DNA of 64,000 bases from Neodothiora populina (lineage: Eukaryota). Each line of letters opens with the position of its first letter. Positions within the stretch are counted from its first letter, which is position 1. A model generated the notes under the pieces. It saw only the letters and a list, made by a program, of their open reading frames with translations, made no database searches and had not been told where the DNA came from. This document shows, one piece after another, positions 1-64,000 of the stretch. A program made the position numbers and the translations under genes. The stretch spans positions 372,001 to 436,000 of the forward strand of contig NW_027191408.1 in assembly GCF_041146345.1 (NCBI RefSeq), read 5' to 3'.

Positions 1-583
1 CGTCAGGGAGGTACTGCTTGAGAGGCTCGAGTTGCATCAGCTTGCTGATGGTGTCGACGGGCTTGAAGCCGCAGAAAGCCTCAAACTTGGTCAGGGCAAT
101 GGCGATTTCAGGCTTGTGGTTCGGGTCCGTGAAGTTCTCCGGGTCCTTTTCGTGTAGCTTGCTGGCTAGATCTTTGTTTGGGTGAAGTTGTAGAGGAAGC
201 GCCTTCGCAATGGAAAGGACCTTGGGTAGATAAGGAAGCTTCGCGTGGCCGAACTTGTCGATGACGTTCTTTCCGACCATCTCTTCTGCGTTCTTGTCGA
301 TGACATCCTGTAGGTCCTGGCCATCCATAGTGTAGGAAGGTAACACGGGATAGGTTCCGAACCACCTTTTTCAGGTTAGTAAGGGATAACAGTAGGTGAT
401 TTTGTGAGCTGCTCACATCTCGGCATAAGGCTTGCTCTCATCGAGCTTAAAGTCCTCATTGGGGCCCTTGCCACCCCAGCCAGGAGTCTTCTCGCATAAT
501 GCAGCGGCGAGAGAATCTCTGCCTGTCTTGCCCCAAGGGTATTGGTTGCACGAGGCCTTTATTTGAAGAACGGGATCGACCAT
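1..583 (-). CDS. Mannose-6-phosphate isomerase (type I PMI), divergent paralogue; 3' part lies outside the window. Exons 583-417 and 365-<1
   Basis: Manual translation MVDPVLQIKASCNQYPWGK...KPYAEM|WFGTYP...LPYLPKVLSIAKALPLQLHP...FTDPNHKPEIAIALTKFEAFCGF matches PMI type I motifs, with the Zn-ligand QxH and KPE retained. Intron 416-366 reads GTGAGC..CTAAC..AAG. Confidence 0.9.
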
Positions 584-2013
584 TTTTTCTGATGTGTGTT
601 GGTTGGGGTAAATGCAGTGGAGTCGAAAGACAGTATTTCAACTCAATTGGAGATGGTAACAGGATATAGAAAGTTTAGAACTGAACTTGATGCAACTGAA
701 AATGGGAGCATAGGGTGTTTATAACGAGGCGACGGCCCCATCAATTGACAATAGAATGGAGACATTGTATGTGTGATCACAGTGATGATTTGTGATGTCA
801 TATCAGAATGCGGGTCTACACCGCGGAGCTGCTGTCCTAGGGCGTTCCTTCGACCTACCTTACCTTGACACGAATGCTTGGTACCTGCATTATCATCATT
901 CGCAAGCCCAGACTGTGCTTGGTGTGTTTGTGGCATTGTGAATCACGTCGGTGGATGCTGGGATTCATGATGGGAGATGCTCAGAGTGAGGCTCTGTGGT
1001 AGTGAGGGGAAAAGATAATCCAAATACTGTACGTGTTTGGGACGATTGCAAAGCAACATGAGTCGTGAGTTTCTAGAAGAGCACTAGAAGTTGAAACAAT
1101 CACCGAAAAGGGATATTCGAGTCGAGGTCGGAGCATGCAACACATGAGGTCCAATATGCTGCACCTTCGGCCGTTTGCAATGAAAGTGGCTCGGGTGCAT
1201 AAGAGCAACCTTGAAGGTAAGGTACCTTACCTTATGCTGAATGGTGAGGCTCGGGAAGACGTTGGGTCTTGGCAAATTCCCTGCAGGCACTAACGGGACA
1301 GCAATAAGCGACCGTGACTTGTGGTAGGCGATGCTCTAGTGGTGAATGGTACAACGAAGTAGGAATGGAAGCAGCAGACAAATCAGAGGGGCATATGCCA
1401 GCATAACGAAGAAGGCTACACGTACCAGATCTGTGAAATCACCAGCTGAGGCAAAGTCTTGTTCTCGGTCACAGCAAGTCAAAGAAATAGATAGATAAGG
1501 CTCGAAAAGCGGAAGCCGAGCTGATAATACAGTAATCCAACACGAGATACTAAAAGACACGGTACGGTGGCCAAGGGCAGCTGGCACTACTGTCCAGTAG
1601 TATAATTACGGTCTCCATAGAGGGTAAGCGTATCGCAGTAACGACAATAAGAGCCGTAGCAGCAGCCAGTGAGAGCGCCAAGTCAAGTGTACCCTGTTCG
1701 ACGCCTTTTACAAGTACTTTTGGTGTAATTGCACAATCTATACTGTACTTATTGCCTCTGTTCAGGAGCACTGAGCTTCCACTTTCCCTGCGCAGTAGCC
1801 AGTACTGTACCTTTAGCCAGCCAGGTGCAACGTTCCACACCCAACAACGTTCTCCCCTTGTAGCAGCGGATTGGAGTGAAGCAAGCTCTACTGTCTGTCC
1901 CCCCATCGGCCCAAGAGAACCAGAACTGTTGCTTTGCGCGCCGACTGCGCACAATCAACTGATCCCCGTCGTCCCTTTTCCCTCCCCCTGGGACTTGACC
2001 CGCTACATACAGT

Positions 2014-3084
2014 ATGCATTTCGCCTTTCCCCCACGCAAATCATCAAATCCACCGCCGTACGCAATGCGCTCTTCACGGAGCTATGCTGGCTCTCGTTTC
2101 TTCACGCGCGCATCTCGTCTGCAGCAATTGCTGGTCGTCGTGTTGGGAGCCTTTACCACCATTTGGCTGGTGGCCAGACTCTTCGGAGGCTCGAGTGCGC
2201 CGTCAATACCAGCTGGCACCCCCCGAGCCGTGGTGGTCACAACAATAGATCCAAGCCTCAGCCCCAGCTACAAGGAAGCCATCAAGTCCAATAGAAAACA
2301 CTATGCCGAGAAGCACGGTATGTTGTAATTTCTTGCCTGTCTGAAATCATCCTGGCTGACCTACACCCAAGGCTACGTCGCTTTCTTCCCCAACACCACC
2401 GACTATCCCCTCGACAACGCACCCGGATCATGGTCGACCGTGCCTGCTCTCCGTCATGCCATGAGCTTATATCCTCACACCCCTCTGGTCTTTTACCTGA
2501 CTTCGACCGCATTGATCATGAACCCCTCGCTGGACCTCGAGACGCATATCATGAATCCTGCGCGGCTGGAATCTCTCATGATCGTCGACAAGCCCGTGGT
2601 CCCACCAGACAGTGTCATCAGGACCTTCTCGCATCTGAAAGGAGACCGCATTGACTTTGTCTTGACCCAGGACAGCGAAGGATTAGCCGGCGGAAGCATG
2701 ATCATCAGGAACGGCGAATGGGCCAAATTCTTCCTCGACGCATGGTTTGACCCCATGTACAGAAGTTACAACTTTCAGAAAGCCGAGGCTCACGCCCTCG
2801 AGCACATTGTGCAGTATGTCTATCTTGCGTGTCACATGTCGCGCGCGCGGACAAATAACTAACGTCGTCACAACAGATGGCACGGCACCATGCTCGCCAA
2901 ACTCGCCTTGATCCCCCAGCGTATCTTGAACTCATACACCACGGGCAACATCGAAGGTGTCTACCAAGAGGGTGACTTCGTCGCCAACTTCCACGGCTGC
3001 ATCCGCGACCCCAGCCGCAACTGCGAAGAGGAGATTCAGCCGCTCTTGACTCGATGGAGAGAAATTAGAGATCGTGAGCGGTAG
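2014..3084 (+). CDS. GT34 (Gma12/Mnn10/Mnn11 family) Golgi alpha-1,6-mannosyltransferase subunit, Mnn11-like. Introns 2318-2371 and 2814-2876
   Basis: N-terminus MHFAFPPRKSSNPPPY followed by a type II TM anchor; motifs NRKHYAEKHGY, IRNGEWAKFFLDAWFDPMYRSYNFQKAEAHALEHIVQWH, LIPQRILNSY and GDFVANFHGC. Introns have canonical donors and branch points. Confidence 0.9.
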
Positions 3085-5352
3085 ATTTGTCGCACCATCG
3101 AATTCGCATGAGCCAGAAAGTCTCCGTGCCAAACCCTGATCACCGACCCTGGAGGCCGAGGATGCGGGCATCCCCTCAGTCGAGGGCACACAAGGATGAG
3201 CCGCATTGGGGGTAGGCGCGTGGCAGATCTGGCTCTCGTGCGCCTCTAATTTCCGCGAGACGCCCCAAGGCCTGGTACTGTAGAGGCAACGACGAAGAAA
3301 AAAAAATCGATAAACGATCGCTCGCATATAACCCTCTTTCTACGAGCTCACGCAAAGACGGAGACCTGCTCCCCTCGCATCATCGGATCATGCTTACTGG
3401 TGTCTTGGGCGCAAGATAGAGCATACAAGATGGGATTCAGAGTGGACTCCTTCCAGTCATCTCGCGCATCTTAAGCAGCGGTCCCAATCGGCCGATGCTT
3501 ACAGGCCGAGAGGAAGGAGAGGAAGGGACAACCCTCGATGTCTGCAAAGGTCGGGACGAAACTGCAGGCATGTTATTTACTTCGACGATTCCACGGGGCG
3601 AGATATTGGAGCGACCATATGAGACCTGGCTTGGCCATCGATCCTCGAGACCAGTTGCGGTCTGGTCTAACGTTTGACATTTCACTTTTTACACTTCCTG
3701 TGCTTAATTTTTCTTGCTTTACGAATATTGGGAAAAGGTGACATTATAGAAAGAAAGACAAAAAAGAGAAGAAGGGGAAACAAAGGGATTTATTTCCTCT
3801 TTCTTCGAGGAGGAAGATGGAAAACAGGTGTGGATATATACCGTATTGAGCTAGAGAAAGGATTCGAATTTCTTCCTCCTTCTTTCTTGCCCTCGAACCT
3901 GTTGGCTTGATCTGTCTGTCTGTTGGGTTTTCACTTTGTGTTTCATCACGGTACCTCTTTTCGCGCAATGCGAAACATGTCCTGCGGTCTTCATTCGAGA
4001 GACGGGATCGGACATGGCTGGCGGGGGAATCCGCGTGTATATCATCATCTCTACCAATCAGGAAATAGAAGGAACGGAGAAGACATCAACTTCTGATCCA
4101 AGCAAGTGAGGCGACCCTGGCCCCTTCTGGTCGAGCTAACACATCCATCATCGCCAGTCAGCCGCATCGTCTCGTGCACAAGGGAGGTCTGTCCGAGACA
4201 CTCGTAAGGAACCACCGTGCCAGAAGCAGATCGCTGTTGGATGTAAGAAATATACACACGACACGGGGATTTCGACGTGGGTGATTCGGTGGTCTCTCTG
4301 GGCCATGTTAAGCTTGTGGGTAAGTTCGTCGAATTGTATTTCGTTGGTTTGTGGTTCTTTGATCTTGCAGCCGTTGCTTCGTACAGGTATGCCGGAAAGA
4401 TGTGATAGGGAGATATGGCGGGGGTGAGATAACAGGGAAGACATGACAAGAAAGGCAACAAGGAAGACGACGGAGGATATATCAGTATTGTGCAGAGAAG
4501 AGAAAGTGTCAGGAGAGGCCAGACTAGGAAGAGGCGAGATACTTTTGTTTGGAGTCTTGCGAGGAGATGCCTGAGGCAGGAAGATGGGGCAATGAGGAAG
4601 GAGGAGAGAAGGGGCTTATCTTGTCTTCCTAGAAGAAAGAATGAGGAAAAGTGCACGTCACGTCCGTCATAAAGGGAACCCAGAAGTCGCAAGGTGGAGT
4701 AAGTCATTCGACTAAGCAGTCGCGAGCATACTGATCGCTAAAACCGAAACATCTCTAGCTCATTGGTACCTTTATAGGCAATCCAAGTGAAATCGATCAA
4801 ACAGACGCAAAAAAATTTACAACAAGGAAGCAGAAGAGATGGAACAGAAACAACAAGACAAAAAAGAGAATGACTCCCTGGAATGCGGGAGGGTGCTTGT
4901 CACTTCCTCAATCTCATTTATAGAAACATCACCCGGTTCGTTCCTCACTGCTGGTGCTGGTGCTGCTACAGCTGCTTCAGCTGTTAGACTTCCATTCATG
5001 GCTTTTTTCTCTCCTCTGGAACAGTATTCCTGGCGCATTCGCTTGCTTGCTTGCTTGCTACAGTGCTTCTTTCCACCAATTGGTATAATCCTTCTCGTCC
5101 TCACTGTTGTGGCTTCGGGGATTGAGGTGAGCCGCCCCAAGCCAGTAGCTCAGTCAACACACCGCGCTCTATTATGCCAGCATAACATTTTCTCTTATGC
5201 CGTCTCCAAATCGCCTGCAATGCCAACAGCTCTTCCCTTCTCTCCCTTCTTCCCCCTGATCGCAGTCGACAACTGATATGTCGCTGAGATTAGGACTGTC
5301 AATGTTTTCGCACAATATTCGTAGAGCAATAGAAGCTCGTCATGTTCGTCTC

Positions 5353-6124
5353 CTATTCATCGTGATAGAATCGTCGAAGGGCCTTCTCGACCTCCTTGAA
5401 CTCTTCCTTGGCTTGTGCGATCGTGGTTTTGCATTTGTCCAAGCAGACTTTCTTATCGGGCTCGTCGTGGGTTCCCGTTTCATCCTTGTAGGCGCCGAAG
5501 TGTTGGATCTTCTCACACGAGTCCTTGACTTTGGTCAGGCCAAGGGTTGCGCTACTGCCCTTGAGGAAATGACCGAGCGCACTAAGCTGGGCTAGATCTC
5601 CGCTTTCACTATGCATAAGGAATGTGGCGTCAGCACTCGGTCTCATCGATTGCTTCAGACATGCAGTATGATTCACTTCTGATCCGGCGATGAGATACAC
5701 GGTTCAGATGCACATATCGCATCAGGCTTCTCTCAAGAACACTTACAGGTTCGAGTCCATCTTCTGGAAGGTAGTCTCGGCTTGCTGGAAGAAGTCGAAG
5801 ACAATGCTTCTGCTGAACTCGCGCTCTTCCTCATCGTCGTCCATCTCCAAAATTTGCTCAAAGGTGGCGGCATCGATGCTGTCGCCAAACTCAGCCATGC
5901 CAACTGATCCCTCCTCGCTCTGTTGTAAAGATAATTTGTTAGTCGATGATTGCGCACACGCACAAGATGTGAAATGTGGTGGATGTGCCGGTCAGGCTGC
6001 TTGATGAGTGGGTGGGGGGGATCATGAGATTCGTGACGAGCTGCACAATGCGCGATGCTACATTGGGCAAAGTGATGCGAAAACCACGTACCCTGGCGTC
6101 AGAAGCCTGTGTAGTTCCTGGCAT
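5353..6124 (-). CDS. YPD1: Histidine phosphotransfer protein Ypd1. Exons 6124-6092, 5919-5747, 5608-5353
   Basis: Motifs IDAATFEQILEMDDDEEEREFSRSIV and LSALGHFLKGSSATLGLTKVKDSCEKIQH (HPt phospho-His). The GT..AG introns restore a single frame. Confidence 0.93.
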
Positions 6125-8382
6125 TTTCGTGGTCGTTATGTTTTATTATGTATCTACGTTCGTCGCGTCGTTCTTTGCCCGGCACTTTCTGGAATTACGA
6201 GTCCAACCGGCAGATTCGCCTGAGTCGTCGCGTGCGTTCAATGGAGGTCTGAGATGTCGTATTGATGGATATATTCTAGTTCCTGTCAGAAATTCTGTCG
6301 GTTAATGCATGATTCAGCCTCATGCAAGGCGGCGATGTGAAAGCTTTTCTTTGGAAAGAGCAGAGCGACAGATGACTTCGGCCGTGTCAAATGTGTCTTG
6401 CTACGGGAAATGTGGCTGGCGAAGATTGATATCCACGACTACTATGACGTACAGTTTGCCTTTGCTTTGTCACACGCTCGTCTCGACGCTGCGCTGCGCT
6501 GTGCTGACAGGATCAAGATGACTTCCCAGGAAAGAAGGATTGATGGGCAGCACAAGAGTTACTGTGGAGGAGATGGCAACCCAAGGTACAAGTAAGGTAA
6601 TCAGGGCAAACGCGGTGGAGGGGGAGGTGGGGTCTCTCGGGGCATGAGAATATTGTGGCCGTACGGTAGTTTGAGCACTGACCGTTGTTGCTAGCAAAGT
6701 AAGGCGAGGTGTTAGTTACAGGTAGGCTTTGTCTTTTTGGCGGTTGTCTTCGGGACTCTCCACGCTGGAGAAAAGTGACGATAAAAAGTCACAGGTCCTT
6801 TCCATGCGTCTGCTATTAATGGCACAGTCCTGATCTCGAATACCGCTGTCGATGAACACATGTGAGACGCACTTTATTTCGTCAACGGTGCCCGGAGAAA
6901 TCACAGCACTGTGCAGTATAGCATCGGGCTAAGGTGCACTGCAGGTTGAGGAACCTCTGTAGGCATGGACTGTGCGCCCCCATGACACAGGAAACCACGA
7001 TATGACGAAATTGCCCTTTGTGCCTCTGGCGGTTTAGCTCCGTGGGTGCAAGCCTGCGATATCCACATTTGACAGCGTGTGTTTTCTAGCGTCCTATCGC
7101 GCAGGGTTCTACATAAGAAGTACCAGTAAACCCCCGACGGTCGACCACTCAGTTTCCTTAAACATGGCCTTTACGATTGCTGTAAGTTTTTCTTCTCTGG
7201 TGAAGAGCATGTGGACGCTTGCGTCGAATGGTCTCGTGAACTACATCACAGGTGGATGTCAGCCTGTCTGAATACCTAGTCAACAGTGTTCGCCGCCGAC
7301 TGACTCATCACGATCAGATCGGCAATCGTGGGTGACAGGACGGACCCCTCAGGAAGGCAGACGTTGAGTTTGACACAGTAATTGGTACTTGGAATAGGCG
7401 ACGGATTGTACTGCACGCTGTACCCAATACTTGATGTAGGGGTTCTAGAACGCTCGTTCGCATGTTCTCTCCATCATCGTGCGTCACAGGGTAAAGCTGT
7501 TTACGGCACTGTTTATTGTAAATGCAGTCATATCACCAGCCGCGCTTGTTTAGACATCTATAACACACCATCGATTCAACATATATGTAGAGACTAGGCT
7601 ATGCTTCTTTGTTGCCTACATACATACAGTACGGCTCAACCGTGGATTGCCACGAGGTCGGCCTACCACATGGCTACTGGATTGTGGCGGGCAAGGGGGT
7701 GGCAGCATCGTAGCCGACAGCGGATGGCTCGGGCTTGAGCCGAGACGCTAGACATCAGGCTGTTTGCATGGCATTGGTACTTGAACTTTCAGATTTAACT
7801 TATTTGTATAACACATGCCGTAGGTGATTAGTGCTGCATCGACCTGTTCACCCTTTATTAACATGTTGTAAGTTCGTGGTCGAGTAAGGTATCTCAAGGC
7901 GCCGAATCACAGGCGTTGGACTGAGGTAATGTCTTGCGTCAGGTCTCACACGTTGCATGAGTCTCGTATCTGCTCTTCGTAGTCGCGTGGCTTCACAAGG
8001 TTGCGCTTGCATGCAAGTACAAGTAGATAAAGTACGCCACGGGGGTGATGCCCTCGACCGAGAAAAATCAAACGCATTCATTCTTCCTTCAGACCCCGAG
8101 ATGATTGAGATACTGGTTCAAAGGCGTTAACCCAAGTACGACTCTGACCGTTCCGAAGATTCAGCCCGTTATACAATACTGACGGTGTCAGAAGAATCGC
8201 TCACAACGTAGAATTTGTCGATCGATTTTTGTGTTCTCGAACTTGATCAACAAGTCTTTGCTTTGGCATACGAAAACGTAAATTTCTATTGTATACAGTA
8301 GATCATTCTCGCGTCGCACATGTAACGATCATTCCCAGGGGGTTTTCCCTTTTAATCCTACAGCAACCCTAATGTTTTGCGC

Positions 8383-9890
8383 TTATCCGGTAACCTTGTA
8401 GATGGACTCGGCAAGGCGCTTAACGTTGCCTGAAGTAATACCGGCGACAGAGATTCTGCCATCCTTGGTGGCGTAAACGCTGCACTCCTTCGCAAGTTGA
8501 TCCATTTGCTCAGGCTTGAGTCCGGTGTATGCGAACATGCCAATCTGGCTGGTGATGTGGCTCCAGTCGTGCTTGCTTCCGAGCTTCTCGAGGTTCTCCT
8601 TCAGAAGAGCACGCATGGTTATGATGCGGTCAGCCATGCCCTTGACCTCGCCGAGCCATTGCTTGTTCAGAGCAGGGTCGTTGAGGATGGTAGAGGCGAT
8701 ACGAGCACCGTGAACGGGGGGGTTGGAGTAAAGGGGTCGGACAAGGATCTTGATCTGTGAATCGACACGCTTCTTCTCGGCAGCGTCCTCGCAAACAATG
8801 GAGAAAGCGCCGACACGCTCACCGTAAAGACCCTAGAGATCGTTAGCTAGCGGTCAAGTAAGCACGTTGGCTATTGGACAGGGACCTACCATGTTCTTGG
8901 CGAAACTCTGGCAAAGAGCAGGAAGATGGCCTTCCTTGATGAAGTGGCGAAGCGCAAAGGCATCCTTGTCAGTGTCACCACTGGCGAAACCCTGATATGC
9001 CATGTCGAAGAAAGGGAAGTGACCACCCTCCTTGACGACGTCGCTGATCTTTCTCCACTGCTCCTCGGTAGGATCGATGCCGGTGGGGTTGTGCGCGCAG
9101 GCGTGGAGAAGGACAATGCTGCCCTTGGGCATGTTCTTGATGTCCTCGACCATACCATCAAAGTCAAGGCCAATGGTGTCCTTGTTGTAGTATCTGTACT
9201 TCTCGACCTTCAGGCCGGAGTCCTTGAAGACGGCATTGTGGTTGGCCCAGGAAGGTGTGGGGATGTAGATGGTCTTCGCGCCAGGGTAGTGTCTCTCGAG
9301 GAATGCTCCACCTATCCTCAAAGCGCCAGTGCCGGAGATAGATTGAGTAATGGCGATTCTGTCTTCCTTTATTGCGGCAGAGTCGGGGCCGTAGGCGAGA
9401 AGAGCGGCGGCCTTGGTGAAAGCAGGGACACCAGTGATGCCAGCGTATTCCTTGTCGAGCTTCTTCTTGATGACTTGCTGCTCGGCCTCGTCGACTGAAG
9501 GGAGAACGTAAGGCTTGCCCTTGTCATCACGGTATGCGCCAACACCTGCAAGCAATTAGGGAAGCTACAAGACTGATGCGAGTGGCGTATTCTCACCGAG
9601 GTTGATCTTCTCAGGATGGCTATCGGCCTTGAAAGCTTCGGTGATACCAAGAATGGCCTACGTGAAGGATAAGGATACTTGAAGCCGATCGCTGACATGT
9701 CAATTGGAGCTTACATCCTTGGATGAAGGTTAGCTATAAGCTGCACGACGATGACGATGACGACAACTGGAATTTGACTCACTGGAGGACCTTGTGGCAC
9801 TTGAGACCAAGCTGAAGCAGCTCGGACACTCTGTACTCGGAGCTTGGGAGCCTGGGCTCTGAGCTGGCGAATCGCGGTACGTGAGAGCAT
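8383..9890 (-). CDS. AAT1: Mitochondrial aspartate aminotransferase. Introns 9782-9718, 9714-9658, 9596-9546, 8889-8833
   Basis: Arg-rich presequence, then [59 protein letters not shown] (PLP lysine) and DGRIS. Confidence 0.95.
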
Positions 9891-10740
9891 TTTGTGTAAG
9901 TATATTATTGAAGGAAGGAACAAGCAAGAAAGGGAAGGCGTTCGAGGGATACTCTGGAATATTAATTGATTGACAAGTGAGTCGCCGGCGATATAAATCT
10001 AAAAGCGCTATGCGAATATGCAGCAATGACTGGAGAAAACCGGGGATCATCTTGGCACGCGATTTCGGCTGAGGTGACGGGAGAATACCGTAGTTGCCGG
10101 GCCGATAGGGAAAAGGTGATGGCGCTTTGAACATGTCGCCTGATACATGTTGTTCTGACTCCTCTCACCTACTGTACATTCAAGGTGTTAATTAGTGCTG
10201 CTGCTGCTATCACAATTGGTTTAGGAGAACCTTGTGATCCGCTGAAGAGAGAAAGGCCAGAACGACTTCAGTCTTTGTACGGCGAGCCCTACACAGAGTA
10301 CGGGTGTGATAGCCATCTCAGCTCAGTGAATGATCATAATTGTATATGTGCAAGGTAATGTTCGAGGTCACTGTTCGTCGTCTTATTTACCCTGTGGGAA
10401 GACACTTCTTGAGACGAAGACATATGTACAGCGTACGCCTCACTCGGTAGAGCAGTGACTTGGTTTGTTCGGCAGACAGGTAAGGTAGGTACGAACAAAT
10501 TAGACAAACGCAGCAAATCTACATCGGTCTGAGGCCTTCTCCGTACATCATGGATTGCTCTTGCTCATATTTAATCATTCGCTCGACTCGCGTCCCATCC
10601 ACAGTAGAATAACACCCTTTTCCTTATCTTTCACTTTTGCGCTACACACCTAAGTCTACGCAGACGCACGACTGCACGAAAATTCCTCTAACCATTCAAG
10701 ATTGTCGTCTATCTGCACTTCTCTTATTTTCTCTACAATC

Positions 10741-12956
10741 ATGGTGTGTTTTACATCTTTGGCCGTATGTTTCTTCACGGCCTTCCTTGACATCAGCTTC
10801 CATTTCAGCACTTGCAACGGTCTGGTTCTGGTGATGATCAAGATGCTCTTAATCATGGGCATCTGCATTTATCTGATGATCTGCTTGTGCATTGCACAAC
10901 CTGCTTCTGCACAACCTGCTTCTGGACGAGTTCAACCATGGAGCATTCAAGAGTCTTTACAAGGTGCCTTTGATTGTGGTAAGCTAAGACTTCAACACAA
11001 TTCAGTATGTCGACACGTCGCCTCTATGCTTACAGAGCTCATCTAATTGCATATCAGATTTCGTCCGCAGTCTGCTGCGCGAACTTGAAAGCAGTTTGCG
11101 GTCAGTATGGTCCTTGCCTTACGACTTGTATTTCCTCCTGCAATTATGCATAAACCTTGACACGGCGCAGTTATTTTACGCGTCAGACAAATCGGTCGCC
11201 GATACTCCGAATGCAATTGGAACTATGATGCAAAGTCTGTATGAACATGATGCAGCGCTCGATGAATGCAACCTAGTGCTGCGAAAATCACTTGCGGATA
11301 TTGCCACTACAAACGAGCCAAAGCAATTATTCGACCTAATACACTGGTATGCTTGGGATTTGGCCAGTACCACGATCGTATGTAACCTGCGAACCGCCTT
11401 CCCTTTAGTCAAAAGCTAACCGTCTAACAGCTTGAAACGTCGATGGATGATACAGACAAGAAGGTGGCCCTGAGTTGTTCGGGCACCTACAAGCGGTTCC
11501 TTTTGGCCCAAAGGAAGTTTCTGAAGCTATACCCTTGGCTCACTAAACTTGGGATTCATCTCTCCTCGAGGCTTCGTGCGCGATTTGATGACGGAACAAT
11601 GCTTGACCATGTCATCGAAGACAAGTTCGGCTCAAGCCTCGACAACAATGCCAGGTACTCCTGGATCAATTGCCATCATCAGGACAAACACGACGACACC
11701 GAAGATTGCCATAGATGTTATCAGGCGATTTCTACCGAACGCATTCACAAAATAGTGAACTTCCTATTGGTCGCCGCTGTGGCTGACATTCTGGCGAGAG
11801 ATATATATGCGACCTTGTTACATATCAGCCGCGGTCCTGAAGTTACGGCCGTTATACGTGGAGAGATAGACCAGCTCTTTCTCTTACTTGGTGGGCCTCC
11901 TAGACTCGAAGAGATTGTTAAGGAAAGGCGTGGACTTCCCTGCCTTCACGCACTCTTCGAGGAGAGACACCAAACATACAATTTTGAGCCGCTCTTGTAT
12001 GCCGAACGATTCCTCAAGATTGGTACCGGTTTGCTTGACGGACGGGATATTGAGCAAGTCGACGTGGGAATACAGAGTATACGCAGATATTATGTTCTTG
12101 TAGGGAAGATCATCCTTCGGCTACTGGGAAACTTCAGCTTTACATCCACGTCCAATCCGTGTACGAACGATGGAAGTTCTTTCGGTACAGAAGCGTGCTT
12201 CAACGTGCTGCCGTCACAACGGTGAGGAAGTATTATGCACCAATGCGTCTCCCATTAACAGAGGCGTATCATATCGCAGCTATAAGTTACCACTTCGATG
12301 CTCGCATTACTAATGTCATATATGGCGCCCGCAGTTGCAACAGAGAGTTCGCGCTTTATCAATACGCAACCATCGATGGCTCCAAGACCGAGCCCATCTC
12401 GGATATCACAGAGAGGCGCAATGTCCACACCGCCATCCGTAAGTTGACCAATGGTATGCTGGACAGTACCACAAACGATAAGGACGACCGTATCACAATC
12501 CACACTAGTCGACAATATCACAGGCATGTGCATGACCCAAGACGTGGAAAACACCAAACAAGTCGAAGTCGTCGCAGCGTTCGTGCTGCTGGTGCTCAGA
12601 CGGGTCCTGATCCCAGAACATCCAGCTGGAACACATTCGGCGCTATAGTTGCAGATAAGGATCGCATTGCAGACGACGCAGCTAAGCACCGCCTAGAGGC
12701 CGAGGCGCTTGTGAGGAAGACGGACAACGCTGAACCCATCAATACCTATCGAAAGACTGCACTTGTCAATGGCGTGCGCACTATAGTTGGTGTCACGAGT
12801 GCCAGTAGCAACACCGAAGAGAATGCTATTGACCCAGCATACAGCAAAAGCTTACAGCGCAGTCAAGGCCCTGAGGTACCAACAGGCTTCGTTCCGCCTC
12901 ATCTGCGGACTGTTGTGGTCAAACGAGGCAGTGATGAAAAGGTCGACACTTCTTAG
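10741..12956 (+). CDS. Highly divergent cytochrome P450-like protein lacking the heme-binding motif, possibly joined to a hydrophilic C-terminal extension. Introns 10979-11057 and 11378-11430; third junction near 12161/12185-12261/12279 is uncertain
   Basis: Hydrophobic N-terminus. Segments DFVRS, ALDEC..LIHWYAWD, LLVAAVADILARDIYATLLHISRGPEVTAVIRGEID, LPCLHALFEE and AERFL fall in P450 order. Two canonical introns join the ORFs in frame. Confidence 0.5.
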
Positions 12957-13564
12957 AGGGAAAGGATCGATAACGGTCATGATCCGACATGTATTTGATC
13001 TCAAGTTGTTGCGCTTGGCCTCGACCTTTTGATCGTCCACGGAGGTGTGAGCTATATGCTTGACGTCTGAGCAAGTATTCAGCCAAATCGACGTGATCAT
13101 TGGAATGTTTGTGGGCCGCGGTGACTTCCAGATTCAGTGGCCGGACTGATTGCTTGTCGATCACGCTGGAAGTAGTGCAGAACTACCTTATCTTGTGCAG
13201 CCTTGTTGAAAGGCTAGCGTTGAATCTCCAATAATCGCAAAAGGAATGACAGAAATGATCCCATGAGATCGAGTGCAAGACGCGTACTGATTGCGAGTGA
13301 ATATGTATACAAACGACTCTTTGAAAATAATGAACCCATGCCAGAACTCCATTGTCCTGTTCTCAGACGCCGTACGACTCGTTATATCATTACCATCAAG
13401 TCATTATCCCAGAATGAGGGTTCCTGTTAGCTGTACTTTCCCTTTCCCCTGTCCCGTCAACAATTTGATTGAGCCGCCCTCATCACTTGGTTTGCAAAAA
13501 TGAGAACGCGAAATCTGTCCATTCCGTTCTTGAACACACCAAGGGCGATATACCCTATGGCATC

Positions 13565-14018
13565 CTAGACCACATCGAGGACATAGAGCCCGAACGTCGG
13601 AACGGGTCGTGTGGAGTTGGTAGCGGGGAATAGTGTCGAAGATGGCGACGGAGACGAGTACGACGCAGTAGAAAAGGGCGAGCCAATCTGCTCGCCGACA
13701 CTATTGACTGTGCCCGAAGAAGGCAGCAGCTGTTTGCTAATGGTATCAGCAGACGAAGACAGCGCCAAGAAGCCCTACAAAAGGAAGAAACACATTAGTA
13801 TCCGACATGGAAATGACATGCAAGGGAATTTCATATGGGACCATATTTACCCCTTGGACGGTGTTGACGGTCGCCGAAGCAGCGTCTTGAGCCAGCTTCA
13901 GAGGCTCCATTGTGGATGTTGAGGAACTGAAATTGACCAGCGTACGTGCATGAATTGAGGCTGGTCGGAGGATTGACGAAGATGTATACACCACTGTTCT
14001 AGGCATTGTGCGAAGCAT
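13565..14018 (-). CDS. Small Ser/Thr-rich hypothetical protein with a possible mitochondrial presequence. Intron 13850-13775
   Basis: MLRTMPRT...TVQG|GFLALSSSADT...VLDVV*. The intron GTAAAT..CTAAT..TAG joins two ORFs in frame. No homology recognised. Confidence 0.45.
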
Positions 14019-14925
14019 GATTGATTGGTCTGATGTGAAAAGTTTGGAGAGTAGAAAAAGGTGCAAGCTGAGATTTTTGTATTCTTTCCGTGAGAAAGTC
14101 AGCGGAACACAATGCCTCCGGACCAAGACAGAGGGTATCAAGTCAAGAGAGGACGCATGAGGTGTGCAAGCACAGAAGCTAGGATACGGTGCTCATATGG
14201 GAACTCAATGACCCCTCCTGATACTTATTGCATGTTACAGATACGGTACCTTCACCGATAAAGAAATTCGCCTCCCATGAAAAGTGGCCAGATGACATCA
14301 CACGATCTGGGGTGATGGAGTAGAGCCATTGAGTTTCCCCACAAATCGTGCAGACCTTTCGAGGGTCTTCTCTGTTCCGGCCTACCTAACTGTTTATTCT
14401 TGTAATTAGACCAAAGCTGCGTCCGACACTGTTGTCTTGTGCATGTCTTCGAGCCGAGATCATAGTGCATATGATTGTACGCGCCTTGTAATCAAAGCAC
14501 GCGGTCCATTAATTTCGAAGTATCGGTTGCAGCATTAATACACGGTAGGTCAGGCGTGCTGTTGACATCAGATTTGGCGATAAAGCGGGCTTTACCGCGC
14601 TCTCCAAACGAGTCGACTGTGGAGAATGGCTAAAAACAAGCACAGAAGTGTATCGTTGGTTAGGGGCGATCACCTCTGCTGTCGATCAAAGTGGTATCTC
14701 CATCATCTTTAGTATCGCTCCGTATAGGCGGCCGGCCGGGAACAGTTGACACTTGTGCATCTGTTTGTAGGGCGCGAGTGCCCTATCAGTACCATGGACA
14801 AATAGGTTTGAGCTTCCCGAAAAGGCAGCTCTCCCTATCTGCCAAGCTCTCTTACCGCGTCCTTGTTCCAACCTCGCCTCTACAAATACTGGCGATGAAG
14901 TAATCTGTTTTAGAACTCATTCAAG

Positions 14926-16547
14926 ATGCAGTGTCTAACCTACCGATCTTTGCGAGCTGCCGGACGGCTTCACGCAGCTTCCTCACGATGCTCAGTCTTG
15001 TTGACTCGGCAATCGCGGGGGTTTCGGAGTACTCCAACCCGCAGAGTGTCGACCGCTGATATGAGTGCCGACGATATTGCTGAGTTAAGAGTCAAGCAAG
15101 ACCGTTTGATGCAAGATATTCACCATACCTGCCAATGGGGCAAAGGACAGGCTTGGGGAAGGTATGTCGACAACCTGCTCAAAACTACCTTCACTACACT
15201 TTGATGGACCATGTACTTGAAGTCCTAACCTTTCCTATGTTATACAGTGACCCAACAGAGACTGGTATGTCTCGTTTGTCACTCTCGGATTCTGACAAGA
15301 AAGCACGAGATTGGTTTGACGCCACAACCAAGGCATTAGGCTGCACGGTCACAGTCGACAAAATGGGCAACCAATTTGCAGTGCGACCTGGACTGAAGGA
15401 TGGTCCGCCGACTTGTGCCGGATCTCATCTGGACACGCAACCAACGGTACATCCAGAACCTCTTGCTCAGCAGTATGTTTTTATTGACAAAGAACAGGGC
15501 GGCCGCTATGATGGCATCCTCGGTGTAACAGCTGCGGTAGAGATGCTGCGTGTGCTACACGAACACGACGTGCAGACGACATATCCAATTGGCGTAATCA
15601 ACTGGACCAATGAAGAAGGCGCGAGGTTTCCCATATCCATGGTTGCTTCTGGTGTCTGGGCGGGTGAGATACCACTATCTCACGCACACTCTCTCCAGGA
15701 AGTGGGTGGTGGGACCGCAACCATGAAATCGGAGCTTGAAAGAATTGGCTATCTTGGTGAGGTAGGTTGTAGTGCTGAGAGTATGCCTATTGCTGCGCAC
15801 TTCGAACTGCACATCGAGCAAGGTCCAATTCTGGAGGCCGAAGAGAGAAAAATTGGCATCGTGGGAGGCGTGCAAGCCTACAAATGGTTTACGGTGACGG
15901 TCAAAGGGCGTGACTGCCACACCGGCACCACTTCCTTCGCCCATCGCGCAGATGCACTCTTGGCTGCGAGCAAGATGATCCTTTACTCGCACCGAGCCGC
16001 GACCGCAAATGGTGCTCTTGCGAGCACCGGCATCTTGACCTTGAGCCCTGGCTCAACCAATACCGTTCCTGGTACGGTAAGCTTCAGCCTCGACATACGC
16101 GCACCACAGGACGAGACCGTCGAGATTGTCGAAGCAGCGTGCAAACAAGCTTTCGCGAAAATCGCGGCAGGGGAGAATGTTGATGGTCTGAACGACGGAT
16201 GCGCTCCGTCCGATCGCCACTGTAGCGCGGAGTGGCGAACGGACAGCATCAGCCCTGCTGTCAGGTTCCATGATGACTGCATCAAATGTGTAACAGATGC
16301 GGCGAGTGGCCTCTTTGGCAAAGACAAGGTCGGTTCACTTACAAAAAGCATGACCTCTGGAGCTGGACATGACTCGGTCTATACAAGCAAGAAGGTTCCG
16401 ACCAGTATGGTGTTTATTCCATGTAGAGATGGTGTTTCCCACAATCCTGAGGAATTCTCCACACCACAAGATTGCACTATTGGTGCGCAAGTACTAACAG
16501 GAGCTGTTTTGAACTACGATCGATTACGGGCACAGAGGGGAGCATAG
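14926..16547 (+). CDS. M20-family N-carbamoyl-L-amino-acid amidohydrolase (beta-alanine synthase/PYD3-like, allantoate amidohydrolase family). Introns 15162-15247 and 15447-15497
   Basis: Motifs GSHLDTQPT|GGRYDGILG, NWTNEEGARF, HFELHIEQGP, SGAGHD and GVSHNPEE; Arg/Ser-rich N-terminal extension. Confidence 0.92.
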
Positions 16548-17303
16548 TATGTTCCTTACGGCCACACCGTCTCCCTGGTTGCCTACGCTGCCTCACGTCA
16601 CTGAGCGCCGACTTCGCCGATGCGATCGCTCAACTGATACGGCGTTGTACCCGTCTCATACTTATCTGCACTGACAAGCGGGCAAGGCGCACACAGTACT
16701 TGCACATTTGTTCGACGCTAGCTTCGTATTGCAATAAAAGTCGAAGCAGCAAAGATACATACTCTGCGCGCTCTGCTTGCACCGGTTTAGGCTTCGTCGG
16801 ACGGCCATCATACTACGACGGACTCGGTATACACTTCCGGCGACGCAACTCTTTTGTTTGTATGTTTATTGAGTCGAGTATAAAACCGGAATGACCGCTT
16901 CTAGCCGATGATATTTCGGCTATCGGCGCTTCTCGACGTCAGCCTTGGCGAGCTTCTATCACTCCACATGCACCACGACTAGATATTTTCAGAATTGGCC
17001 GAACCGTGCATCGAAGATCCACCGAAAGTCAGGACCGTCGCACGTTACTCATGAAAGATAGATTTTATGTCAGAGAAACACCAAACCGTGCGCGGCAAGG
17101 GTGTTTCTTTGACTAAAAGTATCTGTATACTGCGGAGTAGTAATGCGGAGAACAAGATAAGCCAGATCGGGTACATATTAGTAGGTTCGAAGGCCTACCT
17201 CTTTTTCGTTGTAGGTTCTGAGTTATCAACTTTTGCGGTTTTCTCTGTATTCTCGTCTTTGCATTGTCCTCTTCGTCCAGCGCTTGTCACTCCAGCATAC
17301 ATC

Positions 17304-19102
17304 ATGGAAGGCGTGAAAGATTACGACGTCAAGGAGTTTCCTGAAGCGACTGTCTCGCTTAGCAAAGATATTGGCGATGTCGAGAATGCTGGTCCTCGAG
17401 AAACCACCAAGCGTGGGCTGAAGAGTAGACAAGTTCAATTCCTGGCCTTGGGTGGTGCCATTGGAACTGGATTGTTCATTGGAACCGGTAGTACTCTTTC
17501 TGTGGTCGGACCTGGTATGGCAGAATGATGAGCTTTCACTACAATCTTGTGTCTGACAATGACTAGCGCCATTACTTATGGGCTATATCTTCATGTCATT
17601 TGTAAGAATACGCAACAGGTACTCAGAAGTTGCTAAGCTAATTTGTCTAGGTCGTCTATGGAATTATGAACGTTTTGGCAGAGATGACCACATACATTCC
17701 TCTGGAAGGTCTATCAGTCCCGTACTTTATCAACCGATTTGTAGATCCTTCTCTGGCCTTCGCAACTGGCTGGAACTACTGGTACACGCTTGCAATGCTT
17801 CTTGCTACCGAAGTGACAGCGGCCTCTATAATCATTCAATACTGGACCACGACTGTGAACGTGGCTGTGTGGATCACGATTGTGCTCATAGGTTAGTGCA
17901 TTCCAATGTTGCAGACCATTAGTTCTCCTGCTAACCCTCGAGCAGTCATTCTGCTCTTGAACATCATCGCAGTATCGGTATTTGGAGAAGCGGAGTTCTG
18001 GTTTGCATCTATCAAGATTCTCGCGATTTTGGGCTTGATCATCCTCGGTGTCGTACTGTTCTTCGGAGGCGGACCGAATCACGACCGTTTGGGATTCCGT
18101 TACTGGCAACACCCTGGCGCGTTCAACCCATTCATTGTGGAGGGCAATGCCGGGCGATTCCTTGCCTTCTGGTACTCCTTCATCAAGTCTGGATTTGCAT
18201 TTATCATGTCCCCTGAACTTATCACCACCGCTGCCGGTGAAGCCGAGAACCCTAGACGTAACATCCCCAAGGCCGCAGACCGCTTCATCTACCGACTTTT
18301 CGCATTTTACGTTCTCGGCACGCTTGTCATCGGTGTCACCGTGGCGTACAACGACCCTGCACTGATGTCCGCTGTGGCCAACGGTACCGGAGCTGGTGCC
18401 AGTCCTTTTGTCGTTGCGATTCAAAACGCAGGCATCGGTGGTCTTAACCACGTAATCAACGCAGCGATTTTGACTTCGGCTTGGTCATCTGGTAACTCAT
18501 GGCTATTCGCCGGTTCGCGTATGCTTTACTCGCTCGCCTGCACAGATCAGGCACCCAAGGTGTTCCGTCGCTGCAACAAGAAGGGCGTTCCGTACGTTGC
18601 CGTTCTCTTCACCTGGGCCATTGGACTGCTCGCGTACCTCAACGTGTCAAATTCCGGCGCTAGCGTGTTCAACTGGTTTACCAACATCACGACCATCTCG
18701 GGCTTCATCGCCTGGATCGTCGTGCTCATCACCTATCTGCGCTTCCGCAAGGCCCTGATCTTCAACAACATGCTCGACGCCCTGCCCTACAAGACCCCGC
18801 TACAGCCCTACACGGCGTGGTTCTCGCTGATTGTCATGATCATCCTGACGCTGACCAACGGCTTCTACGTCTTCGTGCCTTCGCGCTGGAACGTGTCTGA
18901 CTTTCTAGTCGCGTACATCACGCTGCCGATTTTCCTGGTCCTGTACCTGGGCCACAAGGCGTGGTTCAAGACGCCCTGGGCGATCGGCGTGCAGGACATT
19001 GACGTTTGGACAGGTAAGGAGGCCGCCGACGCCGCTGAGCGCGACTATGTCATTACTGTGCCGTCGACGTGGTATGAGAAGGTCTGGGACTGGATTGCCT
19101 AA
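17304..19102 (+). CDS. YAT-family amino-acid permease (proline permease-like). Introns 17515-17566, 17602-17650, 17892-17945
   Basis: Motifs [73 protein letters not shown] and LPYKTPLQP; many TM segments. Confidence 0.93.
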
Positions 19103-19813
19103 GTGGATATTCTCCTTGAAGAGATTTTATTGTCTTTGTTGCTGTTGCTTTGATTGTTTCTCTGCGAGGTTTTTGGGCATTTTTAACGTGTGTACGGAAA
19201 AGGGAAAATGAGAGACGTCCTCGACGGAAGTGGGAGGTTTATGATGGATGATAAGGGTTTTTTATGATGATGGAAAGCAAAGTCATGTCTTGCGCTGAAC
19301 GTAAGAGGACTTTTTATTCGAGGACATGAATAGATAAAAGTGGTATTGTTGAGGACGAATACTTGTCCTTGAGAATTTGATGTCGAACTTACCTTACCTT
19401 ACCTTGTCCGAGTTATAGGTAGATAATGATGCCTAGCCTTGGCATACAGACAATGCCTTGCATACATGCCTTTCCAAATAGATCGCCGCGTAAATGTCTT
19501 GTCAGACGTATGCAATACTTCAAGCCGCCCATGCTGAGTCGAACTTCGCATTGAATCCAAGGGTCATCAAGTCGCGTGGTGCTCTTCGGGAACGCATGAT
19601 GGGATTCAGTCGTCACTAGAGATGAAAGTAGGCACAAAGTGAATGGTTTCCGCAAGGGATCTGGGTTTTTCATATTTTGGTTTCGATGACTCAAGTAAAC
19701 GATTTCCCAATAACCGCAACATAAAAGTCCGTCATCGAATTTTTTGGGGGGTTAGTAGTAGTTGGACCTCCGAGGGCGTCATTACTGAAGGTAACAGCAA
19801 AGTCGACAAGGAT

Positions 19814-20431
19814 CTAAGAAGGAGGAGCGGCACCACGGCCACGGCCGAATCCACCACGGAACTGAGGAGCGAACTCGCCGGGAGCACCACCCTCCTTGCC
19901 TTCGCCCTGGTCACGGCGGCGGTACTCGCCACGGCCACCCTCGCGGCGGGGACCACGGCGGTCACCACCGCGCTCCTCACCACCGAGCATGCCACGTGGG
20001 GGAGCGTGGCTGCGCTGCTGCTTGATGTGGGTTTGGGGAACGATCTCGGCGGGCAGGTGGAGCCACTCGCGAAGGTAGTCGAGACCCTCGGCGGTGAGGG
20101 TGTAGTAGTACCATTGCCAGGAGAACTGGGTCTTGAGGTAACCACGGGAGGTAAGGGACTGGCAAGCCTTGATGACCTGTGGGGGGAGTTGTTCAGTTCA
20201 TGGCTTTTTGAGTAGAAAACAGGTGGAGACGAACGTAGAGGTTCTTGGTGTCAATCTCTCCGTGCTTGGGCTGGTTGAAGTCCTTCTTAGCGACGAGAAC
20301 ACCCTCGCGGAAGAGGTACTCGTGGATCGCCTTGCGGTCGGCCTTGGGAATCAACCTGGTGGGACGACGACATCAGTTCTGTTGTTCTTCATTTTTGACA
20401 TGGCTTCTTGACGAAAGGCATCTTCTCACAT
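19814..20431 (-). CDS. RPS10: 40S ribosomal protein eS10. The start codon is split AT|G by intron 20429-20356; second intron 20234-20177
   Basis: [74 protein letters not shown]. Confidence 0.96.
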
Positions 20432-20838
20432 CTTGACGATTGATTTTTTCTTTTAGTTATCAACGTGGAGTTTGGGCGATGATGATGTACCGAGCGCTGG
20501 GAGAAGAAAGGACCAACTTTTCGGGCGACGCTTGTGATGTTTGAATATCCTTCCTTCCTCGCGAATGCCCGCTTGAGTGTGTGGCTTGGCCCGGGCTTCA
20601 GCCGAGAAGTCGTTTGTACTTTGTTCTCACATGGTCTGTGCAGCCTGGGGTACAACAAGCCTTGTCCCGTCAATGACAAATGCCAAGACTACCTTACACT
20701 ACGCCTCTGTACTTGCCGTTCTTGTAGATAACCTTAAGCCTTTATACCTGCCTTAATCCTCACTTCTTCCGTCAACCAGATTCACACCATTCCAGCATTT
20801 CCTCTCATCCAGGGAAGAGCTACCACTCCAAATCCATC

Positions 20839-21828
20839 ATGGCTTCCACGAATATAATCAACGTCTTTTTCAGCACATTCCAAGGTCTCGGTCTGCCTCG
20901 CACGCTATGCATTCCCACCCCAGACACCTCCCGCATCAGCGACCTGCTGGCCGACCTCGACTCTCGCATCTCGACCACCGCATCTCTACCCTTCAGCATC
21001 ACCACCCCATCAAGGCGATCACTAGACCGCGACTCACAAGAGACCATCGCTTCTCTGCTCGACAGAAGCCGCATCGACAAACTACACAATGACGCCGCTA
21101 GCCCCATCCTCAACCTGCGTCTGTTGGTCCCCACCCTGGGAGGCAAAGGCGGTTTCGGATCACAACTACGCGCTGCCGGAGGGCGCATGAGCTCGCGCAA
21201 GAACCGCCGCAATCCCGAGCAGCAGAACGCATCGAACCGTAACCTCGACGGCCGCAGACTGCGCACCATCACCGAAGCCAAGAACCTGGCTGCTTACTTG
21301 GCTATGAAGCCCGACATGGACAAGAAGGAGCGAGAGGAGCGACGAAAGAGGTGGGAGGCTGTCGTCGAAGCCGCGGACAGGAAAGAAGAAGAGGTCAAGA
21401 GGGGTAAAGGACCTAATGTCAGGCTCGACGGACAGTGGGTTGAGCAGAAGGAGGAACTCGAGGGGAAGACTAGAGATGCCGTCCTCGCTGCTATGAAAGC
21501 TGGACTGATCGCCAACGAAGCCATCATCGCAAGTGAGCGCACTGGCAGTGAGAGTTCCGCTAGCGATCAGGACGACGGCGCAGACAGCGATGATCCCATG
21601 GACCCTGCAGCCAGTGGAGCTTCTTCGTCTGCTGCTAGCGGTGCAGATGAGAAAGCAGCCACGTCCAGCAAGCCCTCGATTCCTTCTGCTGCCCCTAGGA
21701 CTTTCTTCGGATGGGACGAAGACGACGAGGATATGAGCGACGAGGACGAGGGGGATGAAGATGAAGTCCAAGAACAACCTGCACCCTTGGTGACCGCGTA
21801 TGGAGGAAAAGGCAAGGCTCCCGCGTAG
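20839..21828 (+). CDS. SDE2: Sde2 homologue (ubiquitin-fold-activated splicing/silencing factor)
   Basis: UBL-like N-terminus ending LGG|KGGFGSQLRAAGGRMSS, then NRNLDGRRLRT; acidic C-terminus; intronless 329-aa ORF. Confidence 0.9.
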   Translation: MASTNIINVFFSTFQGLGLPRTLCIPTPDTSRISDLLADLDSRISTTASLPFSITTPSRRSLDRDSQETIASLLDRSRIDKLHNDAASPILNLRLLVPTLGGKGGFGSQLRAAGGRMSSRKNRRNPEQQNASNRNLDGRRLRTITEAKNLAAYLAMKPDMDKKEREERRKRWEAVVEAADRKEEEVKRGKGPNVRLDGQWVEQKEELEGKTRDAVLAAMKAGLIANEAIIASERTGSESSASDQDDGADSDDPMDPAASGASSSAASGADEKAATSSKPSIPSAAPRTFFGWDEDDEDMSDEDEGDEDEVQEQPAPLVTAYGGKGKAPA

Positions 21829-22430
21829 GCAAATCCTCGTTTTCTCCTTGGGTTTGTTCCAACATCATTCCTTGTTTTCGTCTTTTCTCCCTCCCGGATT
21901 TGATTTCATCTTGAACTAGCGTGAGCGTTGGTGGCGTTTTGTCTTATCTATCAATTCAGTCCTGCATCCAGGGCAACTACTTGTCTTCTTCACTTTTCCT
22001 CCCCCTTACTCGGCGGATATCTGGTTTTCAATAAATCAAAGAAGAAAAACTAAGATCAAATTCCTTAATCTGCTTAAGATTATTCTTTCGACCTTTGGCT
22101 CATTGTCGTTATCATTACTATTAAGTAGTCATCGAAAACCCAAAGCAGAGAACTATATGAGAAAGTCGTTGGCCACGTCGTTATCCCCTGTATCCTCCCA
22201 TGATGTGACTGAGGTATCGTCCATCGCGTGCTCATTCGCGCCACCTTCTCCAAAGTTATTGTTGTAGTTTGGCCGTCAAGTCATTCGACCTTGGTATTAT
22301 CATCTCCATGATAATCCAAGATACAAACGTCGAGGCCAAGGAGGTCCAAAGGCTCCTCTCCAGGAGTCAAGTAAATCAAGAAAACACGCAAAGAGCAAAA
22401 AGCAAAGAGTTCCCCCAATCACACCCCAGA

Positions 22431-23635
22431 CTACACAGCAGCCGCTACCAAAGCACAAACGACGACCGTCCATGCCACTGAGCCAACAGACTTGAAAACA
22501 CGATCAGAAGCTGCGCCGGCGACCGGGGCAGCCGTCGTGCTCGCCGCGGCTGGAGCGGACGACGAAGAAAAGGACGAAGACGATTGAGTAGAAGATGCGC
22601 TTGTGGACGACGGCGTTGTTGATTCTGTGGAGCTTGGAGAAGACTCCGTCGCAGTCGTGGAAGAAGGCGCCGAAGACGTCGAAGTCGTCAGTGTGGTCAG
22701 CGTGCTGGTTGCGGAAGCCGTGCTCTCGCTGCTGGTAGTGCTCGATGGTGGCGGAGGCGCAGTGGAACTCTCTGTCGTGCTTGCAACTTCCGACGACGAA
22801 GAAGAAGAAGAAGAAGTCGTGGAGGCAGCCAGCGAGGATGCAACCGATGCCGAGGATGCAGATGCTGCTGAGCTGACTTGGCTTGCCACGGACGAAGCCA
22901 TTGAGCTTAGCGCCGAGGATCCGCTCGAGATGGGGAACGGGATGATGATCGGGATCGAGCTGCTGCTTGTGAGGCTGCTCAGACTACTGCTGACGGGTAG
23001 TGAAGTCGCCGTCGTCAGAGTTGCCGTTGCAGTGGTTGTTGTGAGCAGCGACGAAGGAGACGACAGCGTGGCTGGGCCGACCGGTGAGGGCGCCACATTG
23101 CTAGACGGTAGTAGAGAAGACCAGAGGCTGGATACAACAGATGCTGGGTACGTCGTCTGATATGACGAGGGGAATGTTGCGAGCGCACTCGACAGGACCG
23201 TCACTGCATTTGTCGTGGGGATACTGCTCGCTGCTGGGCAATCGCTGACGGACGGGCCGCATGATGTGATGGTCGCCGTTATTGTGCTCTCCACTGTGAT
23301 TGCAGGGACAATGACAGGGATCCCTGTAGTTGAGGTGGCCTCTCCTAGATAAGAACGTCAGCACATCATATAGAGACATGTATAGAGATACCGATGTACC
23401 AGAAGTGGCTGAAGCCGTCACCGTAGACACTGAATTGGAAAGTGTGTAGCCAACTGGGATGATGATGGAGACGGACACGCCTTTGGGGGTTGTTAGGATA
23501 TGTTGACAAGATAGAAACAGAGATTAGACACCTACCATTTAGAACCGCTGGGACAGTCGTCGCACTCGAGTTGCTCTGACACCTTGAAAGGAGAGGCAAG
23601 CTCGCCAAGACGAAGCCGAGCCTAGAAGAGACCAT
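22431..23635 (-). CDS. Ser/Thr-rich GPI-anchored cell-wall glycoprotein. Introns 23535-23481 and 23399-23345
   Basis: Signal peptide MVSSRLGFVLASLPLLSRC, motif TITSCGPSVSDCP, long S/T tract, C-terminal AGAA followed by hydrophobic VAWTVVVCALVAAAV. Confidence 0.8.
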
Positions 23636-24854
23636 TGTATAGTCAATGGCGATGATTATTCGATATCGACAACGAACGATGTATCGTCTGAACGTCTGGA
23701 ACTGTCCGCAAACGCTCGAGTCAAGAATGCTGTGAAGAATGGTGCGTGCATGAAGAATGGGGATGAACTGATCGTGATATAGCCGTTGCTGGTCAGAAGG
23801 CTGGACTATGCAGTGAAGCCAAAGCACAGGGCATCATCCGAAAAAAACAGGATGGCAGGAAAGTTATGAGATAGTGTACGACTTGTTCTCTGCCCTAGAG
23901 TGAATAAAATAGATTGAAATGTTGCCAGTAATCAATTGTCCTACCTCGTGTTCCGTGCTTATTGAGTACACCTACCTTTATTGGTCTAATCGGCCTGCAA
24001 GACCTTGATTTGCAGGGCGCCAGCTCAGTGACTAGTGAGTGCCTATGCCTTGCTTTTGAGACCATTGAAAACAACTTGGCCATACACACAGCATCATTCG
24101 AGAGGCGGTGGCGTCGTTGCACGAGGTAATCAATTGCAGTGAGCGGATATGCGATGTATAGGTCATACGCTGGATAGAGAAAACAAGCGTACGAGGTCTG
24201 ACAAGGGATGAAGTGGCGGGAACGCGGAGAAGTGAAAACAGCTTGGTGCATGGTGGCTGGTGCAGTGCTGCAGGAACAACTCGAGCCGCTTTTGAGCTCA
24301 ACAACACTGCGATCTGGACAAGGAATCGCCGGCGACGTCTTACTCACACACGTCTAGATTGGCACAAATATTGGTCTCAATTGTGCACTTGACTATTAAG
24401 GATAAATTGAGACTTGTGAGCGAAGGGACAACACATTATAGATTTAGATTCATTGCAATGCGACAAAGCGATATATGAATATGTTCTCGAGACAAAACAA
24501 TCAATATCTATAGAATCGATAGCATCATCTTATTGATCTGTCTTTCATTGCGAAGAGTCGTCCACGAGCGCTGAGCCTGTTATATTATTTCTGATTAGCA
24601 TGGTTCTCTAACCTTCATAGTGTGAGAAAGGACTTGTTTGTTTTTCCATAATCAGACAGCAGTTGGACAACGAAGGTTTGATCCACATGATTTTAGATAT
24701 TAAGCAAAGGTCTGTGATATTTCGCTCTTCATCATTGTAGGGAACATTGTGAGGGAAAGTAAGGAAAGGTTAGGGTCTCACCATTACTGCAGCCATCATG
24801 CGTGATGCAGGTATCATTGTGGTGATATACGACAGCCCTTAAGGACTCGGTGAA

Positions 24855-25876
24855 TTATTCCTTCTTTGCCCGCTTGAAGAACGAATCCATAGTTTTCTGT
24901 TTCTCATCGTACTGTGCGCGTCCGATGCCGCCACGGGTACGTTTGAACCCTTGCAGATGCTGTTTGCCATCGACCATGAGTATGGTGGTCAGACAACCAG
25001 CGAGGCAGGGCTGCCTTGAGATGTTACCGCTGCTGCTGCCGCCGTCATCATTCCGATTCGGCGGTGTGGATGGCTCATGACGGCCCGCGCTATGGCCAGT
25101 AACAGCCGTAGCCTCTGACGATGGATCATCGTTGTCAGGCGTCAAGCGCGCGGGAGCAGGCTGGATAGGCTTCAGCAAGAGCGACAACTCAAGATAACCG
25201 GTATTACTCCATCCACCCAAGTGCTCCAAGACCAGTGGACTTCTGGCGGCGCTAACCTCCGGAACAACAGTGAGACTCCTGCGAGGTAAGCGTAGAAGAA
25301 GCCTACGCCACAGATTTGACAGCAGAATGCCATGCGACACTACGACCACCACAAGTTCTTCTGGGGGACGTTCGCCAGACTCGAGTAACGGAATGAGATG
25401 TGTATCGAGGAAATCATCACTGCGCTTCGCCATCGAGGCTTTCGACTCGACATCGACGAAACCAGGCTCACTCTTGTGTGCGTCATGGTGAGCTTCTCTT
25501 CCAGTCTTGCTGGGAGAATCGCGTTGGCGAGCATAGAAGGGCTTGCCTTCGTAATAACCAAAGTCCTGCTCAACCAACTGCTCGACTTTGGTGATCGAAA
25601 CAGCCTGCGTCTTCTGGGCTGTTGAGACAGCTTCAGCAGTCTTATGTGCCCTCTGAAGAGGAGAGGCAAAGACGTGAGTCAGAGGAAGTCGATTATCAGC
25701 GAACCAGGCGCCAAGGCGTCGAGCTTGCTGTATGCCATGGTTGGTGAGAGCAGAATCTCTGCTTCCGGCGCTGGCTTGATATTAGTAGGTTTCAAGGCAT
25801 TTGCGAGCGATAGAACACACTATATGCCAGCTACATTATCAACTGTCTCGCCATGTCGGACCAGAAAGAGACGCAT
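24855..25876 (-). CDS. Histidine phosphatase (phosphoglycerate-mutase family, TIGAR-like). Intron 25820-25771
   Basis: MRLFLVRHGETVDNVAGIY|AGSRDSALTNHG, FASPLQRA, EQDFGYYEG, VVSHG and WSNTG motifs. Confidence 0.9.
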
Positions 25877-27304
25877 CGAGCATCTCCGCTGGTATCAGAA
25901 GCAGGAGCATGCCGTTTCCAAGATGTTGTGATGTAGAACGAAGTAGAAGCTATTGACCCTGCAGGATCTGTTCAGCGAAATGACAGCACATTGAACGTAC
26001 CGAACTTCAACCGGCGTTCTTAATAGCATCACATACTTGACAGGCCGTGCTCCTCCATTATTCGGCGATATGGTAACCCTGTGCTAGTTATCGTCATTGA
26101 TACAACAGCTATGCTTAGCTGGCGAGGCTGGCTACCTATATATATAAATGTGTAATTCGACTCAAGCAAGACACCTCACATTGTATGTGTATGCGATTAC
26201 AAGTGCTACCCTGTTTCTTAGACCGCTGCCAACCGTAGTATACAGTACTACTCCGGCCATTCTCTAACAGGCAAAAGGTCGACCGTGCCTTTCAATTTCT
26301 ACAAATAAGGTATCTACTTTTCATGTTGAACTGTATCAAATGTAGGACAAGTGGAAGCATAAATCGAGACAGTGCTCCATTAGACCGAATTCGACAATAA
26401 CTGAATGTTGCAATATAGTTTGCTTGCACTTCTCCTACCCTCGCCTATTTTCTGATATCGCCCTTTACCTCTTGATGAACTCTGAGACTAATGACAGCAT
26501 GAGCTGCGCGGTAGTCGCGAAAGTCATTGAATCAACATGACAGCGCTCAGCGCTGAGTGCTGAGTGCTGAGTGCTGCATACAGTGTCAAGACCGTATAAA
26601 TCGGGCATTACATCTTGCCATACCATAAGAAAAACATTTGTCGATGCATCTCACAGGTCGAACCTGCACCAATGACGGCAATGGTCAAAGTTGTCGGTCA
26701 GCGGCACGTTTGGAAAAAGCAGCTGCATTAGTGCGATAAGCAGTGCAGCTTGAACCATGCAGGAAAACTACCTACTGTAAGGTGAGATAGACAATGGGAG
26801 GCTGCATGAGAGTCGAAGTAGACAGATATCAACCCCCCTTTGCGGCTGCTACAGGTTCACTGTCTAGCTTTATATGCTTTCCATTGGATCCTTTGATTAT
26901 CAACAAGAGCATACAAAACTCAGGCGCCATGAATGTCAGCGAGCCCAGCAAAGGTTGACCAACGAACTGGAGAATTAACTGCTAAAGCTTGACTTACAGT
27001 AGCTCCCCTCAAACAATCGAGAAAGTTACACAAAATGTTGCTGTACCAGGTGTACCCCAATCCACTTATCGGCCCAGACTTTAGAGTAAACCCACGTTGC
27101 GGCCTTATCGGGGCGGTAGCGTATAAGCAAGGAAATTCGGAGTCTGGGGCAAGCCATCAGGTTACTGAGGGGCAATCCTCCTTCACAGCTTCTGTCCTCA
27201 ACCCTCCTGAATTACATATCACTCTCGCTGTATCCATCATAAAGCTGTAACCTTCAGAACTTGATCATCGGACAGGCGGTCCATAACGGCGCATCAGAAC
27301 AAAG

Positions 27305-29836
27305 ATGCAGGGAGTAGTTGCAGGTGGCAGAGCTCGTTCCAACACCCTCGGCCCAATCGAAGACACATTTGTGGTAAGTTGATTTTTGTGTTCGTGCTTG
27401 CTATTTCTCCCATTCATCCATGCACTACGGCTCTATTGTTCCTGGCAAGTGTGAGCTCTACCACTCGACATCTCGTCAATCGAACGTGAGGTTGATACAA
27501 TACCCGAGTTCGCCCGCGTGTCATGGCGTCAGGGCCGAGGCGAACACGCGCTTCTTACATACATTACGCATCCATCGTCGGACCACGCCCCATATTTGCA
27601 CGTTTACATATTGTACGGAGTACTTGTAAGGTGATCTTGCCCTTTCACTTGTCGCTTCGGCATCCCTGGCCGGGACTTGTGCATACGGAGCGAGGATCTG
27701 GGGCCCCGAGAATCGTCCCCAAGTTCGGTCAATGCCTTAATATACCTATTTTATATCATGCCACCACTGGACTGGGATGGTCAGAAGACACAGGCAAAAT
27801 ATTTTGGAAACGCTTCTCGAACAACTACAAATACGTCTCGTATTGCATCAAAGCGGGGCGATCATCGACCCCGCGACTTCTAAGTCCATCCGGAACTGAG
27901 CAATTCCGGAAAGTCGCGAAGGCGGTGATGCTCAAGTACACCTTCCATATGGGAGTTCTCTGACCTATCAATTGCACACCCCTGCCTTAGTACCTGTTGG
28001 AGTCGGCCATACCACTCTCCACCACAAAGAACATTGTCGGTACCCATCGGACACCTGGACTCATCCCGCTAGCTACCACACCTCGACCCTCAATTGAGGA
28101 AATAATACCCTTGCTCAGCTTGCAGAAAGGCCTCTCTGTTCCATTCAGAGATTCCTGAAAACATATTGGTTCTCGAGGAACACTTTGAACACGTTTAGTT
28201 CGAGCTTCCCCCATCCTGGGCAGAGACAGTCACAACACACCTCGCCAATTCACCCTCTCTCTCCGGCAAGATGAACGGAGACTCGCACCCAGCGCCGGAA
28301 CAATATATGCCTCACATGCGAAAACTTTCGTTATCTGATTTTATGCGTCCTAGCCGCAGAACTAACGGAGTTGGCATCCAGGCTGATGAAACGAGGATAT
28401 GCGTTGTCATGGTGGGCCTACCCGCCAGGGGTAAAAGCTTAATAGCTTCGAAGAGTAAGGCACTACCCTTTTTCAACTTCGTGGCAGCATGGTCTAACAC
28501 GAAACTCTCTCCCCAGTCGTACGTTACTTAGGGTGGCTCAGCGTTACCGCGAAGACGTTCAATGTCGGACAGTACCGCCGCTTAGGCACGCCCAACCCGC
28601 CTGCCGAATTCTTCGATGTTCACAATGAAGAGGGGGAAAAGCTTCGTAGGGCGGCTGCCGAGGCAGCTGTCGCAGACATGATCCAATGGTTCTCCAACAA
28701 CGAAGGGTTGGTGGCCGTCCTGGATGCTACGAATAGTACAAAAGCACGAAGGAGATGGATCCAGGAACGCTGCGACGCCGCCGGCATTGAGACTCTATTT
28801 GTCGAAAGCAAATGTGATGACGAGGATCTGATCATGTCTAACATTAAGGAGGTTAAGACAACATCTCCGGACTACAAAGGGCAGGATCCAGAAATTGCAG
28901 CTCAGGACTTTCGTGATCGCATCCGCAATTATGAGAAGGTGTATCAGACGCTTGATGAAGACGAGCAGGATCTCACTTACTGCAAGCTCATCGACGTTGG
29001 TGGCCAGGTCATCATCAATAAGCTAAAGGACTATCTCCAATCTCGGGTCGTGTATTACCTCATGAATCTTCACATCAAGCCTCGATGCATCTGGCTGTCA
29101 CGTGTAAGTCCAAAAGCCTTCTGATGCCCTCTTGTAATCACTGACAGTGCCAAAGCACGGCGAATCCGAGTTCAATCTTGGTGGCCAGATCGGCGGTGAT
29201 GCCAACATCTCGGAACGTGGCGAGTTATATGCTCGAAAACTGCCTGAGCTTGTCAGACAGTCAACTGGCGGACAACAGCTTACAGTATGGACTTCAACCC
29301 TCAAGCGGACTATTCAGACGGCACGATTCCTACCCTATGAGAAATTATCCTGGAAAGCACTGGACGAGCTGGACTCGGGTGTTTGTGATGGTCTGACATA
29401 TGCCGAGATTGAAGAACGCTACCCTGAGGATTTCAAGAGCCGCGATGCAGACAAATACAATTACCGTTATCTCGGTGGCGAGAGTTATCGTGATGTTGTA
29501 ATCCGGCTCGAACCCATCATCATGGAACTGGAACGAAGCGAGAACATCCTCATTGTCACCCATCAAGCCGTACTCAGATGCATCTACGCCTACTTTATGG
29601 GTAGCTCGCAGGAGCAAAGTCCATGGATGGAGGTGCCCCTACACACACTCATCAAACTTACCCCAAGAGCTTACGGCACTGTTGAAGAGAGATGGAAGGC
29701 AAACATCCCTGCTGTCAGTACTTGGAGAGGCAAAGGTAGCCAGGCAAAGCATCAAGACCCGGTCGAGCATGGTCCAGGAGGTGAGGGCTCCGACGGGCCT
29801 GCGGAGTCTGAGGCAAAGGACACTCCGGCAAAGTAA
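27305..29836 (+). CDS. FBP26: 6-phosphofructo-2-kinase/fructose-2,6-bisphosphatase (Fbp26-like). Proximal start 28271 or distal first exon 27305-27373; introns 28455-28516 and 29104-29155
   Basis: ICVVMVGLPARGKS P-loop, FNVGQYRR, DATN, WLSR|HGES, LDELDSG, GGESYRDV and THQAVLR. The 5' exon structure is uncertain. Confidence 0.9.
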
Positions 29837-32180
29837 GCGCATACGGAAACCGATCAAACGGCGGACTATCACCTTTGGCAACGGCCTGAAGCTCGCTGGC
29901 TAGAATGAGCCACTACTATTAAGTAGGCACATCCGCGGCTCATCGTGGACTTTTCATGTATGGTAAAAGTGAGCTCTAGCTAGCGGAAGACTGCCTCGAA
30001 GCATTCTTCCAGGGTTTGGAACCACCAACTTTGCTTCGTGGTGACCTCCGTTAGGCCACATTCGCGGGTCTGTTCGCAGTCTACCCGTGCGAAGCTGGAT
30101 TAACACACGGCGACCGTGTCTGCTATAGACTTACTCCATCATATGCACTTTTGGCGGCAGCAAATGATTAATAGTAGGCTTTCTAATGGAAAGCACGATG
30201 GTATGTCGGAACAGCATATCATATGAGAAAAGCATAGTAGGATTGAATTTGTTTTCTAGTCGCTAGCCTATCATGCGGATATGGAAGGCATTGTCAGCTA
30301 GTGTCAAGCAAGCAGTATTTTTGGCGACATGATCATAGAACCATACTTCAATCCACAATCCGAACGAACTATGCGAATGTTCGGATTTATGTCTATGTGA
30401 TTCTTCAACTCTCGGGTCATTCTCGGTTTCCTTCGACTCGAATGTTTCTGGCATGTCCGACAGAGTGGACTGAGACCGGCTGGTTGTCTACAAGCGCTGA
30501 AACGAGATAGGTGCATATACTCCTTGGCCGACATGACGTTAATGGGATACTATGTGTAAGCTAAACAATGATCACGAAACCCAACGGATGAGATCAAATG
30601 CACACGTGGCCGAGTGTTACCAAGCGAGAGGTTCCACAGCTACCTTACCAAGGACCGCTGGTCTGCAAGCGAAACAGCAAGCCTGTGTAGCCTGATAAGA
30701 CTGGCCAAGCGAGGTGGTTGCAATGCTACGATTCTATCAACACAGCTTGCACGGATGGAAAAATCATGCCACAGTCAGCGTGCAAATGCAAAGGTTCGAG
30801 CATCTGCACATCAGACATGGTTTATGGACACTGCGTAAGCTAAGGTACTTGTACATTGAAGTGTCACTGCAGCCTACCTGCGTGGTTGCCTTACTCTGCC
30901 ATGTGGCATCCTTGTACGATAGGCAGGTGCAGCAAAGTAATGCAGGCGAAATACTTGGGGCGGGCGGCCTCTAATGCCAAGCGGCGGTCTTGCAGTACAG
31001 AACTGTATTGCACCTGAAGTAAGGTGAGGTCGTTGACCCCGGCATTCTGCAGATGCATAAGGCAAAGTAAGGCAGTGAGCTCATTCCATCAGCAAGTGTT
31101 ATATGTTGGTCATAGCACCATGTCGAGCCTCGTTAAGGTAGTTTCATGCCCTCAGAGGCATGGATTCGAGAGTCTTGGCTGCTTATATCCGACTGTCATA
31201 AGATCTCGCATTCCGCCCGTACGGGGACGGCGATGGAGGCGTTCGGTCTCTCGGTCTGAGACTGTATCTGCATGTGGCAGGCTCACGGATATCAGTATAG
31301 GGGAGCTCAGAGATGACCATAGATGTATATGACCTTGCACTGTTCGAGTAAAGGTCACGGCAAGGTGCCTTAGGTTGTTACTCTTCATAGACTTCGGCGG
31401 GTTGTCAATGTTCAAGTGACGCAACAACGGATGGCCCAAGCATCCTCTACCTTACCTTACATTTACGTTAACGCGATCATCGGCAAATCGGTCTTTTTCC
31501 GATGCATTCTCTCTGTAATATAAGGGCAGATGTACTGTTAGAGTGGCATAGAAAGTGAAGCACAGAAGCGTGAAGCAACCCAAGGTCCAAAGTCATCAAG
31601 CAGCTTGACCAGCTTATGTACTTTACCGTACCGAACCTTTGCCTTTCCTTACTCGACTTTTGTCCTGAAACTTAATCCATCCATCAAGCTCTGACTCTCC
31701 GTCACTCTTTGGTTCTACGCGTTGTTGCTTCCTTGAGACACAGGAAAGCTCGACAACACTTGGAACTCCCGCAGCCACCCACTGAAAAAAGGATATTGTG
31801 TGAAGGACCTGGCATAAGGAATAGCGCTGCACCGCTTGGCCCATTTGCCAGTCTATCGATCACTGTCTTTTTCTTCCTTCACCGGTCTGCGTACATCATC
31901 ATCATCATTTGTGCAGACGGGTCCAAAGTCATCGGCTTTTCACACGCTTTCATCATCTACCTTGGTACTCTTGCCAGGTACAGTATTTACTGCGGACTTG
32001 TTTCGACACTGCATCCAGTCGTGCTCTGTTCTGTCTGCCAGCACTGCATCTGTCAAACAACCACCACCATTCTGTCTCGTGGTGACGAACAACTCGAATT
32101 TTCCATCTCAGCGATCAGCAATCTGAACAAATAAATCAAGCTGGTCGAGCGCAAGCGGTGCGCTCGTGTTTCGGCACGCC

Positions 32181-35100
32181 ATGGGGAGGATTAAGAAGAT
32201 CGCCACCGAGCGGCATGAGGCGTCTGTTGTATGTTCAAGATGATCTCTATCAAATAGTCTGATGGATGTAGCAGAAGCTGACATTATTCCAGTCCCCTTA
32301 CGTGAGCGACTTCATTAAGCAGACAGTCGATCTACCATTACACAAGCTCTCACAGCACATCACCACATTTCCCATCAACTGGCCCTTTCCCCGTGGAGAC
32401 CTCTACCACTGGATCCCGACCTTGAACCGGTTTGACCATGTTCTCGAACTCTTTGTCAAGCAATATGCGCTCGACCAAGGTTCCCAGACCCAGCCATTCG
32501 ATGTGAGGTTACTCAGCATGGGCGATAGCGAAGCGGAACCTTCTCCAACGCCCATCACCAAGGAAGAGTTGACTGAAGGTGGTTTTTCAGAGGAAGGCGA
32601 TCGGGAGTTGATCGAAACCATTTTACAATTCACGCGCATTCTCCTGGAGAGATGTGGCAACAGAAGCCTGTACGCCAGCAGCAGCCATCTGAACCATCTG
32701 CTCAACACTGTCTCCCTCACTCTTCTGAAGGCTACCTTGCGAGTGACTCTGAGGCTGGCTCAGCGCTACCACACCTCTCGCATGCGCATGGCGTCGCCAC
32801 ACACCCTGAGTGCTCTGCTGGCTGGTCACTACAGCATCAACCTCGACAAAATGCAAAAGCTCGCGAGTCCATTCCCTAAGAAGGTTTCCACTACAGCAGC
32901 TATCCTCGGCACACCAGTGAAGAGCAAGGGCAAAGTTCCTGATGATGTGGACTCTGCTGCAAATACTGCCGACATTGCAGGCATGGTCAAGGCCAGCGAC
33001 ATTCCTCTGCATTTCAAGCAGGATCTCTCGAGCGTCCAATTGTCATATTACGAACAAGTGCCTGCATCTGCGACCGATGCCAAGTCAACCGCGACTGCTG
33101 CTGCTGCTGCTGCCGCGCCCGTGGCTGCCCCACTGGAGCCTGTAACTCCTACACCGGCTCGTCGCAGATCTAACCTGGGACCTGGCTCTGCTTCTAGACA
33201 TAGTGGTGGTGACGATACGGCTGACACACCGTCCAAATCAGTCGAGACTCCGGATGGTCATATCGCTTCTGAAGGGCATGCACCTACAGGACCTAGGTTG
33301 TTTGAACTGCAGCCCTCTGAGCTAGCCAACGAACCTTCCTGGAAAGTCGTCGCAGACCACAAGGCAGATGTACCCGACGCGTATCTGTACGATTTATTGC
33401 ATAGGGTCCGCATCGCATCCGCCTTCAACTCGTCCAAGCAAGCTGTCAATGACTTGGTTGCTGTCAGGATCCTGGCGATCGCGAACGTGGCCTACGTGTA
33501 CAGCGAAACTCAATTCTCCCACAAGATTGCCCAGCCCGATTCTGAGGAGCCTCGGCAGACACAGTTAGCGCAGCAGTTGACGGAGATGCTTCAGCCTCCA
33601 AGCGATGGACAGCAAGGAATATCGAAAGAAATGATCGTTATTGTCATCATGGCTCTGGAGGCCCTTACCAAGACAAAGTCCAAAAGCACGGAGGTGACTC
33701 AGGCTCTGAACATCAGTGTCAGCCACGGTGTACTTTTCTATATACTTCGTAAGGTCCAGGCCACCCTGGCCGAAGACAATCTACCGTTCGAGGAGTATGA
33801 TTGGTGCAAAGACATGCTCGACCTCGTGCAATCACTGGCACAGCCCTCTTCACACCAACAGCGCAATGCAGATGCCATGGTCTCTGCTGGTTTCATTGGC
33901 ATACTTGTGGACATCTTGAGTCTTCGCACGAAGCCTGCCCAGGTCTATTTCCCTGCTGCTTTGCATCTCATCGATACATTTATCCACAACGGTGTCAGAG
34001 ATGCTTTCACGGCCTTGGTGAACGCAAAAGGTCTGGACGTTCTTGCCGATTTGACCTCGGAAGAGGTACAGCATTCCCTTGAGGCTGTGGAACGTGGAGA
34101 ACGTTTTCCTGCCGAATACAGGGCACAAAGCACGAATTACCAGATTCCCTTCATCGACCAGTTGATCCTGAGACAACTGCTAAAATTTATTGCGCACATG
34201 TATGCTCACAGCATTGGTACGAATGATCGCCTTCTCAGAAATCTCATCGATTCGCCACAATTATTGGGAGCTTTAAAGACTGTCATCAGCAATGCCGATC
34301 TCTTTGGCTCCAATGTCTGGAGCGGAGCGATCAACATCCTAAGCAGCTTCATACACAATGAACCAACGAGTTACCAGGTCATTGCCGAAGCTGGCTTGAG
34401 CAAGATGTTCCTGGAGGCCATCACCCAAAAGCCGATCACGGTAAACGACCTCACCACTGAGCAAGCAGCTACATCCGGGGACGACTCAGAGGAGGTCGTG
34501 GCCCCCGTCCCGAATCAGTCCGCTACTACTCCAGTGGACACAGGCAACAGAGCCCCAGCGCAAGGTATCTTACCTGTCGGTGAAACCATGCGTGATATTC
34601 CCCCTGCTTTCGGTGCTATTTGTCTAAACGAAAATGGCTTCCGCATGTTCCAGGCCTCCGACGCGCTCGAAAAGTTCTTAGAGATATTCGAAAGCCCCAA
34701 TCACGTCAAAGCAATGGAGGAAGAGAGCGACGTCGCAGGATACATAGGTCAATCATTCAACGAGCTTGTCCGGCATCACGATCAGCTCAGAGAGCGCATT
34801 GCGATCGCGACGCTCAGTATGGTCAAGAAGGTGGTCAAGATCTGCGAGGAGCGCGCCAAGTACAAGGGCGTCGGGGCCAAGCTCTGGGTTGAGTCTGACT
34901 CTAATTCAGGACCAATTGTTGCAGGCGGTCGCAAGACTCTGGAAGGCATCCACTTGAAGGAGTTGGAACAGTTCGAGCAAGCAGGAGTCAGTGACTTTCA
35001 CACTGCTGTTGACCGCAAAGTAAACGACTGGCTTCCAGACGCTACCGACCCAAATCCGTCGGTCGCAGAAAAGGACCTTGAGAGTGATGATCTAATCAAC

Positions 35101-38100
35101 GGCCGCACCGGCGGTCGTTCAACCTCCGATTTCATCAGCGTTGTAGCCAGATTCTTGTCAGGCTACCTTGGTCATTCGAAGACGTATACCCCATTCATCG
35201 AGCAGGGCGGTGCTGAGCTACTGCTTGATCTCGCGATGGCCCCTTGCAATCCTTACAATTTCCACGATCTTTCGACGTCTGAGGAGCTCTCTCGGGTGAT
35301 ACAAATTGTAGTGACGGAGAAGCCTCACCTCATACTGCCCTCGCTCCTTCGGCGCATCCGGCTTTCGTTGAGCCAGCTTCAGCCCTTGGTGAACTTCCCA
35401 CGAGACCGAGCTTACTTTAGAGAGTTCACTGTCCCTGGCTCAAGACAAGAATCTTCGGCCGAGACACGGGTGATGGAAAACAACGGAACCTATACTGTCA
35501 AAGCAATGGTAACCACACAGGTACTGGTCGCTATTCTCTCGGACGTTTTGTCCACGCAGAGCTTCTATGACAATCGTCATCGAGCCCAGAACATGCTATC
35601 TTTGGTCAATTTATCAGACTACTATACCAATATCATAGACTCACTGGCGGAGCTTCATTCCGCGTGTATATGGGAGGAGATCATGATGCAGAACACTATG
35701 CTGGACGACTGGAGAGAAGAGACTCGTGTCAAAGGCATGGGTTACGACAACACCGAAGCCAACAAGGTCATGGGACTAGATCTGGATCGAGACGCTGGCC
35801 ACGCGCAATCTAGCTCGACAGCAACGTCCGAAAGCCCAAACAAGGACAAGGAGTCAGAAAAGGAGACCATGCGTCGTCGCGCTGAGTTCAAAAACACCCA
35901 GATCCTTACGCATCTCCTGAGCCAGATACCTGTAGGCATAGCTTCGTTCTTCCAAGCTGTGGGAAAGGCCTTGTTGACAAAGTCCCGCATCAATATGAAC
36001 ATGGACGCTTGGCACAAACAAAGTGCCTATATCCTTGCAGAGCATTTGGCTGCTGCATCGGTGAATCAGCTCAAGAAACGTCAGCTGGACAGTACTCGTC
36101 AGCTTGATGCGCTCGCTTATGATATCGTCGTTCTCTCTTCCATCATGCAAATGCTCATTGATAAACGAACAGGTCGCAGCAGCTCTCAAACAGCAGAAAT
36201 CCTGACGCTGATCCTCAAGAAATTCGTCGAGAAAGGCGGCCTCGTCGTGCTGGAGGAGCGTCTGTTGACCTACCGCAATCTGATTCAGGAACACAGGGAT
36301 GCTTCGAAGGACAAGCTACCCAATGATCAATTGTCTTCCTCAGAGCGTGTTCATGCTCTTGCCCTCGCCGCCACAAACCTGATTCTTGATTTCTATACCA
36401 AGATCACCCAAGCGAAGAACATCAGTGAATCCGCACAGTCATCAGCTGTGTCGGATCCTCGACGTGATCGTGCTGACTTCTTTATTCCACCTCAGTTCAT
36501 CGTTGAGCTTCGTCATGCAATCATGCCTACTATCGTTGACATGTGGAGATCTCCAGTCATGCTCACTTTGCCCACTCCAACCGTGAAGGATGTCATTGAT
36601 CTGCTTCGATTGACTTTAGAAGGCGAAGGAGAAACATCCGCCCTTCGACTCAACGATCATCTGATGAAGCGAATCCCCGGCGAGAGGAGAAAATTCAAGA
36701 TCAAGCGCGAATTACTCACCACGTACGTCACGGAAGGATTCGACCAAAGTACAGCAATAGAGGCACTTTACCGCTGTAACAACAACGTCAACTCTTCTCG
36801 CGAGTACTGCAACTTCAGGAAGAGGCTGCAAAACACGGCAGATGCTGTGGTTCTGACCTTCCCACCTCGTGAGGACGACTTAGAAGACCAAGCCTCAGGC
36901 GCAGCTCGTGGTTCGGTAGATGCCTCTGCGACAGATAACTCACGCCCAGACCAGCCAGGCAGTTTGCCTCAGATTCCTTCCGTTGACATGCAAGATGCGT
37001 ACGACGTGGCATCGGGCAGTCAGGAGAACAACGCCATCGACAACGACATGCTGGCCGATCTGGGACAAGGCAATCAGCGTGATCTTCCTCAAGACATGAT
37101 CGGCGCTGGCATCGCGCATGTACTCTCCCAGGCTCTTGGTGGGGGCATGGCAGGTACAGACGACCTGATGAGAAATCTCCCGATTGGTGGGAATCGCAGA
37201 ATATCTGAAGATACCTCGAGGCCGAAAGACGTCGAAAGTGAAGAGCCGTATGTCACTGTAGAGGACCTTGACGAGAAGCGCGAAGATCTTCGTGATGGTC
37301 TGATCGATCGCTGTCTGGACATCTTGAATACCCACACCGAGGTCACATTCGAGCTGTCGGATCTAATAAGCTCGGCTGTAGCCAAAGTCTCTGACAGCGA
37401 ATCCCAGAGAGCTGAGATCGGCCAGACGCTAGTCAATTCGCTTATCTCTCTGCAGCCCAGCGAGGATGCAGAACCCGAGGGCAAGAAAATTGCTTCGTAC
37501 GCACATCTTCTCGCTTTGGTCCTCTCACAGCGTGAATTCTTCGAGGCAAGCTTTTGGGCGTTGAAAGACAACTTTGAGCTACTCATGGGATTTGTCAAGA
37601 TGCACCCTGGCTCGAAAGGCGAAGAGACCTCGCAATGGATCGGGAGTGTCTTGGCAGTCATCGAGCTTGTCCTTGCCGAAGACGAACAACCCCAGCAGAT
37701 CCAGTGGACGACACCAGACTACAAGAAGCCGTTCGAAGAGCAGCCTATTGCAGAGCTCAAAGAACCAAATGTCAGCGCTGAGGCAAAGTCCGATCTTTTC
37801 GACGCTCTTGTGGAGTTGCTCCCCAAAATCGGCAGAGATTCCGACCTCGCGGTTGCAGTCGTTCGTGTACTTGTATTCCTTACCCGTCGCCGCCCGTTGG
37901 CAATGAGACTAAGCGAGAAGAGATCAATGACGCGTCTTTTTTCCATGATGAAGCAACTCGCTGCCTTTGCTCACGAGAGGCTACAGGTCGATTTCATGGT
38001 GCTTCTCCGTCACATTATGGAAGATGAAGAAACCATCCGGCAAACAATGCGTACTGAGATCCAGGCTCTGTTCAAAAACAACCAATCGCAACGGCCACTG

Positions 38101-41100
38101 GATACCACCGCTTATGTTCGTAGCCTCGGACCGATCGCCCTTCGCAACACCGAGCTTTTCGTTGAGATCACCAATGAGAAGGTACAATTGGCCAAGTGGG
38201 AGCCAAATCGTGGACCTCAACCATTGGCCCTCAAGCGGGATGAGAGGAGCTCAGAGGAACAAAGCAAGTCAACCGACACGGCAGAGCAGACAGGACAGAC
38301 AGAACAAAATATGTCTGATGAGCCAAGTGGTACAGGACCTGACCGACCGACTATCGAACGAACGAAGACGTCTGAGCTCAAAGCTCCCGTGGTTGAGAAT
38401 CCCGACGGTGTCATCCAGTATCTTCTTGGCGAGCTGTCCAAATACAAGGATGTTGAAGACAAGGACCAACCGGCGGAGGAGCCAGAGACGTCGAAACAGC
38501 CGTCTGAGCCTACCACAACGGGCGACGTCGATATGTCTGACTCTACACCAGCTGCTTCGTCTGAAGCTACACCAGCTCCTGAGTCACAAGAGCAACAGCC
38601 TCAAGTCAAGCCGGGCGACAAGGACAAAGTCCTGAAACTCGAACAACATCCGATCTATGTATACAGATGTTTCATCATGGCCTGTCTGACAGAGCTGCTT
38701 GCAAGCTACAACAGATGCAAAGTTGAGTTCATCAACTACTCACGCAAGGCGGACTACCAAGCCTCCACCCCTTCAAAGCCGCGCTCTGGCCTTCTCAATT
38801 ATCTTTTATACAATCTCGTACCTACTGGCGGTCTCAGCCATGCGTCCGATGTTACCTCCGTCAAACGCGAAACGACTTCTTTCTGGGCATGCTCTGTGCT
38901 TGTCTCTCTGACAGCAAAAACCAATGAGAAGAGCATTTCCTTCGCCTCGTCGGCTACCGGCGATGAGGAACCTGACCTCATCTACGTCCGCAAGTTCGTG
39001 CTCGAACATGCGCTGAGAGCATACAAAGATGCTACAGGCTCCGCCGAACCTCTCGACCACAAGTACGCCAGATTGTTGAGCTTAAGTGACCTTTTCAATA
39101 GGATGCTGACAGGCAAGCCTGTTGGTGGCACCAACGCATACTACATGGATATGCTCACGGCTTCACAAAAGCACCTTGGTCGTCTCATGTATGAGAAGAA
39201 CTTCATCTCCGCTTTAACCGCCTCGATCGCAGAAATTGACCTGAACTTCCCTGGAGCTAAGCGAGCTATCAAGTATATACTTCGCCCCATGAAATGGCTC
39301 ACAGACATCGGAGTCACGTTAAGTACCTCCTCAGAATACTCAAGCAGTGGTCCTACTACCACCGAAGAGGATGAGATCTCTTCAGCCACTTCCGTCAGTA
39401 GCGATGACCAAGAACGTGAAGAGACACCAGACCTCTTCCGCAACTCAACCCTTGGTCTTTATGAAACTCGCGATGAGGATGACGACGAAGAAGAGGACGA
39501 TGACGAGGAGGAGGACTACTATGGCGAAGATTATGATGAGGAGATGGACTATGAAGAAGATCCCGGTCCCGATGTCCATGAGGGAGATGTCATCAGCGAT
39601 GCAGAGGATGAGGACATTGATGGCATGGGCGAAATAGAGGGCCTGCCTGGCGACGTCCCCATGGAGCTTGAGCTGGAGATGGCTGATGGTGACGACGAAA
39701 GCGGAGACGAAGACGACTCGGATATGGATGAGGACGATGACGATGACGACGATGAAGACGATGATGAAATCGAGATCATCGACGAACTCACTGGAGATGA
39801 CGAGAACGGGTCCATGGAAGAAGACGACGACGACGATGAGGACGAAATCGAGTGGGAGGACGATGTCGGCGACGAGTATGACGACCACGACCATCTTGAC
39901 GCTAGCGGCTCACCACACGGTGGACCGCTCGAGCACATGGTCCGCGTCCTCGATGGGGACGATCGATCAGATGTTATGGATCAATTTGACAGTGAGAACC
40001 CCACAAGTCACCTGATCAACATGGGTGGCGAGCAATACTTCGAAGACGAAATGGGTGACGAGGACGGTAAGATGATCTCTTACAAGACCCTAATAGCACA
40101 AACTAATATTTTGATAGATGATCAGGACGAGGAAGACTACGACGAAGAGGAAGTTATCTACGAGCCTGAGATAGAAGGTGAGTTTCACGACCTACAGCGA
40201 AGTACGGGGTTTGCAGGCCGGGCTCTTCAACAAGACCTCCTACGGGACCTCGAACACTCCCATCAAGCCCTGCGAGATGCTCGTGATCAACTTCGTCGAC
40301 AGCACAACCGCTTACTCGGATTAGATGACGAAATCGACAACGAAGGCGCGGGTTGGGGATGGGAAGATACCATGCCACCCGGCGCAACATTACGCAATCA
40401 TCTCCACCACCACGGCCATAGAAATCCTTTCACCGTGGCTATTGGTGATGATATTTTCGGTATGTACAAGCCGCGATAGATAATATACGCATATGTATTA
40501 ACAGATTCGCAGCACCAAGTCGATCACATGCTCGCTCGGGAGCTGGTGGTCGTGGCAACGAAGATGGCGTTAACCCATTGCTGCAACGTACCGGCAGAAA
40601 TGTTCAGTCCAACCGCTTCCGTCAAGATCCTATGAATGACTGGATGTATGATGGTCCTCCCCATCGTGGCGTTCCAGGATCTCGCGATGGGCTATCGTTC
40701 GTCAGTGATCTTATACAGATGGTCGGTCCTCGCGGCGGTCGGATCAATATTGTCGACGGCTCCGGCGGTGCATTCAACTTTGCAGGCGGCGTAGCACCCA
40801 TCTTCCATATCACTGGTGGACCAGGAGGCCCTGCGCTTCGTATGCCAGGAGGCAACCTCCGACCCCCGTCGCTTTCCCGATTCGCAAACTTCTTCGGGGG
40901 TAGAGGTGGCTCCAGCCGCCTTGAACAACATGGTCATCCTCAACATAGCAACGACCCCAGTGGTACGATAGCCTTCACGCCCACAATGACACCAGAACGC
41001 TGGAGAGACGAAACCAAAGTTATATATGGCACTGCGTACGTCGACAAGGCTCTTCGCATCGTCAACTCTATTTTGAGGCTCTTAGTACCACCGGCACAGG

Positions 41101-44100
41101 AAGCCAAACGTCAGCGGGACAAGGTTGAAGCTGAACGTAGAGCCGCCGAAGAAAAGGCAAAGGAGGAAGCTCGCAAGAAGGAAGAGGCTGAAAGAGCAGA
41201 GCGCGAAGAACGCGAGAGGAAAGAGAGAGAAGAGCAAGAGGCCAGAGAGCGAGCCGAGGCCGAAGCAGCTGCCGCTGATCGTGCTAAGAGAGGTGAGCCA
41301 GAGCCGACAGACGAGAGCATGGAAGGTGTGGAGGCCGAATCCTCTGTGGAGGCAGCGGCCCTCGCCGGCGAAAGAACTATGATCACCATCAGGGGTCGAG
41401 AGCTGGATATTACCCACCTGGGTATTGACCGCGAGTATCTCGACGCCCTTCCTGAAGATATGCGTGAGGAAGTCATCATGCAACAGTTCGCAGAACAGCG
41501 CTCGCAAGAAGCGGAAGCTGGCGAGCAAGCAAGCGAGATCAGCCGCGAATTCCTCGACGCTCTTCCAACAGAGATTCAACAAGAGCTCCTTCGGTCCGAG
41601 GCTGCTGACCGTCGCCGACGAGAACGGGATGAGGCTCGCCGCAGAGCTGCCGCAAGTGGCGCCGCTCCTGCTACTGCTGCTAGTGGTGCTGGCGAGATGG
41701 ACAACGCGGATTTCTTCGCCACGTTACCCCCAAGTCTCCGACAAAACATACTCATGGAAGCCGACGACGCCATGCTTGCGACTATACCTGAAGAGTTTGC
41801 GTCCGAGGCTCGAGCTATTCTTGGCGATCGCCGCCAAAGACGTGAGGCTCATGAGAGACGTCACAGCGACCGACGAGCTCCACCAGATACGGCTGATGCC
41901 CCTCAAGAGCATCACGCGCGCAGACCGGTGGCTCAAATGCTTGACAAATCTGGCGTTGCAACACTGCTGCGACTGATGTTCATTACTCTGCAAGGCAGTG
42001 CTCGAAATTCTATGCATGGTGTGCTCTCCGACATTTGCAAGAACACTCAGAACCGTGCAGAGGTCATCAGTGTACTTCTGCAGATCCTACAGGACGGTAG
42101 CGCCGATGCAGGTGCTCTTGAGAAGAGCTTCGCACAGCTGAACTTCCGCGCCAAGCAGATATCGAATTCTGACAAGACACCAAAGTCTATCAAGCGTACT
42201 CAGACAACTCAGCAATTGACTCCGCCAAACACCGACATCTCGCCCCTCATGATCGTGCAGCAATGTCTCTCGACTCTTACCGCTCTTTCACAGGACAACC
42301 CACGGGTCAGCTCCTTCTTCCTTTCTGAGCATGAGACGAGCATCAGTCAGAGACTCAAGCAAAGCAAGAAGGGTAAAGCCAAGGAGAGCAAGTCTTCTAA
42401 GTACCCTCTCAACGCCTTACTTACACTTCTCGATCGCAAGACCATCATCGAGAACTCCGCCGTCATGGAACATCTTGCTGCATTATTGATCAAGGTCACT
42501 GAGCCACTCAAGATCCTTCTCAAGAAGGCCAAGGAAGCAGAAAAGGAGAAGGCTGCCAAGAGTCTTGAGTCTGTATCTGCTCCCGACAACGCAAACACCG
42601 ATGCAGAAGCGGCTCCAGCCGACGGCCAGCAAGACAAGCCAGCTGAGTCGGAGAGCAAGCCTGAAGAGAAGAAGAAACATCGCGAGCTTACACCGCCTGA
42701 GGTGCCCGAGGAGAACCTCCGACTAGTTGTAAACATCATTGCAGCTCGCGAGTGTAACTCCAAGACCTTCCAGAGCACATTGGAGATCATCAACCACCTG
42801 TCAGCTATTCCAGGGGCGAAGGACACCTTCGGTCGTGAACTTGTTCACCGTGCCCAGCAGCTCGGTGAAGCTGTTCTGGAAGATTTAAAGAAGCTGCATC
42901 CTCAAATTCAGAGCGCGAAGACCGGTACCGACGTTCAAGGTGCTGCATTAGCCAGTTTCTCGCCAGCCAGCTCGCACCAGACCAAGCTATTACGAGTCTT
43001 GCTGGCGTTGGACTACCTGTTCGACCCCAAGCATGCCGGAACGCTGGACAGACCACTGTCTTCGGGTGAGGCTCTCGCCCCTCAAGCTAGAGAAGACCTT
43101 CTGTCCTCCCTTTACGAGACATCCACATTCATCAACTTGTGGTCAAATCTCAGCAATTGCTTGACGGCGATTCGACAACGCGGCAATATGAGCAACGTGG
43201 CTACTATTCTTCAGCCTCTCATAGAGTCTTTCATGGTTGTGTGCAAGAACACCACGACCAAGGACATACCGCTTGTTGCCTCTCAGGAGCTTTTCGTGGG
43301 AACCCCACCGGCAGAGTCGCGCATCGAAAGCCTTTTCTTTAGTTTCACTGAAGATCACCGTAAGATCCTGAACGATCTTGTCCGCAATAACCCCAAGCTG
43401 CTGAATGGTACTTTCGATGTTCTTGCGAAGAACTCCAAGGTGCTCGAGTTCGACAACAAGCGCAACTACTTTAGCCGCAGGTTGCACGACCGTAAAGCAG
43501 AGGAGAGAGTTCCACACTCGACCATTCAGCTGAACATTCGCCGCGATCAGGTCTTCATGGACTCTTTCAAGCATCTATATTACAAATCTGCCAACGAGAT
43601 CAAGTATGGCAAGCTCAACATCCGCTTCCATGGTGAGGAGGGAGTTGATGCTGGTGGCGTCACTCGTGAATGGTTTGGTGCATTGTCGAGGCAAATGTTC
43701 AATCCGGACTATGCCCTCTTCAACCCTGTCGCGTCAGATCGCACAACTTTCCATCCGAATCCAATGTCCGACATCAACCCCGAGCATCTGCTCTTCTTCA
43801 AGTTCATCGGTCGCATAATTGGCAAAGCTCTCTACGAGGGTCGCGTCCTTGACTGTCACTTCAGCAGAGCAGTCTACAAGCGCATTCTGGGCAAGCCTGT
43901 CAACCTCAAGGATATGGAAACGCTCGACCTTGATTATTACAAATCGCTCTGCTGGATCCTCGAGAATGACATCACCGATGTTACTTTCGAGACATTCAGC
44001 TTAGAGGTTGACAAGTTCGGCGAGACCGAGATCATCGACCTTATCCCAGATGGACGCAATATCCCAGTGACTGAGGAAAACAAGGCTGAATACGTCAGGC

Positions 44101-44600
44101 ATGTTGTAGAGCAGAGGCTGACCAGGTCTGTCGAGTCTCAACTTGACAATTTCCTGCAAGGCTTCCACGAGATCATCCCCGCAGAGTTGGTCTCAATTTT
44201 CAGCGAACAGGAGCTTGAGCTGCTGATTTCTGGTCTGCCGGATATTGATGTGGACGACTGGAAGAACAATACCGAATACCACAACTACCAGCCTACATCT
44301 CCGCAGATCCAGTGGTTTTGGAGAGCAGTTCGTAGCTTCGACAAGGAAGAAAAGGCAAAGCTGCTACAGTTCGTGACCGGTACTTCCAAGGTACCCTTGA
44401 ACGGATTCAAGGAACTCGAGGGAATGAACGGCTTCTCAAGATTCAACATCCATCGTGATTTTGGAAACAAAGAGCGTCTCCCTTCGAGTCACACTTGCTT
44501 CAACCAGCTGGATCTGCCAGAGTACGACAGCTACGAGAACTTGAGACATGCAATGTACACTGCCATGACTCAGGGAAGCGAGTATTTTGGCTTTGCTTAA
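32181..44600 (+). CDS. TOM1: HECT E3 ubiquitin ligase Tom1/HUWE1 homologue (about 4000 aa). Introns 32229-32292, 40067-40117, 40178-40324, 40460-40512
   Basis: N-terminus MGRIKK..WPFPRGDLYHWIPTLNRFD, IHNEPTSY, an acidic tract, UBM-like repeats IDREYLDALPED and EFLDALP, and a C-terminal HECT domain ending LPSSHTCFNQLDLP..YFGFA. Confidence 0.96.
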
Positions 44601-46496
44601 GGTTGTGGGAAACAAGTCGGGTGCACCAAGGGTGAAATGATGAGGATGAAAAAAAGTTGAAACATGAGGCGCAAGTTCTTTCGAAACGGTCGGCATCATC
44701 TGTTGGGCTTTCGCGAGTGTGAATGACCGCAAAAGGGCGTACGCATAGTATAAATGGGTTTCTTATTCACTCCACATAATGCTCCTCTTCTGAGCAGCGT
44801 GGAGTGGTGGGCGTTAGTCGTACTAAACGAAAGTCAATACGGTTTTCGGTACGAGCATAGAAGTGGAAAGGATGGAAGTGTATGAGAGGAGACGGAAGTC
44901 GTTCCTTGCTCAGAGGAGAGGACACAGGAAAGTCGTGATAATTACCAGGGACATTGCATATATATGGCGTGCAGGCCAATACGTCTTGTCTCCTGTTCTT
45001 TTTGTAATCGACGATTGTCTCTCTTCTTTTTCTTCTAAGTTTTAGCGTTAGCCTGCTATTCCTAGGAATCCAGAAATTGAAAACTTCAGTCATCTCTTTC
45101 TTCTTTGCTACTAGGTGGAATTTGCTTGCAGTCTGTTCGTTGCATGATATTGGTTTTTCGTGGCAAAGGCCTACGCAGCGGGCAGAACCCCCAAGTGCTC
45201 GCAGACATCGAGGGCAACCCTGTTCATGCACACAAACATAACTACGGTAGGTACATAAAGCAATACCATACAAAGAATATCCCTCAGAGTCCATTTTGGT
45301 CTATTCATTGAACTCCATGTCTGCTTCCCAGTCGATTCTCTACGCCCTAGATCTCGTAACTTGGCTTGTATTGATATATCTGCAGTCTCGCTTCCTCATG
45401 GCGTTCAGCATTCATCGGTACTTGATGTCGGCCTATGATAGAGAGGGAACCTTCGTTAACTGAAAACCGAACTCGACGCAAAGATGTTGATATATGCAGA
45501 CACGCGATCTGAAAAGGAACGACGATATCGAACCTGCTTCTCTGGATCTCGCTACTGCACCGTCCCCTGACTTGTCCATTCATTGCCACTGGCACCTTTT
45601 GGAAACACAAGAAGTTCCTTCTTCATCGTTCACCCAACAATTGTGAGTATCACATCCACACTACATGATAAACGTGCGCGACAAGCCATGTAAACACGTC
45701 AGCCAGGCGACGACGTCCTGCAGTGCGATACTCGTGTTTCTGCGTTTGCACACCTGTTCCCGAACCCCCTTTTCGGGTACATGTCTCACTTCGCTCGGCA
45801 ACAAAAGCGAGATGGTCTGCCCAAGGAGACCTCTTTACGTTGGAGTATTGTCACGCAGTACTGTACATACTGTAGAGGTGCCAGAGGGATGAAGGCATGA
45901 AGCCGGCGTGGAGAGATCGTCCTATCGACTCTAGCTACTCACTTACTTACCTAAATCCATTTATCTTCATTATATTATGTGTAACGCATAACTATTACTC
46001 GCTAGTCACTCCCTGCTTGCTTTACACTGTCAACACGTCTTTTTGTTCTTCTACCCCTTCTCGGGTATGCATGCGCTGCGGAACAGTATTCTGACGGGCC
46101 TTCCTGGACGGCCCGAGAGGCAGATAACAATATGCCCTTCGAGAGTAGGAAGGTCCTTGGAGAATAGGAAGTCACGCATATGTCACTTGCGAGGATGAAT
46201 CTTCTTCACGGCGTATGAGAAAAACACAAGAAAGAACGGCTATGAAATGTATGTTTTTTACTACAGCAGCTATAGGCCTTGTGCCTCCTCCTGGGCCATC
46301 TTCCCTGCAGGTGAAGAGAGGCCGTAAACCAAAAGCCCAAGTAAAAGCCGCATGAGAAGAGAAGAAGGAACCCCAACGCCATGCTAATGAGTTTCTGCCA
46401 AAGGGTAAAAGTCCGAAAAAAGTACAGACAGACGTGGATATCATAGTCGATGTGCGAAAAAATAGAAAACAAAAAGGCGGCGTTCTCGGTCTTTCT

Positions 46497-47675
46497 TCAA
46501 GGAGCCTCGATGACGGCTCGGAGTAACCAGCTCTCCCACCACTTTCGGAGTCCGAGAACGGTAGCCACGCCGTCGTCACCACCCTCTGTGCCATCGGGGT
46601 CGCCGACGATGGCGGCAAAGATCCAGTAGATGGCCACCGTCCATGCAGCGAGAGCGACGCCCATGCTCAAGAAGGGTGAGAGCATAAGGTTGAGTACGAG
46701 ACTCGCCACACATTTGCCGATGACATTTTCAGTCGGGGCATAGATACAACGGAGCTGCAATCGCTGCGCTGATGTCAGGGTGGAGAGAATCTGTTCCCAC
46801 AGGGAATAGCGAGGCTTTGTGCAGAGGCGGAAGGGGGCAACCAGTAAGATGCCAAAAGCGGCGATGAGGGACCAGAGGCAAAGAACGAAAGATAGAGCAG
46901 CACAAGGTGCGGAGAGGAACAGCTGAGACAAGATATTAGTCTGATGGAAATGTGATGAGAGGAAAATATAATAACATACCAGGATCTTGAGAGCCTTTGA
47001 CTCCAGCAAGCGTCTCTGTTCCAGCATCTCATCCTCGTCCATCTCCGACCGTATGCTGCCTTGGTCGAGGGGAAGACTTGCACGATGCGCCGAAGGAGGA
47101 CCCGTTTGGGACAACAGGAGGGGTTGCTGTCTTTGAGCCATCTCCCGTTTACTACTTCTCCTGGAATCACCTGACTGAACAGGTATGTTTGAATTCCGGG
47201 AAGGGGCCACGATGGCCCCCTTTTCCAAGTCGATGGTATCGACGGTTCTGCTTGTCATGACAGAACTATGTCCTGCAGAAGACACTGACGTTCCTGGGAC
47301 AGAGGCCCGCGACGGCAGACCCGACGGCGAGCGCGATTGCACTGGTGTGTGTTGTGGAGGTGAATACTGCGACTGTGCGTATTGCGATTGGGACTGATGT
47401 GTTGTCCAATAGGATTGCATATAGTCATGCTTCTCACTGAAGGGTTGATATTCGACTTCGTTGCTGTATCTTGGCCTTGAATATGATGGCATGTACTGCT
47501 GCAATTGTGCAGCTGGCGGGGGCTGTAAAGGAAGTTGCTGCTGGTGGGGTATCGACGACAGCCCTTTCTGAGAGAGGGAGTGACGAGGAGGGTCCGACGC
47601 TGCTATAGGTGCGGCATAACCATAACCATTCTGGGCTGCTGGGACTGCTTGGACTGCCGATCGGGGAAGATCCAT
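46497..47675 (-). CDS. Uncharacterised membrane protein with a disordered Q/S/P-rich N-terminus and two C-terminal hydrophobic segments. Intron 46979-46923
   Basis: 392-aa ORF containing an in-frame GTATGT..CTAAT..CAG intron; hydrophobic helices followed by GDPDG..DDG..WWESWL. Confidence 0.7.
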   Translation of the reverse strand: MDLPRSAVQAVPAAQNGYGYAAPIAASDPPRHSLSQKGLSSIPHQQQLPLQPPPAAQLQQYMPSYSRPRYSNEVEYQPFSEKHDYMQSYWTTHQSQSQYAQSQYSPPQHTPVQSRSPSGLPSRASVPGTSVSSAGHSSVMTSRTVDTIDLEKGAIVAPSRNSNIPVQSGDSRRSSKREMAQRQQPLLLSQTGPPSAHRASLPLDQGSIRSEMDEDEMLEQRRLLESKALKILVCYYIFLSSHFHQTNILSQLFLSAPCAALSFVLCLWSLIAAFGILLVAPFRLCTKPRYSLWEQILSTLTSAQRLQLRCIYAPTENVIGKCVASLVLNLMLSPFLSMGVALAAWTVAIYWIFAAIVGDPDGTEGGDDGVATVLGLRKWWESWLLRAVIEAP

Positions 47676-48136
47676 GCCATATAATTTTTCTCAAATACCA
47701 CAATCGCTTGCTTTCTTCGACCCTGTCGATAGATACTGTACTGTGCCTGCTGTACGTGTTGTACACTTGTTCACGGCACTACTGTTGCATGGCTGGCAGG
47801 ACAGAGACGATGGAGTCCAGGGCTGTCGGGGTGAGATGCGTTGATGGTATAAGAAGACCCGGTGAGCGACTCACGGCCATCATGACAACCCCCAAGAGAT
47901 CCAAGATTCCAAGAGATCCAAGAAGGTCCAAGAGAGCAGCGGAAAAGGGCCATCTTACGGCGAGTGATGCCAATGCCAATAACGTACGAAACCTCGAGGT
48001 CAAGACATTGGCATAGTGCCAAGTACTTGGCGGTCCAATTAGCAGCCTGCGGTAAGGTAATGCAATGCCTCTAGTTTCCGTACTGAACTCTCCGCGTCGC
48101 CCATGTTTGAGTGTGTATCTGTGTGTGATCTGGTGT

Positions 48137-48179
48137 CGAGCCGCCGAGATGCCGTAATCCTACCACTATACCAAGAAGA
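48137..48179 (-). pseudogene. Degenerate 5'-half copy of the neighbouring tRNA-Asp gene
   Basis: TCTTCTTGGTATAGTGGTAGGATTACGGCATCTCGGCGGCTCG aligns by hand at 34/46 columns to 49149-49194, including the intron word CGGCTCG. The A-box is intact but there is no proper T-arm or acceptor stem. Confidence 0.5.
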
Positions 48180-49148
48180 TCAGACGTTGTTGAAGATCTT
48201 TTTTCCTCCTCGAACTTCCAAGTGTTATTGCCGGAAAGCCGTGGCGCCCAGACCGTTGCCCCGTACCTGTTTGTGTACCTGAGAGGGAGGAGATTCCACC
48301 AGAGGAGATGCCAAGGGCGTGTGCCCCGACGCGGGGTTTCTCCTTACACAGTTACTGTGTCAAGTGCAAGTATTGCCTGAGAGCGACACCTGAGAGCTGA
48401 GTAAGGTAGAGGCAGTTCTGCTGCACTTGCGCTGCCAAGCCCCACCTTCTTGCTGCACCTGGCACCTCGTTGTGTCGGTCTTGTCTCCGGGCCATGTCCG
48501 TTAAGGTGTGTTGGGTCTCCGCTCCACAGCTTCAGAATCCTCTCTTCCGCCGTGTGACACCGTAGGTAGCCAGCCGATGGAGCCGCCCAGAGTCTTGTGC
48601 GACATCAACGCCAGTTTCTTTGTTGCCTGCTAGTACCTAGTCTGCAGCTGAACCTAGATAGCAGCCAAGCAAAAGTTGGTGCTAGGTATCGTGTTCTGCT
48701 CAACGTCCAAGATACTTCCAAGATACCTATCACCGCTGTTTCTTGGTTGCTGTTGTGTAATATGTTTGTAATACTTTCACCTAGTCAGACCATACAGTAC
48801 CTACCAAGCCAACGGAAGGAACGGCAATAATGAATTTGGCTGAGCAAAGATAAATGTACTGCATGTACATTGGGCTCTGACATAGTACCCGCTCAGAGTA
48901 TGTCTTCAGTCCTGCTTGTGATCCGTAGTAGGCCGAAACCTTCGTTCATACCTCTGTTGGTGCGAATCCCGATCGTTGCCAGGTTCTGACAACAAACTTG
49001 CAGTATTCAGTCCTTCGCACAGTATCTTATTTGACCTCAGGTGCAGTACCTTAGCTACATGTACGGAATGGCTGGTCATGTTGTGACGTGATCTCGGGAA
49101 GAAAGTAATAAATATATACTCGTTGGTCTGGAAATTTGTTATATCTTG

Positions 49149-49240
49149 TCTTTGTTGGTCTAGTGGTCATGATTTCCGCTTGTCATTCGGCTCGCCGTCT
49201 ACAAGCGCGGGAGACCGGGGTTCGATTCCCCGACAGAGAG
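49149..49240 (+). tRNA. tRNA-Asp(GTC) with a 20-nt intron at 49186-49205
   Basis: Acceptor stem TCTTTGT/ACAGAGA, A-box TGGTCTAGTGG, anticodon arm TCCGC-TTGTCA^C-GCGGG, T-arm CGGGG-TTCGATT-CCCCG, and a downstream T6 terminator. Mature length is 72 nt. Confidence 0.95.
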
Positions 49241-49850
49241 ATTCTTTTTTACATATCTCCCGCTCGCGCAGGTTTGTGATCGTACCTTAGCGAGCAAGAT
49301 CAGGTACTGGATTGCTGTAATTTGGTCGTCTGAATCGTTCGCTCTACTCCTTCATTAGTAGCTGGAGTATAAGCATCAATTGAATTAATACTTCACTTTT
49401 GTCTGACACGTAAGAGACTACAACGGATACACAGGCAATCAGATTGTGTATACAGCCCTCACTGTGTGGTGTGCTTTCGCTGATCTGTCAGTAAGCATAG
49501 CGCCAAGACCTCGGCTTGGCTGGATTTCGATCACCAAGCTCCAGTGCGAGCGAGTGGGTGGTGGAGGAGATCAGTGGACTCCACGGTGGTGGTGGTGGCC
49601 GACTAGACTACCTTTAGGCAAGTACCTACCTTATTGAATCAAGGTTCACGGTTGCGACTTCTCTGTCTTCTCTCTTTCGCGACGCCAGCCTCTGCACCTT
49701 CCGCTCCTTCTAATCACTTCATTATCATCTCTCGAAGCGCCACGTAGCGCACTTTCTTTACATATATTGTGCATCGACATCGACATCAATCTCCATCTTC
49801 AAAAGACTTAGACGAAGAAGTCCTACACTTGCTCTTCTCTTTTTTTTGTA

Positions 49851-51804
49851 ATGGCGGGCCAACCTGATATCTCATCCATCCTTGCGGCTCTGGGTAAGCA
49901 GCATAAACCTTCAGTAGTATTTCAAATGAGCGCCATGTCACTAATCTTGTTCTCCGTAGCTCAAAGATCTGGATCCACCCCTACCCAGTCTACTCCAGTC
50001 CCTGGTCAACAACCTCCGCTCCCTCATGGCTATCCCGCCGGCCTTCCACAGATACCCCAAGTGTCAACACCGCAACTCGGGGGATTCCATCTTCCGCAAC
50101 CGACAACTACAGGCAACGTCGATCTGAGCACTATTCGACCTGTCGCCAGTGGATCTGTTGGAGGCTCTGTCAGCATCGCCGACGCTATCGCAAAGGCAAA
50201 GAGCATCGCCGCAGACCGTGGAATCTCCTACGACAATCGCGCAAACCCTGCTCAGCCACGTGATGATCCCAGACTGGCTGCTCGTGGTTACGGTGGCAGT
50301 AACGGCAACGGCAGACGCTCGCGATCACGTTCACCCCCACGCCGCGCTGATGGCTTTCGCGACAACTACAACCCTTATCGCGATGAGCGACGCGACGCTG
50401 ATCGAAGGGACCGCGGCTATCCTCGCGATCGTTCGGCGTCTCCAGGACCTCGTGGCCATTTCTCACCGCCTCGCACTGCTAGATCACCTCCAGCTCGCGG
50501 CGGTGCGAGTGGCGGAGGAGCCGATAGCGAAACCATCTCGGTCAAGTCGTCCCTTGTCGGTCTGATCATCGGTCGACAGGGAGAGAACCTGCGCCGTGTG
50601 GAGGCTGAGTCTGGTGCCCGTGTCCAGTTCATTCCTGCCAGAGAACCCAATGCCCAGCACAGACAGTGTACCATCTCCGGTTCTCTGCGCTCTCGTGAGA
50701 CTGCAAAAGCAGAGATTTTCCGTGTCATGGAGGACAACAGTGATGGACCAGGAAGCGCACCTCCGCCAGACATGCGAGGTGGCAGCAGGGGACCCAGCAA
50801 GCAGCAGAACCAGCCTGCTCTCCGCGAAGGCGAGAATAGTGTGCAAATCATGGTTCCCGACAAGACTGTGGGCCTCATCATCGGACGTGGTGGCGAGACA
50901 ATTCGCGATCTTCAGGAGAGGAGTGGATGTCATGTCAATATCGTTGCCGAGAACAAGAGCATAAACGGCCTTCGCCCTGTCAACCTTATAGGCACACCTC
51001 AAGCTGCTGCTATCGCCAAGGAGATGATTCTCGAAATTGTAGAAAGCGACACCCGCGCCCCCGGCGGAGGACAAGCGCCACCACCTGATCGTGGTAGGGG
51101 AGGAGGCTTCGACTCCTTCAACCGCGGAGGTAATGACCGTGGCAGCGATGCTGGCAAGATCACTGAGGAGATATATGTGCCCTCCGAAGCCGTTGGCATG
51201 ATTATCGGAAAAGGTAGGCATCACTTCCGCGCTCTCGTGTCCTTAGTGGCGACAAAACTGACATTACTTCGCAGGTGGAGAGACGATTAAGGAGATGCAA
51301 AGCGTGACACAGTGCAAGATCAATGTCAGCCAACCACAGCAACCCGACGTGCAACGCCAGATTGGCTTGGTAGGTTCCCGTGCGGCCATTGAGGACGCGA
51401 AACGTGCCATCTGGGATAAGGTTGATACCGTGGTATGTGTGCTTGAACCCGCCCGCAATAGAAGATATGCTGACTCCTGCAAGCAACAACGTGACCGAGC
51501 TGGCGGCAGAGACCGTGGAGCCAGCCGTAATGAAGGTCATGGTGACCAATACTCACAACAGCAGCAGCAGCAACCATACGGCGGGGCACCAATGGGTGGC
51601 ATGCCTCAGATGCCCGCCGCGATGCCTGGTGTACCGCCCATGGCACAAACAGGAGCTGCCGCTCCTGCAGGAAGTGATCCTAACGATCCCTATGCGCCTT
51701 ATGGCGGCTACCAGAACTATGTGGCATTGTGGTATAGTGCTCTTGCTCAGCAGAACCAGGGCCAGGGTCAGGGCCAAGGCGGCCAGCCGCCCATGCCTCA
51801 GTAA
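49851..51804 (+). CDS. KH-domain RNA-binding protein (FUBP/KSRP-like, three KH domains). Introns 49894-49959, 51214-51274, 51433-51483
   Basis: GLIIGRQGE, GLIIGRGGE and GMIIGK|GGE GxxG loops; RS-rich region; C-terminal DPYAPYGGYQNYVALWY. Confidence 0.9.
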
Positions 51805-52859
51805 GCGGAGCTTGACATGCGCGCCGTGAACCAAGTGACCGGACTTGACGATGCTTGATCAACACAGCGGCATCCCACACGCTTTCGCCGACTCCTTGAC
51901 ACCTTTATGTCTTTGATCTGTCGCTGGTAGACATGCGTGACACGCTATGGTCTTGTCGCTTGACTCACATGCTCTGTCATAACCTGCTACTCCATGGATA
52001 TGCCTCGATGACCGCCTAGTCTTGATGACATGATCCAATGTTACCGAACAATCGTGAGGACTGCAGCGCGTTATCCTGAACATAAGAACGCCTAGCCGCT
52101 TTCGATACCATGATGCGTGCCTCTAGCAACGGTTGCTGATGACTCTTCGCCTTCTTCTTGGGACTCATGAACTATCGGGCTCACGATGCGGGATATGGTA
52201 CCCAGCTCGCATGATACTGCACATGTCTCGTCGTTTTTTTTTTCCAGCGTGCCGCCATTGTGGTAGTCGTTCTGTTATGCTGTCAGTGGGACGACCTCAA
52301 GTCACTATGAGAATCGAGTGAATGAGTGAGCTCGTACGATCTGCATTGCCCACTTGTTCTCTACAACCATTCAGGGTACCGGTCGACCTTGTGACTGTCT
52401 TCTTCGACCAGCTCTGACATTCATGCTCGTTGCTATGCATGTCGCGATTCTTGCGGGTTCAAAGACCAAAGTCACACAGTCACACATCAGCTTCGCTTTC
52501 AAGGGCCCCTTTGCGCTGATCAGCGCATTCATGGACGACTATATCCGTTTTTAGTGCACTGCTTTTTCGCATGCTTGTTCATGCTATTTGTTCCACTTGT
52601 ATCCTAGTCCTAGTCGAGTACTGCACAGCTGGTAACTTATTCAAAATTGCTTTCACGATCAATCAGTTCTCTTCCTAGACTAATCACAAGATTTCTCTAC
52701 TCATGCGTCTGTCTCAAACAATATACATTGACACATTCTGCTGGGAGTACAGCGTCGCATAGCCATACACAGGGCAGAGAGCAGTGCTGCTGTAAATACT
52801 CTTAAGTCCGAATCATTTTGTTTAACACCGCCCAATAGAGGTCGATCGAAGAGGGACCG

Positions 52860-52873
52860 TCGGACCCCGCCGA
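52860..52873. promoter_or_regulatory. UaY (purine-catabolism activator) binding site TCGG-N6-CCGA
   Basis: Exact TCGG ACCCCG CCGA about 550 bp upstream of the xanthine dehydrogenase ATG. Confidence 0.75.
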
Positions 52874-53096
52874 ACAGCTGGAAAAGTTCATGCCTACTCT
52901 TTGTAACTGTATCATGAGCTCTGAGTGTATGCCTTTTCCAGACTTCGCTGATGAGTATTACCAGGAGCACATCAGTGGTCAAGCAGGCATTCTATTTCAA
53001 AATTCCGTAGTCATTACCAGATCATGCTGGCTGTGCACTAGACGTCCTTTGGAGGGGTTCTTACTCATGCGTCGATTGGCGAGATCTTGACTCTCT

Positions 53097-53256
53097 TTAT
53101 CTTGAGCCATTCCCCGCACTCTTCCACCCCGGCCAACTCCTACAAAGGTAATGCGGTTCGCGACCACTGATAAGAACGCTTATGGTCATCTACCCTACTT
53201 TCTAGCTCCACATGTGCCTACTGTGAGTTTCCTTATTTTGCTTTTCGTCGTTATCT
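53097..53256. promoter_or_regulatory. Cluster of three HGATAR (AreA/Nit2) sites
   Basis: TTATCT 53097-53102, TGATAA 53168-53173 and TTATCT 53251-53256 upstream of hxA. Confidence 0.55.
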
Positions 53257-53416
53257 CTTGAAACATCTGTCTGGATACCCTTTTCTGTCCCTTTCTTTCC
53301 TTTCGTCGTCGTCGTCGTCTTGTTTCATCACCACCCACGAACGGTATCCTGAAGCACGACTCGGTGGCGGATTCAAATCATCGAGTATAGTGCATTGACC
53401 TCGTCAACCACACAAC

Positions 53417-56400
53417 ATGGCTCCGGGCTTGATCGAGCCTCAGCCTGCGGTTGATCAGTCTGCCACTCGTTCGTTGGCATCTTTGACCGAGGACTACGAC
53501 GATACCATCCGCTTTTACCTCAATGGCACAAAGGTGGTACTCGATACCGCAGATCCAGAAGTGACTTTACTTGAATATCTGCGTGGCATTGGTCTGACTG
53601 GCACGAAACTCGGGTGTGCCGAAGGTGGATGCGGTGCCTGCACAGTGGTAGGCAAAGCTCAATGATGACCACGTATTGGACAAGTAGCCTTGACTCACAA
53701 AATAAATCAGGTAGTATCACAATTAAATCCAACTACGAAAAAGGTCTACCATGCGTCGGTCAACGCTTGTCTTGCTCCCTTGGTCAGTGTTGATGGCAAA
53801 CATGTCATTACAGTCGAAGGTATTGGCAATGTCAAGAATCCACACCCCGTTCAGGAGAGGATAGCGAAGAGCAATGGCAGCCAGTGTGGATTCTGCACGC
53901 CGGGTATTGTCATGGTGAGTTCTTAACCTAGCTCTTCTAAATCGCGCTTCATAAACTCATATTCGTATAGAGCCTGTACGCGCTCATTCGCAACGACCCG
54001 AACCCATCAGAACTACACATTGAGGAGGCCTTTGACGGAAACCTGTGCAGATGTACAGGCTACCGACCCATCTTGGATGCCGCACATACCTTTGGAGCTG
54101 CAAAAGGATGCGGAAAGGCTAGCACCAATGGCGGTAGTGGCTGCTGCATGGAGAAGAATGGCAATGGTGGCGGTTGCTGCAAAAGTGGTAGCAATACCTC
54201 TGAAGACTCGGAGGACATTAAGCGCTTCACACCTCCCGAGTTCATCGCATACAACCCCGAGACTCAGCTCATCTTTCCTCCGGCTCTTCGGAAGCACGAG
54301 CTGAAGCCATTAGCATTCGGCAATAAGAGAAAGAAGTGGTTCAGACCAGTCACTACCCAACAGCTGCTCGAGATCAAGAATGTATATCCCTCGGCGAAGA
54401 TCATCGGAGGAAGCACAGAAACGCAGATTGAAGTCAAGTTCAAGGGCATGCAATATACAGCGTCAGTGTTTGTTGGGGACATTGCGGAGCTCCGCCAGTA
54501 TACCTTCCACGACGACTACCTTGAGATTGGTGGAAACGTTGTTCTCACGGATCTCGAGGATATTGCCCAGGAAGCCGTCAAACACTACGGAAAGTCGAGA
54601 GGACAGCCCTTCGCTGCTATTCACAAGCAGATTCGCTACTTTGCAGGAAGACAGATCAGAAACGTCGGTACCCCAGCAGGCAACTTGGCCACCGCCTCTC
54701 CAATTTCTGATCTGAACCCTGTCTTTATGGCCACAAACGCTACTTTGGTCGTGAAGACATTGGAGAAGACACTCGAAATTCCCATGTCCGAGTTCTTCAA
54801 GGCCTACAGACTCACAGCCTTACCCCCTGACGGTATCATCGCAAGTATCAGGATCCCTGCCTTCCGGGAGGAGGGTGAGCATATGCGCGCGTACAAGATG
54901 GCCAAGAGGAAGGACGACGATATCGCAATTGTCAACTCTGCTCTTCGTGTCAGGCTCGATGCCAGCAACAATGTGGAAGATTGCAGTCTCGTCTATGGCG
55001 GCATGGCGCCAGTTACAATCTCCGCTAAGACAGCTGTCGAATACTTGAGCGGGAAGAAGTTCACAGACCCCAAGACTCTCGAAGGCGTCATGGGCGCCCT
55101 CGAGCAGGACTTCGATCTTAGATTCGGTGTACCTGGCGGCATGGCAACATACCGTAAATCACTTGCTCTTGGATTCTTTTATCGTTTCTACCATGAAGTT
55201 CTTGCTGAGCTCAGCGTTGATGAGGCCGAGGTTGACCAAGACGCTATCGATGAGATTGAGCGCGTGATCTCGTTTGGCAAGAAGGACCGCACAGCTGGCG
55301 TTGCTTACGAAAAGAAGATTATCGGCAAGGAAGCTCCACACGTCGCTGCCATGAAGCAGTCTACGGGTGAGGCGCAATACACTGATGACATTCCCGTGCA
55401 GAAGAACGAACTTTACGGATGCATGGTTCTTTCGACCAAGGCTCACGCCAAGCTTCTCAGTGTCGACCCTTCCGCAGCGCTGGATATTCCTGGTGTCGTT
55501 GACTACGTTGACCATACTGATCTACCTAACCCCGAGGCCAACTGGTGGGGAGCGCCCATGTGCGATGAGACATTTTTTGCTGTCGATGAGGTGTTCACTG
55601 CTGGCCAACCCATTGGTTTAATCCTGGCAACTTCAGCCAAGCTTGCCGAGGCTGGTATGAGAGCGGTGAAGGTCGAATATGAGGAGCTTCCAGCAATCTT
55701 CACCATCGAAGAAGCGATTCAGAAGGAGAGCTATTTCGATCACTACAGATTTATCAATGTTGGTGATGTTGACAAGGCTTTCGCGAAAGCTGATCACGTT
55801 TTCACCGGTGTTGCCCGTATGGGAGGCCAAGAGCACTTCTACCTTGAGACGAACGCTTGTGTTGCTGTACCAAAGCCGGAAGACGGCGAGATGGAGATCT
55901 GGTCGAGTACACAGAACCCTACAGAGACGCAAGCATATGTCGCGCAAGTCACTGGAGTGCAGGCCAACAAGATCGTGTCCCGAGTCAAGCGTATGGGAGG
56001 TGGCTTTGGTGGCAAGGAAACTCGTTCTATCCAGCTCGCTGGTATTTGCGCAGCTGCAGCCAACAAGGTCAAGCGACCCGTCCGTGCCATGCTCAACCGC
56101 GACGAGGACATTCTGACTTCGGGACAAAGACATCCTTTCCTCGGCCGATGGAAGGTAGGAGTCAACAAAGACGGTAAGATCCAAGCACTCGATGCCGATG
56201 TCTTCAACAATGGAGGATGGAGTCAGGACTTGAGTGGCGCGGTTGTTGATCGTGCCTTGTCACACATCGACGGTGTCTACAAGATTCCCAATCTCTATGT
56301 ACGTGGTAGAATTGCCAAGACGAACACTGTGTCGAACACGGCCTTCCGTGGCTTCGGTGGACCCCAGGGCATGTTTATCGCAGAGTCATACATGTCTGAG

Positions 56401-57615
56401 GTTGCCGACCACCTCGGGATGGATGTGGACGAGTTCCGACAGATCAACATGTACGAGCCTGGCGACATGACGCACTTTAAGCAAGAGCTCAAGGACTACT
56501 ATGTCCCGCTCATGTACAAGCAAGTGCGAGAAGAGTCAGAGTACGAGCGTCGTAAGCAAGCAGCAGCAGCGTTCAACGAGAAGAACAAGTGGAAGAAGCG
56601 AGGTCTCGCGTTGATCCCGACCAAATTCGGTATTTCCTTCACCGCGCTCTTCCTGAACCAAGCCGGCGCACTGGTTCATATCTACCACGATGGCTCCATC
56701 CTCCTTGCCCACGGTGGAACGGAGATGGGACAAGGTCTGCACACGAAGATGACCATGATCGCCGCCGAAGCACTCAAAGTCCCCGCAGACCAAGTCTTCA
56801 TCTCAGAGACAGCGACCAACACCGTCGCCAACACATCATCAACGGCAGCATCGGCCTCATCAGATCTGAACGGCTACGCCATCTGGAACGCATGCGAGCA
56901 ACTCAACGAACGCCTGGCGCCCTACCGAGAGAAACTCGGCCCCGACGCCACAATGAAACAGCTCGCGCACGCCGCCTACTTCGACCGCGTGAACCTGTCC
57001 GCCCAAGGACACTACAAAACGCCCGACATCGGCTACGTCTGGGGGCCCAACACCGGCCAAATGTACTTCTACTTCACGCAGGGCGTCGCGGCGGCCGAAG
57101 TCGAAATCGACACGCTGACAGGCGACTGGACGTGTCTACGCGCCGACATCAAAATGGACGTCGGCCGCAGCATCAACCCGGCCATCGACTACGGGCAAAT
57201 CGAAGGCGCCTTCGTGCAAGGGCTGGGTCTCTTCACAATGGAAGAATCCCTCTGGCACCGCGCCTCAGGCCAGCTCTTCACGCGCGGGCCCGGCGCCTAC
57301 AAGATCCCTGGCTTCAGGGACATTCCGCAGGAGTTCAACGTCTCGCTGCTCAAGGACGTCAACTGGGAGGACCTGCGCACGATCCAGCGCTCTCGAGGCG
57401 TCGGCGAGCCCCCGCTGTTCATGGGCAGCGCCGTGTTCTTCGCCATTCGAGACGCCCTCAAGGCCGCCAGGAAGCAGTGGGGCGAGGAGAGCGTCTTGGA
57501 GCTCCGATCGCCCGCTACGGTCGAGAGGATCAGGATCAGCTGTGCGGATCCGATCGTCAAGCGCGCCGAAGTCAAGGCCGGGGAGGGCGAGAAGAGCTTT
57601 TTCGTTAGTATTTAG
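53417..57615 (+). CDS. hxA: Xanthine dehydrogenase (purine hydroxylase I). Introns 53648-53710 and 53915-53970
   Basis: 2Fe-2S motifs [18 protein letters not shown] and [12 protein letters not shown] domain; Moco motifs [28 protein letters not shown] and GVGEPPLF. Confidence 0.97.
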
Positions 57616-57790
57616 ACGGGGGCGGGGTCGGGGGTTTCGTTGCCTGGGCCTGGCCTGTACGGGATCTATTTTCATCTTTTATGTTTGTTCTTCTTTCGGA
57701 GTTTCTTCTTTCTTGTCTATTCTTTGGTTTCGTGGCTTCAGTGTTGTTGAACTATTTGAGGTGCTCGTTGTGGCACTCATGTCTCCTCTA

Positions 57791-57803
57791 TCTCTCCCTC
57801 TCC

Positions 57804-57840
<37 letters not shown>

Positions 57841-57844
57841 TGTG
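57791..57844. repeat. Compound (CT)n(GT)n microsatellite
   Basis: Directly visible in the hxA-SEC31 convergent intergenic region. Confidence 0.9.
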
Positions 57845-58287
57845 GGTAAATGCGTGCGTGTGCGCGATTCTGACCAACGTATGTGTGAACGTCGCGCTCT
57901 CTCTCTTTCTCCATCTGAGCGACGGACAGGTGATACCATGGGAATTAGAATTCCTTCCACCAAACGCTCATAAATCAACGACCAACAACATAGGTCTCGC
58001 ATACAGGGAGAAGGGGAACCCCTTGAAAAAAAAGCCTAAAAAGCATGGATTTCATTCGATCTTTCTTTGCCTACATCCATGAAAAAGAATCCACAAGACC
58101 TAGACTTAGCCAAGGCAATCAGCCAGTCCATCAGTTCCGTCTTGTTCGTTTCCTTTTCATCTCTCATCTGCCTCCCCTTAATTTACATCCTTCTCCACGA
58201 GCATACAAATTTCAACTTTCGTCCACACATGGCTTAGCTGGTCATCGTGATATATATACGTCTTTTCCTAGGATTCCAAACACACGT

Positions 58288-59008
58288 CTATAGTGGGGTT
58301 GCGCGGCTCATGGCGATCAAGCGCTTGACGCCGACCTGAACAGAAAAAAAAGTCAGTGGATTTGTCTTCAATTCTAACAAGCGATGCAGAGAGCAGAAAC
58401 GGAAAGGGAAAGAAAAAAAAAGGAGCAGCAAGAACTCACCATCCAGTTGGCTCCCTCGCTCTCGAGCTTGGTCTTCATCATGTCCGTGAGAATGACCACG
58501 GCGCGATCGAGATCCCTGCTCTGCACGCACTGGCTGATCTCGAGCATCTCCTGAATTGTATCCGGCTTCAGCAGATTCTCGTTGTTCAGATGATCAAACA
58601 GGATGCTGAGCCTTCGTTCTGTGTCATTGACCTGGGCAGTGAACGAGGCAGGAGCACGAGACTTGACGCGTGCCATGTCGGCCGAGAGGATATCATAGAT
58701 GGGCTTCGAGGCCGCAGGAATGTGCGAGCGGTCACCGGGTGCTTGGGCATTGTCAGTAGGGATTCCGATGAAAAAACAATTCTGCGACCTACGATACTTG
58801 GCAGGCGCGGGCGTCGAGATGCGCTGAGACTGCGAGGTTCCTGGCCTGGAGATTATAGGCGAGCCTGGTGGGGGTGCGGTCGGAGTGGCAGCTGCCCTGG
58901 GAGGACCCGGTGGAGGCCCACCACGCGGAGGGCCTTGCGGCGGCGGTGGCAGTGGTGCTGGAGTGTTCTGCGGTGGGGACTGGACAGGTGCTGGTGGTTG
59001 ACTGTAGA

Positions 59009-59040
<32 letters not shown>

Positions 59041-62000
59041 GGTTGTCTCGGAGCATAGGCAGACGCGCCAGCGGCATACGGATTCGCAGGTGGGGGTGCC
59101 ACGTTTCGCGGTGGCATGGCATTGGCTGGCGTAGACGGCGCGGCACCCGGTGCCGGGGCATATCTGTTGCTCGGCGGAGCGGCCGTGACCGACGGTGGCG
59201 GGTTGTATGGCGAAGGACCACGAGGAATGGTGGCGACCGGTGGTGGAGGCAGAGCGGAAGAGGTTTGCATGGCGGAAGCGGGAGGCGCATAGGCGTTTGC
59301 TGCTGCCGACGGTGGTCGTGCGATGGCTGGAGATGCCACACGTGGAGGTGCCTGTCCAGCCTTGGGCGGCGGGGGCAACGGAGACGCCGGCTTAGATTGC
59401 GCATATGGAGCACCCATCGGCGGCGGAGGGGATATGACGCTCTGCTGATTAGGGAAGGGAGAAGCGACCGTGTTCAGGCCCGGAGTGCCTCGCCGGGGAG
59501 CAGCTTGAGGGGGTTTGGAGAAGCCTTCCGGAAGGTCGTTCCATTGCTGCGTGCTGGAGGTCCTTGGAGGAGGTACGGCCGACGAGGTCGATCCAGCACG
59601 GGGTGGCGGCGGCAGAGGGGCAGCAGCAGCCATGGGCTGTTGGTAACCTGATCCATACGGGGTAGGCTGCCCATACGCTGGTACCTGCGACGGAGGCTGG
59701 TAACCTGCGGGAGCGTAGCTGGACGTGGCAGGTGCATATGGGTTGCTTCCTGCTGGAGCGGCCATGATGCCGCCGGTCGGGGCGTATGGAGAAGGTTTCG
59801 CGGTGGAGGTGACAGGCGCAGGGGTGGGGATTCCGCCAAAGGCTGGTGCCACGGGCTGAGCGACACGCGAGGCGGTGGCTTGGTGCCTGCGGGATGATTG
59901 CACGACAGGTGCCCTCCTGGTCGCACGCTTGACTCTCTCCTGAGCTACATCTGCAGCGGGGAACTTGGCCGGTAGCAGGTCAAGGTACTTTTCGGCGATC
60001 TGAAGCTGGCCGTGACCAGCCAGGATATCGGCGTATTCGGCATATTTGCTGTAGAGAGGAGCGAGCTTCCAGTCGGCAGTGGCAGTCTGCTCCGGATCGT
60101 TGAAGTTGACGACCTGGCGGAAGACGGTGACTTTTTCGATGAAATCTTGCAAGGTGCGGGCGTGGACGGAAAAGCTCGATTCTCCTTCGGATTCTTCGAG
60201 ACCGGCGGCTTCCTTCTCCTGGAGCTCCTGAGCCCAGATGCTGACGACCTTCTCGAGCTTGGAGCCGGCGAGGAAGCAGAAAGAAGCGTCACGTCGGAGC
60301 GTGCCCTTCTCGCCACCCTCGTTGAGGGCCTCTTCGAGACGATCACCCAAGGCCTCACAAAGGTCAGAGAACTCGGTCTCGTCGGCAAAGGTGCAGAGGG
60401 TGGCCATGACCTCCTTCCAGTTGGCGAGGTCGGCGTTGTGAACAACGTCCCAGAGGTTCTTGCCGACAATGGAAGCAAGAAGACGCAGGTAGCTGGGACC
60501 GTCGGCCTTCTTCTTGAGGTAGGCGGCCTGGACCTTGTCGATGCATTTCTGGCCGCCGCAAATGGCGATCATGAAGGCATCGGCCATGCGATCGTCCTTG
60601 AGGCAGACATCGACGGCCGAGTCAAAAGTTCCGAGCATCAAAGCACGAGTGATGGCCTTGTCGGCGTCGGACTCTTGCCCGCTGAGGATGTGGAAGGGCT
60701 CGTTGGTCTTGGCGCCCTTTGTGGCAGCGAGATCTGCCAGGAAGCCGTCCTCATCGGCAGTCTTGTCGAAGAAAGAGCTGTCGTCGTTGTCGCCATTGGC
60801 CTCTGTCTTCTCGCCGTCGGCAGTACCGTTGATGTCGAGTTTGGAGGCAGCAGCGGATAGCCCGTCGACCTGATCGGTGAATCCAAGGTACTCTCTGAGC
60901 TTCTTTCTCGACTTGCCAGCATTGAGAGTTTCGATGACTCGCCAGTCGGCCTTTTCTTCCTCGTTCGTCGCAGCCTCGATCTTGGCTTCGCAGATGCTGG
61001 CCAGATCACCGCCCTTGAGCGAGTCTTCGAACTTGACAGACGCATCGGTGATTGCCAAGTCGATGGCGAAAGTCTCGATGCTGATCTTTGATTTCCTCGT
61101 GGCAGCGTCGGTGGCCAGACGCACGAGCTTTCCTCCGAAACCAAACGAGACACCGGCGGGACGCTCCATCCACTTGGGAGCCTTGGGAAGAGTGAAGTTG
61201 ACGTTCTGGGGCTGGGTCTGAGCGTGGGCGAAGAAGTCTTCGCCCTCGAGAGCATTGTTGACAGCAGCCTTCTCGTGCTCCTTGGAGTTTGTGTTCTGGA
61301 TGGTCTGGATGGCGATCTTGCCGTCAAAGGAAGCAGTCGCCAGGAGGTCTGGGTTGTGAGGGTTGAAGCGGGTCTGGAAGGTCCAGTTGGTGACGACGGG
61401 GAAGTCACCGTAGGCGCGACCAGAGTGAGGGTCCCAGCAGACGGTGCGGTTGTCTTTGCCGCAGGAGAGCAACAGGCTAGGATCCTGCAGACACCAAGAC
61501 AAGGACAGAACGCCCAGCTCGTGGCCAGAGAGGATGCGCTCGGGGGCGTTGGAATTGCGCAAGTCCCACATGAGGATGAGCGGGTCTTGGTCGGATGGAA
61601 TCGCAGTCATCAGCCGCGTGGCCGTGTTGGGATCCCAGGCGACTGCGCTGACGGGCTTCCTTCCGTAGTTGTTGAGTGTGAGGTTCTCCTTCTTCTGCCT
61701 GACGTCCCAAACATTGACGAAACCGCCGCTCGAGCCGGTGGCCAGGATGTGAGGCACCTTCTGGCCCTTGTTCCAGTCCAGACAGTCGTAGTCGTCGGCC
61801 CTTGCAGCACTCGCTCCGAGTCTGAAAGGGTTCGAGACATTGTTCAAGTCATAGATGTAGAGCTCGCCCTTGGCGCCAGCGGTGGCGAGGAGTTCTGGCT
61901 TGGAGTGGTTGAACTGGAGAGCCTTGACGGGCCCAGTGTGCTTTTGGGTGCGCGAGAGGAAGGAGTCGGCGGGCGAGGTGCGTAGCTTCTCGGCATCCCA

Positions 62001-62373
62001 GAGATCAAGCGATCCATTCTCCAGAGCTCCGGCAATGATGCCTCGTGAGTGTCCTTCTGTCGCTTGGTTCCATGCAATGTCGTAAAATCTGTGAGAGGTG
62101 CACGCGGCGTCAGTAAAGCTGTTTCTTTTGTCTCTGTTGGAGGATTAGCTTGGCCACAACCGACCTTGAATCCGTAGCGATGGCTCCCACAGGCTGCAAC
62201 TCGGCGTCTTTTTCTACACCATCGAGTCCCAGATCCCAGAGCTCGAGGGTGGTGTCATTGGAGAAGTCTGCATCGACAGCTCCAGCTTTGGTGCCGGTAG
62301 CGATCAGAGGCGCCGCCGAACCAGGCGACCAGGCAAAGGCGGCGGTGCGAGGGATTTCCCGTAATCTGACCAT
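58288..62373 (-). CDS. SEC31: COPII outer-coat protein Sec31. Introns 62164-62089, 58792-58742, 58439-58336
   Basis: [19 protein letters not shown]40 repeats, [19 protein letters not shown], a proline-rich region with polyQ, and C-terminus [31 protein letters not shown]. Confidence 0.96.
59011..59040 (-). repeat. CAG trinucleotide tract encoding polyQ within Sec31
   Basis: (CTG)n run on the + strand; translation [10 protein letters not shown]. Confidence 0.85.
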
Positions 62374-62893
62374 TCTGTTCAAGTGACAATCAGGAGGCCA
62401 GACTCATCAAGGAAAAGGGGGAACAATTGATGTCGCCTCGTGTGCCTGATTCTCTATGAGGGAAGTTGGAAAGGAGGTGGGGGGGGGGAAAAGAGATATA
62501 CAGTAGTAGCAGGCACACTGTACTGTAGCTGTGTAAGAATGGTCCCACAGAGAAAGAGCACTGGTGCACTTTGACCCTGATTTGTGACTGTACACTCCAG
62601 AGCTACACTTTATAAAGAAAAGCAATAATGCAATAAAACACCACAGTATCCAGAAGGTAGTAAGGGAGTATTATCACAGCAGTAGGAAGGTACCTGACTG
62701 TACTCCATCAACCAAAACGTCACAAAAGCGCCAGCTGTTCCACTTCTGGCCACAAACATCCGGGGAAAAGAGCAAGAACGGGTCTTGGCATTCATACAAA
62801 CCATACAACCATCAATTACGTCCCTAGGTAAAGTATTCATTTGATATAAAGTAGTCATACAAGAAACGACGACAACGACAAAGCAGGGATCAA

Positions 62894-63415
62894 ATGTCCG
62901 ACTCGGTCCGCGCAAAAGCGACCCTCTACGTCGGAGGACTAGCGACCCATGTGACCTCAGTGACGCTGCACGAAGCCTTTATTCCCTTCGGGCCCATAAT
63001 CGACATTTCACTGCCCGCGCCCGACCTGCCCTCCAACACCGACCCGCACAGAGGGTTTGGATATGTCGAGTTCGAGAGCGCCGAGGACGCCAAGGAGGCC
63101 ATCGACAACATGGACCAGAGCGAGCTGTTTGGCCGGGTCATCAAGGTGAACCAGGCCAAGGAGCGCAAAGCCGAGGGCGAAGGGTTGGGGAGCAAGACGG
63201 CCATCTGGGAGCAGGTAGGAAAACACCGGTTGCACCATTGAAGCAAAGACTAATCGCAATTCGTCTCACAGGAGGGCTATCTCAACAAATACGCAGTCAG
63301 CGACGAAGACAGACTCGCTGCCGGCGGCGCAGATGCAGAGCAGAAGGACGATCAACCCATGGATCCCATGCAAGGTCTCGAAGGACTCGATGTTGCCGGG
63401 CCCAGACTGGCGTAG
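62894..63415 (+). CDS. Stand-alone RRM protein of the cyclophilin E (PPIE/Cyp33) RRM type, with no PPIase domain. Intron 63215-63271
   Basis: RNP2 LYVGGL, AFIPFG, RNP1 HRGFGYVEF, AIDNMDQSELFGRVIKVN, then AIWEQ|EGYL..DPMQGLEGLDVAGP. Confidence 0.88.
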
Positions 63416-63566
63416 CAGCTTCTCTTCTGCTTCCTGTCCCACTCGCTCTCGGTGTATTTCTGTTTTCTACCTTTTTGCTTTTTGCTGCTTGTTTTTCTTC
63501 ACGCGAACAAGCTAGCCCCCCTCACATTGATTAGCGCGGCGTTGACGGCGTTGGACGGGAAAGAGG

Positions 63567-63592
<26 letters not shown>
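63567..63592. repeat. (GA)n microsatellite
   Basis: Directly visible. Confidence 0.9.
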
Positions 63593-63599
<7 letters not shown>

Positions 63600-63868
63600 C
63601 ATGTTGTGTGTACATATATGTGTGTGGTCATTTCACGGAAAAGCTCTGGGTCCAAGGAGACTCAAAAAGGATGGCGACATCGGAGAATATGCATTCGATG
63701 CCAAATGCATTCGTGGTATGAATAAACACACAAGGATCTTTGTCCCAATCTGCCCCAGTTCTGCTGCTAGCTCCTGCCGCTTCTACCATGCGTACATGCG
63801 ACGCGACCCGCTGCTGCTTCTTGTCGCCATGCTCCGCCAACATCCGCACCTCTTCCGCCTCTTCTTGT

Positions 63869-63992
63869 CTAGTGAGCCTTGGTGTCCTCGGGGGAGCTGG
63901 CCTGGTTGTGGCCTCTGGACCTGTACAGGCGGAGGGTGCCGTCGGTGTAGAGCTTGCGAGTCAAGGAGAAGACGGCGAAGCCAACGGCGATG
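63869..63992 (-). CDS. Last exon of a small NDUFA4/MLRQ(B12D)-like mitochondrial membrane protein; 5' part lies outside the window
   Basis: After a TTTCCCAG acceptor it reads IAVGFAVFSLTRKLYTDGTLRLYRSRGHNQASSPEDTKAH*. The TM end plus a D-x-T-L-R-L pattern is recalled from fungal members of this family. Confidence 0.55.
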
Positions 63993-64000
63993 CTGGGAAA

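Follow-up and report, generated by a model that had tools for sequence, protein, structure and literature searches.

In the window (the whole 64,000-nucleotide stretch of Neodothiora populina DNA analysed here), a gene for a two-domain PFK-2/FBPase-2 is preceded by a short upstream coding exon and by a second ATG in frame with the kinase domain. How is the upstream exon joined to the enzyme, and does the gene specify one N-terminus or two? The original prediction offered a [D1,2] stwintron, in which removal of an internal intron rebuilds the donor of an outer one, or alternative N-termini. We put at roughly 0.8 the probability that the locus combines two alternative first exons, both conserved, with a 3' splice site of dual use and yields two versions of the enzyme. 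This reading is carried by the reading frame, the consensus splice sites, the locking of codons at the junction, the conserved distal exon and both forms in records of relatives.

Specifically, a transcript from a distal promoter would join the 23-codon exon, by removal of intron 27374-28381, to position 28382 and encode a 468-residue protein. A promoter inside the intron would allow translation from ATG 28271, with the branch point and the acceptor read as codons, giving a 483-residue protein. The two first exons would be mutually exclusive and both catalytic domains shared, so that the N-terminal tail would be the only difference. Judged from sequence comparison, the arrangement appears common to many filamentous fungi.

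Table 1. Coordinates of features at the PFK-2/FBPase-2 locus, in window positions.
Feature	Position	Strand	Remarks
HGATAR (GATA-factor) sites at 26897, 27066 and 27105	26897..27110	.	408, 239 and 200 nt upstream of distal ATG; putative distal promoter
Distal first coding exon	27305..27373	+	ATG 27305; 23 codons; phase 0 end; holds RARSNT-L (RxRxxT-hydrophobic)
Canonical GT-AG intron of distal form	27374..28381	+	1,008 nt; donor GTAAGT 27374-79; splicing inferred from sequence
CCG-N7-CCG (AcuK/AcuM-type) matches at 27504 and 28038	27504..28050	.	Inside intron; weak lead, proximal promoter
Internal branch point, TAG, TACCT	27959..27995	+	TCTGAC 27959-64, TAG 27988-90; judged chance arrangement
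Proximal N-terminal coding stretch	28271..28381	+	37 codons from ATG 28271; RKLS, TNGxGxQ; intronic in distal form
Outer branch point and TAG	28334..28353	+	TCTGAT 28334-39, TAG 28351-53; out of frame; not conserved
Dual-use branch point ACTAAC	28361..28366	+	Thr-Asn codons of proximal form; full RYTRAY
Dual-use acceptor CAG	28379..28381	+	Gln codon of proximal form; 12 nt after ACTAAC
First shared coding exon part	28382..28454	+	Start of 6PF2K; P-loop GLPARGKS
Shared intron	28455..28516	+	GTAAGG...CAG
Shared exon, kinase-fold domain	28517..29103	+
Shared intron	29104..29155	+	GTAAGT...AAG; splits RHG phosphatase motif after Arg
Last exon, histidine-phosphatase (FBPase-2) domain and stop	29156..29836	+

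The gene and its two N-termini

The translation of 28271-28454, 28517-29103 and 29156-29836 (+) is identical to record P0001; the public record for the gene gives the proximal form only. In this proximal protein, Pfam places 6PF2K from residue 37, which is the splice junction, and His_Phos_1 from residue 253. The combination of 6PF2K and a histidine phosphatase domain with RHG assigns the gene to the Fbp26 type of PFK-2/FBPase-2, and solved PFKFB structures match the protein at an E value of about 1e-131. Two loci elsewhere in the genome hold kinase-domain paralogues. The RHG motif is intact, as it is, together with both domains, in yeast Fbp26 and in Myceliophthora PFK2-A, for which the accessible text of PMC9721465 reports FBPase-2 activity only. 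Many related records are named fructose-2,6-bisphosphatase, and by analogy the fungal enzyme may act only as a phosphatase. Record P0003 is without HGESE at the RHG-splitting intron, whose acceptor is AAG, probably through a mis-called acceptor.

Upstream of the gene lie an SDE2-domain gene (21001-21825, +), a Ser/Thr-rich ORF with no Pfam match (22434-23357, -) and a divergent neighbour (24858-25781, -), itself another histidine-phosphatase-superfamily gene (PF00300). A DUF908/DUF913 gene begins at 32272 (+).

Both first coding exons are in frame with the shared exon, as in genes with alternative first exons. The joined distal form reads EDTFV followed by ADETR and continues through 468 residues with no stop, and the intron that it removes encloses the proximal 5' region and the proximal N-terminal codons. 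Alternative N-termini are thus well supported, but through a junction, 27373^28382, that the original prediction did not list. Because both tails fall below pLDDT 50 in predicted models (P0001 residues 1-37 and P0245 residues 1-25, with low values up to the junction), the first-exon swap is predicted to alter a flexible tail. The 5' region is single copy in the genome and is not a repeated "sister" element.

A 3' splice site within coding sequence

TAG 28353 had been taken as the best acceptor before the kinase domain, which overlooked ACTAAC and CAG just downstream and in frame. Five branch-point-like hexamers occur in 27400-28400, and ACTAAC with its CAG is the sole branch point/acceptor pair within 27540-28400 to match the frame of the phase-0 donor. 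The splice consensus given in the accessible part of PMC12403724 is GURWGY, RYURAY and YAG. Counting against this junction, the earlier branch point/AG pairs at 27990, 28353 and 28359 must be skipped in the 1-kb intron.

The junction was compared across orthologue DNA from a pattern scan, which gave at least 115 stretches. With the window's own locus, 62 passed a fungal-orthologue filter; removal of six near-duplicates left 56 loci, and removal of two without the N..Q pattern left 54 for codon counts. Among the matches listed, 47 of 55 non-self loci have a branch point with YAG at the junction, as against 11 of 381 downstream control Gln codons. Again among the matches listed, 39 of 40 loci use ACT for the Thr before Asn (downstream control, 98/607; Thr of EDT, 9/45) and 49 of 52 use CAG for the junction Gln (controls, 238/398 and 25/46), while two loci have Met in its place. 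The Gly (51/53) and Val (46/53) between the two signals are kept as residues among the matches listed, yet all four codons are used for each. Since Gly and Val are kept with free codons while ACT and CAG are locked, selection acts on these bases at two levels, splicing and protein. At this junction, splice signals drive the conservation of residues (Thr, Asn and Gln), which makes it a clear example of its kind.

L022 has TAG as its acceptor in this register, which would be a stop codon in a translated form; this acceptor and the intron-like ends of L066, L113 and L011 suggest lineages with the distal form only. Four loci of one lineage (L016, L035, L093 and L108) have GTC AAT and CAA, the branch point and the acceptor having been lost together. 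L016 has no distal exon, and L071 and L077 have ATG where CAG is expected.

In the stwintron alternative, 27374-27990 would be excised first and the rebuilt donor GTACCT would be spliced to TAG 28353. The motifs invoked for it are all in place (Table 1), the two-step product is in frame, and its intermediate meets a TGA stop at 28156. In the [D1,2] stwintrons of Pezizomycotina, too, a G stands before the canonical donor (here G27373 before GTAAGT) and a T follows an internal AG, and the accessible text of PMC9024468 has one mention of a GUACCU donor, for an internal intron of a pseudogenised gene. However, the rebuilt donor, spacing, size and conservation all depart from that family. Under the published search model (accessible part of PMC9024468), GTACCT is outside the 24 canonical donor hexamers (GTRWGY, G fixed at +5), and the spacer from the internal DYTRAY to its HAG is 23 nt where the model has 4-20 nt. 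The constituents measure 617 and 364 nt, in total 981 nt, whereas the model expects 25-80 and 25-200 nt from donor to branch point and the stwintrons of one species span 114-313 nt in the same source. In addition, a single canonical splice, 27373^28382, restores the frame. The model finds no match in the 64-kb window, and with distances relaxed to 700/30/500/30 it matches elsewhere in the window and not at 27373.

The geometry is also at chance level. Of 142 real 900-nt segments of the 64 kb, 57 hold a branch point-HAG-T site as lax as that at 27990; an equally lax internal site arises in 938 of 2000 shuffled versions of the intron, and the strict form is absent from the intron. Orthologues had been expected to conserve a G before the GT donor and a T after the AG. 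Among the matches listed, the G is found in 6 of 21 orthologues, and the branch point and HAG of the outer register in 1 of 53 loci, namely the window locus itself. The RTNG stretch that the stwintron product requires is kept in none of the 22 distal-signature protein records. Young species-specific stwintrons exist, and non-conservation alone would not exclude one. A subphylum-wide stwintron is documented (accessible part of PMC6616335); the present candidate is not subphylum-wide. The arrangement in the window lies outside the [D1,2] family, and we regard a stwintron here as highly improbable. More generally, stwintron calls from short windows arise by chance.

A single promoter could also supply the proximal protein, either by retention of the 1-kb intron or, as the original prediction had it, by splicing of the distal exon to AAG 28270 or through an 11-nt microexon. 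The AAG (28268-70) stands directly before the in-frame ATG, both of these products are in frame, and spliced proximal contigs carry long leaders of 342-564 nt. Nevertheless, no DYTRAY branch point lies upstream of AAG 28270, and the microexon donor GTCGGC is not among the 24 donors, which leaves both routes unsupported. A retained transcript would hold eight upstream ATGs before 28271, and none of the protein records compared fuses the two N-termini. We consider a single promoter quite unlikely; we infer splicing of the distal form in the source organism and two promoters.

The distal exon and both forms among relatives

The distal exon is conserved upstream of the orthologous genes. Of 30 loci with at least 1,300 nt of upstream sequence, 17 have a canonical donor after a YSMSN-like ending when read in phase 0 and none has one in phase 1 or 2, among the matches listed; the signature was written after part of the data had been seen, so that independent control comes from the phase contrast alone. 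After a profile search, an upstream phase-0 exon is assigned in 21 of 29 non-self loci among the matches listed (four of the 21 accepted by eye, two with low scores of 3.8 and 1.6 bits) and not called in the other 8. The orthologous exons lie 739-1,525 nt upstream (median 952), and where the splice signals are intact the exon is called in 20 of 24 loci, where they are not, in 1 of 5 (Fisher p 0.013, an inflated value given the common descent of the loci), again among the matches listed. L066 and L067 have phase-0 donors ending in AS, as in records P0299 and P0329, which was noticed after the count. L012 (952 and 650 nt upstream of the junction) and L067 (906 and 643 nt) have two phase-0 donors each, with similar upstream peptides, possibly marking a third first exon in these loci.

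The window exon scores 9.9 bits against a profile from 17 protein records alone, which places it at the top of seven local candidates (runner-up, 2.2 bits) and is equalled in 1 of 2000 shuffles. GVVAGG-like or RARANT/RGRSNT words are common to it and records P0245, P0227, P0275 and P0276. Among the matches listed, its nearest exons are those of L058 (RKRANT) and L050 (RERSNT). A search with P0245 residues 1-45 gave no distal form from the source organism's order among the best 120 of 239 matches, so these two loci are the nearest support.

The distal exon may be real in relatives and vestigial or silent here, with the proximal form alone made in this species. The proximal-only public record fits such a loss, as does the diverged 3' end of the exon, which fails the signature (the exon scores only 9.9 bits), and lineages with lost splice signals do exist (L016, L071 and L077). 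Nevertheless, the locus retains intact, all at once, its ATG context, open frame, GTAAGT, phase and distance as well as the branch point, CAG, RxRxxT and GATA sites, and L058 has the same diverged exon type. We therefore think a silent exon unlikely.

Protein records contain both forms. The VMVGLPARGK motif is found in 277 records, 22 of which carry the distal signature, and in 22 of 22 the signature joins 8 residues before VMVG, which is the predicted point. The distal records are named in several classes, including lichen fungi, Leotiomycetes, Orbiliomycetes and Pleosporales. For 8 of 9 distal-type records, the longest contig leaves fewer than 739 spare nt, too short for the intron, and these records therefore derive from intron-free sequence, presumably transcripts. 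Spliced contigs are found in 5 of 56 loci among the matches listed, all of the proximal form, and no spliced distal junction occurs among the pattern-matched loci listed. Both forms are thus on record in the family, among relatives of the source organism, as intron-free sequence (5 proximal contigs and 8 of 9 distal records). Because all five spliced contigs are proximal, the distal form may be rarer or condition-bound.

In two cases both forms are on record within one species, with cores identical over 434 of 434 and 436 of 436 residues; 6 of 11 such pairs were compared, and the pairs are database annotations, not proof of co-expression. Budding-yeast records have a distal-type N-terminus, with a YS-hydrophobic-S-N ending before VE, which suggests from sequence that the distal N-terminus is ancestral. 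Naganishia is a basidiomycete, and a record under that name (P0289, P0290) has the length and N-terminus of Meyerozyma records, possibly through mislabelling or contamination.

Putative regulation and relation to known systems

The RxRxxT site noted earlier in the distal exon is conserved beyond chance. Among the matches listed, RxRxxS/T is present in 11 of 22 distal exons, 8 of them with a hydrophobic residue at +1, and missing from the other 11; shuffles average 0.55, and 0 of 5000 reach 11. RxRxxS/T with hydrophobic +1 is a Ypk1/SGK-type motif (accessible part of PMC7124472), and the window exon carries this AGC kinase substrate motif. Phosphorylation by such a kinase would tune the breakdown of fructose-2,6-bisphosphate. 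The PKA-type RKLS site attributed to the proximal form is present in that stretch, but of 103 proximal-type records no more than 14 have it, most of them close relatives.

Ten promoter motifs were screened in two regions, and two leads were taken further with control regions and dinucleotide shuffles. Over the 500 nt that precede the distal ATG, HGATAR occurs 77 times as against 27 in shuffles, in 21 of 22 loci (0 of 200 shuffles), and GATAAG 27 times as against 4.6 expected in shuffles, in 19 of 22 loci, among the matches listed. Positions cluster, with 31 of 77 HGATAR sites at 201-300 nt upstream and a close pair in 14 of 22 loci among the matches listed. HGATAR is not enriched at 500-1,000 nt upstream, in the intron or 3' of the gene. 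The divergent neighbour has no match upstream in the other loci and therefore does not explain the GATA sites. The distal promoter would be under the control of a GATA factor, probably one for nitrogen but conceivably one of those that act in iron, light or development. AreA/NIT2 favours paired HGATAR sites within 30 bp (accessible part of PMC4246892); the pair in the window is 39 nt apart. A short run of CTGAGTG repeats lies at 26545-26577, upstream of the distal exon.

The second lead is weaker. CCG-N7-CCG, a motif taken from PMC5295593, occurs 29 times in the intron as against 10 expected, but CCG-N4-CCG is likewise enriched, 35 as against 10, so the enrichment is not specific (among the matches listed). 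Sites are scattered and partly belong to one element of related Pleosporales-like loci, and the accessible part of PMC5295593 does not show the gene as an AOD2/AOD5 target. CreA, STRE, CCAAT, PacC, CRE, HSE and SRE-type motifs, screened as consensus strings, are not enriched in either region under a crude doublet shuffle, and a FacB-type motif is marginal under the same shuffle (2 of 100). An inverted SYGGRG pair of CreA type, GCGGGG...CCCCGC (27853/27869), flanks a short near-palindrome at 27853-27874 in the intron; it was not counted because the CreA class is not enriched across loci. Four loci (L028, L031, L048 and L076) have TCCGGCA(A/T)TCGGCGG in common in the intron, about 680-740 nt upstream of the proximal ATG; with its overlapping CGG spacings it is a candidate Zn2Cys6 site.

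Mammalian PFKFB1 offers a parallel. Its L, M and F mRNAs arise from separate promoters and are distinct in exon 1 alone, and Ser32, the PKA site, lies in one first exon and is missing from another (accessible part of PMC4178209). The enzyme family, the alternative first exons and the kinase site supplied by one of them are alike. By contrast, the fungal alternative N-terminus overlaps the other form's 3' splice site, its codons serving as branch point and acceptor, and the fungal motif is RxRxxT, with no PKA site there; the two arrangements are probably convergent. In Aspergillus oryzae, enoA and fbaA have alternative starts from two promoters used by nutrient state, one with an AcuK/AcuM site (accessible part of PMC9604717). 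These too are fungal glycolysis/gluconeogenesis genes with two starts; unlike in enoA, the codons of one form are the splice signals of the other here.

The accessible text of PMC9721465 has no match for "splic" or "intron" and does not describe two forms. Nor did we find such a description in the accessible literature, which holds few subscription journals, on stwintrons, fungal bisphosphatase isoforms, fbp26 and dual coding/branch points. Single forms are already in public annotations; a paired two-form description was not found.

A broader account is possible, though we hold it only tentatively. The distal N-terminus would be ancestral, and an early filamentous ascomycete would have made the 3' end of the intron coding behind a new internal promoter, TNGxGVQ being a translated branch point and acceptor. 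The outcome would be a nutrient switch independent of that of PFKFB1, in which one form, under GATA (nitrogen) control, has an AGC-kinase site, the other, from the internal promoter, has none, and the two set fructose-2,6-bisphosphate and hence glycolytic flux.

How glycolysis and gluconeogenesis are balanced is set by fructose-2,6-bisphosphate, whose control in filamentous fungi the accessible part of PMC9721465 describes as largely enigmatic. Records mostly give one form per gene, and knockouts, assays and phosphoproteomes may therefore have missed the second form. The arrangement yields exact junctions and silent mutations that would remove one form only, and it offers a candidate route by which nitrogen and TOR-type signalling could reach glycolysis.
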